64,000 nt of DNA, from contig DASCQM010000003.1 in the NCBI GenBank assembly GCA_036013055.1, positions 71,360 through 135,359 on the forward strand. Direction: 5' to 3'. A program made the translations under genes and the position numbers. The DNA comes from Dehalococcoidia bacterium (lineage in GTDB: Bacteria; Chloroflexota; Dehalococcoidia; UBA2979). Shown one piece after another: positions 1 through 64,000 of this stretch. The notes beneath the pieces were generated by a model. It did no database searches, was not told the origin of the DNA, and saw only the letters and a program-made list of their open reading frames with translations. Within the stretch, counting starts at the first letter, position 1, and each line of letters begins with the position of its first letter.

Positions 1-149
1 TCGCCTCGACTGCGTCCCAGCAGGTCGCAGAGCGCGTCGTTGACCAGAATGAAACTACCCTGATCGTCACGGACGAGGATCCCGGTCTGCAGCTTCTCGA
101 GTACGCCTCGGAGCGCGACGTCGACCGACGCCTCGTGGACTAGCGACAT
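1..149 (-). CDS. PAS-domain protein, N-terminal fragment (gene continues past the left edge)
   Basis: Not in the ORF track because it is too short in-window. Minus-strand ATG at 149-147 with GGGGGTG 4 nt upstream. Translation MSLVHEASVDVALRGVLEKLQTGILVRDDQGSFILVNDALCDLLGRSRG fits the PAS N-terminal pattern (L..L..GI.V.D..G.I...N.A...LLG). The competing plus-frame reading (ends TAG 141-143) is not protein-like. Confidence 0.45.
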   Translation of the reverse strand, partial: MSLVHEASVDVALRGVLEKLQTGILVRDDQGSFILVNDALCDLLGRSRG

Positions 150-442
150 CTAGCACCCCCGCAGCGCAGATTCGTGCATCGACTTCGACGCCAAGTATGC
201 GAGCGAGAAGGACAAGAGACCTTGCGAATGTCCTGACGATGTGCTGACTGGCCAGTCGCTACGCTACTGGCCTCCGAGTGGACGCGAAGGCATCGCCTCC
301 GGCACCGAGCACGCTGCGAAGGGCGAGCTCGACCAGGTGCCATCGGTCACCAGTACTCGACGCCATCGCTGCCGCCACGGAAGATCGTGCAAGCGCCAGA
401 ATAGCGGTGCTCCCATCCCCGTCGCGGCGGAGGAAATCCGTG

Positions 443-2575
443 ATGAGCCGTCTCACGTCGTCACCTGTAGGAGCGCCGAGTGTCTCAGTAGCGGCAATGG
501 CGGGCCTTGCCGTGATTCTTGTGCTGGCGATGGCCGCGACAGGCAGTGGCCGCGCGAGCGCAGAGGTGCCCGCCGCGGCGTTCAGTGGCTCCGTGCCGCA
601 GCGGGGCGGGGCTGCCCTGCTGGTAGCCGGCGAGAACGCGACCCCAGAGGCGTTGGTCTCCGCGCTCCAGTCTGGAGGATGCGATCCCATCGCTCTGGCC
701 GTCGGCGCGGGCGGAGAGTGGAAGATGTACGTCCCCGGAGCACCGCCGGTGGTGAACGCGGACTTCCCAGCGACGATCGAGCCGTCGAGCCCGTTCACCG
801 CGCGCTGCGAAGCAGTTGCTGAGTCTGCACTCGACATCGCAGGCGTCACGATCACGGTCGACGGATTCACCTTCACACTTGAGAACGGCCGCGACGAACA
901 GCCGATTGTCCCGGGGGCTGCGACCGTGGCGGTCGCGCAGCTCGCCGGATATAACGCGTACGGGGACCTCGACGGCGACGGGCTGACCGACGCCGCATTC
1001 ATCTTGATCAGCAGCCCGGGCGGCAGCGGTACGTTCTCCTACGTCTCGGCGCTCACCGCGGATGGGGTCGTGCTTGACCCGATCCTGCTGGGCGACCGAA
1101 TTAGCGTGAGAAGGATCGAGATCGTCGCGGGCGAGGTACGGATCGCGTATTTGACCCGCCGCGGAGACGAGCCCCTCGCAACTGCACCAACGGTGCCCAC
1201 CGACCGATCACTCGTGAGAGACGTGGGAGCACTCGTTCCTGTCGGATGCGCGACTCAGTCGGCCGGTGGGGCGAACTCATTGGTCTCCGTCACGTCCCCA
1301 GCGTCGGGAGCATTGTTCCCGAGCGGTTCGACGGTTGAGGGCTGCTCGCGCACGTTCGAATCGACGGTGAACTGGGAGCTGTACGACCGGGCCGGCGTCC
1401 GACTCGCGAGCGGGTTCGCGAGCGGGGGCGGCGTCGACGGTCGCGCACCATTCTCGATCTTCGTCAGCTACACGGTCGCTGACGAGCAAGTAGGGCGGCT
1501 TGAGCTGTTCGCGGTCGATGTCTCAGGCGGCGAAGGCTTCCCGCCGCCGCGCGACGTGGTGCCGGTCGTTCTGACTCCCGGACCCGACGTCGTGCAGCTC
1601 GCAGCGAGCTCGTGGCGAATGACCACGATTTCCGGTGCGGCCGTCCTCGCCGGGACAGAGGTCACTGCCGAGTTTCTAGCTGGCACCGTCTCGGGTTCCA
1701 GCGGGTGCAACAGCTACACGGGCAGCTACGAGGCGGCCGGCGGAATGCTGGTGTTCCCCTCACCGTTTGCGGCCACGAAGATGGCGTGCGAGCAGGCGGT
1801 CATGGACCAGGAGCAGGCTTTCCTCGCCGCGCTGACAGGGGCCACCAGCTTCTCCATCGACGGTGATGCGCTGACGATCCAGACTGCCGCCGGCGAAGTC
1901 GTGTTCACCGCGGTTACCCCGCTGACGCAGAGCGAATGGATGCTTACGTCCCTTGCAGGCGCGAATCCTGTCTCTGGAACGACGGTCACCGCGAACTTCG
2001 CTGCCGGTGCCGCCAACGGATCGTCCGGATGCAACAGCTACGCTAGCGGATACGAGGTGAACGGTAGCGTGCTCAACTTCCCGTCGCCGTTCGTGGTCAC
2101 GGCGATGGCCTGTGAGCAGGCGGTTATGGACCAGGAGCAAGCCTTCCTTACTGCCCTGGCCGGTGCCACTAGCTTCTCCATCAGCGGCGACGCACTGACG
2201 ATCCAGACCGCCACTGGCGAACTGATCTTCGGTGCGATTTCCCCGCTGACACAGAATGGGTGGACGCTTACCTCGCTGGTGGGTACGAGCCTCGTCTCCG
2301 GGACGACGGTCACCGCGAACTTCGCTGCAGGCGCTGTCACCGGATCGTCCGGATGCAATAGCTACGCCAGCGGATACGAGGTGTCGGGCAGCACTCTGGA
2401 CTTCCCGTCGCCGTTTGCCGTCACGGCAATGGCCTGCGTACAGGCGGTCATGGACCAGGAACAGACCTACCTCTCCGCGCTGGCAGGAGCCACCACCGTC
2501 GTCGTCGACGGCGGAACGCTGACGATCGAGGGCGCGACCGGCGAGCTGGTGTTCGTAAAGGATGACGGCTCCTGA
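443..2575 (+). CDS. exported multidomain protein: hydrophobic leader, Gmad2-like Ig domain, three tandem META (HslJ-like) domains
   Basis: ORF-track 278..2575. I prefer ATG 443 (or adjacent in-frame GTG 440), with GGAGG at 429-433. This start gives MSRLTSS..AGLAVILVLAMAATGSG. FESTVNWELYDRAGVRLASGF..PFSIFVSY resembles a Gmad2 Ig-like domain. Three repeats carry the META signature GSSGCNSY.G.Y......L.F.SPF..T.MAC.QAVMDQEQ..L.AL. Confidence 0.8.
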   Translation: MSRLTSSPVGAPSVSVAAMAGLAVILVLAMAATGSGRASAEVPAAAFSGSVPQRGGAALLVAGENATPEALVSALQSGGCDPIALAVGAGGEWKMYVPGAPPVVNADFPATIEPSSPFTARCEAVAESALDIAGVTITVDGFTFTLENGRDEQPIVPGAATVAVAQLAGYNAYGDLDGDGLTDAAFILISSPGGSGTFSYVSALTADGVVLDPILLGDRISVRRIEIVAGEVRIAYLTRRGDEPLATAPTVPTDRSLVRDVGALVPVGCATQSAGGANSLVSVTSPASGALFPSGSTVEGCSRTFESTVNWELYDRAGVRLASGFASGGGVDGRAPFSIFVSYTVADEQVGRLELFAVDVSGGEGFPPPRDVVPVVLTPGPDVVQLAASSWRMTTISGAAVLAGTEVTAEFLAGTVSGSSGCNSYTGSYEAAGGMLVFPSPFAATKMACEQAVMDQEQAFLAALTGATSFSIDGDALTIQTAAGEVVFTAVTPLTQSEWMLTSLAGANPVSGTTVTANFAAGAANGSSGCNSYASGYEVNGSVLNFPSPFVVTAMACEQAVMDQEQAFLTALAGATSFSISGDALTIQTATGELIFGAISPLTQNGWTLTSLVGTSLVSGTTVTANFAAGAVTGSSGCNSYASGYEVSGSTLDFPSPFAVTAMACVQAVMDQEQTYLSALAGATTVVVDGGTLTIEGATGELVFVKDDGS
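1613..2575 (+). repeat. three tandem ~324-bp coding repeats (one META domain each)
   Basis: Repeat units start at the TGG codons 1613, 1937 and 2261 (W-x-[TL]-T-S/I). Units 2 and 3 are near-identical over long nucleotide stretches (e.g. acggtcaccgcgaacttcgctgc...ggatcgtccggatgcaa.agctacgc.agcggatacgaggtg). Confidence 0.85.
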
Positions 2576-2984
2576 GCGCAGTCGACGCACCCTGCCGCTG
2601 CCGCTCCAGCTCGTCATAGAACTTCGCCAACACAGGACGCGGCAACGAGAAGAACGACCGCAGGCTGGGCCTGCGTGGGAGTCCGATGTCTGGGGCGGGC
2701 TCGTCTTCGCAAGTGAGCGCGGTGGCCCGCTGCATGGCACGTCAGTCAGCAAGAGGTTCCGCTCACTCCTGTCAGCAGCCGGTATCCCGACTATGCGATA
2801 CCATCACCTGCGGCACGGCGCAGCTTCGCTTATGGCCGCCCAAGGCGTTCCGCCTCGTGTCGCGATGGAGGTACTCGGACACGCTCAAATCAGCACGACG
2901 ATGAACGTCTATAGCCACGTGACGGACGAGTCACAGCGCGACGCGATAGATCGACTGAGCAGTGCAATTTGGGACGCCTCGTGA
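2562..2984 (+). pseudogene. tyrosine recombinase (phage-type integrase) C-terminal remnant
   Basis: The 140-aa ORF holds only the distal catalytic part (YHHLRHGAASL...LGHAQISTTMNVYSHV with the catalytic Tyr). The N-terminal SAM-like domain and the box I Arg region are missing. The ORF overlaps the end of the META gene and lies 92 nt upstream of tRNA-Thr. Confidence 0.7.
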
Positions 2985-2988
2985 CCGC

Positions 2989-3012
2989 GTTGCTGTCAAA
3001 GTTGCTGTCAAA
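2989..3012 (+). repeat. perfect 12-bp tandem direct repeat GTTGCTGTCAAA x2
   Basis: Read directly at 2989-3000 and 3001-3012, between the integrase remnant stop (2982-2984) and tRNA-Thr. Confidence 0.9.
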
Positions 3013-3076
3013 GGCACTTCTGACCGCCGGCGAGGTGATGAAGGTACCGTCGATTCGAGTCTAAAATCGCTGCGAC

Positions 3077-3151
3077 GCCGGTGTAGCTCAGAGGTAGAGC
3101 AGCTGTTTCGTAAACAGCAGGTCGAGGGTTCGAATCCCCCCGCCGGCTCCA
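3077..3151 (+). tRNA. tRNA-Thr (anticodon CGT), CCA encoded
   Basis: Manual cloverleaf:
- acceptor GCCGGTG / CGCCGGC (one G-U pair)
- D arm GCTC-AGAGGTA-GAGC
- anticodon stem GCTGT / ACAGC, loop TTCGTAA (anticodon CGT at 3109-3111)
- variable loop AGGTC
- T arm GAGGG-TTCGAAT-CCCCC (one A-C mismatch)
- discriminator T, then CCA. Confidence 0.9.
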
Positions 3152-3264
3152 TTCAGTCCACTTGTCAGACAGTCGACCATCCAGGCAGACCGTCCGCTCA
3201 CTGACCATCCGCAGCGAGGCCACCCACGAGGCGGCCCACGATCGAGACAGGGCACCTTCCGCCA

Positions 3265-3999
3265 ATGAGCAAGCTCCGCGAACGCCTCCGCAACACGTCC
3301 AGTCGCCAGCGCGGCAGCATGGGCTTCGCACCCAGCAGCTCCGCGGTCGACAACAGTCACGTGCTCGTGATCGCCGAGGTCGCCGACGTCGCAGCCGCAT
3401 CAGCCGCGATCGAAGCCGGCGCGGGCGCGCTGCTCTTCACCGGCGACGCCGCCTCAGCTGGCGCGATCGTCGAGGCCGCGGGTGAGACGCCCGTCGGCAT
3501 CCGCCTCGAAGGCGCGACCGCCGACGAGACGAAGGCGGTTGCCGAGGCGAAGGGCGACTTCCTGCTGTTCGACGACGGAGCGACCGCCGCGGACGCGCTG
3601 CTCGAGCGCAGCCTCGGCAGGGTATTGACGCTCGAAGATGACGCGGACGAAAAGCGGCTACGGATGATCGCGCCGTTGCGACTGGATGCGATTCTGCTCG
3701 GCGCGCACAACACCACGATGACGGTCCGCGAGCAACTCGCGATGCGTCGCATCGTCGAACTGACGCGCTCACCGCTCGTGATCGCGGTGGCAAGCGCCGT
3801 CTCCGCCACAACGCTCGAGGTCTGGCGCGATGCCGGCGCGCCTGCTGTCCTCGCCACGGACGCGGCGGCGCTCTCAGACGTCGTCGCTGCCGCCCGCGAA
3901 GTTGCCGCGCCGCACCAGCGCGAAGACGACGAGCGGCGTGACCCGCTGCTCCCATCGCTGACTGCGGGCCACGATCACGACGACGACGATCTCGACTAG
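3265..3999 (+). CDS. hypothetical protein (Ala/Asp-rich, acidic C-terminus)
   Basis: 244-aa ORF with high third-position GC. Competing antisense ORFs are Arg/Pro-rich shadows. No motif I can name. Confidence 0.55.
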   Translation: MSKLRERLRNTSSRQRGSMGFAPSSSAVDNSHVLVIAEVADVAAASAAIEAGAGALLFTGDAASAGAIVEAAGETPVGIRLEGATADETKAVAEAKGDFLLFDDGATAADALLERSLGRVLTLEDDADEKRLRMIAPLRLDAILLGAHNTTMTVREQLAMRRIVELTRSPLVIAVASAVSATTLEVWRDAGAPAVLATDAAALSDVVAAAREVAAPHQREDDERRDPLLPSLTAGHDHDDDDLD

Positions 4000-4034
4000 A
4001 CAAACCGAAATCTGACGAATTTGCAGGCTCGTTG

Positions 4035-4064
4035 CTTGACGGTTCGAGTCGCTGATTCCTACGA
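4035..4064 (+). promoter_or_regulatory. candidate sigma-70-type promoter TTGACG-18 nt-TACGAT for the MerR gene (leaderless transcript predicted)
   Basis: TTGACG at 4035-4040, 18-nt spacer, TACGAT at 4059-4064. The ATG at 4072 lies 7 nt after the -10 and has no SD. Confidence 0.35.
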
Positions 4065-4071
4065 TCGCGTC

Positions 4072-4587
4072 ATGACGCGAGAGGCGACACCCCCCACAAC
4101 CGTCGACGTCGACGACGCCGCCGCCGACCGCGATACGGCCCGCTACCAGATTGGCGAGGTTGCGGAGCGCACTGGCGTCACCCAGCGCACGCTCCGATTC
4201 TACGAAGAGAAGAAGCTACTCAGCCCGGCCGAGCGGATGGAGGGCGGCTTCCGTCTCTACTCCGATCAGGACATCGAGCACATTGAGCTGATCAAGCGGC
4301 TTCAGAACCTGCTCAACCTCTCGCTTGCCGAGATCAAGGAGATGGTCGACGCCGAGGCGCTGCTCAAGCAGATGCGCTCAACGTTCCGCCCCGACCGCGA
4401 CCTGCCCGAACGCAAGCAGCGCACGACGCAGATCAAGACCGCGCTCCAACTCCAGAGCGAGATCGTGGATCGCAAGATGGAGCAACTCCAGGAGATGCGC
4501 GATGAGCTGCGGGAACGCCTCGACGTGGTCGCACGTCGCGTTGGCGAGATCGACGAAGCGCTGAAGAACGAGGCCAGCGCCGACTAG
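4072..4587 (+). CDS. MerR-family transcriptional regulator
   Basis: N-terminal HTH YQIGEVAERTGVTQRTLRFYEEKKLLSP..R...G.RLYSDQDIEHIELIKRLQ, then a long coiled-coil. The start was moved from the track TTG 4021 to ATG 4072. Confidence 0.85.
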   Translation: MTREATPPTTVDVDDAAADRDTARYQIGEVAERTGVTQRTLRFYEEKKLLSPAERMEGGFRLYSDQDIEHIELIKRLQNLLNLSLAEIKEMVDAEALLKQMRSTFRPDRDLPERKQRTTQIKTALQLQSEIVDRKMEQLQEMRDELRERLDVVARRVGEIDEALKNEASAD

Positions 4588-4613
4588 CTTCGCTCACCTC
4601 CCACAGAACAAGA

Positions 4614-4637
4614 AACGGCGGCCCAAAGGCCGCCGTT
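4614..4637. terminator. bidirectional intrinsic terminator hairpin between the convergent MerR and peroxiredoxin genes
   Basis: AACGGCGGCC-CAAA-GGCCGCCGTT forms a 10-bp perfect stem. On the minus strand it is followed by TTCTTGTTCTGTGG, and on the plus strand by CTGATTATC. Confidence 0.6.
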
Positions 4638-4662
4638 CTGATTATCTCCGACTCACAGCCGT

Positions 4663-5121
4663 CTACTTGCCAGCCAGCTCCTTCACCGCCACCAGCGCAC
4701 CGTCCGGATGCGCCTGCATGTCGCGCGGATCATCGACGATCGCACGAACGACACCGTCCGCATCGAAGATGTACGTCGTGCGCACCGCGAGCGGTTGCCC
4801 CTCTCGGCGCACATCGAAAGCATCGATCGTCTCGTACTTCGGCCAGTCGGAGAGCAGCGGGAAGGCGATGTCGTGCTTCTCGGCGAATCCGCCGTTTGCT
4901 GCGTGTGTATCTGCGCTGACACCCACCACGTGGGCGCCCAGTGCTTCCAGCTCCTCGTGGATCGCCTGGAAGCCGTTCATTTCATTCGTTCAGCCGCCGG
5001 TGAACGCCATCGGATAGAACGCCATGATGGCGATCGACCCGTCAAACATCTCCTGCGTCACCTCTTCACGCTGCGTGTTTCGCAACGTGAAATCGGGCAT
5101 CTTTGCGCCGATCTCTAGCAT
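4663..5121 (-). CDS. AhpE-like 1-Cys peroxiredoxin with in-frame TGA (4990..4992) at the peroxidatic Cys position; probable selenocysteine
   Basis: The track ORF 4663..4980 extends in frame to ATG 5121 (GGGGAGGGG about 9 nt upstream). Translation: MLEIGAKMPDFTLRNTQREEVTQEMFDGSIAIMAFYPMAFTGG[TGA]TNEMNGFQAIHEELEALGAHVVGVS... The total is 152 codons plus stop, with a single internal TGA at the Prx active-site Cys column. A hairpin follows 16 nt downstream. Confidence 0.75.
4943..4973 (-). promoter_or_regulatory. SECIS-like recoding hairpin
   Basis: On the mRNA: UGA, 16 nt, then GCUUCCAG-(GCGAUCCACGAGGAG)-CUGGAAGC. This is a perfect 8-bp stem, and the loop can form a further UCC/GGA mini-stem. 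Confidence 0.55.
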
Positions 5122-5186
5122 CCGGGAACCCCTCCCCTTCGGATCTCTGTTGCTGGACTCTGTCTTGCAAACCCCGTCCTACGAAC

Positions 5187-5444
5187 TCAGTCGTGCGACT
5201 CGCCGTGGTCGTCAGCATCGGGCTTCTGGAAGTCCCAATTCAGGCCGCGCTCATGCCGGTAGAGGTACGCGATCGAGCTGAGAAGGAGCAACGCCCCTGC
5301 GCCGAGCGCAGCGTAGAACGCCACCGACCAGAATTCACCAGCAGCCTCCAGTGAGCGATCATGCTCCTGGGCGATCGCCAGTGCGGGTACCAGCGCGTAC
5401 GCGCTCCCCGCCACCATCGCCGTCAGTCGTGTCAGACGCTTCAC
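5187..5444 (-). CDS. small exported/membrane protein (signal peptide plus C-terminal TM helix)
   Basis: Lies inside track ORF 5187..5504. GTG 5444 is preceded by GAAGGAGGAG with a 7-nt spacer. Translation (V)KRLTRLTAMVAGSAYALVPALAIA-QEH... has a Sec-type leader, then FWSVAFYAALGAGALLLLSSIAYLY as a TM helix. It sits 65 nt upstream of the peroxiredoxin on the same strand. Confidence 0.6.
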   Translation of the reverse strand: MKRLTRLTAMVAGSAYALVPALAIAQEHDRSLEAAGEFWSVAFYAALGAGALLLLSSIAYLYRHERGLNWDFQKPDADDHGESHD

Positions 5445-5544
5445 CGCTGCTCTCCTCCTTCGAATCAGAATTGCAGACCGCAGTGTACCCCCGCACCGAT
5501 CCATGCGGCACCCGAGCGATCGATGGAGGCGCTACCCTGCCCGC

Positions 5545-7773
5545 ATGCGGGGGTTCGCTCGGGGTCTCACCCTCCAGCTGGCGCTGCTGCTCGCGCTGCT
5601 GGCAACCGCGCTGCTGCATACCTCCGCGACCCGAGCCACCGCCCAGCAGCCGGATGCCGCCGCACTACTGCGCGATGCCCGCGCCACGCTCGACGTCGGG
5701 CGCAACGACGAGGCCGCCTCGCTCTTCCTCGACCTGCTCACGACTACCGAGCCGCAGTTTCGAGCCGAGGCGTGGAGTGGACTGATCCGCTCGCGCGCGG
5801 CGAGTCGCCGCAACGGCGAGGCGGCAACGCTCGCGACCGCGCTACTCCGCCACCGCGCTCCGACCCTCGCCGGCGACGCCGAACGCGCCTCCTACCTGCT
5901 CGGTCGCTCCTCCTTCGACGCCGGCGACTTCGACACGGCCGCGCTCGCTCTCCGTCGCGTCGAGGCTGGCGGCGGGGCGCTCCCGACCGTCGCGCGGCTG
6001 CGGCTCGCTCAGGCTCTCGCCGCACCCGTCGACGGCCACCGCCGCGACGTCGAGGCGGTGGCGGCGTTCCGCGCGGCGGCTGCCGATGCCGCGACGCCGG
6101 ACGACCTGCGGCTCGTCGCGCTACACGAGAGCGTCAGTGCCCTGCTTCGCCTCACACGCAGCGATGAAGCGCTCGCGGCGCTCGCCGATATCGCGCGGGA
6201 CCCCGCAGCGAGCGCGGCAGAGATAGCGTCTGCTCGCTGGCTGGCCGCCACGTCCCGTCGTGAGGCGGGCGACGCGAGCTGGCAGGACGACGCTGCGGCT
6301 GTCCTCGCGACCTCGCCGGGTGCGCCTGAAGCCCTGCCCGCGCTCGAAGCCCTGATCGAGGCCGAAAGCCCGCCGCCACTGCTCGAGTCCGGGTACGTCT
6401 ACTACCGCTCACGCGAGAACGACCGCGCCCGCGCCGAGTACCTTGCAGCCCTCGATGCCGGCCTCGCAGCCAGCTCGCAGGCCTCCGCGTGGTTCTTCCT
6501 CGCAGCACTTGCCGAACGCGACGGGGACGAGGCTCTGGCAATCGACTACTACACGCGCTCGCTTGAGGCACACATCAGCTTCTCGGCGAGCGGCCTGACC
6601 GACGACGCGCTGTGGTGGCGCGGCCTGCTCTACGAAGCTGTCGGCCGCTACGGAGATGCCTCCGACGACTATCGTCGACTGGCGGTCGACTTCCCCGTCT
6701 CGACCTTTGCCGTCCGCGCCTCGCTCCGCGATCCGTTCGTCCTCGCGCGTGGCGGCAACATCGATGCCGCGACCGCGCGCCTGCGACGTCTCACCGAGAG
6801 CGCACCCTCCCCGACCGCCGACCGCGCTGCCGTCTGGCTCGCGGAGCTCGCCGGCGAACCGCTCGCTCTTGCCGGTCTCGACCCGCGATCGATCGACGTG
6901 CTGCTCGCTGGCAGCGATGACGCAACGAACCTACTCCCGGCGCGCGCGATCGACGAGTGGGGCGTCGAACCCTCCGACGAGCAAGCGGTCCGGCTCTGGG
7001 TCGCCGAGACGCTCGGCATCCGCGCCGCCGGTACGCCCCTCATCAGCGATGACCCGCGCCTCGCCGTCGCGCTGGCACTCGTCGACGTCGGCGAGCGCGA
7101 CCTCGCGCGATCGACCCTGCTCGCGCTGCGACGCGACATCCTGCACGACCCACACTCGCTGATCGATCTCGCGCTGGTGGCGGTGGAGGCCGGGCTGACC
7201 GACATCGCCTCGCTCGCCGCGATCAGCGTGCTCGCGCGCATGGAGCCGGAGCAGCGGCTGGCGACACCGCTGGCCGTCGAGCGGCTCACCTACCCGCTTG
7301 CCTACGGAGACGTCACGCGCGAGATCGCGACGAACGAAGGCGTCCCGCCGCTGCTATTGCTGGCGCTCGTGCGTCAGGAATCGGCGTACAACCCGCTCGC
7401 GGTCTCATTCGCCGACGCTCGCGGGCTGACGCAGGTGATCCCGCCGACCGGTGCGCTAATCGCGTCTTCGCTCGGTGTGCCATGGGAGCTCGCAAGCCTC
7501 TTCAATGCGGAGACCTCGCTGCGCTTCGGAGCGACTTACCTCGGCGACCAGCTCGAGCGTTTCGACGGCAATATCTTCGCCGCGCTCGCCGCCTACAACG
7601 GCGGGCCGGTCAACGCCGAACGCTGGCTCGACGACCAGTGGTGGCCGGGTGCAGCGGGCTACATCGCGGCCATCGACTTCACCGAGACACGCGGATACGT
7701 CGAGTCGGTGATCGAGCAGTACGCGTGGTACCGCTACCTTTACGCCGGTGCGCCGGCGCCATCGATCCGCTAG
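5545..7773 (+). CDS. lytic transglycosylase (SLT domain) with long TPR-like N-terminal region
   Basis: C-terminal SLT motifs: [42 protein letters not shown] 5545 gives the [24 protein letters not shown] leader. The track start at 5503 is also possible. Confidence 0.85.
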
Positions 7774-7861
7774 CGAACGTCCTCGGCCGCAACACGCCGC
7801 TTCGTGCTGCGACGCTCCCCGTCCCGCTGCCGTGCCACCGGCTGTCACCGCAGCCCCCCGA

Positions 7862-7891
7862 TTGCTCCTGCGCGCCGGCGCTCCGTATACT
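7862..7891 (+). promoter_or_regulatory. candidate rpmH promoter TTGCTC-18 nt-TATACT
   Basis: TTGCTC at 7862-7867 and TATACT at 7886-7891. The SD GAAGGAA lies at 7904-7910. Confidence 0.45.
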
Positions 7892-7916
7892 CGATCGGCA
7901 ATCGAAGGAACCTCAG

Positions 7917-8054
7917 GTGCCTAAACGAACCTGGCAGCCCAAGCGTGTCCCGCGAAAGCGGAAGCACGGCTTCCGCGCGCGCATGTCGACGCGCAATGGT
8001 CGCCACGTCATTCAGCGCCGCCGTCAGCGCGGCCGCCGCGTCCTGTCCGTCTAG
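7917..8054 (+). CDS. rpmH: 50S ribosomal protein L34
   Basis: A GTG start gives (M)[44 protein letters not shown], the canonical L34 sequence. It is hidden inside the longer spurious ORF 7482..8054. Confidence 0.95.
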
Positions 8055-8120
8055 CCACACCCACCGCCCCACCACCAACCGGAGGCCCCAAGTGAGCGTG
8101 ACTGCGGGAGACGCAGCGCC

Positions 8121-8474
8121 ATGATGGCCGTCGTACGTAGCGCCAATCCGCGCCTCAGCCGCCGCTCAGACTTCACGACGGTGATGCGTCACGGTCGACG
8201 TTCTCGCAGCCGTCTGCTTCGCCTTGCCGCGCATGAGAACGGTCTCCACCGCAATCGTTATGGCTTCGCCATCAGCCGTCGCGTCGGCAACGCGGTCGTA
8301 CGCAACAAGGCCCGACGTCGGCTACGCGCGATCATTCGCCAGACTGCGCTCACGCCGGGCAACGACATCGTGATCACGGCCGATCCGCTTGTGGAAAATG
8401 CAAGCTATCAAGAGCTCACGGCTGCATTCGAGACTATTGCTCGCAAGCTGTCGCTGATTGATGGCTCTCAATGA
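8121..8474 (+). CDS. rnpA: ribonuclease P protein component
   Basis: Follows rpmH. Basic 117-aa protein with the RNR-type motif (NAVVRNKARRRLRAI). Confidence 0.9.
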   Translation: MMAVVRSANPRLSRRSDFTTVMRHGRRSRSRLLRLAAHENGLHRNRYGFAISRRVGNAVVRNKARRRLRAIIRQTALTPGNDIVITADPLVENASYQELTAAFETIARKLSLIDGSQ

Positions 8475-8520
8475 GCGTTGTTACTACTAACCACCTGTCA
8501 CTGGCTGTAGAAGACGTTCG

Positions 8521-8847
8521 ATGCTGAGACGCGCTGCCCTCGCAGCAATCCGCCTCTACCAGCGATCGGTCTCGCCATCGCTCGGCACGAACTGCCGCTA
8601 CGAGCCGACGTGCTCCGCCTACACATACGAGGCCGTTGAGCGCCACGGTGCGGTCCGCGGCACCTGGATGGGCATTCGCCGCATCGCACGCTGCCGGCCC
8701 GGCCGAGCCGGTGGTTACGACCCGGTCGTCGTCGAATCTGAGTTAGGTTCACCAGCAACAGCGGAATCAGACGCCGTCGATGCTGCGATGCAGCACTCCC
8801 ACGCACACGCTCGTCCCCCCGCGGGCGCGACAGAAAGGCGAGCATAA
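8521..8847 (+). CDS. yidD: membrane protein insertion efficiency factor YidD (extended C-terminus)
   Basis: AAIRLYQRSVSP.LG..CRYEPTCSAYTYEAVERHG...G.W.G.RRI.RC.P is the YidD signature. Confidence 0.85.
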   Translation: MLRRAALAAIRLYQRSVSPSLGTNCRYEPTCSAYTYEAVERHGAVRGTWMGIRRIARCRPGRAGGYDPVVVESELGSPATAESDAVDAAMQHSHAHARPPAGATERRA

Positions 8848-8867
8848 GACAATCGTGAAATCCCTTA

Positions 8868-8883
8868 TGTTTCACGTGTGACA
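8868..8883. promoter_or_regulatory. parS-like site TGTTTCACGTGTGACA (14/16 to the TGTTTCACGTGAAACA consensus)
   Basis: Read directly in the AT-rich yidD-propeller spacer, about 4.9 kb upstream of parB. It overlaps a second inverted repeat, CGTGAAA-N9-TTTCACG (8854..8876). Confidence 0.6.
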
Positions 8884-8892
8884 CCCCTAACC

Positions 8893-10068
8893 ATGCGACG
8901 ATCCACCCTCGATTCCCTGCCAGCGCCACGTCTGACGCGATCGCGACGCTGGCTCCTTCCCGCCTTGCTCGTGCTCGCCCTTTTCGCTACCGGGTGCGCG
9001 CGGATCGCGGAGGCCAGTGGCTGGTCCAGTCCGGCCTACGACGGCGACATCCTCGTCACGCAGTCCGACGAGGGCGTCATTTCAGCCTTTCAGGTTGCCG
9101 ATCCCACGATCCCGCTCAACCCCGCCGCTCCGCTCTGGACGTATCCAACCCACAACAGCGCCGATGACGACATCGGTTTCGACACGATCTACGCAACGCC
9201 GATCATCGAGGGCAACACGGTCTACGTCGCCGGCTACAGCGGCACGGTCGTCGCTCTCGCCCTCAGCGGAGACACTGCCGGCCGGCCACTGCCCGCGTGG
9301 GGCGGCCCGATCGAGCTCGACGAGCGCATCGTCGCTACCCCGGCGTTGCACGACGGCGTGCTGTACGTGGCAACCGAGGAAGGCAACCTGCACTCGCTGG
9401 CTACAGCCTCAGGCGCAGCGGTCACGGCCCCGATCGTCGTCGGCGGCCGCCTCTGGACCCAGCCACACATCGATGGTGGTCGCATCTACCTCGGCAGCAT
9501 CGACGATTCATTGATCGCGCTCGATCTCACAGGCGGTGCCACCGCCTGGAGGCGGGACATCGGCAGCATCGCCGGCGACGCGTTCGCCGACAGCAGCCTG
9601 CTGTACATGCCATCGCTCGATGGCCGCATTCATGCGCTGGACCTCGCTGCTGGCGGGGCTGAGCGCTGGCCGGAAGGCGCTGGTGGCGGTTCTGGGTGGT
9701 TCTGGGGCCGTCCACTGCTGCAAGGTAGTGTTCTCTATGCCATTGCTGTCGATGGCACTGCGTACGCCTTCAATGCAACGACAGGCGCAGAACAGTGGCG
9801 TTCGCAACCGCCGGACGGCGACGAGGTTCGCGCAGCGCCGATCGTCGTCGCCGGCGTGCTGCTCGTCGCCACTCGCGATGGTGATATCCGCGGCATCAAC
9901 GCGAGCAACGGAGCCGAACTCTGGGTCCACTCCGTGGACGGGGAGCGCTTCTACGCCGACCCGATCCAGATCGACTCCAACATCATCATCTACGCCGACA
10001 ACGACGGTGGTCTCTGGCAGGTGAATCCCGCCACCGGCACCGTCCGTGTCTACCTCGAACGCGACTAG
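8893..10068 (+). CDS. PQQ-like (BamB-type) beta-propeller repeat lipoprotein
   Basis: Lipobox LALFATGC after a basic leader. Repeated motifs of the type G.(V/L)Y(V/A)....G.(L/V).A(L/F)D..(T/G)G...W are typical of PQQ-like propellers. Confidence 0.8.
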   Translation: MRRSTLDSLPAPRLTRSRRWLLPALLVLALFATGCARIAEASGWSSPAYDGDILVTQSDEGVISAFQVADPTIPLNPAAPLWTYPTHNSADDDIGFDTIYATPIIEGNTVYVAGYSGTVVALALSGDTAGRPLPAWGGPIELDERIVATPALHDGVLYVATEEGNLHSLATASGAAVTAPIVVGGRLWTQPHIDGGRIYLGSIDDSLIALDLTGGATAWRRDIGSIAGDAFADSSLLYMPSLDGRIHALDLAAGGAERWPEGAGGGSGWFWGRPLLQGSVLYAIAVDGTAYAFNATTGAEQWRSQPPDGDEVRAAPIVVAGVLLVATRDGDIRGINASNGAELWVHSVDGERFYADPIQIDSNIIIYADNDGGLWQVNPATGTVRVYLERD

Positions 10069-10089
10069 CAGAGGCTTCCAGGAGCTCCC

Positions 10090-11106
10090 ATGCCTATCGG
10101 CTTCATCTGGCAGACGTTCCTCGAGACGCCCCTGATCAACTTCATGATCCTGCTCACCGTCGGCGCGTTCAGCTCCTTCGGGTTCGCCATCCTCGCCTTC
10201 ACGCTCATCACACGTGTTATTACTTTCCCACTGACGATGCGCACGATGCGGTCGACTCGCGCAATGCAGGAACTGCAGCCTCAGATTCAGGAACTGCAGA
10301 AGAAGTACTCCGACCCTCGCCGCCGCTCCGAGGAGACGATGAAGCTCTACAAGGAATCCGGCGTAAACCCTCTCGGCTGTCTCGGCTCTCAGATCATCCA
10401 GTTCCCGCTCTTCATCGCGATGTACCAGGTGATCCGCACGACGCTCGCCAACTCACCCGAGGGCGTCCTCTACCTGGAAAGCAGGCTCTACGACATCGAC
10501 TCCATGTTCGGCGCCCGCTTCATGCATGACGCGCTGCCGCTGAACACGGACTTCTTCTTCATGGACCTCACCGCCTCGGGTACGAACGTCACCAGCATCA
10601 CGCTGATGCTGCTCGTCTTCGCGTCGATGTGGTTGCAGCAGCGGATCTCCGTCTCGCGCACCTCAGCGACCGGCAATCAGAGCGACCAACAGCAACAGAT
10701 GAGCCAGATGATGCAGTGGATGATGCCGATCATGTTCGCGGCATTTGTGATCGCAGTTCCGGCGGGACTGGGCCTCTACTGGACAGCCACGACCGTGATT
10801 GGGATTATCCTGCACTGGACGTTCCTAGGCCCGGGTGACTTCACCTGGGGCTCACTGATTCCAGAACAGCTTCAATCCCGCATCACACCTGCCGCAGGAA
10901 CAGCACTGACCACGACCGAATCCGACACCCAGCCCGGCGATTCTTCCGACGATGACGACGAGGACGCCAGTACCGAGATAGGGACCAACGATGGCGAACG
11001 AAGTAGAAACCAGCGGACCAGACGTCGACGCAGCGGTCGCCAGGGCTCTCAGTCAACTCGGCCTCAATCGCGATCAAGTCGACGTCGACGTCGTCCGCGA
11101 AGGTAG
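10090..11106 (+). CDS. yidC: membrane protein insertase YidC (short monoderm type) with Arg-rich C-terminal tail
   Basis: FAILAFTLITRVITFPLT..........MQELQP.IQELQKKY..D......E.MKLYKE.GVNPLGC is YidC/Oxa1 core. Tail: ...RNQRTRRRRSGRQGSQSTRPQSRSSRRRRRPRR. Confidence 0.9.
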   Translation: MPIGFIWQTFLETPLINFMILLTVGAFSSFGFAILAFTLITRVITFPLTMRTMRSTRAMQELQPQIQELQKKYSDPRRRSEETMKLYKESGVNPLGCLGSQIIQFPLFIAMYQVIRTTLANSPEGVLYLESRLYDIDSMFGARFMHDALPLNTDFFFMDLTASGTNVTSITLMLLVFASMWLQQRISVSRTSATGNQSDQQQQMSQMMQWMMPIMFAAFVIAVPAGLGLYWTATTVIGIILHWTFLGPGDFTWGSLIPEQLQSRITPAAGTALTTTESDTQPGDSSDDDDEDASTEIGTNDGERSRNQRTRRRRSGRQGSQSTRPQSRSSRRRRRPRR

Positions 11107-12016
11107 GAAGGGCGGCTTCCTCGGCATCGGTGCCGAAGCCGCAATCGTCCGCGTCGCCGAGAAGGCTGGTGCCGCGTCGTCTGACGGTGACCGCGACGGC
11201 CAGAGTGACGGCGACGGCGAACGATCATCAGACGGCGATGGCGACGGTGAGCGATCGTCCGAGGGCGGCGGACGTCGTCGACGCGGCGGGCGCGGCCGTG
11301 GCGGTCGCGGACGGGGACGCGGCAATCGCGGTGGCTCCGGCGACGGCGGCTCGGGCGATAGTGACAGCGACGGCCGAAGCGACAGTCGAGGCGACGAGCC
11401 ACGTCGAGAGCAGCGCGAGCGGCGACCACGTCGCGAATCCGCGCCGTACACGGCAGCCGAAGAGCCGATGCTGGTGCCCGGCGCGCCCGACGAGCTTCCC
11501 TCGGCACCCCCGGCCGACGCCGAAGACGAGATGGACTTCGCGGGGCACACCCTGCGCGACTTGCTGAACTTCTTCGGCCTCGAGGAGACCGAGATCAGCG
11601 GCCGCGACCCCGAGACCGCCGGCGATGGCGTCGGGCTGATGACGCAGGTCTTCGACATCTACGGCGAGACAGACGACGCCTCCGACGAGCTTGGCCTCCT
11701 GATCGGCCGCCGCGGCGAGACGCTGCAGGCACTCCAGTACCTGCTGAACGTGATGGTCTCCAGCCGCTACGATGGCGACCACGTGTTTGCCGTCGACGTC
11801 GAAGGCTATCGTCGGCGTCGTGAGAACACCTTGCAGGACCTCGCCGAGCGGGTTGCCAGCGAGGTGATCGACACCGGTGACGTGATCACGCTTGAGCCGA
11901 TGCCCGCCGCGGAGCGCCGCATCATCCACCTCACGCTCGAGGCGATGGATGGTGTCACCACCGAGAGCGTCGGGTCCGGCAACAACCGGCAGGTCGAGGT
12001 GCTTCCCGGAGAGTAG
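10991..12016 (+). CDS. jag: RNA-binding protein Jag/KhpB (Jag-N, KH, R3H) with RGG/acidic low-complexity insert
   Basis: N-terminal Jag_N pattern (DVDAAVARALSQLGLNRDQVDVDVVREGRKGGFLGIG). C-terminal KH/R3H region (LLIGRRGETLQALQYLLN...EPMPAAERRIIHLTL). Conserved position after yidC. Confidence 0.85.
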   Translation: MANEVETSGPDVDAAVARALSQLGLNRDQVDVDVVREGRKGGFLGIGAEAAIVRVAEKAGAASSDGDRDGQSDGDGERSSDGDGDGERSSEGGGRRRRGGRGRGGRGRGRGNRGGSGDGGSGDSDSDGRSDSRGDEPRREQRERRPRRESAPYTAAEEPMLVPGAPDELPSAPPADAEDEMDFAGHTLRDLLNFFGLEETEISGRDPETAGDGVGLMTQVFDIYGETDDASDELGLLIGRRGETLQALQYLLNVMVSSRYDGDHVFAVDVEGYRRRRENTLQDLAERVASEVIDTGDVITLEPMPAAERRIIHLTLEAMDGVTTESVGSGNNRQVEVLPGE

Positions 12017-12087
12017 TCACGAGACACCCCGGGGCCCGCGATCGGGTCACTCACTCCCCGTAGATTCCGTGAGGTCGGGAGAGACGC

Positions 12088-12942
12088 ATGCCTCCCTCTC
12101 CGCCGAAGATGCTCGCGATCGGTCCGTTCGCCACTGACGTGATCGGTGCCGAACGACGTCCAGGAGGCGCGGTCTCATACACGGCTCGCGCAGCACACTC
12201 GTTCGGAACACGGCTCGCGATCCTCACGATCGGCGACCCGGACTCGCTTCCGCCCGCCTTCGATGGCCACGACGTCACCGTCGTGCCGGACGCCACACTG
12301 ACGTTCAGCCACGCCACCCGAGGCAACGACCGCGAGCTGACCGTGGCGAGCCAACCCTCGCGAGCGCTGCTGGCGTCCGACCTTCCGCAGGGATGGGCGC
12401 AGGCGGAGACCGTGATGTTGATGCCGCTCGTGCCACAGGACGACTGCGCATCCTTCGCGGGCATCCCAAGCGACGGCCAGCGAGCGCTGGTAGGGCAGGG
12501 GCTTCAGCGCGCGCTCACATCTTCCTCACGTATTGTCGAGCGTTCACGACCATCTACCGACCTCATTCGAGCTTTTTCCACCACTACCACGCTATTTCTT
12601 TCGGAACAGGAGACGTCTGGCTGGACGTATGAAGAGATGACGCTAGCGATCGGTCGTAACGCTCGCGTCGTGATCACGCGTGGCGCAGCCGGTGCCGACA
12701 TCTACGGCGCGGGCCACGACCCGATCCACATCGACGTCACGCTCGCCGAGCCGGTCGATACGAACGGCGCCGGCGACGTCTTCGCCACCGCCTTCATGCT
12801 CGCGCTCGCGCGTGGCGACGACGACGAGACCGCCGGCCGGCTGGCGAGCGCGTACGCCGCCGCCTGTGTCGAGGTCGTCGGTCCGGCGGAGCTGCCACCG
12901 CTCGCCGCGATCGAGGCGAGGATCGGTGCGACCAGCTCATGA
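12088..12942 (+). CDS. PfkB-family carbohydrate/nucleoside kinase
   Basis: C-terminal PfkB signature DTNGAGDVFATAF plus an N-terminal GG.....A motif. ATGA overlap with parA. Confidence 0.8.
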   Translation: MPPSPPKMLAIGPFATDVIGAERRPGGAVSYTARAAHSFGTRLAILTIGDPDSLPPAFDGHDVTVVPDATLTFSHATRGNDRELTVASQPSRALLASDLPQGWAQAETVMLMPLVPQDDCASFAGIPSDGQRALVGQGLQRALTSSSRIVERSRPSTDLIRAFSTTTTLFLSEQETSGWTYEEMTLAIGRNARVVITRGAAGADIYGAGHDPIHIDVTLAEPVDTNGAGDVFATAFMLALARGDDDETAGRLASAYAAACVEVVGPAELPPLAAIEARIGATSS

Positions 12943-13784
12943 CCTACATCTTCGCGATCACGAACCAGAAGGGCGGCGTCGGCAAGACCACCACGACGGT
13001 TTCGCTCGGTGCCGCGCTAGCCGAGCGCGGCTACCGGGTACTGATCGTCGATGCCGACCCGCAGGCCAACGCCACCTCCGCGGCGGGCACCGTCGACGCA
13101 GCGCCGCGCCCCGGCGACGGCACGCGCGACGGGATGGACGGGATGTACGAAGCGCTCGTCGATGAGCGTCCGCTCGCGGAGCTCGTCGTCGAGACCGTCA
13201 CCGCCGGGCTGCGGGTCGTGCCGAGCACGCCCGATCTTGCCGGTGCGGAGGTGGAGCTCACCTCCGTGCTCGCCCGCGAGTACCGGTTGAAGAAGCTGCT
13301 GGAGCCGGTGCGCGTCGACTATGACTTCATCCTGATCGACTGTCCGCCCTCGCTCGGCCTGCTCACCGTGAACGCGCTCGCCGCCGCAGACGAGGTGATC
13401 ATCCCGGTGCAGACGGAGTACCTCGCACTCGAAGGGCTCGGCCACCTCTCGCAGACGATCGAATTGATCCGGGGCAGTATCAACCCGAGCCTGCGTCTGC
13501 GCGGTATCGTGCTCACGATGTTTGACGCACGCACCAACCTGGCGAAGGAAGTCGAAGCTGAGGTGCGGCAGCACTTCGACAACACATTCCACGCGGTCAT
13601 CCCCCGCTCTGTGCGGCTCTCCGAGGCTCCGAGCCACGGCAAGCCGATCCAGAGTTACGACCCACTCTCTGCAGGGGCCCGTGCTTACGAGGCACTGGCT
13701 GACGAGCTCCTGGAGCAGCTAGAGATGTCGCCGAACGGCGGCAGCACTGGCGACACGACAGGAGGCAACCATGGCACGCAGTAG
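12939..13784 (+). CDS. parA: chromosome partitioning ATPase ParA/Soj
   Basis: Deviant Walker A: IFAITNQKGGVGKTTTTVSLGAALA. Also VLIVDADPQANAT. Confidence 0.9.
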   Translation: MTYIFAITNQKGGVGKTTTTVSLGAALAERGYRVLIVDADPQANATSAAGTVDAAPRPGDGTRDGMDGMYEALVDERPLAELVVETVTAGLRVVPSTPDLAGAEVELTSVLAREYRLKKLLEPVRVDYDFILIDCPPSLGLLTVNALAAADEVIIPVQTEYLALEGLGHLSQTIELIRGSINPSLRLRGIVLTMFDARTNLAKEVEAEVRQHFDNTFHAVIPRSVRLSEAPSHGKPIQSYDPLSAGARAYEALADELLEQLEMSPNGGSTGDTTGGNHGTQ

Positions 13785-14646
13785 CGGACTCGGACGGGGA
13801 CTCTCGGCGCTGATCCCGGACGGGCCACCGCGCGACGAGCGCATCCCGGTGAGCGAGGTCGAGGTCTCGCTGGTCACACCGAACCCGGAGCAGCCGCGTA
13901 CGTCGATCGACACGGTCGACATCGAGTCGCTCACGGCGTCGGTGAAGGAGCACGGGATCATCCAGCCGCTGCTCGTCTCGGAAGCGACGGGAGAGAGCGG
14001 CGAGACGGTCTACCAGCTGATTGCGGGGGAGCGTCGGCTGCGCGCCGCACGCGCCGCCGGGCTGACGCATGTCCCGGTCACGATCCGCCAGAGCACGCCG
14101 CAGGAGCTGCTGGAGCTGGCGCTGATCGAGAACGTCCAGCGGCTCGACCTCAACGCGCTCGAAGAGGCGCTCGCGTACCGCCGGCTGATCGAGGAGTTCG
14201 CACTCACTCAGCAAGCGGTCTCGGACCGCGTCGGTAAGTCGCGTACGGCGATCGCGAACACGCTACGGCTGCTCGACCTCAGTGAGGACGAGAAGGCGTC
14301 GCTGACGTCCGGCGAGGTGACCGAGGGGCACGCACGCGCCCTGCTCGGGGTCACCGACGGAACGCAGCGCTGGGAAGCGTGGCAGCAGGTCGTCGAACGA
14401 GGCTTGAACGTGCGTCAGACGGAGCGCATCGTACGCGAGTGGCGCAGCGAGGCCCCGGCCAAAGCTGCGGTCGTCGACCCCGTCGACGCGCAGATCGAAG
14501 CCCTGACGGAATCGCTGCGGCGCAGCCTCGGGACCAAGGTCTCCCTGCGTCGGAACAAGCGCGGCGCGGGGAGCATGACGATCCACTTCTATAGCGACGA
14601 AGAGCTGGACGGGCTACTCGACCGGCTGACGCCAGAAGGCGTCTGA
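13771..14646 (+). CDS. parB: chromosome partitioning protein ParB/Spo0J
   Basis: [23 protein letters not shown] (ParB box), and an HTH ([23 protein letters not shown]). Confidence 0.9.
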
Positions 14647-14685
14647 GCGACAGTCTGAACGACAGCGAATCCGAAGAGGACTCCC

Positions 14686-15150
14686 ATGGTTGCTGAACGG
14701 CTGAACGAGCTGGGCATCGAACTGCCCGCCCCGGCGACCCCGATGGCGGTCTACCGGCCCGCGAGGAGCACGGGCAACCTCGTCTACATCTCGGGACAGG
14801 TCGCGGTTCGCGATGGCGAGATCGTGAATGCGGGAACGCTCGGCGACGGCGTGAGCATCGAGCAGGGGCAGGAAGCCGCGCGCGTCGCGGTGATCAACTC
14901 GCTGGCGGCCGCAAACGCGCTCGTCGGCAGCCTCGACGGCCTGCGCGTCGTGCGACTCGTCGGCTACGTCGCATCGACGTCGGACTTCTACGACCAGCCG
15001 GCCGTGATCAACGGCGCGAGCGAACTGCTACGCGACGTCCTCGGCGAAGACGATGGCGTCGGCACCCGGCTCGCGCTGGGGGTGGCGGCGTTGCCATCGA
15101 ACTCGCCGGTCGAGATTGAACTGATCTTCGAGACGATCGAGGGGGCCTGA
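14686..15150 (+). CDS. RidA/YjgF-family protein
   Basis: VYISGQ...........G...EQ...A..N.......G.......V.....Y..........N........G.....R...GVAALP....VEIE is the Rid-family pattern. Confidence 0.8.
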   Translation: MVAERLNELGIELPAPATPMAVYRPARSTGNLVYISGQVAVRDGEIVNAGTLGDGVSIEQGQEAARVAVINSLAAANALVGSLDGLRVVRLVGYVASTSDFYDQPAVINGASELLRDVLGEDDGVGTRLALGVAALPSNSPVEIELIFETIEGA

Positions 15151-15641
15151 TGGCACGCATCGACTTCGTGACCGGCAACGTGCAGCAGTACCTTCCGCAG
15201 GTCGAGGCGCTCGCGGGTGTTCCCGATCGCGCGGAGGCGGCGCTCAGCGGTCGCTCCAGCATGAACTTCAACACCGCCCCCAGCGACGACGAGTGGTCAC
15301 CCGCCCGCGTGCTGCAACACATGACCTATTACGCGCTTGAAGACGCGCACAACCTGCGCCGCATGGTCTGGCAGGAGGCCCCGCTGATCACGATGTGGGA
15401 CGAGGATCAGGTGATCCGCGAGCACGGTCTCGCCCGCATGAACGGCACGAACGCGCTGACGGCACTGACCGACGCGATCGGCAGCAGCGTCGATGTTCTC
15501 AAAGAGCTACAGGACGCCTGGTGGGGCCGACCGGTCGTACACCCGCGCGCCGGGCGGCTCTCAATTCGCCAGTTCGTCGAACGTCGAGTGATTCATCACA
15601 ACGACCACATCGCCCAGCTCCAGGCGATCGCAGGCGACTAG
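15150..15641 (+). CDS. DinB-family protein
   Basis: 163 aa with spaced His residues (LQHM..Y..., HHNDHIAQL) typical of DinB_2 four-helix bundles. Start overlaps the stop of the upstream gene. Confidence 0.7.
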   Translation: MARIDFVTGNVQQYLPQVEALAGVPDRAEAALSGRSSMNFNTAPSDDEWSPARVLQHMTYYALEDAHNLRRMVWQEAPLITMWDEDQVIREHGLARMNGTNALTALTDAIGSSVDVLKELQDAWWGRPVVHPRAGRLSIRQFVERRVIHHNDHIAQLQAIAGD

Positions 15642-15659
15642 GGCGACCAGCGCGGCTCG

Positions 15660-16757
15660 CTAGCTCGCATTCCCGCCACCGCCACCGCCACGCCGTCGAC
15701 GCCCGCCACGGCGACCGCGCCTGCGACGTTTGCGCTGCTGGCCGTCGTCCGACGCCTGATCGGATGCCCCGTCGGATGCTTGCTCGGTGCCCTTCGCGGG
15801 CCGCTCATCCGGCCGTCGGCGCCTGGCGATACGCGTGTCCGTCGGTGTCAGCGTGGCGACCGTCGAGTCGCGGCGCTCGCGGTCCTGCCGCCGCGCGGGC
15901 TCCTCGATCTTCGCTTCCAGTTCCTCGGGCCGAACCGCCGTGCCGTACTGCGCACGCAGCTCGTCGGCGGCGATCTCAATCACCGCGCCGCCCTGATCCA
16001 TGCGCATGCGCACGACCTGCTTGAGCGCGTTCACGCTGAGGATGCGGGCGCGGCCCATCGGCGTCGTGACGCGCTTCCCGACCTGCGGTAGATCGCCACG
16101 CAGCTCCTGATAAGCCTCGACCTCGAAAGAGAGGCAGCAGAGCAGGCGGCCGCAGACGCCGGATATCTTCGCCGGGTTCGGCGAGAGGTCCTGCTCCTTC
16201 GCCATGCGCACGGAGATCGCGGGGAACTCCGTCTGCCACGTCGCGCAACAGAGCGCGCGGCCACAGACGCCGAGACCGCCGATCGATTTCGCTCGATCGC
16301 GGTCACCAACCTGGGTGATCCCGACCTTCGCAGTGAACAGTTCCGACGTCTGCTGCTGCAGCCAGTCGTGTCCAATGCGCTCGCTGGCCGCAAACGTCAG
16401 GTCGCAATATTCCCCCGCAAGGTCGTAATCGACCGAGGCGACACGCACGCGAGGGTCAGCGCGTCCCGCCAGTTCCTGCGCGCGGCTGGCATCCTCCTGC
16501 GCGCGATCCTTGTTCGATTGCCACGTCTGCACGTCGGCCTCCGTCGCGAGACGGTCGATCAGGCGCATCGGCCCCTGGTGCTCGGATGCGAGCACCTGAT
16601 CGGGCGCGATCACGACCCAGCCGAGCCGCTCGCCACGATCGGTCTGCACGACGACGTAGTCGCCGACACCCAGATCCACGTCGCCGCGACGGCAATACGA
16701 GACCGCCCCCGCTTCCGTGAATCGGATGCCTACCATCGGTTGGTCAGTATCACCCAT
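15660..16757 (-). CDS. ricT: PSP1-domain protein RicT/YaaT with Arg/Gly-rich C-terminal tail
   Basis: PSP1 C-terminal cysteine motifs (GGLGVCGRALCCATW...ISGVCGRLLCCLSFE). Conserved position after holB. The tail ends RKRRRRGRRGGRRRRGGGGGGNAS. Confidence 0.85.
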   Translation of the reverse strand: MGDTDQPMVGIRFTEAGAVSYCRRGDVDLGVGDYVVVQTDRGERLGWVVIAPDQVLASEHQGPMRLIDRLATEADVQTWQSNKDRAQEDASRAQELAGRADPRVRVASVDYDLAGEYCDLTFAASERIGHDWLQQQTSELFTAKVGITQVGDRDRAKSIGGLGVCGRALCCATWQTEFPAISVRMAKEQDLSPNPAKISGVCGRLLCCLSFEVEAYQELRGDLPQVGKRVTTPMGRARILSVNALKQVVRMRMDQGGAVIEIAADELRAQYGTAVRPEELEAKIEEPARRQDRERRDSTVATLTPTDTRIARRRRPDERPAKGTEQASDGASDQASDDGQQRKRRRRGRRGGRRRRGGGGGGNAS

Positions 16758-16776
16758 GCTCCCCGCGATGCCGCGC

Positions 16777-17856
16777 TCAGCCGACCGGCTGCGCCACGTC
16801 CTCGCGGGCCTCCTCTCCGTCGCGTGCTGGCAGCACGGGAAGGTCCAACATCAGGACCTCCAGCGCCAGCTGCGCATTCGTGTTCTCAAGTAGATGTTCG
16901 CGAGCCCGCTGCGTCGCGCTGAGCGCGCGCAGGGCCTCTGCGGGTGAACAGTCCTCGGTGACGTCGGAAGCTGGCCCTTCACGATCGACGGCGGTGACTG
17001 CAAGCAGCACATCGCGCCACCACGAGCGCCAGATGTCGAGCGTGGCGAGCACGCTTTCCCGCTCCTGCCGCCAGCCGCGCGAGAGCTGTTCGGCGGCGTC
17101 CAGTCGCTCGTTGCGACTGGCGCGGCTCAGCGCCCGCACCTGCTCCGTTGCTGATTCGCGCAGGACCTCCAGCGACGGGTCGCTGTGCATCGCAACGGCC
17201 CGCCCGTAGCGTCCGCGCGAGAGCCGTGCGAGGTCGAGCGCGTCCGCCTCGCCAACGTCGGCGCGCTCGACAAGCGCAGCGGCAACCTCGTCCGTAGGTG
17301 CGGGTCGCAGCGCAAGCTGCTGGCAGCGTGAGCGGATCGTCGGTAGCAGCGCCTCGGGGTCGGTCGCGAGCAGGAACAGCAGCGAGGACGCAGGTGGCTC
17401 TTCCAGCGTCTTGAGCAGGGCGTTCGCGCCCTCAGCCTGCAGCTCATCGGCGGTATCGACGATGAAGATGCGTCGCGGCGAGGCGAACGGGGAGAGGTTG
17501 GCGACACGCTCGATGCGCCGCACCTGGCAGATACGGATACGCGTGGAGTTGTCTGCGCTGTGATCGTGCGACGATTCGTCGCAGACGCCACCGATCGTGA
17601 TCCGTTCGACGTCGGGAGCGGCACCGCTGCCAACGCGTCGGCAGGCGGCACATTCGAGGCAGGGCGCAGCGTCCGCGTCGCAGTTCAGCGCCTGCGCCAG
17701 TCGAATCGCCAACGTCGCCTTGCCGATGCCCTCCGGACCGCTCAGCAGATAGGCGTGCGAGAGGCGGCCGGACTGCAGCGCGTGGCGGAGCGACGAGACG
17801 GCGTGCGCCTGTCCCACCATCCCCCAGTCATCGGCCCAGCGACGCTCAGAGGTCAT
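16777..17856 (-). CDS. holB: DNA polymerase III subunit delta-prime
   Basis: GQ.HAV..L..A...GR.SHAYLLSGPEGIGK.TLA..LAQALNC, a Zn-module C..C..C, and the SRC motif (TIRSRCQ). Confidence 0.85.
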   Translation of the reverse strand: MTSERRWADDWGMVGQAHAVSSLRHALQSGRLSHAYLLSGPEGIGKATLAIRLAQALNCDADAAPCLECAACRRVGSGAAPDVERITIGGVCDESSHDHSADNSTRIRICQVRRIERVANLSPFASPRRIFIVDTADELQAEGANALLKTLEEPPASSLLFLLATDPEALLPTIRSRCQQLALRPAPTDEVAAALVERADVGEADALDLARLSRGRYGRAVAMHSDPSLEVLRESATEQVRALSRASRNERLDAAEQLSRGWRQERESVLATLDIWRSWWRDVLLAVTAVDREGPASDVTEDCSPAEALRALSATQRAREHLLENTNAQLALEVLMLDLPVLPARDGEEAREDVAQPVG

Positions 17857-17859
17857 CGC

Positions 17860-19212
17860 TCAGTCCACGTCCAGTGACATCAGGTCCTCGGCGCTCTCAC
17901 GACGCCGGATCAGACGCGCCTCACCATCGTCGACCAGCACGACGGCCGGGCGGTAGGAGTGGTTGTAGTTGGAGGCCATCGAGAGCTGATACGCGCCGGA
18001 TGCCGGGACAGCCAGCACCTCGCCCTCCCGCAGCGCGGGCAGATTCGCGTCCTTCAGCAGCACATCGCCCGACTCGCAGTACTTGCCAGAGACGGTCACG
18101 ACCTCCTCGGCGGGAGCGAGCGGCCGCTCAGCCGAGAGCGCTTCATAGCGCGCGCCGTAGAGCGTCGGACGGATGTTGTCGGCCATGCCACCATCGACGG
18201 AGACATAGGTGCGCACGCCCGGGATCGCCTTGCGCGAACCAACACTGTAGAGCGCGACGCCAGCACGCGCGGCGATCGCGCGGCCGGGTTCAACGGTGAG
18301 GTGGGGCAGGGGGAAGCCGTGCCTGTCGGCCTCGCGCTGCAGCGAGCCGGCGATCACGTCTGCGTACTGCTGCGGCGTCGGCGGCTCGCGGTCGGACTCG
18401 TAGCCGACGGCAAAGCCGCCGCCGGGCGAAAACTCCTGCACCTCCAGCCCGAGCTTGTCGCGGCAGACATCGGCGATGAACTGCCCGGCGACCTCGATAG
18501 CGTAGTCGTACGGCTCGAGGTCGAAGAGCGGACTGCCGAGGTGCAGGTGTAGCCCGCGGAATTCGAGGTTCGGTGCAGCGACGATCGCGCGTAGCGCCGT
18601 CTCGGCGTCGCCACCAGTAACGGGCACCCCAAACTTCACGTCGATGATCCCGGTCGTGGTCTTCTCGTGCGTGTGCGCATCGACCCCGGGCGAGATGCGC
18701 AGTAGCACCGGCTGCACGATCCTCGCTGCCGCGGCGGCCGCGTTGGCTCGCTCGATCTCGTCGATGTTGTCGATCACGACGCGACCAACGCCCAGCTCGG
18801 CAGCGAGCCGCAGTTCGTCGGCACCTTTGTTGTTGCCGTGGAAGTAGACGCTCGCCATGTCCACGCCGGCGGCTCGCATCACCTCGATCTCGCCGCCCGA
18901 GACCGCGTCGAAGGCCAGCCCCTGGTCGGCAATCAGGCGCGCGAACGGGCGGTTGAGGAACGCCTTCGCGCCGTAGACGACCACGCTGTCCGGGTAGGCG
19001 GACTCGAAGGCTCCGCGGTAGGCGGCGGCCTGCTCACGCACGGTCTGCGCGTCATAGACGTAGAGCGGCGTGCCGAACTCGCGCGTCAGTTCAAGCGCGT
19101 CGATGCCAGCGAGCGTGAGGTGACCCTCGGGCGAGAGCCCGGCACTGGCTGGAAACAGGTTCGAGAGCGGCAGCGAAGCTACCGTGTCGCTACTCAAGGC
19201 TCTACCCCGCAA
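17860..19212 (-). CDS. lysA: diaminopimelate decarboxylase
   Basis: TPLYVYD, YGAKAF (PLP Lys), HLHLGS, EPGR, and CESGD motifs. The true start may lie a few codons inside the track start. Confidence 0.9.
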   Translation of the reverse strand: MRGRALSSDTVASLPLSNLFPASAGLSPEGHLTLAGIDALELTREFGTPLYVYDAQTVREQAAAYRGAFESAYPDSVVVYGAKAFLNRPFARLIADQGLAFDAVSGGEIEVMRAAGVDMASVYFHGNNKGADELRLAAELGVGRVVIDNIDEIERANAAAAAARIVQPVLLRISPGVDAHTHEKTTTGIIDVKFGVPVTGGDAETALRAIVAAPNLEFRGLHLHLGSPLFDLEPYDYAIEVAGQFIADVCRDKLGLEVQEFSPGGGFAVGYESDREPPTPQQYADVIAGSLQREADRHGFPLPHLTVEPGRAIAARAGVALYSVGSRKAIPGVRTYVSVDGGMADNIRPTLYGARYEALSAERPLAPAEEVVTVSGKYCESGDVLLKDANLPALREGEVLAVPASGAYQLSMASNYNHSYRPAVVLVDDGEARLIRRRESAEDLMSLDVD

Positions 19213-19337
19213 GAGCGGAGTGCGGATGTTTCAGTCGTCAAACGTCGATACCGTACCGCGCCCGCACTCTCAGCAGCGCAGCTCCGGACTTCGAGTATCG
19301 CACGTGCGCAGCAATCGAGCGCAACGGGCCTGACGAT

Positions 19338-20498
19338 CTAGCGCGTCAGCGCAACCTTCCACTCGCGCTCGCCCTCTTCGACGGTCACGTCGCCCAGCCC
19401 GACGAGGCGCGCGATGTGGGAGCGGATCTGGCCGCTCGCGGCGCGTCGCAATCCCTTCTGAATCTCGGGATAGATCGAACGGCGGATCTGGCGGTCGCTG
19501 TCGTAGCCGCGGTCAATCAACTCGATGATCTGGCGGTCGCGTTCCTTGCGATGGTCGATCAGTTCCTGAACCTTGGCGTCGGTCGCGCGCACGGCCGGCC
19601 CGTGGCCCGGTGCCATCAACGTCGACTGCAACTCCTGCATGCGCAGCAGGCTCTCCAGGTACTGCTCCATGTCGCCGCGCGGCGGCGGGCCGATCGCCGA
19701 AGTGCCGACGCCGAGCACGTTGTCGCCGGTGAAGAGCATCCCCGTCTCAGGCACCCAGTAGCAGTTGTGCCCGGCGGTGTGGCCGGGTGTGTGCACCGCG
19801 CGCACAGTGAGCTTGCCGACCTTGAACTCGTCGCCGTCGGCCATCTCTAGGTCGATCGGTGTGTTCACCGCTTCGTCGTGCCAGACCTTGGCGCGCTCGT
19901 TGATCTCCTCCTCGTCGGGAAGGTCCTCGTTGGAGTCGGTCGGCGTGTGCAGCAGCTCGGCGTCGATCGGGTTGATCGCGGTCTGCGCGCCCAGCGCCTC
20001 GCGCAGCTTGCGCCCGCCCGAGGAGTGGTCGAAGTGGTGGTGGGTGATCGCGATGTACTTGTAGTCGAGCCCCGACATCTCCTTCTTCAGGTAGTCCACG
20101 CGAGCATCGACCGAGGGGTCGTCGCCGTAACCGGAATCGATCAGCGCGGCCTCGTCACCGTCATGCAGGATCCAGACGTTCGACGTCGGGAAGGTGCGGG
20201 TGAACATGCGCACCATCACCACGTGTTGCGTCAGGTTGTCGTCGATCACGTTCGTGCGCGTATCGACCTTCACCTTGCCCTTTCGCTTCGTCTTCGCCTT
20301 AGATGTCGCCCGGCGCTTCGGAGCCTTCTTCGTCTTGAACTTGAAGCCGAGCGCCTTCAGCAAAACGACCTGCTGATCGGTGAGCGCGGAGCTGCCGACG
20401 ATGCCGCGCACGGCCTCCGCGTGCTTCTCGCTCTCGACGACATGCATCGTCGTTCCGGCGATTTCGCGGTCGGTGACAGTGATCGTGGCGGGCGACAT
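19338..20498 (-). CDS. MBL-fold metallo-hydrolase with N-terminal extension and Lys-rich linker
   Basis: The track ORF (to 20810) was shortened to ATG 20498 (AAGGAG 6 nt upstream). ITHHHFDHSSG and HTPGHT are the MBL motifs. The N-terminus carries KFKTKKAPKRRATSKAKTKRKGKVKV. Confidence 0.8.
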   Translation of the reverse strand: MSPATITVTDREIAGTTMHVVESEKHAEAVRGIVGSSALTDQQVVLLKALGFKFKTKKAPKRRATSKAKTKRKGKVKVDTRTNVIDDNLTQHVVMVRMFTRTFPTSNVWILHDGDEAALIDSGYGDDPSVDARVDYLKKEMSGLDYKYIAITHHHFDHSSGGRKLREALGAQTAINPIDAELLHTPTDSNEDLPDEEEINERAKVWHDEAVNTPIDLEMADGDEFKVGKLTVRAVHTPGHTAGHNCYWVPETGMLFTGDNVLGVGTSAIGPPPRGDMEQYLESLLRMQELQSTLMAPGHGPAVRATDAKVQELIDHRKERDRQIIELIDRGYDSDRQIRRSIYPEIQKGLRRAASGQIRSHIARLVGLGDVTVEEGEREWKVALTR

Positions 20499-20575
20499 GC
20501 GGTGCTCCTTGGCGCGCGCGGAACCTAGCAGCGCCGTGATCGCGCGGTCAAGGCGCGCCGCGTACGCTGCGGCGC

Positions 20576-21520
20576 ATGGTCGACGTGACCGCTCACCTCT
20601 CGCCGCAGCGCCTCGGGCGCATCCGCTCGCTGCTCCTCGACTGGTACGAGGCGGAAGGCGACGACTTCCCGTGGCGAACCGGCCGCAACCCCTACGCGGC
20701 GCTGGTCGCGGGCGTCTGCTCGCAGCAGACTCAGATCTCGCGCGTCCTGATCCTCTACGAGCGATGGATGGCGGCGTTCCCGACTGTCGACGACGCGGCA
20801 ACCGCGACACGTGCGCACGTGCTGCGGGTCTGGGGACGAGGCGGCTTCCCGCGTCGGGCGGTCGCGCTACACGAGGCGGCGCAGATCTGCGTAGAGCAGC
20901 ACGGCGGCGAGTTGCCGCGCGACCCCGAAGCGCTGCTGGCGCTGCCGGGCGTCGGCCCGTTCACCGCCGCGATCGTGCGTTGCTACGGCTTCGGCGAGGA
21001 CTCAGTGGCGATCGACACGAACATCGTGCGCGTCGTCGGAAGGCTCGTGCTCGGCGACCTGCAGCCCGCACGAGATACGCCCGCAGCCGCCATCGAACAG
21101 GCCGCGACGCGCCTGCTGCGACCCGGCACTGCTCCGCAGTGGAACCCCGCGCTGATGGAGTACGGCGGGCGCGTCTGCACGCCCCGCCCGCACTGCGGCG
21201 AGTGCGTGCTCGCGCATCTCTGTGCTGCTCGCCCTCGCTTCGATGCCGGCGAGCGCGCGGAGCCGGTGCGCGCGCAGGCTCGCTTCGAGGGCTCGGACCG
21301 CCAGTTACGGGGCCGCATCATGCGCGCGCTGCGAGCCGCGACGAACGTCGAAGGCCTCACTGTCACCGCGCTGGTACGCGAACTGGCGACGTCACCGGCG
21401 GAGCAGGCACGCGTGCGCTCGCTGCTCGTCGCGCTCTGCGACGACGGGCTGGCGTGGATGCAGGGACGCCACTGCGGGCTCGGTAACGAACCACCGACAC
21501 AGGCCCAGCGACGGCGATAG
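20576..21520 (+). CDS. HhH-GPD base-excision DNA glycosylase (MutY/Nth-like) with Fe-S cluster loop
   Basis: W...GDDFPWR....PY...V...CSQQTQ, LPGVGPFTA (hairpin-helix-hairpin), and CTPRPHCGECVLAHLC. No obvious NUDIX-like MutY C-domain. Confidence 0.75.
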   Translation: MVDVTAHLSPQRLGRIRSLLLDWYEAEGDDFPWRTGRNPYAALVAGVCSQQTQISRVLILYERWMAAFPTVDDAATATRAHVLRVWGRGGFPRRAVALHEAAQICVEQHGGELPRDPEALLALPGVGPFTAAIVRCYGFGEDSVAIDTNIVRVVGRLVLGDLQPARDTPAAAIEQAATRLLRPGTAPQWNPALMEYGGRVCTPRPHCGECVLAHLCAARPRFDAGERAEPVRAQARFEGSDRQLRGRIMRALRAATNVEGLTVTALVRELATSPAEQARVRSLLVALCDDGLAWMQGRHCGLGNEPPTQAQRRR

Positions 21521-21596
21521 CCGCGAGCGCGACGGCTCACCCAACTCGCGCAGTACGATACTGGGACACCCGACGCCCAACGAGACGGAGTCACCA

Positions 21597-22247
21597 GTGC
21601 CGCAGGTCTACGCCGACGACAACATCACGATCGAGCTGTTCCCCGCGCTCGGGCGCATGGCGAACAACAGCTACGTGCTGCGCTCGACCGACGGCAGCGG
21701 CCTCGCGATCGTCGATGTGCCAGAGGGCGTCGAAGCGGTGCTCGATGCGCTCGGCGACGACTGTGCGCGCGTCGACCACGTGCTGGTGACGCACTCCCAC
21801 GGCGACCACTGGGGCGGCTACGACGCGATGCGTGAACGCGTGGCGGCGGCGGTCTCCGCAGGTGCGGAAGAGACAAACCTCGACGAGTCGCGCAACGTGC
21901 AGCCGCTGGCCGAGGGGGACGCGATCACCCTCGGTAGTGCGACCGTCGCGGTGATCCACACGCCGGGGCATACGCCGGGCTCGATCTCGCTGCTCGTCGG
22001 TGGCGCGGTGATCACCGGCGACACGCTCTTCCCGGGCGGCCCCGGGCACTCGCGCAGCAACGAAGCGCTCCAGCAGGAGATCGATTCGATCACCTCGAAG
22101 CTGCACACGCTGCCAGATGCGACGCTCGTCCTGCCCGGTCACGGCGACTCGACGACGGTCGCCGAGTCGAAGGCGGAGTACGCCGTCTTCGCGGGCAAGG
22201 AGCATGATCCGGACCTGCACGGGGATGTGAACTGGCTGGAGTCGTAG
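21597..22247 (+). CDS. MBL-fold metallo-hydrolase (glyoxalase II-like)
   Basis: GTG 21597 (GGAG 6 nt upstream) within track ORF 21222..22247. THSHGDHWGG, HTPGHTPGS, GDTLF and PGHG motifs. Confidence 0.8.
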   Translation: MPQVYADDNITIELFPALGRMANNSYVLRSTDGSGLAIVDVPEGVEAVLDALGDDCARVDHVLVTHSHGDHWGGYDAMRERVAAAVSAGAEETNLDESRNVQPLAEGDAITLGSATVAVIHTPGHTPGSISLLVGGAVITGDTLFPGGPGHSRSNEALQQEIDSITSKLHTLPDATLVLPGHGDSTTVAESKAEYAVFAGKEHDPDLHGDVNWLES

Positions 22248-22292
22248 CCCCTTGATTGCCCGTCACCAGCGACAGCCCTAGCATCAGCCACC

Positions 22293-23558
22293 GTGGCACT
22301 GATAGAAACGCTCGACAACGGATTGCGGCTCGTCGCCACCTCGGTCCCGCAGGCCCGCTCGGTCTCGATCTCCTTCTACCTGGCCGCGGGGTCGCGCTAT
22401 GAGAGTGCGGCCGACGCCGGGCTCTCGCACTTCATCGAGCACCTCTGCTTCAAGGGCACGAACCGCCGACCGCTGCCGCAGGACATCGCGATCGAGATCG
22501 ACCGCATGGGCAGCACGATCAACGCCGTCACCGACCGCGAACTGACGGTCTACTACGCGAAGGTCGTCCCAGAACACGCCGGGCAGGCCTTCGATGTGCT
22601 TGCCGACATGCTCCGCGACTCGCTCTTCCGCGAGCCCGAGATCGAACGTGAGCGCGGAGTGATCCTCGAGGAGCTGGCCGCGACGGAGGACTCGCCCGCG
22701 GAACAGGTGGGGCTGCTGCTCGACCGCCTGCTCTGGGCGGAGCAACCGCTCGGCCGTGACATCGCCGGTTCGCCGCAGACGGTCACGGCAATCACGCCAG
22801 AGCGGCTGACGCAGTACTACCGCGACCAGTACGTCGCGGACAGCGTCGTTGTCTCCGTCGCCGGGGCGATCGACGAGCGGGAGACGGCTGACCTGATCCG
22901 CCGCACGCTCGGCGACTGGAGTTCCGGCGGCCCGGCCGACTGGCTGCGCGAGGAGAGCCGGCTACGAGGGGAGCGCGTTGGGACGATCGAGAAGGAGACG
23001 GAGCAGGTCCACATCTCCTTTGGCACCCGCGGTCTCAGCTACCGGGACGAAGATCGCTACCCGCTCGACGTGCTCTCGGTGCTGCTCGGCGAGGGCATGT
23101 CGTCGCGCCTCTTCGCCCGCCTGCGTGAGGAGCTGGGCCTCTGCTACGACATCCACACCTACGTCTCGCATCTCCGCGACACCGGCATGTTCGGGCTCTA
23201 CGCGGGAGTCGACCCCGGGAACGCGCGCGAGGCTGTGGCTGAGATCGCTGCCGAGCTGCGACGGGTGCGCGAGCCGGTCAGCAGCGAGGAGCTCGACCGC
23301 GCCAAGGGCCTGATCCGCAGCCGCGTGCAGCTCCGCTTCGAGGACACGCGTGCCGTCTCCGCCTGGCACGGCTCGCAGGAGATCCTCGACCTGCCGCGCC
23401 TCACGCCCGAAGAGGCGATCGCGCAGACCGAGGCAGTCACGATCGAAGACATCGAACGCGTCGCCGCACGCGTGATCAACGACGACGCACTGCACATCGC
23501 GCTCGTCGGACCGATCGACGGCGCGGAGATCACGGCCGGGGTGAGCATCGATGGCTAG
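22293..23558 (+). CDS. M16-family (insulinase-like) zinc peptidase
   Basis: HFIEHLCFKGT (inverted HxxEH zincin motif) and downstream E...E. Confidence 0.85.
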   Translation: MALIETLDNGLRLVATSVPQARSVSISFYLAAGSRYESAADAGLSHFIEHLCFKGTNRRPLPQDIAIEIDRMGSTINAVTDRELTVYYAKVVPEHAGQAFDVLADMLRDSLFREPEIERERGVILEELAATEDSPAEQVGLLLDRLLWAEQPLGRDIAGSPQTVTAITPERLTQYYRDQYVADSVVVSVAGAIDERETADLIRRTLGDWSSGGPADWLREESRLRGERVGTIEKETEQVHISFGTRGLSYRDEDRYPLDVLSVLLGEGMSSRLFARLREELGLCYDIHTYVSHLRDTGMFGLYAGVDPGNAREAVAEIAAELRRVREPVSSEELDRAKGLIRSRVQLRFEDTRAVSAWHGSQEILDLPRLTPEEAIAQTEAVTIEDIERVAARVINDDALHIALVGPIDGAEITAGVSIDG

Positions 23559-24033
23559 CGAGCGCCCGCCGTCCGACGACCGCCCGGAGCGCCTGCTCGT
23601 CGCCGCGCGCCTGCAGACGGGCCTCGAAGCGGGCGTGGAAACGGAGCCGGGAGCCGACGATGCCCCGCGCTACGTCTTCGTGCGCTGGGAGGACTGGCCG
23701 CACCCCGCGATGCTCTCGATCGCCCTGCCCGGCGTCAGCGAGGACCTGCCCCACGCCGTGCAGACGTTGATGGGGCGGCTCAACCTCACCGTCAGCGCAA
23801 ACGGCGCGATCAAGACGGCGGAGCAGCGCATCCCCGTGCGCATGGCACACCCGCGCTTCGGTGGCTCGGAACTCGGCTGGCTACGCCCGCTCGCCGTCAG
23901 TGTGACCGGTGAGCCTCAACCGGATGCGATGCTGGAAGGCGTCGAGCTACTCGCCCTCGATCAAGCGCTCGAGGCGCTGCCGACGGAGGTCGAACGCACC
24001 GTACTGCGAGCGGCGGACGCGCTCTTCGACTAG
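23551..24033 (+). CDS. hypothetical protein
   Basis: 160-aa ORF that overlaps the M16 stop by 8 nt, suggesting coupling. High GC3. No motif recognised. Confidence 0.5.
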   Translation: MASERPPSDDRPERLLVAARLQTGLEAGVETEPGADDAPRYVFVRWEDWPHPAMLSIALPGVSEDLPHAVQTLMGRLNLTVSANGAIKTAEQRIPVRMAHPRFGGSELGWLRPLAVSVTGEPQPDAMLEGVELLALDQALEALPTEVERTVLRAADALFD

Positions 24034-24088
24034 CCGGCGGACAAATCACGCCGCGCCACCCGCGGCCTCAGACACGCAACGTCAGATA

Positions 24089-24119
24089 CAAACAGGCCGC
24101 CCATCGGGCGGCCTGTTTG
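24089..24119. terminator. bidirectional terminator hairpin
   Basis: CAAACAGGCCGCCC-ATC-GGGCGGCCTGTTTG is a 14-bp perfect stem between convergent genes. On the minus strand it serves groEL. Confidence 0.7.
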
Positions 24120-24178
24120 CCTTGCTCTGGAAGTCACTCTCGATGTTGGGACCGAGCGGGTATCCCTACCGGCAGGGA

Positions 24179-25858
<1,680 letters not shown>

Positions 25859-25954
25859 TCAGGCCCAATCAGTCGATACGGTTCTCTACGCTTGGGATCT
25901 CTGCAGTTGAGATCCCTACGGTGTTCGCTGCTCCCTCTGGAGCCGGCGTCCCCG

Positions 25955-26278
25955 TTAGCTCTTCTTCTTGCGTGCGGGCTTCGCGTCCTCAAGCTTCGCG
26001 AGCACGTCGCCAAACTTGATGATCAGGTAGTCCTCCTTGTCGACCGTGACTTCCTGGCCCGTGTACTTCTGGTAGAGCACGCGGTCACCGGACTTCAGAT
26101 CGACTGACTCAACGACACCGGCATCGTTCATCTTGCCCGGGCCGACTGAGAGCACTTCGCCGTGCTGCGGCTTCTCCTTGGCGGAGTCGGGGATGACGAG
26201 TCCAGATGCGGTGACTTCTTCCGACTCCACCGCCTGGAGGACGATGTGGTCGGTCATTGGTACAACGTTGGTCGGCAA
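25955..26278 (-). CDS. groES: co-chaperonin GroES
   Basis: VLQAVESEEVTASGLVIPDSAKEKPQ.GEV..VGPG is the GroES mobile loop and core. TTG start 26278 has GAGGAGG 7 nt upstream. Confidence 0.92.
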   Translation of the reverse strand: MPTNVVPMTDHIVLQAVESEEVTASGLVIPDSAKEKPQHGEVLSVGPGKMNDAGVVESVDLKSGDRVLYQKYTGQEVTVDKEDYLIIKFGDVLAKLEDAKPARKKKS

Positions 26279-26346
26279 GACGTTGCCTCCTCATTTCAAC
26301 GAGCGCGCGAACCCGCGCAGCTCACTTCTGATAGCTAAGCCGAGGG

Positions 26347-26376
26347 ATGTTAGCACTCTCATTGGTAGAGTGCCAA
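26347..26376 (-). promoter_or_regulatory. candidate groES promoter TTGGCA-18 nt-TAACAT embedded in CIRCE
   Basis: On the minus strand the -35 TTGGCA is one CIRCE arm (26376-26371). The -10 TAACAT spans the end of the other arm (26352-26347). Confidence 0.4.
26350..26376. promoter_or_regulatory. CIRCE operator (HrcA site) TTAGCACTC-N9-GAGTGCCAA
   Basis: 17/18 match to TTAGCACTC-N9-GAGTGCTAA, located about 70 nt upstream of groES. Confidence 0.85.
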
Positions 26377-26481
26377 CACACGGAACGCCCGACTCGGCGG
26401 GAATCTCGCTGCGGGCCTCGCTGCATCGTGCTGCATGTGTTACGTCGAGTTGACTTACACGGCTTCGTGTAAACTGCGGGC

Positions 26482-26760
26482 GTGGCTGACGATCGGCGCC
26501 CCGACGCGAACGAGGAACGCAGCGAACGCGGCTGGGACGCCGCACGTGTCCAGCAGCTACGCGGGCACATCGCAGCGACGCAGGATCAACTCGCGAGCAG
26601 GCTCGGCACGCGTCAGCAGACGGTCTCCGAGTGGGAGGTTGGCAATAGCACGCCGCGGCGGATGTCGCGCCGGCTCCTGCATCTGGTAGCGGAGGAGAGC
26701 GGCTTCTACGACGTCGAAGCGGCCGGGAGCGACGACACTGACTCGGAAGTCGCCTCGTGA
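26482..26760 (+). CDS. XRE-family HTH protein
   Basis: TQDQLASRLGTRQQTVSEWEVGNSTP is a Cro/C1-type HTH. GTG start. GTGA overlap with the next gene. Confidence 0.7.
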   Translation: MADDRRPDANEERSERGWDAARVQQLRGHIAATQDQLASRLGTRQQTVSEWEVGNSTPRRMSRRLLHLVAEESGFYDVEAAGSDDTDSEVAS

Positions 26761-27853
26761 CCGCGATGACGGCGCCGCTACCGCGCCGCGAACGGGGTCG
26801 AGCTGTAGTGCGAGCTGCTGAGGCGCTCGCGACGTACCGCGCCGACGCGGACGATCGAGACGAGCCGCTCGCCGAACATGAATTGACGGCACTCTGGCTA
26901 CTCGGCCCCGGTCCCCTCCCAGCGCTGCCGTGGCCGCTACTGCGCGCAGGCCGCGCTGGGAGGGGACCGGGGCCGGACGTCCGCGAAGTCACGTTCGCGC
27001 GTGACGGCGTGCCGGCAAGCGGCGATGTCGAGCTGCATCTGCGGGCGTCGGACTTCTACCGCCATGGGCACGGACGCGACCCGGCGTACGACCGGGTCGT
27101 CCTGCACGTCGTCTGGGAGAACGACCTCGACGCAGAGATCACGCTCGCGAACGGAGTCACCGCGCCGACGGTCGCGCTCGCTCCAACGCTGCGCGCGCCC
27201 TCACGCGTGCGAACGCTGCTGCGACGTGGCCCGCTGCTCGCTCCGCCCTGCGCGCGGGTCGCGCCCCCAGCCGAAGACGGCGGCTCGCGGAACGCGTCTG
27301 GCGAGCCGCCCGGCTGGCGGAAGAGCGCGGCTGGGATGGCGCGTGGCAACAACTCCGGGAGCGAGCTCTGGCCGCGAGTGCGGGGCGGCGATCCCGCGCA
27401 CCTTCCGACGACGGACCCGGCGACCACATTGGCGCGGCTCGGCGCGAACGCGATCCGTGGCCGATCCTGAACGCGCTCGCGGACATGGCCAGCCCCGGCA
27501 AACTGATTGATGCGCTGCGGGACTGCTCGCTGCTGCCATCGGGACTCGGCCGCGGCCGCGCATCCGAGGTCGCGTGGAACGCCGTGCTCCCGTTGCTCGC
27601 TGCCCGTGCTGCCGCCTACGGCGACATCGCGCTCGCACGTCGCACCGCCGCGCTGGCATCGCAGTGGCCCGCGCCACGGCCATATGGCCGCACACGGACG
27701 CTCGCGGCGGCGCTCACGGGCAGCGAGCGCACACCACCGGGCGGCGGCGGCGCGCTGTGGGCGCAGGGCCTGCTGCATCTCCAGGAGCTGTGGTGCGAGC
27801 GTGGCGGCTGCGGCGCCTGTCCGCTGAGCGAACCGGCACGGCCGGGCGGGTAG
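26757..27853 (+). pseudogene. DUF2851-family gene interrupted by an apparent -1 frameshift
   Basis: The N-terminal part (26757..27470 frame) carries GDVELHLRASDFYRHGHGRDPAYDRVVLHVVW, the DUF2851 hallmark. The continuation (...RRLAERVWRAARLAEERGWDGAW...MASPGKLIDAL...GLLHLQELWCERGGCGACPL) reads in the frame of ORF 27485..27853, which is open from at least 27182. The switch lies around 27255-27285, where a C5 run sits at 27264-27268. Confidence 0.6.
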
Positions 27854-27881
27854 AACGCCGCAGTTCGCCCGGGCGATCGAG

Positions 27882-28883
27882 CTAGGCTGAGAGCCGCAGG
27901 CTCCCTCGACGTGCCGTCGGGAAGATATCCAGCGGGCCCGCGGGGTCGGTCGCGGCATCAAGATGGCGGAAGGCTGCGGCGCCGATCATCGCGGCGTTGT
28001 CGGTGCAGAGCGCGGGCGGCGGGATGAAGAGCGGGACGCCTGCACGCTCCGCCATGCGCTCGCGCAGCCGCCCGTTCGCGGCCACGCCACCGGCGAGCAG
28101 GATCGAACTGACGCCTTCACGCTCCGCGATGCGCGCCGTCTTGCGCGAGAGCACGTCAGCGACGGACTCCTCGAACGCCCACGCCACCTCGGCGGCCGGT
28201 GGCGCATCATCGGCCTGCACTGTGTGCAGCACCGCGGTCTTCAGGCCGGAGAACGAGAAATCGTCGCTGCCACGCATCCACGCGCGCGGCAGTCGCAGCG
28301 AGCGGTCGCTGGCGGTCAGTGCCAGTGCGGAGATCAACGGACCGCCCGGGTAGCCGAGGTCGAGCAGGCGCGCGACCTTGTCGAAGGCCTCACCGGCAGC
28401 ATCATCGCGCGTGCCGCCGAGACGGCGGAAGCGACCGTGATCCTCCATCAGCAGCAGCTCCGTGTGGCCACCCGAGACCGCGAGCGCGAGCGCGGGCAGC
28501 TCCGGCTCCTCCTCGCCGAGCCAGTTCGCGGCGACGTGCCCCTCGATGTGGTCGACGGGGATCAGCGGCAGGCCGCGCGCGTAGGCGACGCCACGCGCGG
28601 CGTTGAGGCCGACGACGAGCGCACCGGGCAACCCCGGTCCGGCGGTCGCCGCAATCGCGTCCAGGTCGTCCCAGCCGCACTCCGCTTGCCGCAGCGCCTC
28701 ACGCACGACCGGCAGGATCGCCCGCAGGTGCTCACGCGCGGCGACCTCGGGTACGACGCCGCCGGTCTCCGCGTGTAGCTGATCCTGCGAGGCGACGACG
28801 CTTGAGAGCGTGCGGCGACCGTCGACGACCACGGCGGCCGCCGTCTCATCGCACGATGTCTCCAGCGCGAGGATTCGCGTCAT
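27882..28883 (-). CDS. tsaD: tRNA N6-adenosine threonylcarbamoyltransferase TsaD
   Basis: MTRILALETSCDETAAAVV..., GGVVPE.A.R.H, GPGLPGAL.VG, and GGV.AN motifs. ATG 28883 is preferred over the track start 28919. Confidence 0.9.
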   Translation of the reverse strand: MTRILALETSCDETAAAVVVDGRRTLSSVVASQDQLHAETGGVVPEVAAREHLRAILPVVREALRQAECGWDDLDAIAATAGPGLPGALVVGLNAARGVAYARGLPLIPVDHIEGHVAANWLGEEEPELPALALAVSGGHTELLLMEDHGRFRRLGGTRDDAAGEAFDKVARLLDLGYPGGPLISALALTASDRSLRLPRAWMRGSDDFSFSGLKTAVLHTVQADDAPPAAEVAWAFEESVADVLSRKTARIAEREGVSSILLAGGVAANGRLRERMAERAGVPLFIPPPALCTDNAAMIGAAAFRHLDAATDPAGPLDIFPTARRGSLRLSA

Positions 28884-28979
28884 CGACCGGCCCTGCCCTT
28901 CAGGTCGCCTGTCGTTCACGTCGAGGGTACAGGCGGAACCAGTTGCGGTGGGAGCGGCGGCGCACTCCGCGTCGCGTAG

Positions 28980-30995
28980 TCAGCGTCCGGGTGCGGTCGG
29001 GTCCGGATCCACGTCGAACGCGAAGATTCCGTCGCCGGTCAGCACCAGCACTTCGGTGCCATCGGCGGAGAGGGTGAGCCCACGCAGGTCGAAGAAGCGA
29101 GGGTGGCGGTACTGGGCCACGAAGTCGCCGCTGCGAGCGGAGACCACGACTCGCTGCCCGCCGCGATCGGCGATGTAGACGCGCCCGTTCGCAGTACTGA
29201 CGGCGACGGCGGCAGATGACGCCGGTGGGGCATCGAGCCCGCGCAACAGCGCACGCTGCTCGACGCCGAGCTGGAAGCGACGCACCCCTCCGGACTCGCC
29301 GAGCAGGAAGATATCGCTGTCCACGGCGATCGCGCTCGCGTCGTCGATCGCGATGCCGCCGAGCAGGCCGCCGCGCTCCGAGTCGTAGCCGTCGCCAGCG
29401 GGGAGGTAGCGCCAGACCTCGCCGCCCTCCGCATCCAGCAGATAGAGGTTTCCCGAGTAGGCGGCGATCGCCTGTACGGAGGGGACGTCGGCAACCCCGC
29501 GCACCGGCAGCACGCGAGGCAGACCCTCGCTACCGTCGTCGCTCGTATCGTCGGCATCTTCGGGCAGTGAGATCGCGAAGAGCGTGCGCCGGGCATCGAA
29601 TGTCAGCAGCCGCTCACCGGCCGCATCCCACGCGATCGCCAGCGGCTGCCCGGCCACCGCTCCTCCGTACCGCTGACCGCTGCGGTAGACCTCCACCGCC
29701 GACTGCGCCGGCCCGCCGTCCTGCGGAAGATCGATGCGGAAGACGCGCCCCCCGCCCTCGTCGAGCAGCCACAGCGCGGAACGGCCCGCGACCAGGCCTC
29801 GCGGATTCGCCGGGGCCGTCAGTTGCCCCTGCAGATCGAGTATCTCGCGCAGGTCTTCGACTTCGACAACGGCGTCGAGCGTGACGAGCACGGATGCCGC
29901 GCGCGCATCCAGCAGCAGTAACTGCGTGTCGTCCGGCGAGATCGAGCGCGCGCTGGCGATCGCGGTCAGCGCCGACTCAAGCAGCGCGCGACGTTCGACC
30001 GCATCCTCGCTCTCGCTCACCGCATCGAGACTCTCGGTCGCCGTCGTCAGCGCCTCAGCGAGACGGGCTTCGCGGTCCTCGGCGAGCAGCGGCGGCAGTG
30101 CGAAGCGGACGACGGCGACCAGCAGCAGCAGCGCAAGCGCGGCGGCACCGATCGCGCGCCACGGCAACCGCACGGAGGTGCCGCTGCCCGCCACGCGCGC
30201 ACGCCGCAGCGCGGGCAGCTCGACGCGCGAGCGCGGCGCTCCGCCGTCGTCACTGCCGTCTCCGTCCACCAGCGTCTCGATGCTCGACCCGCGTGGTGGC
30301 TCCTCAAGCGAGACCGCACTGACCTCGACGGGTGCCGGCGGCATCGCCTCGGCACCCTCGATTTCGGCGACCAGCACCGCGGTCATGTCGCTGATCTCGC
30401 GCGTCTGCATGAACAGCTCGGCGAGCGAGCGCTCCGGCCCGCTCGCCAGCGTGCTCGCGATTTCGGCAGGGGGGACGACCGACTCGACCTCGCTGCTCAC
30501 GAGCAGCAGTTGATGGTTCTCCAGCGAGACAGAGCGGAAGACCGGCTCAACGGGTTCGCTCCCTCCGAGCGGCAAAGCGCTCGGCTCCCCATTCGTCGTC
30601 AGTCGTTGATAGCCGTCGGGTCCCCACAGGTAGACGGAGCCCGGCCCGACCTGCGCGATCGTGGCCTCCTGCTCGCGGATCACGACGCAGGTGACGCCCA
30701 TCGATACCTGGTGCTCGCGTAGCGACCGACGATTCCACTCGGCGAGGTTGCCGTGCGCCTGCTCCAGCGCGCGCAGCAGGCCGCCGGTGATCGAGAGTAT
30801 CTCTCGGGCAAAGAGCTCGGCCACGGCACTCGCGACCTCGTGGCAGAACTCACCTGAGCGCTCGTCGACCGGTTCCGTCAGCACCAGCAACCGGGCGTCG
30901 GCATCACCATCGGCGCGCCCGCGCTCGGCAAGCCAGGGGCCGTGCTCCTGCACCTGCCCGTCGGCGATCGCATAGCGTCCGACCCAGATACCCAT
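28980..30995 (-). CDS. membrane protein: degenerate PP2C/SpoIIE-like N-domain, one TM helix, C-terminal beta-propeller-like region
   Basis: The N-domain resembles PPM phosphatases (GVTCVVIREQEATIAQVGPGSVYLW....LLLVSSEV), but the GDSR Asp is replaced by GPGS. The TM helix is WRAIGAAALALLLLVAVVRFAL. The C-terminal half has repeated (V/I)Y(L/I)(L/A)D..GG.V(F/W)R strands. Confidence 0.65.
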   Translation of the reverse strand: MGIWVGRYAIADGQVQEHGPWLAERGRADGDADARLLVLTEPVDERSGEFCHEVASAVAELFAREILSITGGLLRALEQAHGNLAEWNRRSLREHQVSMGVTCVVIREQEATIAQVGPGSVYLWGPDGYQRLTTNGEPSALPLGGSEPVEPVFRSVSLENHQLLLVSSEVESVVPPAEIASTLASGPERSLAELFMQTREISDMTAVLVAEIEGAEAMPPAPVEVSAVSLEEPPRGSSIETLVDGDGSDDGGAPRSRVELPALRRARVAGSGTSVRLPWRAIGAAALALLLLVAVVRFALPPLLAEDREARLAEALTTATESLDAVSESEDAVERRALLESALTAIASARSISPDDTQLLLLDARAASVLVTLDAVVEVEDLREILDLQGQLTAPANPRGLVAGRSALWLLDEGGGRVFRIDLPQDGGPAQSAVEVYRSGQRYGGAVAGQPLAIAWDAAGERLLTFDARRTLFAISLPEDADDTSDDGSEGLPRVLPVRGVADVPSVQAIAAYSGNLYLLDAEGGEVWRYLPAGDGYDSERGGLLGGIAIDDASAIAVDSDIFLLGESGGVRRFQLGVEQRALLRGLDAPPASSAAVAVSTANGRVYIADRGGQRVVVSARSGDFVAQYRHPRFFDLRGLTLSADGTEVLVLTGDGIFAFDVDPDPTAPGR

Positions 30996-31136
30996 TCAGG
31001 CGCTCACCAGCGGGGAGGTGTGCGAGACAACGGACGCGCGAGCGGCGGGTACCGCACGCGACGGCGCAATGATAGCGCTATCGCGAATCAGCGGCTCACG
31101 GGAGTTCAACGTCGAACGAGCGGTCGACCGGGACGA

Positions 31137-31766
31137 TCAGGCAGTCGCGACTTCTGGCTGAAGGCGGTATGTGCAGAGGTTGTCGCCGCGCACGCGGCAT
31201 TCGATGAGACGCGCATCCATCTGCGTTAACTCGCGGACGTAGGCGATGTCGATCGCGCAGACGGATGAGTTCTGACGCGCGACCTCGGGGTACGGGCAGG
31301 TGCGCTCGTGCAGCAGGAACGCGCCTCCGCCCTCTTCCCAGTCGGCAACGATGTGCTGATCGCGGAGCACCGCGCACGCCTCGCCCACGCGCTCAAGCGG
31401 CGTGGTTGCCGTCTCCAGGCGCTGGACGTGCGGCGCGGCCATGCGAGTCGCCACGCCTCGGATCACCTGCTGGAAGCCCTCGGCCCCATACGAGGCGCGG
31501 ACCTCGTCGAGCAGGACGTTTGATAGCAGGTCATATACGAGCGGATAGCTTGCTTCGCCGGCGGCCGTGAGCGAATAGACGAGCGCGGGACGGCCAACCT
31601 TGCCGCGCTCCTCGCGGCTCTCGATCAGGCCGCCCTGCTCAAGGATCGTGAGATGCTGACGCACGCCGGTCGCCGTCAGTCCGAGAATCTCTCCGAGATT
31701 ACGGACTGTCGCGTCAGGATTGACGCGAAGGTAATCAAGAATCTGCTGTCGAGTTTCCTGCATCAT
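31137..31766 (-). CDS. ArsR/DeoR-type wHTH regulator with C-terminal Cys cluster (SufR-like)
   Basis: The N-terminal wHTH is RQQILDYLRVNPDATVRNLGEILGLTATGVRQHLTILEQGGLI. The C-terminus CPYPEVARQNSSVC...C.......C contains a C-X12-C spacing reminiscent of SufR. Confidence 0.7.
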   Translation of the reverse strand: MMQETRQQILDYLRVNPDATVRNLGEILGLTATGVRQHLTILEQGGLIESREERGKVGRPALVYSLTAAGEASYPLVYDLLSNVLLDEVRASYGAEGFQQVIRGVATRMAAPHVQRLETATTPLERVGEACAVLRDQHIVADWEEGGGAFLLHERTCPYPEVARQNSSVCAIDIAYVRELTQMDARLIECRVRGDNLCTYRLQPEVATA

Positions 31767-31863
31767 CGCTTCGACTATACATGGATTGGCGTTGAACGGA
31801 ATCTGTCAGATTGCTGATCTCAGATACGACGGACTAGCATCGTAGAAAGTTCGGAGGTTCACA

Positions 31864-32250
31864 TTGGCAGATGACCCACTGCTCCATCGCGCACACGCTG
31901 ACCTGATCGCCGAGCGTGCGGCCGGTCAGTTGCGCGAGTTGCTGACTACGCTGACGAGCGAAATCGACCCGTTTCCGCCGTTTCCCGGCGCGCTCTTCAC
32001 GTACGGCATCGAGGTGGAGCCCCCCACCGACGGCGGTGATGGCCATGGTTGCGTGATCCTAGCCGACGACGGCGGCATCTACGAGCTGCAGGTCGGCCTC
32101 GATGTCGATCAAGCCGACACCGGCTCGGCGGTCGCGATGACGGAAGAGAACCGCGTCAGCCTCGACGATCTGCCGCCGGCCGAGTTCATCGGCTACGCGC
32201 ACCGCGCGGTCAGCGCGGCTGTCGAGTACCTGCTCGCGCAGCAGCAGTAG
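31864..32250 (+). CDS. hypothetical acidic protein
   Basis: TTG start with GGAGG 6 nt upstream. 128 aa. No recognised motif. Confidence 0.5.
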   Translation: MADDPLLHRAHADLIAERAAGQLRELLTTLTSEIDPFPPFPGALFTYGIEVEPPTDGGDGHGCVILADDGGIYELQVGLDVDQADTGSAVAMTEENRVSLDDLPPAEFIGYAHRAVSAAVEYLLAQQQ

Positions 32251-32297
32251 CGGAGCGCCTTTCACGGCGCGCGACCCTGCTAGCGGAGCACGACCTG

Positions 32298-32890
32298 CTA
32301 CTCGCGGAGCGCGATCCCTTGCGCGACGTCGGCGGGGACACCACCCGCGACCCACGTCTCCTCGTGCGCTGAGAACTCTTCGCCGATCTTGAAGATGATC
32401 GTGTCGCCGTTGCGCACGCCACAGATCGAATCGCCGGCGATGCGCACGATCCAGAACCCGCCGTCATCGACCGTTGAGCGCTCACAGACGATGTCCTCAC
32501 AACCGGGCCGCGTGCTGTTGAAGGTCGTGACGACTGCCCCCTCGGCCAGTTCGAAGCCGTAGTAGATCGCCGGTGGCGCGGAGGGGCCAGGCGAGCATCC
32601 GGGTACGGCCGTCCGCGTTGCGGTCGCCACAACGACGACGGCGGGCGTGGGCGTGGCGGCCAGCGTACTGGTCGGAGCGGCCGCCGGGGCATCCGAGGAG
32701 GGCCGGATCAGCGACCCGCGGGCGTCGCGGTCGGCTCGGGCGTCGCTGACTCGACGGTCGCCGTCGCTGACGTACCGCCGGTAACTCCGCTGGCGGTGGC
32801 ATCGTCATCCGCGTCGCCGCCACCACACGCGATCAAGGCGGCGGCGAGGGTCGCGACGATCCACTGTCGAGGGTGCCCGATTCGAATCAA
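32298..32890 (-). pseudogene. lipoprotein gene split by an apparent -1 frameshift
   Basis: ORF 32708..32890 encodes only a leader, lipobox (ATLAAALIACGG) and Thr/Pro/Ala linker. The frame of ORF 32298..32630 is open upstream to 32804, continues the same type of linker (PSSDAPAAAPTSTLAATPTPAVVVVATATRT), and then encodes a ~90-aa Cys-containing domain. Confidence 0.5.
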
Positions 32891-32935
32891 GAGTGCTCCG
32901 CAGCCAGGCCGTGTCGAGAACAGTCTCGCCGTTCG

Positions 32936-33454
32936 TTACTCCGCGCGAAAGTCACCGGATTTGCCGCCGGACTTCGCGACGAGCCGCACCGCCTCGATAT
33001 GCATCGTGCGCTCGACCGCCTTACACATGTCGTAGACGGTCAGCGCCGCCACACTGACGGCTGTCAGCGCCTCCATCTCGACGCCAGTCTGAGCGGTCGT
33101 GCGTACGGTCGCCTCGATCACGATCGCGGGGCTGGCGTGGTCCGGATCGAGCAGAAGTTCGACGGCACTGAGCGGGAGCGGGTGACAGAGCGGAATCAGG
33201 TCCGGCGTGCGCTTGGCAGCCATCACACCGGCCACGCGCGCCACCGCCAGGACATCGCCCTTCGGGATCTGCCCATCGACGATCAGACGCAGCGTCTCGG
33301 GCTGCATCTCGATGCGTCCTCGTGCCGTCGCCTCGCGCACCGTCGTGTCCTTGGCGGAGACATCAACCATGCGCGCGCGCCCCTGCTCGTCGAGGTGGCT
33401 CAGTCCCGCGTCTCCCGCGGTCGCGGATGGGGTCTGCTCGCTGCTCACGCTCAC
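32936..33454 (-). CDS. moaC: cyclic pyranopterin monophosphate synthase MoaC
   Basis: [32 protein letters not shown], and [11 protein letters not shown] motifs. Confidence 0.9.
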
Positions 33455-33473
33455 CGTCGATCTCCGCCCGAGC

Positions 33474-34517
33474 CTATCCGCCGATGTATGACATCTCGAT
33501 GCGAGGCAGGTCGCCGCTCGCGCTGGATCGCAGCTCCGAGTAGCGGTCCTCGCGCTCCGCCCAGACGCCGCGAATCAGATCCGCGAGCGCGCCATCATCG
33601 ATGCCTTCGCGCAGCGCGGCGCGCAGGTCGATGCCCTGGATCGCGAAGAGGCAGGTGTAGAGGCGGCCGTCCGCCGAAATACGGGCGCGGGTGCATGTCG
33701 CGCAGAACGGCTCGGTGACCGACGTGATCAGGCCGATCTCGCCCTCGCCGTCGGCGTACGCCCAGCGCTTCGCCACCTCGCCGTCGTAGTTCGGCTCAAG
33801 CGGCACCAGTGGCAGTTCGGCGTTGATACGCTCAATCAGGTCGGCCGAGGTCACGACCTCGCCGAGGTTCCAGCCGTTGGTCGTGCCGACGTCCATGAAC
33901 TCGATGAAACGAACGATGTGGCCCGTGCCCTTGAAGTGCCGTGCCAGATCGACCAGCGTGTGGTCGTTCACACCGCGACGGACGACGGCGTTGATCTTCA
34001 CGGGGCCGAGCCCCGCCGCGGTCGCCGCCTCGATGCCCTCGAGCACGCGCGTGACCGGGATCTCGGCGTCATTCATCGCACGGAAGACGCCGTCGTCGAG
34101 CGAGTCGAGGCTGACGGTGATGCGATCGAGGCCAGCCTCCGCCAGCGCGTCCGCTTGCGCGGCGAGCAGCGACGCATTCGTCGTCAGCGCGAGGTCAACG
34201 CCATCGCCATCACCCTCGATGGCGGAAAGCATCGCGATCAGCTTCGGCAGGTCGGCGCGCAGTAGCGGCTCGCCGCCGGTCAGCCGGAACTTCTGCACGC
34301 CGAGGTCGGCAAAGACACTGGCGGTGCGAGCGATCTCCTCGAAGCTGAGAATCTCGTCGCGGGGCAGAAACGTGAAGTCAGAACCAAAGACCTCGCGCGG
34401 CATGCAGTAGCGGCAGCGGAAGTTGCAGCGGTCGGTGACGGAGATGCGCAAGTCCTGCAGCGGCCGCTGGAAGCGGTCGAGCAGCGGCAGATCGGCAGGC
34501 GAATCGGGCGCGGTCAT
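33474..34517 (-). CDS. moaA: GTP 3',8-cyclase MoaA (radical SAM)
   Basis: [18 protein letters not shown] is the radical-SAM CxxxCxxC motif. The C-terminal second cluster is C..C.R.R...DG.L..CLF. Confidence 0.92.
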
Positions 34518-35128
34518 GCGAGTTCCTTCAGCACCTTGATCATCGCACGAATTGCCAGCGCCCGGTGGCTAAACGCTGACTTCTCGTCGCCAATCTGCGC
34601 CATGGTGCGCCCGTCCGGCAGCTCGAACACCGGATCGTAGCCAAACCCGTTCGCGCCGCGCGGCTCAGCCGCGATCCGCCCCTCGACGGTGCCCTCGCGC
34701 GAAACCGTCGCGCCCCCCGGCAGCGCGAGCACGATCGACGCCCGGAAGCGTGCCGCCCGACGCCCAGCCGGCACGTCGCGCAGCTCGTCGAGCAGCAACC
34801 CGCAGCGCTGGTGGTCGTCGCTCGCCCGCCGTCCGCCGTAGCGCGCCGAGAAGACGCCGGGACGACCATCGAGGGCATCGACCTCCAGCCCGGAGTCGTC
34901 CGCAAGCGCGGGGAGCCGGGCGGCGCGAGAGAACGCGATCGCCTTCAGCGTGGCGTTCTCAAGGTAGGAGCGCCCGCCCTCGATCACGTCGGGCGCGGAG
35001 AGCGCGATGTCGGCTGGGGCCAGCACCTCCCAGCCGCAACCATCAAGCAGCTCGCGCAGCTCGCGCACCTTGCCGGCGTTGCCCGTCGCGAGCACGAGCC
35101 GCCTGGGAGCGGACTGACTGGTCGCCAC
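34514..35128 (-). CDS. rdgB: XTP/dITP diphosphatase (RdgB/HAM1 family)
   Basis: LVLATGNAGKVREL, DDSGLEVDAL.G.PG..SARY, GFGYDP.F, and FSHR motifs. Confidence 0.88.
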   Translation of the reverse strand: MATSQSAPRRLVLATGNAGKVRELRELLDGCGWEVLAPADIALSAPDVIEGGRSYLENATLKAIAFSRAARLPALADDSGLEVDALDGRPGVFSARYGGRRASDDHQRCGLLLDELRDVPAGRRAARFRASIVLALPGGATVSREGTVEGRIAAEPRGANGFGYDPVFELPDGRTMAQIGDEKSAFSHRALAIRAMIKVLKELA

Positions 35129-35135
35129 AGGAACG

Positions 35136-36230
35136 CTAGCGCAGCTCGACCCAGCGGGGGTCCAGCTTCTCGGCGACGGACGGCATCGTCATGAACTCCA
35201 TCTCGTCGAGCGGCAGACGGTGGGGCTCAAAGGGGCCGTGCTTACGCAGGTAGTCCGTGACCGTGTTCGCCTCCGCACGTGCGTTGTCGAAGGACGGGTC
35301 GTCGAAGAGGTCGCGCGGACCGACGAGCTTGCCTTCGGCGAGCTGGAAGCCGAGTGCCACCACCCGAGGCGGCCCGTCGAAACGGCCGGCCTGCGCGTTC
35401 GCAGTCGCTACCGGCATCAGCGGACCGGTGTGGGAGCCGCGCATGAAGCCCTCGACGGTCCACGCGGTCGTGAACGGCTCCAGCGCCTCGCCAACGGCCG
35501 GGAAGTCGCCCTGGCAGCGCACGATCAGCGCCGGGTCGTCGCTGCCGACGTAACGCCCTGCCGCCGCCGCGAGCTTGTCCGTCGACGCGACGGCGACGAC
35601 ATCGCCACCACGACTGACGACGCGCTTCACCACGTAGCGTGAGGAAGCACCGATGAAGACCAGCAGGTCGTAGAGCTCTTCCGGCACGCCGAGCATGATC
35701 TTTCGCTGCGCCTTGACGTCGTGCACCTCGAACGCGAATCCCGCGTGCATCGACTCGGCCATCACGAGACCGGGCGTGTTGAAGGGGTCGGCGAAGGTCT
35801 TGTAGAGCGGGATGTTGAACGCACCGGTCGATGTCTCGCTGGCGAGAAAGACGATTACCGGCTCGGACGTCCGCTCCTCGAATTGCAGCTCGGCGGAGAC
35901 CGGGCCCGCCCCGGTGATGCTGCCCGGGAAGGTGTCGACAAGCAGATCCTGTCCCGCGCCGTAGAGCTTCAACTGCCGGGCGACGGCGGTGCCCTCGACG
36001 AAGGTGTCCCAGGCGAAGCGGTGGACGGTCTCGGCGTCCTCGCCGTGCTCGTGCGAGACGATCAGCACGAGGTCTTCGCCGCAGTGCGTGACGAGCCCAT
36101 CGATCAGCAGCCCGGCCTGCACGGAGCGCTCGACCGCCTCCGAAGCGATGGCGAGCAGGTCCGGATGCACGGCCGATTGGCCGACGAATCCGCCGACGGC
36201 AGCCTTGATCACGCTCAGTGTCTGCGGCAT
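35136..36230 (-). CDS. fbp: fructose-1,6-bisphosphate aldolase/phosphatase (class V, archaeal type)
   Basis: The N-terminus TLSVIKAAVGGFVGQSAVHP matches the T(L/I)SVIKADIGS.(G/P)GH start of class V FBPase. About 364 aa. GPLMPV and DDP.FD regions are present. Confidence 0.8.
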   Translation of the reverse strand: MPQTLSVIKAAVGGFVGQSAVHPDLLAIASEAVERSVQAGLLIDGLVTHCGEDLVLIVSHEHGEDAETVHRFAWDTFVEGTAVARQLKLYGAGQDLLVDTFPGSITGAGPVSAELQFEERTSEPVIVFLASETSTGAFNIPLYKTFADPFNTPGLVMAESMHAGFAFEVHDVKAQRKIMLGVPEELYDLLVFIGASSRYVVKRVVSRGGDVVAVASTDKLAAAAGRYVGSDDPALIVRCQGDFPAVGEALEPFTTAWTVEGFMRGSHTGPLMPVATANAQAGRFDGPPRVVALGFQLAEGKLVGPRDLFDDPSFDNARAEANTVTDYLRKHGPFEPHRLPLDEMEFMTMPSVAEKLDPRWVELR

Positions 36231-36341
36231 GGCATTCCTCGCGATGTGCTCGCAGATACGGGCGCAAGCTGACGGCGCGGATCGTAGCGACGGCGGACGA
36301 GGGCGGTCAAACCGTCACGCGTGCCGCCACCATCGTCGCGG

Positions 36342-37094
36342 CTACGCCTGCGCGGCGAGCGGACCGAGCCGCGTCTCCAGTTCCGTGATCGCCTGCTCGG
36401 CGATTCCCCTCGTCTTCGACTGCAGGTCCCACTCAAGGTGCGCCGAGTTGTCGAAGAACTGGCGCAGGGCGACCAGCGTCTCGCGATCGCGCTGATGCTG
36501 GTGGTCTCCATCGACCGCGCGGAAGCCCTGTAGCTTCCGTCGTCCCTCGCGGCCACCCTCGGAGGTGTACCAGTCGCGGATCGCCACGCCGCAGCCGGTC
36601 GCGGCGAGCGTCTCACCGAGCGGCGTCGCGCGCGGCGGTGCGCCGGCGGCAAGCGCGCGAGCGGTCATCGAGCGCGCGGAGGAGTCGTACTCGACCATCA
36701 GATGGCCGCCGACAGGAACGAGTTGTGCGAGGTGGCCGAAGACGACCCGCTCGACGGACTCGGGCACGGTCACTTCCTGCCCGCTATCCATCGGCAGCAC
36801 CTCCCGGTAGTCGATCACCTCAACCCAGTTGTGCCCCGCGACCGGGCCGGTGTTCACGATGCCGAGCAGCAGCGCGTCGTTGCTGTGCCCCAGCTCCTTG
36901 CTCTCGAGGAAGAGCCGGAAGTAGTGCGCCCCGACGGCGTTCGACGGCCCGAGCCACGCCTCGATGCTGATGTCGACGCCAACGGCTGCGCCATCCCAGC
37001 GCGCCGCCGGGTGAGCGGGCAGCTCGCCGAGGCGACGCCAGCGAGGGTCGGGCGAACCGTCCGATGTGCCATTCGATGTCCCGCTCGATGTCAT
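36342..37094 (-). CDS. conserved hypothetical protein
   Basis: 250-aa ORF with good GC3 bias and no competing real ORF. No family recognised with confidence. Confidence 0.55.
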   Translation of the reverse strand: MTSSGTSNGTSDGSPDPRWRRLGELPAHPAARWDGAAVGVDISIEAWLGPSNAVGAHYFRLFLESKELGHSNDALLLGIVNTGPVAGHNWVEVIDYREVLPMDSGQEVTVPESVERVVFGHLAQLVPVGGHLMVEYDSSARSMTARALAAGAPPRATPLGETLAATGCGVAIRDWYTSEGGREGRRKLQGFRAVDGDHQHQRDRETLVALRQFFDNSAHLEWDLQSKTRGIAEQAITELETRLGPLAAQA

Positions 37095-37148
37095 GACAAG
37101 AACGTATCAGGTCGCGCGCTCCGCAGGCACGCTGGATACACTGCCCGC

Positions 37149-38498
37149 ATGACGAGCGACAGCGATCTCCAGGCGTACATCGGTGCCGTTCGACGCCTGC
37201 TCGCGCACGGTGGGTTCGAGCGCACGGGCAACGCCGCCGAGGCGAAGAAGTGGGATGTCGACCACATCGGCGCGTTCCTCGACGCCCACGACCGGCCGGA
37301 TGCGCGCCACACCGTCCACATCGCCGGCAGCAAGGGCAAGGGCTCGACCGCGACGATGGTCGAGAGCATCCTGCGCGCCGCCGGTGCCCACACCTTGCTT
37401 GAGACCTCGCCGGACCTGCACCAGGCACGCGAACGCATCGCAATCGACGGCGAGGCGATCGACCACGCGACGTTCGCCACAGTCGCCGATCGCCTGCTCG
37501 CGGACGAAGCCAGCGCCGGCTGGTCCTATTTCGAGCTGCTGACCGTGATGGGCTGGCTTGCTGCCGCCGAAGCCGGCTGCGACTGGCAGGTGCTTGAGTG
37601 CGGGCTCGGCGGCCGGCTCGACACCACGAACGCCGTCGCCGGGAAGGCCGTTGCGACGATCATGCCGATCGACCTCGAACACACCGCCATCCTCGGCGAA
37701 ACGATCCGCGAGATCGCGGCGGAGAAGGCCGGCATCATCACCGGCCCGTGCGAGGTCGTCGTCTCGCCGATGCGCGCCTCGGCGCTCGACATGATGCGGG
37801 CGCGTGCGCATGAGGTCGGCGCGACGCTGCACGTGATCGAGGACGACTGCGCCGTCCGCGTCGCGAGCCAGAACCTCGAAGGCCAGCAGATCGACCTGAA
37901 GACGCCGCTGCGCACCTACCGAGGGCTGCGCCTGCGGCTCGTCGGCCCGCACCAGGTGCAGAACGCCGCGACCGCGGTGCGCAGCGCCGAGCTGGCGTGG
38001 GCGAGCACTGGTGAGGAGCTGCCGGAAGCCGCCGTGAAGGACGGTCTCGCGAGAGCGCAGATCGCCGGCCGCTTCGAGGTCGTGCGCCAGAAGCCGCTGA
38101 CGATCGTCGACGGCATGCACACGCCCCTCGCAGCGAAGCGATTCCGCCAGACGATCGCGAAGCTGAAGCTCCCGGCCGAGCGCGTCACCGTCGTCGGGCT
38201 CTTCGACGGCAAGGAGACGGATGACATCGCCGAGGCGCTGGTCGAGCGCGGCGAGACAGTGATCGTCGCGCCTCCGAACTCGGAACGCGCCGCCGACGTC
38301 GTCGACGTCGTGCGCGCGTTCACCGAGGCCGGGGCGAACGTGCAGCGGGCAGCGAACATCGAGGGCGCGATCGACGTCGCCAGTGCGATCGCGGGCGAGC
38401 GGGGGGTGGTCTTCGTCGTCGGCAGCCTCTACACCGTCGCCGAGGCGCGCGAGCAGTTGCTGGCCGTCGCCGGTGACCGGGCGTTTGGCCTGCGCTAG
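37149..38498 (+). CDS. folC: bifunctional folylpolyglutamate synthase/dihydrofolate synthase
   Basis: ATG 37149 within track ORF 36702..38498. HIAGSKGKGST (P-loop), ECGLGGRLDTTN, and the Mur-ligase C-domain. Confidence 0.85.
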   Translation: MTSDSDLQAYIGAVRRLLAHGGFERTGNAAEAKKWDVDHIGAFLDAHDRPDARHTVHIAGSKGKGSTATMVESILRAAGAHTLLETSPDLHQARERIAIDGEAIDHATFATVADRLLADEASAGWSYFELLTVMGWLAAAEAGCDWQVLECGLGGRLDTTNAVAGKAVATIMPIDLEHTAILGETIREIAAEKAGIITGPCEVVVSPMRASALDMMRARAHEVGATLHVIEDDCAVRVASQNLEGQQIDLKTPLRTYRGLRLRLVGPHQVQNAATAVRSAELAWASTGEELPEAAVKDGLARAQIAGRFEVVRQKPLTIVDGMHTPLAAKRFRQTIAKLKLPAERVTVVGLFDGKETDDIAEALVERGETVIVAPPNSERAADVVDVVRAFTEAGANVQRAANIEGAIDVASAIAGERGVVFVVGSLYTVAEAREQLLAVAGDRAFGLR

Positions 38499-38536
38499 TG
38501 CGATACTGGCGACCGACCGCGAGAGATTGGGCATAG

Positions 38537-39820
38537 ATGGCACAGAACGGCACGGATGCGAACGGGCGACGTCGCGTGGTCGTGACCGGTCTCGGCGTCG
38601 TCTGCCCGCTCGGCAACGACCTCGAGACGATGTGGTCGCAGTCGATCGCGGGAATCTCAGCCACCGGCCGGCTCTCGGTTGTCGACGCACTCGATGACCC
38701 CGACACCTACCCCTGCCAGGTCAGCGGCGAGGTGCAGGACTTCGACCCGACGCAATACCTCGACCGCAAGACCGCACGTCGGATGGCACGCTTTTCGCAA
38801 TTCGCGATCGCCGCGAGCAGCCAGGCGATCGCGCACGCCGGCCTCGACCTTGAGTCCGAAGACCGCGCGCGCATCGGCACGATCGTCGGCAACGGTGGCG
38901 GCGGACTGCCGAACACCGACCAGGCGATGCGCACGGTGTTGAAGCGCGGTGGCATGAAGGTCGACCCGCTCTTCATCGCGAAGATGCTGCCGAACATGGC
39001 CGCCGGCAACATCACAATCGAGTTCGGCCTGCAGGGCTACACGAACACCGCGACCACCGCCTGCGCCGCAGGCACGCAGGGCATCGGCGACGCGGCGGAG
39101 GTGATCCGGCGCGGCACCGCAGACGTCATGATCGCCGGCGGCTCGGAGGCCGGGATCAGCGAGATCGGACTCGCCGGCTTCGCCTCCATGCGCGCGCTCT
39201 CGACAGCGCACAACGACAACCCCGAGGCCTCGTCGCGGCCCTTCGACCGTGACCGCAGCGGGCTCGTGCCCGGCGAGGGCGGCGGCATGCTGGTCCTCGA
39301 GAGCCTCGACCACGCGCTCGCTCGTGGCGCCACGCCGCTGGCGGAGATCGCCGGCTACGGCGTCAGCGCCGACGCCACCTACCTCGTCGCGCCGCCCGAA
39401 GACGGCAGCGGCGCGGCTCGTGCGATGCGCACGGCGCTCGACGACGCGGGCCTGCCGCCGGAGGCCGTCGATGTCGTCTCCGCGCACGCCACCGCCACGC
39501 AGGTCGGCGACATCGCGGAGACCCACGCGCTGCACTCGGTCTTCGGCAAGCACGCCTACGACGTTCCGGTCACCGCGATGAAGTCGCAGATCGGCCACCT
39601 GCTCGGTGGGGCGGGCGGTGTGGAGACAGTCGCGGCGGTGCAAATGCTGCTGACGGGAACAATCCCGCCGACGGTGAACCTCGATAACCCCGACCCGGAG
39701 TGCGACCTCGACTACGTGCCGAACGAGGCGCGCAGCAGCGACGTTGCAGTCGTCATGAAGGACTCCTTCGGCTTTGGTGGGCAGAACGCGGTGCTGATCT
39801 TCAAGCGATACGAAGGCTAG
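38537..39820 (+). CDS. fabF: beta-ketoacyl-ACP synthase II
   Basis: RRVVVTGLGVV.PLGN, TACAAG (active-site Cys), HATATQVGD, KS.IGH.LGGAG and GFGGQN motifs. Confidence 0.92.
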   Translation: MAQNGTDANGRRRVVVTGLGVVCPLGNDLETMWSQSIAGISATGRLSVVDALDDPDTYPCQVSGEVQDFDPTQYLDRKTARRMARFSQFAIAASSQAIAHAGLDLESEDRARIGTIVGNGGGGLPNTDQAMRTVLKRGGMKVDPLFIAKMLPNMAAGNITIEFGLQGYTNTATTACAAGTQGIGDAAEVIRRGTADVMIAGGSEAGISEIGLAGFASMRALSTAHNDNPEASSRPFDRDRSGLVPGEGGGMLVLESLDHALARGATPLAEIAGYGVSADATYLVAPPEDGSGAARAMRTALDDAGLPPEAVDVVSAHATATQVGDIAETHALHSVFGKHAYDVPVTAMKSQIGHLLGGAGGVETVAAVQMLLTGTIPPTVNLDNPDPECDLDYVPNEARSSDVAVVMKDSFGFGGQNAVLIFKRYEG

Positions 39821-39824
39821 CGCG

Positions 39825-40355
39825 ATGCCAACAGCGATCCGAGTGATCTACGCGCTGGCGATCGGCGTCTTCGTGGTGCTCACCGTCGGCTTCGGCGGCG
39901 TCACCTTCTTCCCCGGCCCGGAATCACCCGACTTCGACACGGGCCCGCGCCCCGTTGCGACTGTCGACGACAAGGGCGTGCGTACTCTCCCGACCGAGGC
40001 TGAACTTGAAGCGCAAAGGGAACGGGACGACGCGTACGACGAATGGCGCGACGAACGAGACGCGCACCACCGTCGCATGCTGGCAGGGGTCGTCGTGGCG
40101 GGCGGGCTGTTGATCCTCGCGGGGGTCGCAGCGACGGCCCTCGTCGACGTGCTGCGCATCGGCTTCATGCTGGGCGGACTGTTCACCGTGCTCTGGGGGC
40201 TGGCCGCCTTCTCGGACGGCGTCGGCAGCGGCGCAAGATTCGCCGTCGCGCTGCTGACGCTGGCGGTGCTGGCCTCGCTGGCGCAGCCGGGTATCCGCAA
40301 GCGCGTGCGCAACGCGCTGCGCATTAGCGACTCGGACGACCTGCTACCGAGCTAA
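39825..40355 (+). CDS. hypothetical membrane protein (about 4 TM segments)
   Basis: Hydrophobic segments VIYALAIGVFVVLTVGFGGV, LAGVVVAGGLLILAGVAA, IGFMLGGLFTVLWGLAAF and FAVALLTLAVLASLA. Starts 4 nt after fabF. Confidence 0.6.
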   Translation: MPTAIRVIYALAIGVFVVLTVGFGGVTFFPGPESPDFDTGPRPVATVDDKGVRTLPTEAELEAQRERDDAYDEWRDERDAHHRRMLAGVVVAGGLLILAGVAATALVDVLRIGFMLGGLFTVLWGLAAFSDGVGSGARFAVALLTLAVLASLAQPGIRKRVRNALRISDSDDLLPS

Positions 40356-40395
40356 CGTCCACGCCGTCAGCAGCAGGCCTGGGCCGCAGTGTGCC

Positions 40396-40662
40396 TCAGG
40401 CGGCTGTGATGCCCTTCTCGTCGTCAGCCGTGATCGCCGGCAGCATCCCGTCGAGCATGATCTCCAGCGCCATCGTGTGCGCGCAGGTCGTGTTGTGGTC
40501 GAAGAACTCACACGAGCAACTCCATCGACCGTCGGCCAGACTGACCTCGTGAGAGTCGTTCTGACCACTCACCGTGACCGCCAGGGTCGCGAAACCGAAG
40601 CGGTCGCGTTCCTCGGCGTATCGGTGCGCCTTCGCCACTTTGCCGATCATCCCAGAGTGCAT
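40396..40662 (-). CDS. small SWIM zinc-finger protein
   Basis: CSCEFFDHNTTCAHTMAL matches the CxCxnCxH SWIM motif. ATG 40662 (GGAG 5 nt upstream) is preferred over the track start 40809. Confidence 0.6.
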   Translation of the reverse strand: MHSGMIGKVAKAHRYAEERDRFGFATLAVTVSGQNDSHEVSLADGRWSCSCEFFDHNTTCAHTMALEIMLDGMLPAITADDEKGITAA

Positions 40663-40842
40663 GGGATCTCCAATCGCCCGAGGGGAGAACGAGGGCACCC
40701 GGAACACAAAGACGCCGCGGTAAACCGCGGCGTTGCGTCGTGCTTCGGGTGAGAAGTTTCCATCGCAAGACTCCTTCTGGCAGGAGACTAGACCTCCGTA
40801 CGATCGCACGTCAACGGACGGTGGCAGGACCTTCGGACCTTG

Positions 40843-41451
40843 TCAGCCAGACGGAAGATCTCCCCCGCCCGTACGCGTCAGCGCGGTGTATGTCGGACCG
40901 TCGTTGCCGAGGTCGGATCGCACGAGCGCGACGCCCCTCGCGCGGAACTCCGACGCGGCCGTCACGGCCGGAGGAGCGACCGATGCGACCGCCTCCGCGA
41001 TCGCTCGGCGCTCCGTGCGCGACGCCCGACGGTGCACGCGCGCGAGCGTGACGTGCGGCCGAAAGTCGCGCTCATCGGCTCTCACGCCGCTGCTCACAAC
41101 GGCGCTCTCGACCGAAGCCGCGAGCCTCGCGAGCCCGCTTTCGTCACCGTCGATGCCGAGCCACACCACCTGCGTGCGTCCGGCTGGACCGAACGTGCCG
41201 GCAGCCGTCAACGCGAGGGCAACATCGATCGGCTTGGTGACAGCCATTGCGTCGAGCGCTTCGCTGATCGTGGTGGCACGCTGCTGATCGACCTCGCCGA
41301 TGAAGCGCAGCGTCAGGTGCAGTAGCGACGGGTCGACCCAGCGCAGACGTGCGCGGGCGTCGTCGTCGAGCCCGCCCTCGATCTCGCGTCGGACGCTGCG
41401 GGCGGCATCCCGCCACGCCTCGGGCAACTCGATCGCGACAAAGACGCGCAT
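40843..41451 (-). CDS. thpR: RNA 2',3'-cyclic phosphodiesterase (2H family, ThpR/LigT)
   Basis: Two HxTL motifs (HLTLRFIG and HVTLARV) after MRVFVAIELP. Confidence 0.85.
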   Translation of the reverse strand: MRVFVAIELPEAWRDAARSVRREIEGGLDDDARARLRWVDPSLLHLTLRFIGEVDQQRATTISEALDAMAVTKPIDVALALTAAGTFGPAGRTQVVWLGIDGDESGLARLAASVESAVVSSGVRADERDFRPHVTLARVHRRASRTERRAIAEAVASVAPPAVTAASEFRARGVALVRSDLGNDGPTYTALTRTGGGDLPSG

Positions 41452-41468
41452 CGGACGCTCCGGTCCGC

Positions 41469-42326
41469 CTAGAGCGAGAGGAAGCGCTCGGCATTCGCGC
41501 CGAGCACGGCCGCGCGGTCGGCGTCACCGTCGATCGCCGCTTCGACAGCAGCGCGGTCGCGCGCCTGGTCGCGCAGCGGGTAGTCGGAGCCCCAGAGCAC
41601 GTGCTCGCTGCCGACGAGCGCGAGCGACTGCGCAAAGACGGCGGGGTCGTAGAGTAGTGGCGACGCGGCGCTGTCGAAGGCGAGCCGGCCGCTGGCGAGC
41701 ACCGCTCGCACCTCCGGCATCAGCGCGTAGAACGGGAAGCCGCCGCCCCAGTGACCCGCGATCACGCGCGAGCGCGGGTCGGTACAGGACTCGATCAGTT
41801 GCCAGAGCGCGCCCGGCGTGTAGCCGCCCGATTTCCCGGGATACTGGTGCCCGACCTCTTCCGAGGAATGAAGGAGCAGCGGCAGCTCCAGGTCGCCGGT
41901 TGCGCGCGTCAGCATCGCGGTCAGCGCCTCGTCGACGGGGGCTCCGGCCGCCTCATCGCCCGGACGTACTTCGCCGAGGCCGCGTGCTCCGCCTTCGAGG
42001 AGCGTGCGCAGCGCTGCGTCGTCGGTCGCGGCCGTGACAGGAACGAACGGCACGATGCGGCCAGCCGACGCCGCAGCAACCTCCAGCAGGTAACTCGCGT
42101 GCTCCTCGGCGGTCGCAGCGTCGCCCCACCAGAAGCCTGCGGCGAACGAAACGTCGACGCCCGCGCTATCCATCGACGCCAACAGATCCTCGGCCGTGGC
42201 CATGCGCGCACGCGGCTCGCGGTACATCTCACCGAACGCGTCGTCAGACGCGGCGAGTCGCTCCCGCTCCTCGATCAGGCGCGGTGGGAAGATGTGGGTA
42301 TGGACATCGACGATCATCCGGGGCAT
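41469..42326 (-). CDS. amidohydrolase-family metal-dependent hydrolase
   Basis: MIVDVHTHIFP is the N-terminal metal ligand motif. Also WGSDYP. The start (42326 or 42317) is uncertain. Confidence 0.8.
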   Translation of the reverse strand: MPRMIVDVHTHIFPPRLIEERERLAASDDAFGEMYREPRARMATAEDLLASMDSAGVDVSFAAGFWWGDAATAEEHASYLLEVAAASAGRIVPFVPVTAATDDAALRTLLEGGARGLGEVRPGDEAAGAPVDEALTAMLTRATGDLELPLLLHSSEEVGHQYPGKSGGYTPGALWQLIESCTDPRSRVIAGHWGGGFPFYALMPEVRAVLASGRLAFDSAASPLLYDPAVFAQSLALVGSEHVLWGSDYPLRDQARDRAAVEAAIDGDADRAAVLGANAERFLSL

Positions 42327-42406
42327 CGTAACTACCAGACGCACTCAAGTGCGCGCTAACCCTGGCGGGGTTAGAGGCTGCCGGCCCGTCCAATCGGCAG
42401 TAGGCC

Positions 42407-43006
42407 GTGCGCAACGCGGCACAGGTACCCATGCCAGCTCCCCACGACCCAGCCACGCGGCGCTACCTGCGCAACGCCACGGCCGTCTCCGTGCTGTTCG
42501 CCGCTGCGATCGCCCTGCTCTGGATGCAGCCCCCGGCTGCGTTCGAGGCCGGCGAGGAGACCCTCGCGTGGCTGCGCAACGGCACCGATTCCAGCCGCGC
42601 GATCGCGACGACGGCACTGGTTGCGACGTCTGGACTGGCGTACGTCGTCGCATGGGCGCTCGCCAGTTCTCCACGCCGCCCGCTGCGGCTGCCCGCGAAC
42701 CGTGGCACCATCACCGTCGATGAAGTCGCTCGCCGCCTCCGCGCGCTGCTGCTTGACAACGTCGACGTGCTCGACGCGGGCGTACGCGTCGACAATCTGC
42801 ACGGGCGCGGCGTCGGAGTCGATGTGGCGCTCACGGTGACGGCGCACGCGCGCCTCGCTAAGACGTCGGAGGCTTCGACGATGGCGATCGAGCGGTATCT
42901 TGGCGATATCGACCTCGCGCTCGCGGGGCCCGTCCAGCTCGCCGTGAGCTACGAGGAACTGATCCTGAACGCACCGCAGAGGAGACGCACGATCGATGCC
43001 GCCTGA
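42407..43006 (+). CDS. hypothetical membrane-anchored protein (Asp23/AmaP-like architecture, tentative)
   Basis: Two hydrophobic helices are followed by a soluble domain (TITVDEVARRLRALLLDNVDVLDAGVRVD). The family assignment is a guess. Confidence 0.5.
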   Translation: MRNAAQVPMPAPHDPATRRYLRNATAVSVLFAAAIALLWMQPPAAFEAGEETLAWLRNGTDSSRAIATTALVATSGLAYVVAWALASSPRRPLRLPANRGTITVDEVARRLRALLLDNVDVLDAGVRVDNLHGRGVGVDVALTVTAHARLAKTSEASTMAIERYLGDIDLALAGPVQLAVSYEELILNAPQRRRTIDAA

Positions 43007-43757
43007 TTCAGCCGCCGACGAGATCGCCATCGACGAGATCGAGAGCGGCCTCCCGGCCCCCTCCGACGAGCTGCTGCCAAACGTCGTTGAGGCGCTGGTC
43101 TTCGTATCTGAGGATCCGGTTCCACCGGCGCTGCTCGCGCGCACTCTGGGCGTCTCACGTCGGATGATCGACATCGCGCTCGATGCGATCGCCGAGTCAT
43201 TGAGCGAGCGAGGGCTGCGCCTCCAAATCGGACCGGATGGCGCGCAGATCATCACCGCGCCTGAGGCGTCGCGGTACGTCGAATACTTCCTCGGACTCGA
43301 GGCACAACGGCGACTCTCGAACGCCGCGCTGGAGACGCTGGCGATCGTCGCGTACCAGCAGCCGGTGACGCGCGCGACGGTCGACACGATTCGCGGCGTG
43401 AGCAGCGACGGCTCAATCGCCACGCTGCGTGCGCGCGGACTGATCGAGGACTCTGGCCGCGCGCCCGGCCCCGGTCGCGCCAGGCTCTTCGTCACCACCC
43501 AGCGATTCCTCGAGCACTTCGGCCTCGAACGCCCGCAGGACCTCCCGCCGCTCGATGTGCTGGCACCGCTGCCACCGCCCGATGCGCCCGAGCCACTCGA
43601 GGGCATGGGGGCCACCGCGTCGGAACCGGACGCCAGCACAACCACCGACGAGACAGCAACCGACGAAGCCACCGATGAGGCCATCGACGAGGCCATCGAC
43701 GAGGCCGCTGACCCCTCGACCCAGTCCGAGAGCGACGCGGCACCCGCCAGCTTCTAG
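42996..43757 (+). CDS. scpB: segregation and condensation protein B
   Basis: VEALVFVSEDPV....LA..LGVS, LSNAALETLAIVAYQQPVTRA..D.IRGV, and GRAPGPGRA.LF.TT..FLE.FGL motifs. Confidence 0.88.
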   Translation: MPPDSAADEIAIDEIESGLPAPSDELLPNVVEALVFVSEDPVPPALLARTLGVSRRMIDIALDAIAESLSERGLRLQIGPDGAQIITAPEASRYVEYFLGLEAQRRLSNAALETLAIVAYQQPVTRATVDTIRGVSSDGSIATLRARGLIEDSGRAPGPGRARLFVTTQRFLEHFGLERPQDLPPLDVLAPLPPPDAPEPLEGMGATASEPDASTTTDETATDEATDEAIDEAIDEAADPSTQSESDAAPASF

Positions 43758-43768
43758 GCGACGCGGCG

Positions 43769-44074
43769 ATGCTCACCGTCAGCGTCGTCGTCACACTGCG
43801 ACTGATCGAGACGCACAGCCTGAAGGAAAAGCGCGCCGTGGTGCGCTCGCTCGTCGAACGCCTGCGCACGCGGCATCGGCTCGCGGCCGCGGAGGTCGGA
43901 CTTCAGGACGACGTGCGGCAGGCGGAGATCGGGTTCGCCGCCGTCTCGGGCGAGGCAGCAACGGCGCGCGCTCAGATCGAGGATGCCCTGCACTTCATCG
44001 ATGACCACGTGATCGGGCGGGCGGACGTGATCGAGACTCGCATCGATGAATTCGCCCCTGGCGATGAGCGGTAG
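43769..44074 (+). CDS. DUF503-family protein (YlxP-like)
   Basis: L.....HSLKEKR.VV.SL..RLR.......AEVG.QD....A..G.A.VS is the DUF503 pattern. Confidence 0.8.
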   Translation: MLTVSVVVTLRLIETHSLKEKRAVVRSLVERLRTRHRLAAAEVGLQDDVRQAEIGFAAVSGEAATARAQIEDALHFIDDHVIGRADVIETRIDEFAPGDER

Positions 44075-44123
44075 GGGCCGCGAACGGGGCCGTTCGCCAG
44101 TGTGCGCACATACCAAAGGCGCA

Positions 44124-44169
44124 ACACAGAGAAAGACGGAAGGCACCCAGAGGGGTGGGCACCTTCCGT
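44124..44169 (-). terminator. intrinsic terminator for the 44-aa ORF
   Basis: On the minus-strand RNA: GACGGAAGG-(UGCCCACCCCUCUGGGUG)-CCUUCCGUC followed by UUUCUCUGUG. The inner part can extend the stem. Confidence 0.55.
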
Positions 44170-44203
44170 CAGTCTGATCGGCCCGCTGGGCCTCTAGCCG
44201 AAG

Positions 44204-44338
44204 CTAGAACTGGTACAGCGGCGGTGAGACGCTTCGCTCGATCTCGACGAGATCACGGCGCGCCTCGGCAATGCTCAGTTCGCGTACCCGACCGGCTGCA
44301 AGCAGCGCGTTGTAGTACGTGTTAACGCTCAATGTCAT
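44204..44338 (-). CDS. 44-aa hypothetical small protein
   Basis: ATG 44338 is preceded by GGGGAGG with a 7-nt spacer. Translation: MTLSVNTYYNALLAAGRVRELSIAEARRDLVEIERSVSPPLYQF. It has its own terminator. The longer track ORF (to 44458) runs into the AT-rich spacer. Confidence 0.5.
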   Translation of the reverse strand: MTLSVNTYYNALLAAGRVRELSIAEARRDLVEIERSVSPPLYQF

Positions 44339-44429
44339 CCTGGGGCCTCCCCATCTCTCCCTTGCCTGGGCCTTCACCCTCGACTGGGAGCTTCGTGTGG
44401 AAACGGGCTTTGTGAAATCCCGCACTTGT

Positions 44430-44467
44430 ACTATCGCGTATCTGAGACTCGATAACAAGTACTTGTT
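44430..44467 (-). promoter_or_regulatory. perfect 14-bp palindrome AACAAGTACTTGTT (44454..44467) overlapping candidate promoter TTGTTA-17 nt-GATAGT
   Basis: The palindrome was read directly. On the minus strand, TTGTTA (44458-44453) lies 17 nt from GATAGT (44435-44430). A second GTAC-centred sequence, ACTTGTACT (44424-44432), overlaps the -10/+1. Confidence 0.4.
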
Positions 44468-44634
44468 GTCACAATCACATTACGTTTGTCTGACGAGGTT
44501 TTGGAGACCTGTTCGTCAAATTCGTCTTTCTGATGGTCCTGCAGGTAGTTGCCCAGACTGACGAGGGTCAGACCATGCGACCAGAAGCAGCTGGCATCCG
44601 ATGAAGTGAGCGAGCGTGACTGAGTCTGGCCGTG

Positions 44635-45456
44635 CTACTCGCTGGCCTTGGATACGATCAGCGTAACGTCGTCGTCCGAGGTGATTGCGGCCCCGGGATC
44701 TGGCGCCTGTGCGAAGACCTCACCGACCACAACGTCCGACTTCTCGACCTCGATCACGATGAAGCGCAGGCCGAGTTGCGTGAGCAGCGCCTCCGCCGTG
44801 GCGAGATCGACGCCGATGAAGTTGGGCGTCTCGCCAACGTCGAACGGCGGCACCGCCGCTGAGGCTGTCGCGCTGGCCGCGGCATCCGTGGTCGGCGTCT
44901 CGCTCGCGACTGGCGAGGCCGACGTCGGAGGTTGGATTGCGGGGATCCCGCTCTCATCGCCGCCACCCAGTCTGGTGAACGCGAAGGCAGCCGCCGCGAC
45001 GATCACGACCACCGCAAGGACCGCAGCGATCACCGGGAGGTTCAACATCGGCAGCCCGAGGCCGGATCCGCGCCGCAGCCCGGCGATCGGCTCCAGCCCC
45101 TGCGGTGACGGCAGATCTGCGGGCAGCAGCGACATCGCCGCGTCCTCGTCGAGGCCGAGGTGCCGGGCGTACGCGCGGAGGAAGCCACGGGCGTAGACCG
45201 GGGCGGGCAGCAACTCGTACTGCTCGCGCTCGAGTGCTTCCAGGTAGTCGCGGTTGATGCGGGTGTCTCGCTCGGCATCGGCCAGCGTCAGTGCGCGCGC
45301 GCGGCGCGCCTCAAGCAGCAGCGTGCCGAGCGTGACGTCGTCGACGTCGCTGCCCGGACCATCGGAGTCCGGAGCGACAGCATCCGACGCGGCAGAGCCC
45401 AGCGCCCCGCCGTCGCCGTCGTCGCCGTCGGCCTCGGGAGGTCGGGGGCCGGTCAT
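44635..45456 (-). CDS. RodZ-like HTH membrane protein with extracellular PASTA domain
   Basis: The RodZ-type N-domain is LGTLLLEARRARALTLADAERDTRINRDYLEALEREQYELLPAPVYARGFLRAYARHLGLD. The TM helix is LPVIAAVLAVVVIVAAAAFAF. The C-terminus PNFIGVDLATAEALLTQLGLRFIVIEVE..VVVGEVFAQAPDPG......DVTLIVS is PASTA-like. Confidence 0.7.
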   Translation of the reverse strand: MTGPRPPEADGDDGDGGALGSAASDAVAPDSDGPGSDVDDVTLGTLLLEARRARALTLADAERDTRINRDYLEALEREQYELLPAPVYARGFLRAYARHLGLDEDAAMSLLPADLPSPQGLEPIAGLRRGSGLGLPMLNLPVIAAVLAVVVIVAAAAFAFTRLGGGDESGIPAIQPPTSASPVASETPTTDAAASATASAAVPPFDVGETPNFIGVDLATAEALLTQLGLRFIVIEVEKSDVVVGEVFAQAPDPGAAITSDDDVTLIVSKASE

Positions 45457-46514
45457 CAGATCGCGTCGACGCCCGGGAACTCGACGAGCGACTTCAGCCC
45501 GTTCATCGCCAGTCGTGACGTGTAGGCATCCGGCGAGTGCTCGATGTCGTAACGGTTCGTGGCAACGTCTGCCATCTGCTCGATCGCGCCGATCATCGCC
45601 AGTGTGCGGCGATACTGATCCGTCGTCGCGTTCTGCGAGCCGCTGAGCACGACCTCGCTGTAGTGGATGAAATTCGGGTCGAACGGCACCGGGTCGCTGC
45701 CCGCCGGGAACCCGGCGAAGAGATTGACGATCCCCTGCTTACGCACGAGGTCGAGCGAGGGCTGCACGAGCGCCGGAACGCCGACGGTCAGCACCACCGC
45801 GTCCGCGCCGTAGCCATCGGTGATCCCGCGCGTCGCTGCCGGTACGTCGTCGCTCTCCGGGTCGAGCACCAGATCCGCGCCCCAGCGTGCGGCGATCTCG
45901 CGCCGCTCGGCGACCGGTTCGCTGACGATGATCGGAGCCGCGCCAGCCGCGCGGGCGAGCAGCAGGTGCAGCAGCCCCATCGGGCCGGCACCGACGATTG
46001 CCAGCGATGTGCCGGGCACGACCTCGCAGAGCTCGATCGAGTTCAGCGTGCAGGCCGTCGGCTCGGTCAGGGCCGCGACGTCCATCGGCAGCTGGTCGGG
46101 CATCTTCAGCACGTGGCCGAGGCTCACCAGCTCTTCCGGGATCAACAGGTGCTGCGCGAACCCGCCATCGAGGTCATAGCCGAGCGTGCGACGCGAGACG
46201 CAGCGGTTGCGCTTGCCGATCAGGCAGTAGCGGCAGTGCCCGCAGGCGAGGATCGGGCAGATGATCACGCGGTCGCCCTCCGCGAAGCCCTCAACGCCAT
46301 CGCCGATGGCATCGATCACGCCGGCGATCTCGTGGCCGGGAATCACGCCCGCATCGGCGTGCTTCTCACCGCGATAGACGCGCACATCGGAGGCGCAGAG
46401 CGAGGCGGCGGCCACGGCCATGCGCAGCTCTCCGGGGCCGGGTTCCGGCAGCGGTCGATCCTCCACCGTCACGTCGCCGGGGGCGTTGAAGATCGTCGCG
46501 CGCATCGATGCCAT
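45456..46514 (-). CDS. zinc-dependent alcohol/polyol dehydrogenase (MDR family)
   Basis: CASDV..Y.G......IPGHE.AG (catalytic Zn), the structural Zn cysteines C..C..C.......C, and GAGPMGLL (Rossmann fold). Confidence 0.88.
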   Translation of the reverse strand: MASMRATIFNAPGDVTVEDRPLPEPGPGELRMAVAAASLCASDVRVYRGEKHADAGVIPGHEIAGVIDAIGDGVEGFAEGDRVIICPILACGHCRYCLIGKRNRCVSRRTLGYDLDGGFAQHLLIPEELVSLGHVLKMPDQLPMDVAALTEPTACTLNSIELCEVVPGTSLAIVGAGPMGLLHLLLARAAGAAPIIVSEPVAERREIAARWGADLVLDPESDDVPAATRGITDGYGADAVVLTVGVPALVQPSLDLVRKQGIVNLFAGFPAGSDPVPFDPNFIHYSEVVLSGSQNATTDQYRRTLAMIGAIEQMADVATNRYDIEHSPDAYTSRLAMNGLKSLVEFPGVDAI

Positions 46515-46738
46515 GAGCAGTCCCGCCTGTGCACTGGGCCCTCAGCCGCCGGACGGCACCAGCCGGCAGCGGATCAGGGCGTTGGGGTCGAACCGGAGTA
46601 TCGCGCGGCACGACGCGCTGTGCCAGAAGGACGCACGGCGTCGGAAGGATGCGTTGCGCCGAAAGTCAGCGCACGAACAGTAGACGTGCGGAAAGAGGCA
46701 ACGAGTCGGAGGGCGTGGGGAAGAAGAGCGGCGTGAGC

Positions 46739-47008
46739 CTAGCTCGCGGCCTGCATCGCCTTCAGCGCCTTCGCGAGGCGTGACTTGCGTCGTGACGCGG
46801 AGTTGCGATGGATGATGTTGTGACGAACGGCGGAATCCAGGGCGGACTGTGCTTCGCGAACGGCATCGGCGGCGGCAGCGTCGCCATCCTCGATCGCCTC
46901 GCGAGCGCCGCGCAGGGCGTGCGTGAGCTGCGTGCGAACCGGACGGTTGCGCGACGCGCGGCGGATGTGTTGCCGAGCGCGCTTCTTTGCGGAGACGGTA
47001 ATGGGCAT
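46739..47008 (-). CDS. rpsT: 30S ribosomal protein S20
   Basis: SAKKRARQ...R...NR..R..L......A, and IIHRN.ASR.KSRL motifs. Confidence 0.93.
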   Translation of the reverse strand: MPITVSAKKRARQHIRRASRNRPVRTQLTHALRGAREAIEDGDAAAADAVREAQSALDSAVRHNIIHRNSASRRKSRLAKALKAMQAAS

Positions 47009-47112
47009 CGATATCTCTCAGCTGCCGAAATATCGTAGCGCCCTCGCGCGCCAGATGCACCCCGGGGCTAGACTTCCGCTCAGGACACCCGGCGACGCAG
47101 CAGGAACGCCCC

Positions 47113-48792
47113 TTGTCGAACGACCCCACACAGCGGCCACCTGACGCGCCGGACGCACCCGCCGATGGCAGCGCGGGCGACGGATCGGGCGGCGGATCCG
47201 GTCGCCTCTTCAGCTTCCTCAGTGGCGGCGGCGCGCAGACGAGCGTAGCCAGCGCCGCGGGCATCGTGATCGTTGGCTTCCTCGGCTCGCGCCTGCTCGG
47301 GCTGCTGCGTTCGGTCGCGATCGCCGACGCCTTCGGCACCGACCCGGAACTGGACGCGTACTGGGTCGCCTTCCGCCTCCCCGACCTGGTCTTCCAGGTG
47401 CTGGCCGGGGCCACGCTCTCTGCGGCCTTCATCCCGACGTTCAGCCGCGTCGCGCTGCGTGGCGGCGAGGCGGCGGCGTGGCGCCTCGCATCGAGCGTGC
47501 TCAACATCATCGCCGTCGCCACGCTCGTCGCAGCCGCCGCCGCCTTCGTGCTCGCGCCGTTGATCGTGCCGCTGCTCGCGCCCGGTCTGGGCGAAGACAG
47601 CGGGCGGCAGGACGAGCTTCACGCGCTGGCGGTCGAGCTGACGAGGATGATGCTGCTCTCGCCGATTTTCTTCGGCATCTCCGGGATGCTGACGGGGATG
47701 CTGCACGCGCGGCAACGCTTCCTCGCCCCGGCGCTCGCGCCGATGATCTACAACGCCTCGATCATCGTCGGTGCCATCGCGCTCGAGCCGGCGTTCGGGG
47801 TCCACGGCCTCGCGATCGGCGTGATCGCCGGTGCGGCGGGACACCTCGCCGTACAGCTCCCGGCGCTGCGCGGAACGGGGATGCGATGGCGTCCGACGCT
47901 CGATTTGCGATCGGACGGCGTCGCGGAGGTCGCGCGGCTAATGGGCCCGCGCGTGCTCGGGCTGGCGGCGGGGCAGATCAACCTCCTGGTGCTGATCTTC
48001 TTCGCCTCGTTCGTCGTGGACGGGGCCGTGAGCGCGATCAGCTACGCCTTCCTGATGATGATGCTGCCGGTGGGCGTCGTGGGCATGGCGATCTCCACGG
48101 CCGTCTTCCCCACACTGGCGCAGCAGGCAGCCGAACAGCAGATGGAGGCATTGCGCCGCTCCGTCAGCAGCAGCCTGCGCATGATCCTCTTCCTCGCGGT
48201 GCCCGCGTCCGCCGGACTGCTGCTGCTCGCCCAGCCGGCGGTGCGCTTGCTCTTCCAGCACGGCGCTTTCGACGCCACATCGACCGAGCTCGTCGTCGAC
48301 GCGCTGATGCTCTTCTCTGTCGCCGTCTTCGCCCATGCCGGCATCGAGATCCTCAGTCGCGGCTTCTACGCACTCTCGGACACGCGCACGCCGGTGCAGT
48401 TCGCGGTGCTGGCGATGCTCGCGAACGTGGCGCTCTGCGCCGCGCTCGTCGCGCCGTTCGGCATCCGAGGGTTGGCGGCGGCCGCATCGATGGCGGCGAT
48501 CGCCGAGTTCCTGCTGCTGCTGCGGACACTGCAGGTGCGGCTCGGGGGCCTCGATGGCAGGGCCCTGCGCCGCTCGGTGACGCACACGGTCGTCGCGACG
48601 ATCGTGATGGCGGAGGCCGTGGTGCTGCTGCTCGTGCTACTCGGAGCTGCGGGCGTCGACGATGCGAGCGTCAGTGGCGCGTTGCTCCTCAGCGTGGCCG
48701 GCGGCGGTGGCGGCCTCGCCGCGTTCGCGCTGGCGTCGATGCTGCTGCATAGCGAGGAGTACCGGGGCCTGATGCGGCGGCTGCGCCCCTAG
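47113..48792 (+). CDS. murJ: lipid II flippase MurJ
   Basis: GF.GSRLLGLLR...IA.AFG.....DAY..AFR.PD......AGA.LSAAFIP.F is the MurJ/MviN N-terminal signature. About 14 TM segments. Confidence 0.9.
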   Translation: MSNDPTQRPPDAPDAPADGSAGDGSGGGSGRLFSFLSGGGAQTSVASAAGIVIVGFLGSRLLGLLRSVAIADAFGTDPELDAYWVAFRLPDLVFQVLAGATLSAAFIPTFSRVALRGGEAAAWRLASSVLNIIAVATLVAAAAAFVLAPLIVPLLAPGLGEDSGRQDELHALAVELTRMMLLSPIFFGISGMLTGMLHARQRFLAPALAPMIYNASIIVGAIALEPAFGVHGLAIGVIAGAAGHLAVQLPALRGTGMRWRPTLDLRSDGVAEVARLMGPRVLGLAAGQINLLVLIFFASFVVDGAVSAISYAFLMMMLPVGVVGMAISTAVFPTLAQQAAEQQMEALRRSVSSSLRMILFLAVPASAGLLLLAQPAVRLLFQHGAFDATSTELVVDALMLFSVAVFAHAGIEILSRGFYALSDTRTPVQFAVLAMLANVALCAALVAPFGIRGLAAAASMAAIAEFLLLLRTLQVRLGGLDGRALRRSVTHTVVATIVMAEAVVLLLVLLGAAGVDDASVSGALLLSVAGGGGGLAAFALASMLLHSEEYRGLMRRLRP

Positions 48793-48873
48793 GCGGCAAC
48801 GTCGTCGTCGGGCGCGACTCGCCAACGCTGCTATACTGATACGGCCCCCCTCACTACAAGGGCACCCCACGAA

Positions 48874-48898
48874 CAGACGCGCTACGCGTCTGCGTTTC
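48874..48898 (+). terminator. hairpin CAGACGCG-CTA-CGCGTCTG followed by CGTTTC (possible murJ terminator or leader structure of the next gene)
   Basis: Perfect 8-bp stem read directly, 80 nt after the murJ stop and 55 nt before the next ATG. Confidence 0.35.
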
Positions 48899-48951
48899 GC
48901 GTGGTCCGTGACCCGACGATCCGAACATCGGGGGCATCGAAGGAGTACCCA

Positions 48952-49527
48952 ATGGCATTCGCCGACCGAGAACTGACCTGCCGCGACTGTTCGTCCCCGT
49001 TCGTCTTCACGTCGGGTGAGCAGGAGTTCTACGCGAGCAAGGGGTTGCAGAACGACCCCGTCCGCTGCCCGTCCTGCCGCACCCAGCGCAAGATGATGCG
49101 CCCCGAGGACCGCGACGACGCTCCCAGCTACGGCGTCTACGCCTCGTGGGGTGGTCGCACGCCGCGCCAGCTACACGTCGCTACCTGCTCCGGCTGCCAG
49201 CGTTCCGCTGAAGTTCCGTTCGTCCCGCGCGGCGACCGGCCCGTCTTCTGCTCCGACTGCTACAACGAGGAGCGCAGGCGCCAGGAGGCGGTTGAGACCG
49301 CCGAGTCCGAGGCGATGGCAGCACGCTCCGTCTCGACCGGCGGCAGCAGCGCGCCCGAGGTCGAGCTGGAGGGTTCCGGCCGCAGTGAAGACGCCGCGAC
49401 GGTGGCGGTCGCCGACGAGCCCGCGAGCGACGAGGCCGAGCAGCCTGCCGAGGAAGAGGAAGCGCGTCCGGTCGTCGCCGACACGGAGGCCGCCGCCGAC
49501 TCCACACCGGCGCCGATCACGGAGTAG
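48952..49527 (+). CDS. zinc-ribbon / CxxC-x17-CxxC domain protein with acidic tail
   Basis: ATG 48952 (GAAGGAG 6 nt upstream). CRDCSSPFVFTSGEQEFYASKGLQNDPVRCPSCR, then CSGCQRSAEVPFVPRGDRPVFCSDC, which is an exact CxxC-x17-CxxC. Confidence 0.75.
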   Translation: MAFADRELTCRDCSSPFVFTSGEQEFYASKGLQNDPVRCPSCRTQRKMMRPEDRDDAPSYGVYASWGGRTPRQLHVATCSGCQRSAEVPFVPRGDRPVFCSDCYNEERRRQEAVETAESEAMAARSVSTGGSSAPEVELEGSGRSEDAATVAVADEPASDEAEQPAEEEEARPVVADTEAAADSTPAPITE

Positions 49528-49561
49528 CCAGGCACCCGCGTCCGACGTCAACGGAAGACAC

Positions 49562-50533
49562 GTGAGAGCGACCAACTTCGCGATCGCTGCGGCGCTCACT
49601 GCACTTGCTCTGGTCGCCGTCGGCTGTAGTTCCGACGGCGACGATGACGCGGCGCAACAGACGCCGGTACCCGAGGCCCCCTTCATATCCGCACCGCGGG
49701 TTCAGTCGTGGGCGTACCAGCTTCAGGGCGAGGACGGGGCGGACCTCGACCTCGCACCGCTTATCGCCTCGGATTTCGATCTGTTCGTGATCGACTACAG
49801 CCGCGACGGCAGCGACGAGGGTCGATTCACCAGCGCCGAGATCTCCGCGCTGCGGGATGGTGGATCAGGCGGACGCACGGTCCTCGCCTACCTCAGCATC
49901 GGCGAGGCGGAGTCGTACCGCAGCTACTGGGACCCCGCCTGGGAGTCCGAGCCGCCACCCTGGCTCGGACCGACCAACCCCGAGTGGGAGGGGAACTACA
50001 AGGTCCGATACTGGGATCCCGCCTGGCTCAACATCGTCCTCGAGTACCGGGACGACATCCGCGAAGCGGGGTTCGACGGCGTCTACCTCGACATCATCGA
50101 CGCCTTCGAATTCTTCGGTCCCGACGGCGAGATGTTTGAGCAAGAGAACGCCGCCTCTGAGATGCTGAGCCTCGTCGCTCGCATCGCAGGATCCAGGCGG
50201 CAGCCGGGCTTGCTCGTCTTTGTCCAGAATGGCTCCGCCATCCTCGATGTGCCGGGGTTCGACGTCGCGAGCTACGTGCGGACGGTCGACGGGATCGGCC
50301 TGGAGGACACGTTCTACTTCGGCGACGCCGACGAGAACAATCCGCTTGATATCCAGTCGGAGGTCACCGACGTGATGGCCGCCTTCACATACAACGGCAA
50401 GCTCGTGCTCGCGGTCGACTACGTCACGGACGAGGCGAAGATCGCCGACTTCTGCACGCGCGCTCGCGACGAGGACTTCGTCCCGCTCACAACCGTGCGC
50501 GCGCTGGACAGGGTGCCGGAGCCGTGCCCCTGA
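49562..50533 (+). CDS. GH114-like (endo-alpha-1,4-polygalactosaminidase / TM1410-family) lipoprotein
   Basis: GTG 49562 within track ORF 49151..50533. Lipobox LVAVGC. Motifs: WAYQLQG, DLFVIDYS, AYLSIGEAESYRSYW, YKVRYWDP.W, and GFDGVYLDIIDAFE. Confidence 0.72.
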   Translation: MRATNFAIAAALTALALVAVGCSSDGDDDAAQQTPVPEAPFISAPRVQSWAYQLQGEDGADLDLAPLIASDFDLFVIDYSRDGSDEGRFTSAEISALRDGGSGGRTVLAYLSIGEAESYRSYWDPAWESEPPPWLGPTNPEWEGNYKVRYWDPAWLNIVLEYRDDIREAGFDGVYLDIIDAFEFFGPDGEMFEQENAASEMLSLVARIAGSRRQPGLLVFVQNGSAILDVPGFDVASYVRTVDGIGLEDTFYFGDADENNPLDIQSEVTDVMAAFTYNGKLVLAVDYVTDEAKIADFCTRARDEDFVPLTTVRALDRVPEPCP

Positions 50534-50536
50534 ACG

Positions 50537-50565
50537 TTGCCCCGCTCGCTGGCCCGTCCTACACT
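50537..50565 (+). promoter_or_regulatory. candidate promoter TTGCCC-17 nt-TACACT for the ileS leader
   Basis: TTGCCC at 50537-50542 and TACACT at 50560-50565, about 20 nt before Stem I of the T-box. Confidence 0.45.
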
Positions 50566-50583
50566 CGAAACAGAGGCTAAGAC

Positions 50584-50894
50584 GGAGCGAGTAGTCCGCC
50601 GCAGACGGCTGTACGAGCGAACCCGGGACGGTGTGAGCCGGGTGCGAGCCAGCGACGGACGAAGATCACTCCCGAGCCGCCGACCGAACCCTCGTCCCCA
50701 CCGTGCATCGACCGCACGCGGACGCAGGTAGTAAGCCCGGCCGGAGCGCCCACCGTTATCAGGGGCAGTGCCATCGGCGGCTGAACGCGGCCCGTGGTGC
50801 GGTGAGCGGTTCCTCATCGACGCGGTCGTGAGGAGCAACGCGGGTGGTACCGCGGGCGTATTGCCCGTCCTGCAACAGGGGCGGGCCTTCTTAT
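50584..50894 (+). promoter_or_regulatory. T-box riboswitch leader (Ile, specifier AUC) with terminator
   Basis: Elements read by eye:
- Stem I base GGAG (50584-87) / CUCC
- S-turn AGUA / GAA
- specifier AUC (50665-50667) followed by A
- AG-bulge-like AGCGA
- distal hairpin CCCGG-GACGGUGUGAG-CCGGG
- T-box motif AACGCGGGUGGUACCGCGGG (50837-50856)
- terminator GCCCGUCCUG-CAA-CAGGGGCGGGC followed by CUUCUUAU (50863-50894). Confidence 0.8.
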
Positions 50895-50942
50895 ACCCGC
50901 GGCACGGGCCGACCGACGCCCAACACAGCAGGAAGTACACCC

Positions 50943-53900
50943 ATGGCTGACCCCGTCTTCGACCCGATCTCATCCCGCGTCGATTTCGTCGCGCAGGAAG
51001 AGCAGATCATGGAGCAGTGGCGCGAGCGTGGCACGCCCGAGCAGTACCTGACGCGCAACGACGACGCAGAGCAGCGCTACTCCTTCATCGATGGCCCGAT
51101 CACGGCCAACAACCCGATGGGCGTCCACCACGCGTGGGGGCGCATGTACAAGGACCTGTTCCTGCGCTGGCGCACGATGCAGGGCTTCCGCCAGCGCTAC
51201 CAGAACGGCTTCGACGGCCAGGGGCTGTGGGTCGAGGTCGAGGTCGAGAAGGAACTCGGCTTCAGCTCGAAGCGCGATATCGAGCAGTACGGCATCGACC
51301 GCTTCGTCGAGGAGTGCAAGGCGCGCGTCGATCGCTTCGCCGCCGTGATCACGGAGCAGTCGAAGCGGCTCGGCTTCTGGATGGACTGGGACGACTCGTA
51401 CCACACGAAGTCGGACGAGAATAACTACACGATCTGGCACTTCCTCAAGGTCTGCCACGAACGCGGCTGGCTGTACGAGGGCACCGACTCGATGCCGTGG
51501 TGTCCGCGCTGCGGCACCGGTCTCTCGAACATGGAGATCGCGACCGAGGGCTATCGCGAGATCACGCACCAGAGTGTCTACCTGAAGTTCCCGCTACTCG
51601 ACCGCGAGAACGAGTCACTACTCGTCTGGACGACCACGCCGTGGACGCTCGCCGCGAACGTCTCCGCCGCGGTGCACCCGGAGCTGACGTACGTGCGCGC
51701 CCGGCGCGGTGACGAGGTCTTCTACCTGGCGAAGGCCACGCTGCCCGTGCTCCACGGCGAGGTCGAGATCGAGGCAGAGCTGCCCGGCAGCGAGCTGATC
51801 GGCCTCACCTACAGCGGGCCATTCGACGAGCTCGCGGCGCAGGACGGCGTCGAGCATCGCGTGATCGAGTGGGACGAGGTCGCCGAGGACGAAGGCACCG
51901 GCATCGTGCACATCGCGCCCGGCGGCGGGCACGACGACTTCCTGCTCGGCAAAGAGTACGACCTGCCCGTGCTCGCCCCGCTCAATGAGTCCGGCCATTA
52001 CATCGATGGCTACGGCGCGTTCGAAGGGCAATTCGCCGGCGACGTCGCGCCCGCCGTCTTCGCCTCGCTCGAGGAGAAGGGCGTGATGGAGCGCGTCGAG
52101 CCGATCACGCACCGCTATCCGGTCTGCTGGCGCTGCGACAACGAACTCGTCTTCCGCGTTGTCGACGAGTGGTTCATCTCGATGGACGAGTTGCGGCACG
52201 ACATGATGGAGATCACGCGCCGCATCAACTGGGTGCCCGCCTTCGGCATGGAGCGCGAGCTCGACTGGCTGCGCAACATGGACGACTGGATGATCTCCAA
52301 GAAGCGCTACTACGGCCTCGCGCTGCCGATCTGGAAGTGCGAGTGCGGCCACGTCGATGTGATGGGCAGCGAGACCGAACTCGAAGCGCGCGCCGTCGAG
52401 GGCTGGGACAAGTTCGCCGGCAACTCACCGCACCGCCCGTACGTCGACGCGGTGAAGCTCGGCTGCCCCGACTGCGGCGAGCAGATGTCGCGCATCCCGG
52501 ACGTCGGCAACCCCTGGCTCGATGCCGGCATCGTGCCCTTCTCCACGCTCGGCTACCGCCACGACAAGGGCGAAGGCTCGCAGTGGGCGGAATGGTTCCC
52601 GGCCGACTGGATCTCAGAGAGCTTCCCCGGGCAGTTCCGCAACTGGTTTTACTCGATGCTCGCCATGGGCGCGGCGCTCGAGAAGACCGAGCCCTTCCGC
52701 GCCACGTTCACCTACGCGCTGCTGCGCGACGAGAACGGCGAGGAGATGCACAAGAGTAAGGGCAACGCGATCTGGTTCGAGGACGCCGCCGACAAGATGG
52801 GCGTCGACGTGATGCGCTGGATGTACTCCCGCCACACGCCGGCGAACAACATGAACTTCGGCTACCACATCGGCGACGAGGTGCGCCGCAAGTTCCTGAT
52901 CCCGCTCTGGAACGTCTACTCGTTCTTCATCACGTACGCGAATCTCGACGGCTGGGATCCGGCGACGGCGAGCGAGCCAGAGGAAAAGCCGGAGCTGGAC
53001 CGCTGGATCCTCTCCGAGACGCATCTACTGACTCGCCACGTCACCGACTCGCTGGAGCGCTGGCGCCCGGAGGAGGCCGCGATGCACATCGAGGGCTACG
53101 TCGATGCTCTCTCGAACTGGTACGTGCGGCGCAGCCGAAGGCGCTTCTGGACGCCCGACGGCGAGGCGCCCGACGCCTCGGCGTACTGGACGCTCTACAC
53201 CTGCCTGACCACGCTCAGCCACGTGCTCGCACCCTTCACGCCATTCGTGACGGAGGCGATCTACGGCAACCTCGTCGGCGACAAGATCGCGGGCGCTCCT
53301 AGCTCGGTACACCTCGACGACTGGCCAACCGCCGATGAGGACGCGATCGACGAGAAGCTGTCGGCCGCGGTTGAGATCGTGCGTCGCATGGTCTCGCTCG
53401 GCCGTGGAGCGCGCTCGACCGCGCAGATCCGCGTGCGTCAGCCGCTGGCGACAGCCCTGCTGATCCCGCGCACCAGCGACGAGCGCCGAGCGTTGCAGCA
53501 GCTCAGCGAGCAGGTCGCCGAGGAGCTGAACGTGAAGCGCGTCGAGGTCGCGGAGGAGGGCGGCGACCGCCTGCGTTACCGCATCCGTCCCAATCTGCCA
53601 GTGCTCGGCCCACGCTTCGGTTCGGAGATCGGCCGCATCCGCGCCGCCATCGAAGCCGCCGACGCAGCCAATCTCGCGACGAAGATGCGCACCGGCCAGC
53701 CGATCGAGCTTGATGGCTTTGAGCTGACCGGGGCCGACCTGCTCGTCGATGTCGAAGCGAACGAGGGCTGGTCAGCATCCGAAGACGGTGGCTACGCGAC
53801 GCTGATCGACACCACGATCACGGCCGAGCTGGCGGCGGAGGGCTTCGCGCGCGAGATCGTGCGACGGCTACAGGACCTGCGACGCGACGCAGAGTTCGAG

Positions 53901-54092
53901 ATCTCGGACCGCATCCACGTCAGCTACCAGGGTGACGCGGAGGTGCAGGCCGTCTTCGCCGCACACGGCGACTACATCAGCGAGGAGACGCTGGCGCTCT
54001 CAGTCGAGGACGCGGCAGCGGCCGACAGCACGACATCAGTTGACGTCGAGATCGACGGTCACGCCGTCACGCTGGCGGTGACGAAGGCGTAG
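50943..54092 (+). CDS. ileS: isoleucine--tRNA ligase
   Basis: ATG 50943 within track ORF 50844..54092. PITANNPMGVHHAWGR (HIGH-type motif), KMHKSKGN (KMSKS-type motif), and Zn-binding CPRCG / CWRC motifs. Confidence 0.95.
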   Translation: MADPVFDPISSRVDFVAQEEQIMEQWRERGTPEQYLTRNDDAEQRYSFIDGPITANNPMGVHHAWGRMYKDLFLRWRTMQGFRQRYQNGFDGQGLWVEVEVEKELGFSSKRDIEQYGIDRFVEECKARVDRFAAVITEQSKRLGFWMDWDDSYHTKSDENNYTIWHFLKVCHERGWLYEGTDSMPWCPRCGTGLSNMEIATEGYREITHQSVYLKFPLLDRENESLLVWTTTPWTLAANVSAAVHPELTYVRARRGDEVFYLAKATLPVLHGEVEIEAELPGSELIGLTYSGPFDELAAQDGVEHRVIEWDEVAEDEGTGIVHIAPGGGHDDFLLGKEYDLPVLAPLNESGHYIDGYGAFEGQFAGDVAPAVFASLEEKGVMERVEPITHRYPVCWRCDNELVFRVVDEWFISMDELRHDMMEITRRINWVPAFGMERELDWLRNMDDWMISKKRYYGLALPIWKCECGHVDVMGSETELEARAVEGWDKFAGNSPHRPYVDAVKLGCPDCGEQMSRIPDVGNPWLDAGIVPFSTLGYRHDKGEGSQWAEWFPADWISESFPGQFRNWFYSMLAMGAALEKTEPFRATFTYALLRDENGEEMHKSKGNAIWFEDAADKMGVDVMRWMYSRHTPANNMNFGYHIGDEVRRKFLIPLWNVYSFFITYANLDGWDPATASEPEEKPELDRWILSETHLLTRHVTDSLERWRPEEAAMHIEGYVDALSNWYVRRSRRRFWTPDGEAPDASAYWTLYTCLTTLSHVLAPFTPFVTEAIYGNLVGDKIAGAPSSVHLDDWPTADEDAIDEKLSAAVEIVRRMVSLGRGARSTAQIRVRQPLATALLIPRTSDERRALQQLSEQVAEELNVKRVEVAEEGGDRLRYRIRPNLPVLGPRFGSEIGRIRAAIEAADAANLATKMRTGQPIELDGFELTGADLLVDVEANEGWSASEDGGYATLIDTTITAELAAEGFAREIVRRLQDLRRDAEFEISDRIHVSYQGDAEVQAVFAAHGDYISEETLALSVEDAAAADSTTSVDVEIDGHAVTLAVTKA

Positions 54093-54096
54093 CCGC

Positions 54097-55161
54097 CTAG
54101 CCCCACTCGTCCTCCTCGCGATCGGCGACTCGACGCGGGAGCGCCGGGCCGGCTTCCTCGACGGGTGCGACCGCGAGACCGCGCAGGAAGCGCCAGACGA
54201 CGCCCCAGTTAGACTCGCTCGCGCCGGCGTGGCCGTGACGCGGCTCCTCGCGCAGCACATGCGGGATCTCTGCGGAGATCTCCGCGCCTAAAAGCATCAG
54301 GTTGGCGCTGAGGTAGACGAAGAAGAGCAGCGCGATCACGCTCCCGAGCGAGCCGTAGACCACGTCGTAGTTCCCGATGTTCGCGACGTAGAGCGTGAAT
54401 CCGTGCTTCACGGCCTCGACGCCCAGCGTGGCGATCAGCGCCCCGGGCCAGACGTGGCGCAGGCGAATCTGCTGGTGCGGGAGCAGCCAGTAGAGGAAGA
54501 GGAAGGTGACGAAGGTGAGCACCACGGGAATTGCCAGCGCTCCCGCGTCCCAGAGCCACTCGAACCCCCCGAACTCGTTCGCCGACCGCACCTGCAGCAC
54601 CTGCCAGACGGCGGTCAGGGTGAGCGAGCTGAGATAGAACACCCCGATCACCGGCATCAATGAGTAGTCGATCAGCTTCGAGCGCAGTAGCGGGCGGCCA
54701 CGATCGACGTCGAAGACCACGTTGATCGAACCATTGATCACCCCGGCGAGCGTGCCGACGGTCCAGGTGGCGGCGATCAATGAGATCACGGTGACGGTTG
54801 GCCCGAGATCCGCGAGATCCCGCAACGAGTCCTCGAGACTCGTCTCCTTCACCGGTAGGGCGCGCACGATCGCGTCGAGCACGTCGGCCTGCACGCTCGC
54901 GTCGCGCAACACGATGCCGAAGGTCGAGATCGCCAGCACCGTCAGCGGGAAGAGTGCGAAGAGCGCGAAGTAAGAGATCGCCGCAGCCATGTGCGTGCAG
55001 CGGTCCTCGACGAAGCTAACGATCGCGCGTCGCAGCACCCGACGTGCGATCACCCACGGCGGCCGTGAGGTTGCGGAGTTCGAGTCTGCGGCAGCGGACA
55101 AATTGCCTCCCGGCACGAGACTGCACGCACGCATCGACGACAGCGCCTCGACGGAGCGCAC
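54097..55161 (-). CDS. YihY/BrkB-family membrane protein
   Basis: AAAISYFALFALFPL......... with six predicted TM segments, typical of YihY (formerly called RNase BN). Confidence 0.8.
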   Translation of the reverse strand: MRSVEALSSMRACSLVPGGNLSAAADSNSATSRPPWVIARRVLRRAIVSFVEDRCTHMAAAISYFALFALFPLTVLAISTFGIVLRDASVQADVLDAIVRALPVKETSLEDSLRDLADLGPTVTVISLIAATWTVGTLAGVINGSINVVFDVDRGRPLLRSKLIDYSLMPVIGVFYLSSLTLTAVWQVLQVRSANEFGGFEWLWDAGALAIPVVLTFVTFLFLYWLLPHQQIRLRHVWPGALIATLGVEAVKHGFTLYVANIGNYDVVYGSLGSVIALLFFVYLSANLMLLGAEISAEIPHVLREEPRHGHAGASESNWGVVWRFLRGLAVAPVEEAGPALPRRVADREEDEWG

Positions 55162-55181
55162 GCGCTCGGCGATCCTAGTGG

Positions 55182-56366
55182 ATGAGACCAGCGCGTACAG
55201 GGAGTGTCGCCGTGACCGACGGTGGAGGCCAGCAGGAGAGCGGCGGACTGGACGGCCTCGCGTTTCGACGCGTGGTGGTGAAGGTCGGAACGAACCTGCT
55301 CACAGGAGGCGGCGACCGCCTCGACGCTGACGAGATGGCGCGCATCGTCGCCCAGATCGCCACGCTGCGCGCGCGCGGCGGTGAGGCGATCGTCGTCAGC
55401 TCCGGCGCGATCGCGGCCGGACGCGAGCGCGTCAGCCCCGTCGAGGGTCGCGAACCACCCTCCGCTCAGGTGCTCGCCGCCGTCGGCCAGAGCCGCTTGA
55501 TGTCGTTCTGGGATGAGCTGTTTGCGGCGCGCGGCATCACCAGCGCGCAGGCACTGCTAACGCGCGGTGACCTCGATGACCGCCTCGGCTACCTGAACAC
55601 GCGGAACACGTTGCTCGCGCTGCTCGACCTTGATGTCGTGCCGATCGTGAACGAGAACGATGTGGTCTCCGTCGAAGAGATCGAGGCATCGGTGATCGGC
55701 GACAACGACAACCTCTCCGCGCAGGTCGCGAACCTGATCGACGCCGACCTGCTGCTGCTGCTCACCGACACCGCGGGCCTCTACACGGCAGACCCGACGA
55801 GCTCCGACGACGCCCGCCTGATCGAGACCGTCGACGTGATCGACGAAGACATCGAGGGGGCCGCGGCGGGCACCGCAGGACGGCGTGGCACCGGCGGCAT
55901 GCGCACGAAGGTCGAGGCCGCACGCATCGCGACACAGTCAGGCACGCACGTGATCATCGCGGACGGCAGGCGCCCGGGTACCGTGCTGCGGGCCTGCTTC
56001 AACGACAACCCCGGCACGCACTTCCTACCGACAGGCGACCGCCGCGAGAGCCGCCGCCGCTACCTGCTCTCCGGGCTGCCGGTGCGCGGTGTGATCGTCG
56101 TCGATCGCGGCGCGGAGCAGGCGCTGCGGGGCGACGGCACCTCGTTGCTGCCAGTCGGCGTCGCGGAGGTCAGCGGCGAGTTCGAACGCGGCGACGTGGT
56201 GCGCATCGAATCCTCGGACGGCACGCACATCGCGAGCGGGCAATCGAACTACAACGCGGAGGATGTCGCGCGGCTGAAAGGCGTGCGCTCGGACCACATC
56301 GTCGATGTGCTCGGGCACGAGCACGGCGAAGAGATCGTTCACCGCAACAACCTCGTGCTCGTGTAG
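55182..56366 (+). CDS. proB: glutamate 5-kinase (with PUA domain)
   Basis: VVVKVGTNLLT, VSSGAIAAG, P.VNENDVVS, GTGGM.TK, and a C-terminal PUA domain (G.I.VD.GA..AL...G.SLLP.GV..V.G.F.RGD.V). Confidence 0.9.
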   Translation: MRPARTGSVAVTDGGGQQESGGLDGLAFRRVVVKVGTNLLTGGGDRLDADEMARIVAQIATLRARGGEAIVVSSGAIAAGRERVSPVEGREPPSAQVLAAVGQSRLMSFWDELFAARGITSAQALLTRGDLDDRLGYLNTRNTLLALLDLDVVPIVNENDVVSVEEIEASVIGDNDNLSAQVANLIDADLLLLLTDTAGLYTADPTSSDDARLIETVDVIDEDIEGAAAGTAGRRGTGGMRTKVEAARIATQSGTHVIIADGRRPGTVLRACFNDNPGTHFLPTGDRRESRRRYLLSGLPVRGVIVVDRGAEQALRGDGTSLLPVGVAEVSGEFERGDVVRIESSDGTHIASGQSNYNAEDVARLKGVRSDHIVDVLGHEHGEEIVHRNNLVLV

Positions 56367-56379
56367 GATCGATCACCTC

Positions 56380-57648
56380 ATGACCGCGATCGCACAGTCA
56401 GAAGCCACCGCGAAAGCCGCGCTCGCCCGCGTCGCGAGCCGCCGCATGGGATCGACAACGACCGACCAGAAGAACGACGCGCTCCACCGCATCGCCGACG
56501 CGCTGACCGCGGAGTCGGATCGCATCCTCGCTGTCAACGAGCCTGAGGTGCAGCGCGGCCGCGACAAGGGACTGACCGACGCCTTCATCGACCGCATGGT
56601 GCTGACCCGCGAGCGCCTGGTCGGCATCGCCGAGGACACCCGCGAGATCGCGGCGCTCCCCGACCCGATCGGCGAGATGATCGAGATGTCGACGCGGCCC
56701 AACGGCCTGCAGATCGGCCGTACTCGCGTGCCACTCGGCGTGATCGGCGCGATCTACGAGTCGCGACCGAACGTCACGGTCGATATTGCCGCACTCTGCC
56801 TGAAGGCCGGCAACACCGTCGTGCTGCGCTCCGGAACGGACGCGCACGATAGCTCCGCCGTGCTCGCCGAGATCATCGCCCGCGAGGCCGAGGCGGCCGG
56901 GCTGCCGTCCGGCGTCGTGCAGTTCATCGACTCGACCGACCGCGCCGAGGTAGGCGCGATGCTGGCGGCGCAGGAATCGATCGACCTGATGGTGCCGCGC
57001 GGCGGTGCCGACCTGATCCGACGCGTGATCGACGAGGCGAAGATGCCTGTCGTCGCTGGCGGCATCGGCGTCTGCCACACCTACATCGACACTGAAGCCG
57101 ACCTCGAGATGGCGCGCGAGATCGCCGTCAACGCGAAGGTGAAGCGACCCTCCGTCTGCAACGCCATGGACACGCTGCTCGTGCATGCCGACGTGGCGGC
57201 GCGCTTCATCCCGGACGTTGCCCGCGCGATGCACGAGCACGGCGTCACGCTGCACACCGATGACCGCGCGGGAGCGCTGCTCGATGGTGGCGCGAGCGTT
57301 GCCGTCACGCCGGAGGACTACGACCGCGAGTGGCTCTCGCTCGACTGCTCGGTGCTGGTCGTCGACTCCGTCGATGAGGCACTGGCGCACATCGACATGC
57401 ACGGCAGCGGGCACTCGGAGGCGATCGTCACGGACTCGTACCCGACCGCGCAGCGCTTCCAACTGGAAGCCGACGCTGCGGCCGTCTTCGTCAACGCCTC
57501 GACCTACTTCCACGACGGCGCGCAGTTCGGGCTCGGCGCGGAGCTGGGCATCTCGACGCAGCGCATGCACGCACGCGGCCCAATCGGGCTGCGCGAGCTC
57601 ACGTCCTACAAGTGGCTGGTGCTCGGCTCCGGCCACACGCGCGACTAG
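56380..57648 (+). CDS. proA: gamma-glutamyl phosphate reductase
   Basis: ATG 56380 within track ORF 56305..57648. IYESRPNVT, CNAMDTLLVH (catalytic Cys), and GHSEAI motifs. Confidence 0.92.
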   Translation: MTAIAQSEATAKAALARVASRRMGSTTTDQKNDALHRIADALTAESDRILAVNEPEVQRGRDKGLTDAFIDRMVLTRERLVGIAEDTREIAALPDPIGEMIEMSTRPNGLQIGRTRVPLGVIGAIYESRPNVTVDIAALCLKAGNTVVLRSGTDAHDSSAVLAEIIAREAEAAGLPSGVVQFIDSTDRAEVGAMLAAQESIDLMVPRGGADLIRRVIDEAKMPVVAGGIGVCHTYIDTEADLEMAREIAVNAKVKRPSVCNAMDTLLVHADVAARFIPDVARAMHEHGVTLHTDDRAGALLDGGASVAVTPEDYDREWLSLDCSVLVVDSVDEALAHIDMHGSGHSEAIVTDSYPTAQRFQLEADAAAVFVNASTYFHDGAQFGLGAELGISTQRMHARGPIGLRELTSYKWLVLGSGHTRD

Positions 57649-57705
57649 CGCACACGCAACGACCCGACGCGACTACCCGAACCTAGCGACCAGCGGAGCG
57701 AGACC

Positions 57706-58047
57706 ATGCCCGGCGAATACCGATTCGAGCGCGAAGCGCGCACACCCTATTCCGAGTCCTACACGATCGAGGACGCCGACCACTCGCTCGGCCGCGTCGA
57801 CGTGCACTACACGAACTCCGTCGCCTACGCCACGCTCGCGATTCACGAGTCGCTCAGTGACGACGCGATCCAGGAGTTGATCGCGGAGATCGACGAGCAG
57901 CTCGTCACCTCCGCCGACCCGTACCGCGAGGACTTCATCGTCACCGTCTGGCGCGGCCAGGAGATCGGCACCTTCGCCGACGAGCCCGAGTTCGGCGAGG
58001 GTGAAGAGGGCGACACCGCCGAGGGGATCGCAGGCCTCAGCGGGTGA
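57706..58047 (+). CDS. hypothetical acidic protein
   Basis: 113-aa ORF with a 4-nt overlap with the HAD gene. No motif recognised. Confidence 0.5.
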   Translation: MPGEYRFEREARTPYSESYTIEDADHSLGRVDVHYTNSVAYATLAIHESLSDDAIQELIAEIDEQLVTSADPYREDFIVTVWRGQEIGTFADEPEFGEGEEGDTAEGIAGLSG

Positions 58048-58787
58048 GCTCGACCTCCGGCACGCTCCCGCCGGGCATCAGCGCCGTGATCTTTGACCTC
58101 GATGGCACGCTCGTCGACACGCAGGCCGTCTGGCGCCGGGCGTTTGCCGAGGTGCTCACTGTCGCCAGCGAGCGCTACCCGCAGCTCCGCGAGCTTGGAT
58201 CGCCGAAGCACGTGCATGACGATGTCTTCCAGCCGCTCGTGCTCGCCTGCGCGGTCGAACGAGGCGGGGAGTGGGACGACTCACTGCTACTCGAGGCGTT
58301 CCGCCGCTTCCTCGCGGAGCACGCCAGCACCGATGAGCCGCTGGCGAATGAGATGGACAGGCAATACGCCAGCAAGCGAGATGTCGGTTTCGAACTCTTC
58401 CCCGATACTCGCCCGACGCTCGATGCGCTGACCGGCCGATACCGGCTCGCGCTGATCACAAACGGTCGCGGGAGCAACCAGCGCTCACGGCTCGCGCCGC
58501 TCGGCATCGACGGCTACTTCCAGTCGATCGCCGTCTCCGGCGAACTCGGCATCCGTAAGCCCGACCCCGCGATCTTCAACCACGTGCTCAAGGCAATCGA
58601 CGTGCCCGCCGCATCCGCCGTCTACATCGGCGACAGCTACACGGCCGACGTCGGTGGCGCGAAGGGCGCGGGGCTGGCGGCGGTCTGGCTCAACCGCGAG
58701 GGTGCGGCGATGCCGTCGGACGGCCCGCAGCCGGACGCGACGCTCGCGACGCTCGACGAGCTACTACCGTTGCTGGGAGTGGGATAG
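58044..58787 (+). CDS. HAD-superfamily hydrolase
   Basis: VIFDLDGTLVDT (motif I), ITNG (motif II), K and GDSYTADVGGAKGAG (motifs III/IV). Confidence 0.85.
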   Translation: MSSTSGTLPPGISAVIFDLDGTLVDTQAVWRRAFAEVLTVASERYPQLRELGSPKHVHDDVFQPLVLACAVERGGEWDDSLLLEAFRRFLAEHASTDEPLANEMDRQYASKRDVGFELFPDTRPTLDALTGRYRLALITNGRGSNQRSRLAPLGIDGYFQSIAVSGELGIRKPDPAIFNHVLKAIDVPAASAVYIGDSYTADVGGAKGAGLAAVWLNREGAAMPSDGPQPDATLATLDELLPLLGVG

Positions 58788-58809
58788 GGCGGCCGACCGG
58801 ACGGCTGAG

Positions 58810-59760
58810 CTACGCCTTGCGCGCGACCGCGCGCTTCGTCGCCGTCACGATGTTCGGGACGGTCAGTCCCATGATCTCAAGCACTTCGCTCCAGGTGCCT
58901 GACTCGCCGTAGCGGTCTTCGACACCGACGAACTCCATCGGCACGGGCTGACGGGTCGCGAGCGTCTGCGCGGCCATCGCGCCGAGCCCCGAATGGGTGA
59001 GGTGCTCTTCCGCGACCACGATCGCGCCGGTCTCGCGAGCGGCAGCCTCAAGCGCGTCGACGTCGAGCGGCCGGATCGTCGCCATGTTCAGCACGCGGGC
59101 ATCGACGCCGTCGGCGGCCAGCAGCTCGGCGGCGGCGAGCGCGCGCTCGACGAGCATGCCGTAACTGATGATCGTCACGTCGCCACCGTCGCGCATCACG
59201 TTGGCCTTGCCCAGCTCAAAGCGCGGGCCGTCGGTGTAGAGGATCGGTGCCTTGGCACGCGCGGTGCGGATGTAGAACGGCCCCGGCGTGCGCGCCGCGA
59301 CCTCGACCGCAGCGGCGGCCTCGACGACGTCGGCAGGCACGATCACGCGGAAGTTGACCAGCGAGCCCATCACGGCGATGTCCTCGATCGACTGCGCCGA
59401 AGCACCGTCCTCGCCGGGCGAGACGCCCCCATGCGATGCGACGAACGTGACGTTCAAGTTCGGCTGCGCGACCGACATGCGGAGCTGGTCGAAGGCGTGC
59501 TCGGCGAAGACAGCGAAGGTGCTGACGAAGACGGAGTGGCCCATCGTCGCCATGCCCGCGGCGGCGGAGACCATGTTCTGCTCGGCGATGCCGAAGCTGA
59601 AGAAGCGGTCAGGGAACTGCTCGCGGAAGGCGCGCGCGGTGGTCGAGTTACCGAGGTCGGCGTCGCAGACCATGATGTCGAGCCCGCTCTGCTGGAGCGA
59701 GATCAGCGCCGGGCCAAGTGCTTCTCTGGTGGCGGCTGCGGCGAGCGGGGTGGCTGTCAT
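58810..59760 (-). CDS. transketolase, C-terminal (pyrimidine-binding) subunit
   Basis: FGIAEQNMV..AAG.A..G...F.STFA.F, and a C-terminal transketolase domain. Follows the N-terminal subunit gene after 5 nt. Confidence 0.9.
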   Translation of the reverse strand: MTATPLAAAATREALGPALISLQQSGLDIMVCDADLGNSTTARAFREQFPDRFFSFGIAEQNMVSAAAGMATMGHSVFVSTFAVFAEHAFDQLRMSVAQPNLNVTFVASHGGVSPGEDGASAQSIEDIAVMGSLVNFRVIVPADVVEAAAAVEVAARTPGPFYIRTARAKAPILYTDGPRFELGKANVMRDGGDVTIISYGMLVERALAAAELLAADGVDARVLNMATIRPLDVDALEAAARETGAIVVAEEHLTHSGLGAMAAQTLATRQPVPMEFVGVEDRYGESGTWSEVLEIMGLTVPNIVTATKRAVARKA

Positions 59761-59765
59761 TCGCG

Positions 59766-60614
59766 TCAGTCCTCGTCCGCCAGCTCGGCCATCGCCTGGG
59801 CGAACTGCTCATCGTCTGGTGGCGCGCCGTGGAACTTCGGGTTGCCCTCCATGAAGGAGACGCCCTTGCCCTTCACCGTGTCGAAAATGATGCAGGCCGG
59901 CGCGCCGCGCACGTCGCGTGCCCACGTCAGCGCCTCCTCGACCGCGCCGAGGTCGTGACCGTCGACGCCCGATCGAACCTCCCAGCCGAAGGATCGATAC
60001 TTCTCATCCAGTGGCTCGGTGCCCATCGTCGTCGCCGTAAAGTCATCGTTCTGGATGCCGTTGCGGTCGAGCAGCCCGACGAAACGATCGATGCCGTGGT
60101 GGGACGCTGCCATCGCCGCTTCCCAGATCTGACCCTCGTCCTGCTCACCGTCGCCCATCATCACGTAGACGCAGGAGTCGAGCCCCTGCAGACGCGCGGC
60201 GAGCCGGATACCGAGCCCGAACGAGAGCCCCATCCCCAACGAGCCGGCGGTGTTCTCGACGCCCGGCGGCTTGCCGAGCACGGAGTGGCCCTGCAGGCGG
60301 GTGCCGGAGCGTCGGAAGGTGTCCAACTCGTCGACCGGGAGGTAGCCGTGTTCGGCGAGCACGGCGTACTGCACCGGCGTGCAGTGACCCTTGCTCATGA
60401 TGAAACGGTCACGTTCCGGCCAATCGGGGCGAGCCGGGTCGTGCTTCAGTACATTTGCGTAGAGGATGGCGAGAATATCGGTCGCCGAGAGCGATCCGCC
60501 GATGTGGCCAGATTTCGCTCCGTAGACCATGTTGACAACATTGCGTCGAATTCGACGCGTAGCCGCCTTCAGTTCAGATTCGCTCTGGACGACCACAGGC
60601 GGTTCCCCAGCCAC
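59766..60614 (-). CDS. transketolase, N-terminal (TPP-binding) subunit
   Basis: SGHIGGSLS, RDRFI.SKGH, and GDGE..EG..WEA (TPP motif). GTG start. Confidence 0.9.
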   Translation of the reverse strand: MAGEPPVVVQSESELKAATRRIRRNVVNMVYGAKSGHIGGSLSATDILAILYANVLKHDPARPDWPERDRFIMSKGHCTPVQYAVLAEHGYLPVDELDTFRRSGTRLQGHSVLGKPPGVENTAGSLGMGLSFGLGIRLAARLQGLDSCVYVMMGDGEQDEGQIWEAAMAASHHGIDRFVGLLDRNGIQNDDFTATTMGTEPLDEKYRSFGWEVRSGVDGHDLGAVEEALTWARDVRGAPACIIFDTVKGKGVSFMEGNPKFHGAPPDDEQFAQAMAELADED

Positions 60615-60741
60615 TCACGGGGAGTGTCGATCGCTCGACGCAACCGAGTATACGAGCAGATTCGCGCCTCGGTCTACAATGGCAACGATTCTGAGTGGAG
60701 TTGCCGCGCCAGTACCTGCTATAGACGGCTTCTGGACGGCC

Positions 60742-60921
60742 CTAGACGCGAGCCGGTCGCCCAACCTCGCACTCCGAGTAGCCGCAGACCGGGCAGAGGC
60801 TGCAGCCCTCGCCGAATACGAGCGGACCGGCGCAGTCAGGGCAGCGCGGACCGGGTGCCGCCATGCGACGCAATCGACGTGCGGCCGTGGGAGGGGCGTT
60901 GGTGGGGCTGAGAGTTGTCAT
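60742..60921 (-). CDS. 59-aa zinc-ribbon protein (below ORF-track size cutoff)
   Basis: ATG 60921 with AGGTGA 4 nt upstream. Translation: MTTLSPTNAPPTAARRLRRMAAPGPRCPDCAGPLVFGEGCSLCPVCGYSECEVGRPARV. It contains CPDC...C..CP.CGYS.C and GC-rich third positions. The antisense track ORF 60529..60936 uses rare codons (ata, cta, gta, agt). Confidence 0.6.
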   Translation of the reverse strand: MTTLSPTNAPPTAARRLRRMAAPGPRCPDCAGPLVFGEGCSLCPVCGYSECEVGRPARV

Positions 60922-60933
60922 CTGATCACCTGC

Positions 60934-60949
60934 TAGGACATACGTTCTA
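60934..60949. promoter_or_regulatory. LexA-type box 2: TAGAAC-GTAT-GTCCTA (one core mismatch)
   Basis: Read on the minus strand, between the candidate -10 and the SD of the zinc-ribbon ORF. Confidence 0.5.
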
Positions 60950-60965
60950 TTGGTACGTCCTGCGC

Positions 60966-60995
60966 AGGCTAGTGTAGAACGTGCGTTCTAGTCAA
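60966..60995 (-). promoter_or_regulatory. candidate promoter TTGACT-18 nt-TAGCCT for the zinc-ribbon ORF
   Basis: On the minus strand, -35 at 60995-60990 and -10 at 60971-60966. The spacer is almost entirely box 1. Confidence 0.4.
60975..60990. promoter_or_regulatory. LexA-type box 1: perfect palindrome TAGAAC-GCAC-GTTCTA (GAAC-N4-GTTC core)
   Basis: Read directly. I scanned every GAAC in the window by eye, and these two are the only GAAC-N4-GT(T/C)C sites in intergenic DNA. Confidence 0.6.
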
Positions 60996-61039
60996 GTGCC
61001 GAGGGTATCCCGTCGGGAGCAGCTCTCTCCTCGGGGGTG

Positions 61040-61762
61040 CTAGGCAGTTGGCAGCGGCGCGGCGCGCGACGCTTCGGCGTTCTCCGCCGCCTGCTCGACG
61101 TTGCGCGCACCCGCGACGACCGCTGCGAGACGAGGCTCCGTGAGCGCCCAGGCGATCGCCGCCTGCGCCCGCGTGCGCGGCTCACCCTCGCAGAATGCGT
61201 CGAGCGCCACGCCCGCATCGCCGCCGATCAGCGCGCCTCCCGCGAGCGGCGAACAGCCGAGGACGGCAATTCCCGCCTCGGTGGCCGCATCGATCACGGC
61301 ACCCGGATCGTCGCCACCAAACGCGTAGGGCAGTTGCACGACGTCGATGCCGCCGCGCTCGACCGCCTCCAGCGCAGCCGCAGCGTCGGGGGCGGCCACG
61401 CCGATCACGTCGCAGAGACCGCTCGACCGCAGCGCCAGCAATGCATCGGCGGCAGCCGGCTGGAGCAGGTAGCCGTCGATGCGACCGACGCCGGGCTGCG
61501 CGGCGGCCGCTTCCAGCTCGGCAATGTCACCGTCGCCGGTCGCAACCAGCATCACGTGCAGCCGGCGCTGCGCAACGGCCTCACCGATCGCGGCCGCCAT
61601 CGCCGCGTCGGACGCGTCGAACTCGACGAGGCTCACGTCCGCGTCGAGCGCCGCTGTCACGGCAGCAACCGTGCCGTCATGGTCGGACGCATCGAGGGAT
61701 GCGGTCCCGAAGCCCACCTCGGCGACCATCAACTCCGTGCGTCCCAGCCTGCGGTAGTGCAA
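61040..61762 (-). CDS. aldo/keto reductase family protein (short)
   Basis: Y..LGRT.L.V.E.GFGT is the AKR N-terminus. A C-terminal conserved stretch (AQAAIAW.L) is present. At 240 aa it is shorter than typical AKRs. Confidence 0.75.
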   Translation of the reverse strand: MHYRRLGRTELMVAEVGFGTASLDASDHDGTVAAVTAALDADVSLVEFDASDAAMAAAIGEAVAQRRLHVMLVATGDGDIAELEAAAAQPGVGRIDGYLLQPAAADALLALRSSGLCDVIGVAAPDAAAALEAVERGGIDVVQLPYAFGGDDPGAVIDAATEAGIAVLGCSPLAGGALIGGDAGVALDAFCEGEPRTRAQAAIAWALTEPRLAAVVAGARNVEQAAENAEASRAAPLPTA

Positions 61763-61801
61763 TTCCGGCCTCTTCCCTCGTCGCTCCGCTAGGATGCTGC
61801 C

Positions 61802-61981
61802 ATGTCCGCGTTGCTACGTCTCTCCCTGATCGCCGGGGCACTGCTGATCGGGTACATGCTGCTGTACTCGCCCGGCCGGCTTCAGGCGCTCGGCCGCCGG
61901 CTGCGCATCGTCGGCTTCGCGTACGTCGCGGCGATCCTGATCGGTGCCGCGCTGCGTCTGCTCGGCTTTTACGGCACCTAG
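61802..61981 (+). CDS. 59-aa two-helix membrane protein (below ORF-track cutoff)
   Basis: ATG 61802 (AGGA 7 nt upstream). Translation: MSALLRLSLIAGALLIGYMLLYSPGRLQALGRRLRIVGFAYVAAILIGAALRLLGFYGT. Strong GC3 bias. Ends 13 nt before the glycerate kinase ATG. Confidence 0.5.
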   Translation: MSALLRLSLIAGALLIGYMLLYSPGRLQALGRRLRIVGFAYVAAILIGAALRLLGFYGT

Positions 61982-61994
61982 GCGCGGTCGATCC

Positions 61995-63104
61995 ATGCGC
62001 ATCCTCGTCTGCCCGCAAGAATTCAAGGGCTCGCTGACCGCGCCAGAGGCCGCCCGCGCCATCAGCGATGGCATCCGACGTGAGATGCCTGACGCCGAGA
62101 TCATCGAGGCACCGACGGCCGACGGCGGCCCCGGCACGGTCGCGCTCGTGCATGCCACGAGCGGAGGCGAACTGATCGACGGCCGCTGGCGGGGGCCGCT
62201 CGGCGAAGCCGTCGACGCCGCCTACGCGCTGCTGCCGGACGGCAGCGCCGTAATCGAGGCTGCGACCGTCGCGGGCCTCGTGCTCGTGCCCGAGGCCGAC
62301 CGCGATCCCGGCGTCGCGTCGACGTACGGCGTCGGCGAACAGATCGGCGACGCGCTGCGGCAGGGGGCACGTCACATCACCGTCGGTGTCGGGGGCACCG
62401 GGACGAACGACGGTGGGGCGGGGGCCGCGCAGGCGCTCGGCCTGCGGCTACTCGACGGCGACGGCAGCGAACTCGCGCCCGGCGGGCTGGCGCTCGGTCT
62501 ACTCGCGCGCATCGACGCCACCGACGCGAACCCCCTGCTCGCGGACGCTGAGCTACGCGTCGCCGTCGATGTCTCGAACCGGCTGCTCGGTCCGGAAGGC
62601 GCGACCGCGATCTACGGGCCACAGAAGGGCGTGACGCCGGAGCTGGTGCCACGACTGGAGGCCGCGCTGGCCCGCTGGGCGGATCGCTGTGCAGCCGATC
62701 TCGATGTCGATATCGCGACGATCGATGGCAGCGGCGCGGGCGGCGGGCTGCCGGCCGGGCTGATCGCGGCGGCGGGCGGCACGATCGCGAGCGGCGCGAC
62801 GATCGTCGGTCAGGCGATCGGGCTGCCGCAGCAGATCGCGGCAGCCGACCTCGTGGTCACCGGCGAGGGCCGGCTCGACGCGCAGACCGCCTACGGCAAG
62901 GCTGTCGCCTACGTCGCGGGATTGGCAGACGCATCGGACCGCCCATGCCTCGCCGTCGGCGGCACAATCGATGCCATCCCTCCACAGATCAGCGACGCCG
63001 AAGCGGCGGCACCCGACGGCATGCCTGTCGATCAGGCGATGGCACGAGCGGCGGAACTCGTCGCCGGCGCGGCGCGGCGGTTGATACAGCGACACGCGGT
63101 CTAA
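61995..63104 (+). CDS. glxK: glycerate kinase
   Basis: MRILVCPQEFKGSLTA.EAA.AI..G......D........ADGG.GT. Also GTGTNDGGAG and VTGEG.LD.QT..GK motifs. ATG 61995 within the track ORF. Confidence 0.88.
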   Translation: MRILVCPQEFKGSLTAPEAARAISDGIRREMPDAEIIEAPTADGGPGTVALVHATSGGELIDGRWRGPLGEAVDAAYALLPDGSAVIEAATVAGLVLVPEADRDPGVASTYGVGEQIGDALRQGARHITVGVGGTGTNDGGAGAAQALGLRLLDGDGSELAPGGLALGLLARIDATDANPLLADAELRVAVDVSNRLLGPEGATAIYGPQKGVTPELVPRLEAALARWADRCAADLDVDIATIDGSGAGGGLPAGLIAAAGGTIASGATIVGQAIGLPQQIAAADLVVTGEGRLDAQTAYGKAVAYVAGLADASDRPCLAVGGTIDAIPPQISDAEAAAPDGMPVDQAMARAAELVAGAARRLIQRHAV

Positions 63105-63162
63105 GCAGACGTGGCGTAGACTCGCCGCGCAGACCGTCCAGCGCCACGCGAAGGGAACAAAC

Positions 63163-63450
63163 ATGCCGCAGTACCTGGTGCTCTACCGCTTCACGGATCA
63201 GGGGCGCGCGCACATGAAGGACACCGTGCATCGCGCCTCCGAGTTCCGTGAACTGAACGAGACCGCCGGCTTCGAAGTGCTCGGCATGTGGTGGACGCAG
63301 GGCCAGTACGACCTGGTCGTCGCCGTCGATGCCCCGAGCGAGGAGTCGATGGTGAGCGGGCTCTTCAACATCGCGGAGGCGGGAAACGTGGTGAGCGAGA
63401 CGCTGCGCGCGTTCACGCCGGAGGAACTGCAGCGGATGATCGGGCCGTAG
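63163..63450 (+). CDS. GYD-domain protein
   Basis: MPQYLVLYRFTDQG.......V.R....REL.E..G.EV.GMWWTQGQYDLV is the GYD-family pattern. Confidence 0.8.
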   Translation: MPQYLVLYRFTDQGRAHMKDTVHRASEFRELNETAGFEVLGMWWTQGQYDLVVAVDAPSEESMVSGLFNIAEAGNVVSETLRAFTPEELQRMIGP

Positions 63451-63479
63451 CGCCTCCCCCCACGAGCAGGCACCGGCGG

Positions 63480-64000
63480 CTACGGGTCGATGTCGTGGTC
63501 GATCGGGATCCAGAGCTTGCGGTCCTCTTCCGACCGCCGCGTCAGCAGCACCGGCTCGCCCAGCACCACGCGCGGCCACAGCCCCTCGCCGCAGTCGACG
63601 GCGTCATCGCGATCCAGCTCCTCGTCGAGCGCCTCGTCGAGCACCTTCTCGATCGCGGTGTTGGTGCGGATCTGCCCGGCGAGCGTGCGCCCTTTGACGT
63701 CGGCAAGCCCTGCGAGGTCGATGTAGTGGCCGTCCTTGCCGCCGGCGCGTAGCCCGGCCGCGGCAAGCGCGCCGATCGTTCCGGCACGCTTGTTGCCGAG
63801 CGACCGCGAGCGCACGTTGCCCTCCGTCGCGAACGTCTCCTGATCGGCCAGCGTCATCACTTCCTGCTGGCAACGACGACCGAAAGCGAGCACGTGCGGC
63901 ATATCCGAGTGGCGCGAGAGCACCACGACACCCGCGTCCGAGCCGCGCTCCACGGCCTTGCGCACGAACGCGACGACGTAGTCCTCGACGTCGTCGAGTG
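63480..64000 (-). CDS. hypothetical protein, C-terminal part (gene continues past the right edge)
   Basis: The reading frame stays open from stop 63480 to the window end. The track M at 63965 is internal (...LDDVEDYVVAFVRKAVERGSDAGVVVLSRHS...). High GC3. Family not recognised. Confidence 0.55.
   Translation of the reverse strand, partial: LDDVEDYVVAFVRKAVERGSDAGVVVLSRHSDMPHVLAFGRRCQQEVMTLADQETFATEGNVRSRSLGNKRAGTIGALAAAGLRAGGKDGHYIDLAGLADVKGRTLAGQIRTNTAIEKVLDEALDEELDRDDAVDCGEGLWPRVVLGEPVLLTRRSEEDRKLWIPIDHDIDP

Follow-up and report, generated by a model that had tools for sequence, protein, structure and literature searches.

A very probable selenocysteine codon in an AhpE/Bcp-like peroxiredoxin of marine Dehalococcoidia annotated as a truncated redoxin

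An in-frame TGA in the place of a catalytic cysteine can be the mark of a broken gene or the codon of a selenoprotein, and the peroxiredoxin (Prx) locus described here raises the question of which of the two it is. We examined a 64,000-nucleotide stretch of DNA (the window) on a 162-kb contig of a Dehalococcoidia metagenome-assembled genome (MAG) deposited with NCBI as TPA, in which the full-length gene occupies 4663..5121 on the minus strand, running from an ATG at 5121..5119 to a TAG at 4665..4663 and comprising 152 sense codons. Inspection of the sequence confirmed the initial annotation in that the frame is open from ATG 5121 and contains a single internal stop, a TGA at codon 44 (4990..4992, minus strand; peptide context ...AIMAFYPMAFTGG-TGA-TNEMNGF). 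This codon falls in the peroxidatic-Cys column of the motif PxxxTxxC and is the putative selenocysteine, U44. The Shine-Dalgarno (SD) sequence that had been proposed for this start can also be read off the sequence: an SD-like AAGGGGAGGGG lies at 5129..5139 (minus strand), 7 nt 5' of the ATG. The N-terminus that follows from this start, MLEIG, MLEVG or MLQVG, is common to all homologues. As had been pointed out, the mechanical list of open reading frames (ORFs) contains only the C-terminal 105 amino acids (4663..4980, minus strand), and the GenBank entry HJM88462.1 spans the same interval, 4663..4980, as a 105-aa 'redoxin domain-containing protein'.

Reading through the internal stop yields a recognizable enzyme. 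With Cys put in place of the stop, the product matches the Pfam family AhpC-TSA (PF00578) over residues 4-127 of 152, across the TGA, scoring 114.6 bits where the cutoff is 26 (E = 3.5e-33). In an alignment to a family profile, residue 44 falls on the peroxidatic Cys of 2ywn and on Cys45 of M. tuberculosis AhpE, which bears out the earlier placement of the TGA in the peroxidatic-Cys column. P37, C/U44 and R114 do not vary among 13 Sec and Cys homologues, and T41 is replaced only once, by Ser. We found that 36 of the 41 Sec forms are Cys-free proteins, the window protein among them, and that some of the Cys forms nested among them have gained extra Cys at positions 80 and 125. Since the protein has no resolving Cys, an external thiol reductant is needed for regeneration. 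The sequence thus predicts a 1-Cys-type ('1-Sec') peroxiredoxin of the AhpC/TSA fold, the recycling of which must come from an external reductant.

Placing this enzyme within its superfamily is less clear-cut. The profile matches solved structures in the order 3hjp (1.7e-27, 99.3 bits), 2ywn (5.4e-27, 97.7 bits) and AhpE, 1xxu (2.1e-24, 89.3 bits). The initial description as an AhpE-like 1-Cys enzyme therefore stands in its 1-Cys character, given the predominance of Cys-free Sec forms, whereas AhpE as the nearest relative is only approximate, with the Bcp-type structures 2ywn and 3hjp slightly ahead. No NCBIfam model reached its cutoff for the Prx product; the best match, Bcp / thioredoxin-dependent thiol peroxidase (NF006960), scored 67.3 bits, below the equivalog cutoff of 140. 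'AhpE/Bcp-like' is the finest subfamily label that the data permit.

We then turn to whether the TGA is peculiar to one sequence. Protein searches returned full-length Cys forms at 50-60% identity together with five clusters of 105-106 aa whose matches are confined to the C-terminal 69% of the query. In the DNA behind these five short clusters, and in two GTDB genomes with the split layout (one Dehalococcoidia MAG and one Chloroflexi MAG), the arrangement is always the same: a 43-aa ORF, a TGA, two codons and a 105-aa ORF. A metagenome scan with the family alignment added 80 loci. Tabulating the catalytic column across orthologues, a check that the initial annotation had called for, gave 52 TGA, 31 TGC and 4 TGT over all loci. 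The TGA loci reach down to ~43% identity with the window protein, and loci at or above 43% all carry TGA save for a few Cys forms; TGC and TGT are found in more distant or nested relatives.

Both halves of the gene around the UGA are under purifying selection. Across 43 distinct TGA genes, dN/dS has a median of 0.22 over the 43 codons 5' of the TGA and of 0.31 over 100 codons 3' of it, while synonymous differences among TGA genes are near saturation (pS ~0.62). None of these 43 distinct TGA-bearing orthologues has a further disruption, which together with the dN/dS values answers the concern that relatives might reveal pseudogene decay. The possibility that resequencing would turn the TGA into TGC or TGT fares no better, as at least 23 independently assembled contigs encode exactly the product found in the window, in each case split into 43 + 105 aa, and the TGA is identical at the DNA level in the five contigs of this set that were checked. 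One scaffold equals positions 1-14980 of the window at 100%. TGA also continues to serve as a stop: of 62 window genes called heuristically, 18 end in it, as do six TGA-form Prx genes. This stop-codon usage rules out global TGA reassignment (codes 4 and 25). Together, the presence of the TGA in multiple assemblies, purifying selection and the continued use of TGA as a stop mean that the internal TGA is neither a sequencing error nor the mark of a decaying pseudogene or of a variant genetic code.

If the UGA is recoded, the mRNA directly 3' of it would be expected to carry the signal. A SECIS-like hairpin, H1, lies there at 4939..4977 (minus strand), its family-wide helix footprint spanning +15..+53 nt from the U of the UGA. 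The stem that had been described in the window is present as claimed: it starts 16 nt 3' of the UGA and is a perfect 8-bp pairing of GCUUCCAG (4973..4966) with CUGGAAGC (4950..4943), with 15 nt between the arms and an interior made up of a UCC/GGA ministem and an ACGA loop. Taken as a single sequence, this hairpin is unremarkable. The fold energy of the 71-nt region (4925-4995, minus strand) has no excess stability relative to dinucleotide shuffles (z = 0.01), and the single-sequence minimum free energy (MFE) structure of this region is a pairing other than H1. Folding energy alone is uninformative at 68% GC. Perfect hairpins of at least 8 bp beginning 12-25 nt downstream follow 1.2% of arbitrary positions and 17 of 1478 TGA triplets in the window (67.8% GC). 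Because H1 is barely beyond chance in a single sequence, the case for it rests on comparison with relatives.

That comparison used two codon-anchored, ungapped alignments, A3 with 34 distinct TGA genes from the main clade and A4 with 31 Cys-codon genes; the H1 helix was scored as 13 pairs joining +15..+27 with +53..+41 from the U of the UGA. Pairing holds in 86.0% of cells in the TGA set, compared with 27-59% when the register is slid by 1-3 nt. Two-sided changes affect 6 of the 13 pairs and amount to 29 cells versus 10.7 +/- 2.4 in column shuffles, a count equalled by none of 500 shuffles. Compensatory examples include GGC...GCC, GGA...UCC, GCG...CGC and GGG...CCC, as well as CUUCCAG/CUGGAAG versus CUUUCAG/CUGAAGG. 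The same columns are 54.6% paired in the Cys set, where two of the core pairs fail to form in at least 28 of the 31 genes. Divergent TGA subgroups (L046-48, L050-52 and L054) use another register, and each has its own strong hairpin, starting 14-17 nt 3' of the UGA. From the alignment alone, RNAalifold gives H1 along with a second hairpin, H2. Given the compensatory changes across the 34 TGA genes and the agreement of RNAalifold, the objection that the hairpin might not be conserved among TGA-bearing orthologues falls away.

The second hairpin, H2 (GCCCAC-GUG-GUGGGU; 4921..4935, minus strand), occupies +57..+71 from the U of the UGA, covaries and is specific to TGA genes. It is 98.5% paired in TGA genes; slid registers give 35-59%, and in Cys genes the figure is 54%. 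One pair, 71-77, alternates between G-C, G-U and A-U with zero mismatches, and in doing so couples Arg/Ala, Arg/Val and His/Val codons. A putative obligatory H2 may force the paired codon choices Arg/Ala, Arg/Val, His/Val and Gln/Leu on the protein. H2 is the one element outside the standard SECIS model, and its candidate roles are varied: it could act as a ribosome pause, as an enhancer of SelB docking or in lineage-specific SelB recognition in Dehalococcoidia.

How well does H1 fit the bacterial SECIS (bSECIS) model? Published criteria call for 4-16 bp in the upper stem, 3-9 nt in the apical loop with a G at one of its first two positions, a distance of 16-37 nt from the UGA to that loop and an MFE <= -7.5 kcal/mol (PMC13188914, Fig. 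2). H1 is inside these limits in spacing (apical loop 24-33 nt from the UGA), in stem length (at least 4 bp) and in hairpin energy (below -7.5 kcal/mol). In the window, the best fold presents an ACGA loop with its G third, and only a fold 2.2 kcal/mol above the MFE follows the loop-G rule. The strict bSECIS rule picks out 22 of 41 TGA genes versus 10 of 31 Cys genes and so discriminates poorly. Thus, the earlier statement that the apical loop begins 24 nt after the UGA, within the bacterial SECIS range, stands as far as spacing, stem and energy go, and the loop-G fit is weak. No Rfam family passed its gathering threshold anywhere in the window, a permissive scan of 4850-5050 gave no relevant match either, and no curated Rfam model represents the element.

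Of the bacterial selenoprotein genes catalogued in BSepDB, 12.6% are without a canonical SECIS (PMC13326102). The loose loop-G fit weakens the claim of a textbook SECIS and leaves the claim of Sec insertion standing. Together, the covariation of H2 and the weak loop-G fit would allow the recoding signal to be a variant specific to this lineage. That the signal of this Prx subfamily is such a two-hairpin variant, rather than a canonical bSECIS, is a tentative suggestion to which we assign a rather low likelihood.

Cys lineages nested inside the Sec clade provide a view of what happens to these structures when the TGA is gone. Four such lineages were found. H1 is lost in three of them, with 4/13, 6/13 and 7-8/13 pairs left, and H2 is degraded in all four, retaining 2-4 of 6 pairs. 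The remaining lineage, L100 (= P0009), has TGT at the catalytic column and retains H1 with 12/13 pairs. H1 is strongly tied to TGA and not perfectly exclusive to TGA genes, so that the expected confinement of the hairpin to TGA-bearing genes holds in the main, in that H1 is broken in most Cys genes, and fails for L100. From its sequence, the H1 of L100 looks like a fossil SECIS left after a recent Sec-to-Cys change. A neighbour-joining (NJ) tree, which has no support values, places Sec forms deepest in the clade and Cys forms nested at ~4 positions. This topology suggests that Sec is ancestral in the clade with about four independent reversions to Cys, an ordering that we offer as a lead only. 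With 41 distinct TGA genes and nested Cys forms, the family amounts to a clean natural experiment on the constraint that a SECIS puts on coding sequence and on its decay after Sec-to-Cys change.

The surroundings of the gene are conserved as well. The locus sits in the rnpA-yidC-parA-parB region. Directly 5' of the Prx on the same strand, the small exported protein noted earlier was borne out as a conserved gene for an 85-aa small membrane/exported protein (5187..5444, minus strand); it has no family match and probably shares a transcription unit with the Prx. A strong intrinsic terminator (4613..4638, minus strand), consisting of an 11-bp GC-rich stem and a T-run, follows 25 nt past the Prx stop. 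On the other strand, Pfam confirmed that a MerR-family regulator of 171 aa converges on the locus (4072..4587, plus strand); its length is that of the public gene calls, and the mechanical ORF starts at 4021. The trio of 85-aa protein, Prx and convergent MerR gene is syntenic in Sec and Cys lineages alike.

We also searched for the Sec-decoding genes. None of selA, selB, selD and tRNA-Sec was found in the 64-kb window and the 9.6 kb past its left end (the latter from a 10-kb flank around the gene at 443..2575), a negative that is uninformative given that this is ~74 kb of a multi-megabase genome. Pfam identified no SelA, SelB or SelD among ~50 window proteins, selA, selB and selD were likewise not found in 28 related loci, and ARAGORN found tRNA-Thr(CGU) only, and no tRNA-Sec, in the window and the same number of related loci. 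Two scans of the window and one of the left flank recovered no other real TGA-interrupted frame; what they returned besides the Prx were artefacts, namely neighbouring genes that happen to lie in one frame, antisense frames and stretches immediately 5' of real starts. The 28 related loci likewise gave no further selenoprotein candidate. Published work lends support at the level of the lineage. By 2006 the Chloroflexi had been counted among the Sec users (PMC1794560). SelA and SelB have been found together in bins of sponge symbionts from several phyla, in work that also binned SAR202 Chloroflexi (PMC5649159), and the BSepDB top ten includes two Dehalococcoidia MAGs, which carry 49 and 46 selenoprotein genes (PMC13326102).

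From these comparisons, we consider it very probable that UGA-44 encodes selenocysteine in a 152-residue peroxiredoxin. H1, as a stem-loop within the coding sequence starting 12-16 nt after the UGA, would act as a bacterial SECIS. It would recruit SelB.GTP.Sec-tRNA(Sec) to the ribosome, where the UGA would be decoded as Sec instead of causing termination; we infer both Sec insertion and the binding of SelB to H1. In the mature enzyme, the selenolate, seated in a pocket of Pro37, Thr41 and Arg114, would reduce peroxides and become oxidised to a selenenic acid, which an external thiol reductant would then regenerate.

Three other readings of the UGA have to be weighed against selenocysteine. The simplest is that a TGC or TGT in an ordinary Cys-Prx has turned into a nonsense TGA, in a pseudogene or through an assembly or sequencing error, and that the hairpin is coincidental. 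In favour of such an accident, the TGA is one substitution from TGC/TGT, the GenBank annotation consists of a fragment only, the 71-nt region folds no better than shuffles and comparable hairpins follow 1.2% of arbitrary sites. An accident does not explain why the same TGA recurs without other disruption in 52 loci at 43-100% identity, why dN/dS stays at 0.22/0.31 on either side of it or why the hairpin covaries; at least 23 assemblies hold the identical sequence, and at pS ~0.62 the TGA relatives are not one clonal sequence. This reading is effectively refuted, and we give it a negligible chance. Purifying selection on both halves would also be expected if the gene is split, with translation stopping at the UGA and re-starting at an ATG 9 nt downstream (4980), so that a 43-aa and a 105-aa product associate as a non-catalytic or different redoxin. 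Every TGA form does have an ATG two codons past the TGA, and a division into 43 + 105 aa is exactly what gene callers give. However, its Met belongs to a family-wide (C/U)TxEM motif and is as conserved in Cys forms, which speaks against a dedicated start, and ATG 4980 is not preceded by an SD-like sequence. A split would moreover remove exactly the catalytic residue while P37, T41 and R114 stay conserved, and would leave unexplained two covarying hairpins that are nearly confined to TGA genes. We therefore regard a split gene as highly improbable.

It is also very unlikely, in our assessment, that near-cognate or reassigned decoding inserts Cys, Trp or Gly at the UGA with no Sec machinery involved, the structures serving only to stimulate read-through. 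Stem-loops 3' of stop codons can have this effect in other systems, a search of ~74 kb turned up no Sec machinery, and H1 follows the SECIS loop-G rule poorly, all of which agree with insertion of a standard amino acid. Against it, TGA is an ordinary terminator here (18/62 window genes and 6 Prx stops), with no global reassignment, and a UGA at a redox Cys column with Cys homologues is the signature of a Sec/Cys pair (PMC1088965). In addition, Dehalococcoidia are documented heavy Sec users (PMC13326102), and the position and geometry of the structures fit bSECIS spacing.

Selenocysteine at codon 44 has immediate consequences for annotation. GenBank (HJM88462.1), JGI and ENA calls divide the gene into a 105-aa 'redoxin domain' fragment and a 43-aa orphan, when it is almost certainly a single 152-aa selenoenzyme of an already well-known bacterial class, mis-annotated as truncated. 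As NCBIfam has no model for the subfamily, automated pipelines will go on truncating the gene. The practical value of this work lies in correcting the systematic mis-annotation of a widespread marine Dehalococcoidia gene, and a 1-Sec AhpE/Bcp-like Prx would join the antioxidant enzymes of a lineage that is abundant in the ocean.

Prx-like selenoproteins are, as the initial annotation stated, an established bacterial class: Sec-Prx with a TxxU motif have long been known as an abundant family in marine metagenomes, with 43 genes in the Sargasso Sea (PMC1088965) and 253 in GOS (PMC2398784). The window protein resembles these marine enzymes (PF00578/COG1225) in fold and Pfam family, in its (P)xxxTxxU site with a peroxidatic UGA, in the stem-loop directly 3' of that codon and in marine origin, and the Sargasso ...FPKAFTGGuT... 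is close to ...FYPMAFTGGuT... here. It differs in being just 31% identical to a Sargasso representative and in its subfamily signature YPMAF, which is absent from the Sargasso supplement. Two Sargasso sequences have a Cys four residues after the Sec (uTAEC and uTMQC), where the present subfamily has Met; its members usually contain no Cys anywhere.

Other relatives lie further away. PrxU of Eubacterium acidaminophilum, the first biochemically shown Sec-Prx (Sohling et al. 2001, as cited in PMC13188914), likewise has a peroxidatic Sec encoded by UGA; its model (NF040737) gives only 43.5 bits with our product, below the equivalog cutoff of 270, and has 233 positions versus 152 aa here. AhpE (1xxu) and the crenarchaeal Bcp-type Prx (2ywn and 3hjp) are of similar size, at ~150-160 aa, and align end to end through the motifs ML.vG...PdFtL and FyP.AFTg.C, and M. 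tuberculosis AhpE shares the absence of a resolving Cys; unlike the window protein, all of them use Cys as the catalytic residue. The Prx described here is thus an uncurated subfamily and lineage member of the established Sec-Prx class, and no new class. The class, the motif and the heavy use of Sec by this lineage are already established, and current understanding is not overturned. Relative to the consensus bSECIS (bSECISearch), the recoding region is alike in having a stem-loop inside the coding sequence right after the UGA, with corresponding spacing, stem and energy, and unlike in that its loop G is inconsistent and in that a conserved H2, absent from the model, follows 3 nt after H1. It is this second covarying hairpin, along with an apical loop that follows the canonical model only weakly, that was least expected.

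Public annotation covers only part of the gene for Prx, the AhpC/TSA peroxiredoxin with the in-frame TGA. The GenBank record HJM88462.1 (window 4663..4980, minus strand) comprises only the 105-aa C-terminal fragment, labelled 'redoxin domain-containing protein', and JGI and ENA gene calls give separate 43-aa and 105-aa products at every TGA-bearing locus. The whole Prx subfamily is thus systematically mis-annotated. In high-GC bacteria, TGA is normally the commonest stop codon and a dominance of TAG is unusual. The window has a GC content of 67.8%, yet its 62 heuristic genes end in TAG 40 times, in TGA 18 times and in TAA 4 times. Within the Prx family, TAG is the terminal stop in 61 of 82 members.

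In a neighbour-joining tree of 77 family members, built without support values, the deepest branches of the clade consist of Sec forms only, and the Cys forms fall inside it at roughly four distinct points. This topology suggests that Sec is ancestral in the clade and has repeatedly reverted to Cys. In some of the reverted forms, positions 80 and 125 have also become Cys. Locus L100 carries a Cys-codon relative positioned inside the Sec clade (L100:1501-1962, TGT in the catalytic column), whose organism is abundant, its protein P0009 being found in 40 index blocks. Here, 12 of the 13 pairs of H1, the SECIS-like hairpin 3' of the UGA, are kept, including a paired change from CAG...CUG to AAG...CUU. 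The L100 H1 may be a fossil SECIS left after a recent Sec-to-Cys change.

Immediately 5' of Prx, and always on the same strand in Sec and Cys lineages alike, lies a gene for an 85-aa protein (window 5187..5444, minus strand; L007:859-1116, L010:1323-1580, L012:9574-9831, L099:1180-1437 and L100:1143-1400 in relatives). The protein has a signal-peptide-like N-terminus, one transmembrane helix, an invariant ...LY...R...W.FQ..D motif and an acidic, His-rich C-terminal tail; searches of Pfam and NCBIfam returned no match. It may be a functional partner of Prx. A 335-aa Pyr_redox_2 flavoprotein (L101:3916-4923), thioredoxin-reductase-like in size and domains, is encoded on the same scaffold ~6.1 kb left of the window start and ~10 kb from Prx, and could be a candidate member of the Prx reductant system.

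The gene adjoining the MerR gene (window 3265..3999, plus strand) encodes a 244-aa protein without a match in Pfam or NCBIfam. It occupies the equivalent place in L012, L099 and L100, where the product is 245, 247 and 249 aa long, respectively. The tRNA-Thr(CGU) gene (window 3077..3151, plus strand) is syntenic close to the Prx locus in several relatives (L001, L002, L003, L012 and L030). Since phage-integrase genes or fragments occur in this neighbourhood in L012 (12659-13839, ~150 nt from the tRNA) and L097 (4623-5045), we suggest that it is an integration hot spot.

Three nucleotides beyond the H1 helix lies a second small hairpin, H2 (GCCCAC-GUG-GUGGGU; window 4921..4935, minus strand; columns 67-81 of A3, the codon-anchored alignment of 34 TGA genes). 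Pairing in H2 reaches 98.5% across A3, where G-C/G-U/A-U covariation ties the codon pairs Arg/Ala, Arg/Val and His/Val. Divergent TGA subgroups retain H2, built from other sequences, whereas in Cys-codon relatives it has decayed; this includes L100, where its fate is unlike that of H1. H2 has no counterpart in the standard bacterial SECIS model.

Follow-up and report, generated by a model that had tools for sequence, protein, structure and literature searches.

Introduction

Most class II, B12-dependent ribonucleotide reductases (RNRs) end in a finger in which four cysteines hold zinc and a cysteine pair re-reduces the active site. The physiological reductant of this zinc-finger tail of NrdJ is unknown according to Loderer et al. 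2017 (PMC5704485). In S. nassauensis NrdJ, the sole enzyme studied biochemically, turnover requires all six cysteines and electrons can travel from one subunit to another, and Loderer et al. [quoted passage not shown] In a sizeable fraction of class II RNRs the C-terminus is devoid of cysteines and no shuttle is known (PMC9669993, Burnim 2022). A precedent for a tail working from a separate polypeptide is NrdJb, from the split NrdJa+b systems of the Pseudomonas aeruginosa type, which must act in trans and ends in a zinc finger like that of the peptide described below (PMC5704485, PMC9669993). NrdJb proteins have 150-220 aa including a TSCPD/IscU-like domain, and their gene adjoins nrdJa.

The second system of interest is the Cheo-box LexA regulon of Firmicutes, Actinomycetota and Chloroflexota, in which a GAAC-N4-GTTC palindrome with R/Y spacer edges overlaps the core promoter, and whose usual members are lexA, recA, uvrA, Y-family polymerases and division inhibitors. 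Within Chloroflexota, the LexA protein of Dehalococcoides ethenogenes reportedly binds GAAC-N4-GTTC. Other phyla have small SOS effectors that, as a rule, function in checkpoints; SulA, YneA, ChiZ, SidA/DidA and SosA are short, LexA-repressed and each confined to one lineage.

In this study we focus on a small gene from the Dehalococcoidia whose predicted regulation resembles the second system and whose product resembles part of the first. It lies in a 64-kb stretch of DNA, referred to as the window, and no published description of it was found in the literature searched.

Results

A 59-codon gene conserved in Dehalococcoidia

The features of the locus, all on the minus strand, are the following.

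60647..60676 (-): sigma-70-type promoter of the split transketolase genes, TAGACC-18-TATACT, core CGTATACTCG; it marks the boundary and lies outside the SOS unit
60742..60921 (-): protein-coding gene of 59 aa, MTTLSPTNAPPTAARRLRRMAAPGPRCPDCAGPLVFGEGCSLCPVCGYSECEVGRPARV, taken from the ORF listing and uncalled on the source contig
60769..60843 (-): putative six-cysteine zinc-ribbon module, Cx2Cx9Cx2Cx2Cx4C, with profile homology to the very end of class II RNR (NrdJ)
60862..60879 (-): basic motif RRLRRM (residues 15-20), N-terminal to the zinc ribbon; conserved in the family and absent from the NrdJ tails compared
60926..60931 (-): Shine-Dalgarno sequence (SD) AGGTGA, 4 nt 5' of the ATG; a GGAGG-like element stands at the equivalent place in orthologues
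60934..60949 (-): operator box 2, TAGAACGTATGTCCTA, with one core mismatch, between the -10 hexamer and the SD; seen in the sequence and in orthologues
60966..60971 (-): -10 hexamer TAGCCT; orthologues have TAnnnT directly 3' of box 1
60975..60990 (-): operator box 1, TAGAACGCACGTTCTA, a perfect 16-bp palindrome filling the promoter spacer; seen in the sequence and in orthologues
60990..60995 (-): -35 hexamer TTGACT, the last T of which is the first base of box 1; seen in the sequence and in orthologues

The ORF and its translation agree with those of a preliminary description of this DNA, which had called the gene unannotated. This still holds, since the source metagenome contigs carry no gene call at its position and an exact look-up of the peptide returned no record of the 59-aa product. 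The 425-bp spacer in which the gene lies is indeed lower in GC than the window (0.635 vs 0.678), its promoter part reaching 0.576. The third codon positions were said to be GC-rich and do have the highest value (GC3 0.75, vs 0.67 and 0.70 at positions 1 and 2), but the bias is modest and weaker than was implied. A riboswitch or leader in the spacer can be ruled out, since a tRNA was the sole match of an Rfam scan of the window.

The free-standing homologues retrieved number more than 100 and are 51-96 aa long. The relatives of the peptide come from 102 GTDB species, all of them Chloroflexota/Dehalococcoidia MAGs, and none was found in viral contigs. In the core codons of 80 orthologues, 583 synonymous vs 296 non-synonymous differences were counted, a ratio of about 2:1, which indicates that ORF 60742-60921 is a real gene under purifying selection. 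It could otherwise be read as non-functional, either what is left of a decaying nrdJ 3' end or an ORF arisen by chance, given that it is uncalled on the source contig, is only 59 codons long and resembles NrdJ over the last 30 residues of that enzyme only. However, about 100 species keep the ORF intact and equipped with an SD and start codon of its own; the N-terminal part of the peptide bears a conserved motif peculiar to it; the promoter is dedicated and strongly conserved; and synonymous changes prevail two to one. The species spread, the conserved promoter and the codon differences effectively refute such a reading, whose probability is close to nil. A gene of 59 codons falls just below common ORF-length cut-offs; that it went uncalled, with one of the clearest regulatory footprints, is a lesson for annotation.

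A promoter overlapped by two palindromic boxes

The promoter elements reported earlier were all found in place: the SD, the -35 and -10 hexamers separated by 18 nt, and both boxes. Box 1 lies in the promoter spacer and box 2 after the -10 hexamer, so that the palindromes overlap the promoter as in the Cheo-box LexA regulon. Box 1 is the single exact GAAC-N4-GTTC in the 64 kb. Sites with at most one mismatch number 29 in the window vs 20.9 +/- 4.3 expected, hence no overall enrichment, and a position weight matrix (PWM) gave one other match, at 12191-12206. This match is inside a PfkB-family coding region, so the earlier statement that the two boxes are the only such sites in intergenic DNA is correct; neither the mismatch count nor the PWM scan gave any other credible LexA-type site in the window.

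The arrangement is retained in relatives. At least one GAAC-N4-GTTC box is present in all 81 distinct orthologous promoters, which come from about 80 species, and 72 of the 81 have two; the preliminary description had looked to close relatives for the peptide together with its boxes, and both are there in full. The order TTGAC (-35), box 1, -10, box 2, SD and ATG is fixed. TTGAC abuts box 1 in almost every promoter, the position of box 1 against the -35 being conserved in nearly all orthologues, and box 2 follows box 1 mostly by 22-41 nt, a variable spacing that fits independent dimers. In a set of 93 sequences, made up of 92 related loci and the window, we counted 92 exact boxes in the 24 kb of DNA immediately upstream of the gene vs 8 in the remaining 1.51 Mb, all 8 being inside long ORFs. 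This amounts to 3.8 per kb upstream vs 0.005 per kb elsewhere, a difference of about 720-fold, and confirms the double-box observation well above chance. Moreover, the boxes remain with the peptide where an aldo/keto reductase gene is inserted upstream and where the downstream gene differs. Their consensus is wAGAACRnnYGTTCTw; the spacer edges, positions which took no part in site selection, show the R/Y preference of the Cheo box (47% A, 48% G). The orthologues thus carry the phylogenetic footprint of a Cheo-box LexA regulon, for a gene that is outside its usual members.

LexA as the probable regulator

Scanning metagenomes for tandem boxes, we obtained 120 loci, among them 17 with a LexA homologue beside the boxes; in 12 of these 17 the boxes immediately precede the lexA-like gene. 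Several of the lexA-like loci (e.g. L112, L120 and L208) show the layout TTGACA-box1-TATAAT-box2. The LexA of these loci belongs to a type with homologues designated Chloroflexi bacterium (85%) and Anaerolineae bacterium (83%), and the sequence upstream of its gene reads TTGACA-TAGAACGCATGTTCTG-GTATAAT-...-TAGAACATGCGTTCTA. The lexA promoters of a named Chloroflexi MAG and of a JGI contig have the layout seen at the peptide gene. Tandem boxes also occur 5' of Y-family polymerase genes (Pfam IMS), on unassigned metagenome contigs. The expectation that lexA promoters carry the same motif is therefore borne out within the phylum, for lexA genes named Chloroflexi/Anaerolineae, which belong to another class than the peptide-bearing genomes. 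A synthetic Gram-positive-type LexA consensus used as query returned LexA proteins whose names point exclusively to phyla other than Chloroflexota (Firmicutes/Bacillota, Coriobacteriia, Armatimonadetes and a few others). Searches by tblastn with E. coli LexA and RecA gave no match in the window or in any peptide locus.

Because motif and layout match those of Chloroflexi/Anaerolineae lexA and of Y-family polymerase promoters, LexA control of the peptide promoter is well supported by sequence comparison, and LexA is very probably the protein that binds the boxes in this particular lineage. The motif by itself is no proof, since AGAAC-N4-GTTCT pairs also form a class associated with TetR: in about 35 high-GC loci from metagenomes, GAGAACGnnCGTTCTC pairs separate a TetR gene from one for an alpha/beta hydrolase or an NTF2-like protein, and the palindrome class is thus common to at least one other regulator. 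The earlier assignment of the boxes as LexA-type stands in this qualified form. A dimer other than LexA (TetR-, GntR- or Rex-like), responding to a metabolic signal, would place the gene outside the SOS response; the metabolic neighbours (glycerate kinase, transketolase) would suit it, and lexA from this lineage was not seen. However, the peptide gene has no conserved regulator gene as a neighbour, and the boxes track the peptide and not glycerate kinase or transketolase when neighbours change. Furthermore, the spacer edges are R/Y as for LexA whereas the TetR class has a strict G..C, Chloroflexi lexA has an identical promoter layout, and the D. ethenogenes protein is said to bind this very core. 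Regulation by a non-LexA dimer is accordingly very improbable.

NrdR was rejected as the regulator. NrdR boxes are AT-rich pairs of the ACACwAtATaTwGTGT type with fixed spacing, unlike the GAAC-N4-GTTC motif found here with its spacing of 22-41 nt.

A free-standing relative of the NrdJ tail

The cysteines of the module (C27, C30, C40, C43, C46 and C51) occupy columns that are invariant or nearly so in the family, as are the GEGC and CG(Y/F)S motifs, and the proteins end 0-8 residues past the last cysteine. The resemblance to a class II RNR tail, pointed out in the preliminary description, proved significant in profile searches: the peptide matches NCBIfam NF006417 at positions 724-758 of 759, the last 35 of the model (E = 3.8e-8), and hhalign of its core against the extreme C-terminus of class II RNR gave 99.5% (E = 6e-23). 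Profile matches were to the C-terminal ends of NrdJ and TSCPD proteins. Eighteen of the longer database matches were scanned with Pfam; one is a fusion of glutaredoxin with the six-cysteine module (P0139), four have no Pfam domain, and the rest are NrdJ proteins or NrdJb-like proteins that combine TSCPD with the six cysteines. On the peptide itself Pfam gave a weak zinc-ribbon match and no other domain.

The spacing Cx2Cx9Cx2Cx2Cx4C is that of 13 retrieved tails of NrdJ, NrdJb-like and glutaredoxin-fusion proteins. The S. nassauensis enzyme has Cx2Cx9Cx2Cx2Cx5C, which we count as matching apart from the last gap (4 in the peptide vs 5), so that the peptide falls within the pattern Cx2Cx9Cx2Cx2Cx4-5C at the extreme C-terminus. 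GEGC, CG(Y/F)SxC and the very C-terminal position are common to both. Taken together, profile and motif comparison shows the peptide core to be homologous to the NrdJ tail. The differences are also clear. The NrdJ finger is fused to a catalytic barrel, whereas the peptide is free-standing, with neither an RNR barrel nor a TSCPD/IscU-like domain within its 51-96 aa; the latter domain precedes the finger in the NrdJb-like matches. The peptide has its own basic motif (consensus RRLRR, with L17 and R18 nearly invariant in A1) and a LexA-type double operator, and its gene stands apart from those of RNR: when NrdJ served as tblastn query, no RNR barrel turned up in 92 loci up to +/-10 kb, and in none of the 92 does the gene adjoin nrdJa as that of NrdJb does. 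No conserved functional partner gene stands beside the peptide.

Modelling with AF2 from 102 sequences yielded a three-stranded ribbon (core pLDDT 77-90), which would be expected to bind zinc; with 26 sequences the result was uninformative (pLDDT 54). A PDB sequence search with the peptide gave nothing significant, and Foldseek against PDB retrieved only non-significant generic zinc ribbons, e.g. TFS4, Rpb9 and PriA. One subfamily has a QLRL(K/R/Q)(L/M)F motif similar to the sliding-clamp-binding QLxLxL, which is not conserved in the window's own subfamily. By inspection, the peptide is basic and cysteine-rich and has no hydrophobic segment.

Discussion

With LexA-type operators and an RNR-tail module, the gene may link the DNA-damage response to the supply of DNA precursors. 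We tentatively propose, at somewhat below an even chance, that it encodes an SOS-induced, trans-acting RNR-tail module that supports class II RNR from a promoter shut by LexA. The regulatory half of this proposal is the well-supported one; the biochemical role is deduced from homology. One LexA dimer would sit on box 1, inside the -35/-10 spacer, and a second on box 2, at or just past the transcription start. DNA damage would lead to RecA-stimulated self-cleavage of LexA, freeing the promoter, and the 59-aa protein would be made; induction by damage is what the operators predict. The free module would then act in trans on the cell's ribonucleotide reductase and relay reducing equivalents, providing more dNTP for repair synthesis during SOS. 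That RNR is the target has nearly an even chance, and the effect on it would presumably be positive.

[quoted passage not shown] This form is rather unlikely taken by itself. Its partner reductant might be a glutaredoxin-like protein, as hinted by fusion P0139, and if true it would show how class II RNRs without C-terminal cysteines are re-reduced.

Several observations count against an RNR-tail role: no RNR gene occurs within +/-10 kb in about 90 loci, the TSCPD/IscU-like domain found beside the finger in NrdJb is missing from the peptide, the isolated CRD was inactive (PMC5704485), and the last cysteine gap differs from that of the studied enzyme.

The RRLRR motif, missing in NrdJ tails, may be a sign of a different partner. 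LexA regulation would then be kept, the zinc ribbon would be an inherited NrdJ-tail scaffold, and the protein, no longer connected with ribonucleotide reductase, would be a checkpoint or repair factor working with RRLRR, for example an inhibitor of replication, gyrase or division, or a nucleic-acid- or protein-binding adaptor. Such a factor would be in keeping with the lack of RNR genes near the peptide in every locus, with the fold search, whose non-significant matches are nucleic-acid- or polymerase-binding ribbons, with the clamp-like motif of one subfamily, and with the checkpoint function typical of small SOS effectors elsewhere. But the subfamily to which the window's peptide belongs does not conserve that clamp-like motif. 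All six cysteines are conserved together with GEGC and CG(Y/F)S, even the two without a zinc-ligand role in the NrdJ model, suggesting that redox-shuttle chemistry has been retained. Outside the peptide family, moreover, NrdJ and NrdJb proteins are almost the sole carriers of the module. Like SulA, YneA, ChiZ, SidA/DidA and SosA, the peptide is short, predicted to be LexA-repressed and restricted to one lineage; unlike the known division inhibitors it has no transmembrane or LysM segment, and its cysteine-rich ribbon is homologous to an enzyme module. This homology points to redox or RNR chemistry and not to inhibition of FtsZ or the divisome; the peptide is not an orphan of the SulA/YneA type, and the preliminary view needs correction here. 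A checkpoint or repair role is possible, on the unlikely side.

A module acting on RNR could also act negatively. As a decoy, the free tail would rival that of the enzyme itself for access to the active site or to the reductant, lowering dNTP synthesis and slowing replication during the repair of damage. The peptide is homologous to the tail but has no anchoring TSCPD domain, and eukaryotes do have small protein inhibitors of RNR. These inhibitors are removed after damage, not induced, and DNA-damage responses generally increase RNR activity and dNTP pools, E. coli nrdAB being induced after damage. Conservation of all six cysteines would also be needless for a decoy. Even with the failure of the isolated CRD to give activity back in vitro (PMC5704485), which suits a decoy, we regard this role as distinctly improbable.

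If the reading as an SOS-induced RNR-tail module is right, a tightly controlled gene, undescribed before, joins the SOS regulon of a phylum that is large and for the most part uncultured, and the DNA-damage response is tied directly to the chemistry of dNTP synthesis. A soluble finger of 6 kDa would also be a handy reagent for the questions of the NrdJ-tail reductant and of cysteine-less class II RNRs.

The genes downstream of the peptide vary among species: split transketolase, a luciferase-like monooxygenase, a radical-SAM methylthiotransferase, an epimerase or an Imm5-like gene. The preliminary description suggested that the transketolase genes (tkt) could be under partial SOS control. This is doubtful, as tkt has a strongly conserved promoter to itself and many species do not have tkt at that position: in 35 of 80 species it is not the next gene after the peptide, and of these about 8 have it further downstream behind an inserted gene and the rest have no tkt on that side. 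A scan for the transketolase promoter gave 1 site vs 0.1 expected, and its core CGTATACTCG is conserved across species in the intergenic region between the peptide gene and tkt.

The peptide gene and its conservation

The ORF for the six-cysteine zinc-ribbon peptide (hereafter the peptide), together with every signal assigned to it in the preliminary description, was found again on the minus strand of the window:

60742-60921, minus strand: peptide ORF, 59 codons
60926-60931, minus strand: SD AGGTGA of the peptide gene
60934-60949, minus strand: box 2, TAGAACGTATGTCCTA, between the -10 and the SD
60966-60971, minus strand: -10 TAGCCT, separated from the -35 by an 18-nt spacer
60975-60990, minus strand: box 1, TAGAACGCACGTTCTA, a perfect 16-bp palindrome filling the promoter spacer
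60990-60995, minus strand: -35 TTGACT

The gene is indeed unannotated, the source metagenome contigs having no gene call at this place. The spacer upstream of the transketolase genes is GC-poorer as stated, but only slightly (0.635 versus 0.678 for the window; 0.576 in its promoter part), and the GC bias at third codon positions of the ORF is only modest (0.75).

Homologues found by protein search number 101, each 51-96 aa long. Their names are uninformative, the few labels being hypothetical protein or uncharacterized zinc-finger protein, and the taxon labels, where given, are Dehalococcoidia or Chloroflexota MAGs. Furthermore, when one genome per GTDB species was scanned, relatives turned up in 102 species, all Chloroflexota, from which 80 loci were retained. 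In the alignment C30, C40, C46, C51, G32-P33-L34, G37-E38-G39, G47 and S49 are invariant and C27 and C43 nearly so; the N-terminus is variable, and a basic motif, RRLRR, is conserved 6-12 residues ahead of the first cysteine. Compared with the window peptide over a 27-codon core, 80 distinct orthologues show 583 synonymous versus 296 non-synonymous codon changes. Such counts mark the ORF as a sequence that is translated and under constraint.

The promoter and its two boxes

Box 1 is the single exact GAAC-N4-GTTC in the 64-kb window. Sites with one mismatch number 29 versus 20.9 expected, with no overall enrichment, so that the window by itself says little on the boxes. The sole further matrix match (12191-12206) lies within a PfkB-family coding region, in agreement with the earlier claim that the 64 kb hold no other such intergenic sites.

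As the proposal of an SOS gene had implied, peptide and boxes are kept together in relatives: the peptide occurs in 102 GTDB species, and at least one GAAC-N4-GTTC (at most one mismatch) was present in 81/81 distinct upstream regions of orthologues, two being present in 72/81. Exact boxes number 92 in 24 kb of upstream windows, whereas the remaining 1.51 Mb has 8, every one within a long ORF. In the box-aligned promoters the order is constant, with TTGAC abutting box 1, a TAnnnT -10 directly after it, box 2 at or just past the predicted start site, a GGAGG-type SD and ATG; the spacing between the boxes is 22-41 nt in most. These alignments show the promoter spacer and the start region of the gene to be taken up by two conserved palindromes. 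Promoter and boxes are the most conserved feature of the region, and their layout is that of a textbook Cheo-box SOS promoter.

Neither the insertion of an aldo/keto reductase gene on the upstream side (the window, L013, L025, L074) nor a downstream gene other than transketolase parts the boxes from the peptide gene. Since they stay when either neighbour changes, they belong to the peptide gene, not to glycerate kinase or transketolase (tkt).

One peptide subfamily (L056, L069, L071, L077, L079, L080, L084, L088, L091) carries TQLRL(K/R/Q)(L/M)F in place of RRLRRM, which resembles the sliding-clamp-binding motif QLxLxL/QLxLF. At these loci the box-to-box distance is only 23-25 nt, and the genes 3' encode a radical-SAM methylthiotransferase (UPF0004 + Radical_SAM), a membrane protein and ScpB.

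Candidate regulators of the boxes

The symmetrised consensus of the peptide-promoter boxes is wAGAACRnnYGTTCTw. Its A/T flanks and R/Y spacer edges, which played no part in site selection, agree with the Cheo box CGAACRNRYGTTYC. Fernandez de Henestrosa reportedly gave GAAC-N4-GTTC in 2002 as the LexA site of Dehalococcoides ethenogenes. The same sequence is the LexA site in Firmicutes and Actinobacteria (PMC3323433).

A metagenome scan for tandem AGAAC-N4-GTTCT boxes yielded 120 loci, with a LexA homologue beside the boxes in 17, the peptide in 2 and recA also in 1. The boxes lie directly 5' of the lexA-like gene in 12 of the 17, and several of these promoters (e.g. L112, L120, L208) have the layout of the peptide promoters, here as TTGACA-box1-(G)GTATAAT-box2. 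LexA of the L120 type contains LexA_DNA_bind and Peptidase_S24 domains (Pfam); proteins named 'LexA [Chloroflexi bacterium]' (85%) and '[Anaerolineae bacterium]' (83%) are among its homologues. Two such loci, one being NCBI MAG contig VGOG01000163.1, carry CCCTTGACA-TAGAACGCATGTTCTG-GTATAAT-...-TAGAACATGCGTTCTA 5' of lexA. The motif anticipated at lexA promoters was thus encountered, on Chloroflexi/Anaerolineae-type contigs rather than in peptide-bearing genomes, and the comparison shows motif and layout there to be the same as at the peptide promoter. The motif was likewise seen ahead of Y-family polymerase genes (Pfam IMS) on unassigned metagenome contigs (L198, L121, L204), and tandem boxes also precede an FtsK-like gene adjoining lexA.

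The boxes might instead be bound by a regulator other than LexA. This class of palindrome is not confined to LexA sites, since in about 35 high-GC metagenome loci a TetR regulator gene is separated from a hydrolase or NTF2-like gene by GAGAACGnnCGTTCTC pairs. These pairs, LexA-box-like in appearance, are probably TetR operators and a distinct class, set apart by spacer edges that are strictly G..C and by an adjacent regulator gene, whereas the peptide loci have 47% A / 48% G at the spacer-edge position and no conserved regulator gene near the peptide. Overall, LexA is very likely the protein that binds the peptide-promoter boxes.

At the TetR-type loci (L106, L109, L113, L116, L130, L154, L163, L164, L175, L191, L192, L202 and about 20 more) the pairs flank a -10-like element, and the TetR-family gene is divergent from the alpha/beta hydrolase or NTF2-like gene. 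On Chloroflexi/Anaerolineae-type contigs (L213 3238-6594, L216 3398-5941; also L095, L139, L153, L162, L185) tandem LexA boxes precede lexA, sometimes as two tandem paralogues, which is followed by a gene of about 150 aa that has no match in Pfam and by one for an FtsK/SpoIIIE-like ATPase; this appears to be a conserved SOS cassette, which we did not recognise as a known one. A 150-200-aa cysteine-rich protein without Pfam match (...CSKI..GDN.VSPNLCRDCPA...) is encoded directly behind tandem LexA-type boxes in L111 (329-781) and L151 (3080-3691), and is a candidate for a further undescribed SOS gene. In L167 (metagenome contig ERZ1370068 contig-8737) tandem boxes are followed by a short LexA-like, perhaps frameshifted frame and then directly by recA.

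Relationship to the NrdJ tail

The likeness of the cysteine pattern to the tail of class II (B12-dependent) ribonucleotide reductase (RNR), NrdJ, suggested earlier, is borne out by profile comparison. Residues 17-51 match positions 724-758/759 of the NCBIfam vitamin-B12-dependent RNR model (E = 3.8e-8), and the peptide family aligned with 12 NrdJ-type tails (for example RCPDCGEPTLHGEGCEKCTICGWSRCS) at 99.5% profile-profile probability (E = 6e-23, 30 columns, reaching the last residue). The family profile gave 761 matches at E <= 0.001 among 1.84 billion representative proteins, the best being small free-standing proteins. Eighteen longer matches were Pfam-scanned: 13 are NrdJ proteins or fragments, including P0211 (723 aa, barrel + TSCPD) and P0196 (1679 aa, with inteins), or NrdJb-like TSCPD + six-Cys proteins, aligned at the extreme C-terminus; the others are one glutaredoxin fusion and four without significant Pfam domain. 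Together these matches show the peptide to be homologous to the redox and zinc tail of NrdJ. P0139 (147 aa) joins a glutaredoxin domain to this six-cysteine finger, a hint that the NrdJ tail may be reduced physiologically by a glutaredoxin-like protein. AF2 (102 sequences) predicts a three-stranded zinc ribbon, with pLDDT 77-90 over residues 21-50; PDB structure and sequence searches returned generic zinc ribbons only, none significant.

In S. nassauensis NrdJ, C920, C923, C933, C936, C939 and C945 are all required for turnover with TCEP; four cysteines are proposed to hold zinc, with the other two as redox pair, and electron transfer between subunits is possible (PMC5704485). In NrdJa+b enzymes a gene of its own encodes the entire cysteine-rich domain of 150-220 aa (PMC5704485). 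NrdJb is defined by a TSCPD domain and an adjacent nrdJa, whereas the peptide consists of the finger alone, without TSCPD/IscU-like domain, and has no RNR gene within +/-10 kb in any locus examined. The hallmarks of known SOS division inhibitors are likewise missing from it. In the peptide, a module otherwise met almost only on RNR proteins takes a new form, minimal and free-standing; the literature available to us held no description of such a gene, nor of a LexA-controlled RNR-tail module.

We infer every functional role of the protein from this homology. LexA bound at both boxes would block RNA polymerase, and RecA-induced LexA cleavage upon DNA damage would release transcription. The peptide would hold one zinc on four cysteines, the leftover pair serving as a dithiol/disulfide shuttle, and would act in trans on class II RNR, supporting its re-reduction and hence dNTP supply during repair. 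Among class II RNR tails without zinc finger 26% are cysteine-free, and split NrdJa/b accounts for only about 40% of the cysteine-free tails (PMC9669993); such tails offer a possible physiological rationale for a trans-acting peptide. Alternatively, the peptide might be a decoy inhibiting RNR, or might serve as a checkpoint or repair factor with no link to RNR; the latter role would fit its basic motif.

Neighbouring genes

The following features flank the peptide gene or lie elsewhere in the window:

60647-60676, minus strand: separate sigma-70-type tkt promoter, TAGACC-18-TATACT, between the peptide gene and tktN, core CGTATACTCG conserved across species
61040-61762, minus strand: short aldo/keto-reductase-like gene, 240 aa, between glycerate kinase and the peptide promoter
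61802-61981, plus strand: hydrophobic 59-aa ORF overlapping the start of the glycerate kinase ORF (61944-63104), called on the source contig
3077-3148: tRNA

The split transketolase genes lie directly 3' of the peptide gene in 43/80 species; in about 8 more, a luciferase-like monooxygenase gene has been inserted in between. The rest lack them on this side, and a radical-SAM methylthiotransferase, epimerase or other gene comes next. Partial SOS control of transketolase, as once suggested, is doubtful, because tkt has its own conserved promoter and is not always downstream. No intrinsic terminator was detected between peptide and tktN, so some read-through is possible; even so, tkt is clearly independent of the SOS promoter. 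Dozens of Chloroflexota species (same position in L001-L092) share an almost invariant extended -10 region, CGTATACTCG, in the tkt promoter, a degree of conservation beyond what a -10 hexamer by itself would require.

Upstream, a divergent glycerate kinase gene is found in most species, often preceded by a hydrophobic 59-63-aa ORF. The window's copy of this ORF has no Pfam match; it is conserved in some relatives, and others have a 59-63-aa gene at the same position. The aldo/keto-reductase-like insertion, found in the window lineage and a few others, ends 45 nt before the peptide -35, so its transcription could conceivably continue into the peptide gene. Finally, rnpA, yidC, jag (KH/R3H), a PfkB kinase gene, parA and parB at about 8100-14650 (plus strand) form a typical replication-origin-region cluster.
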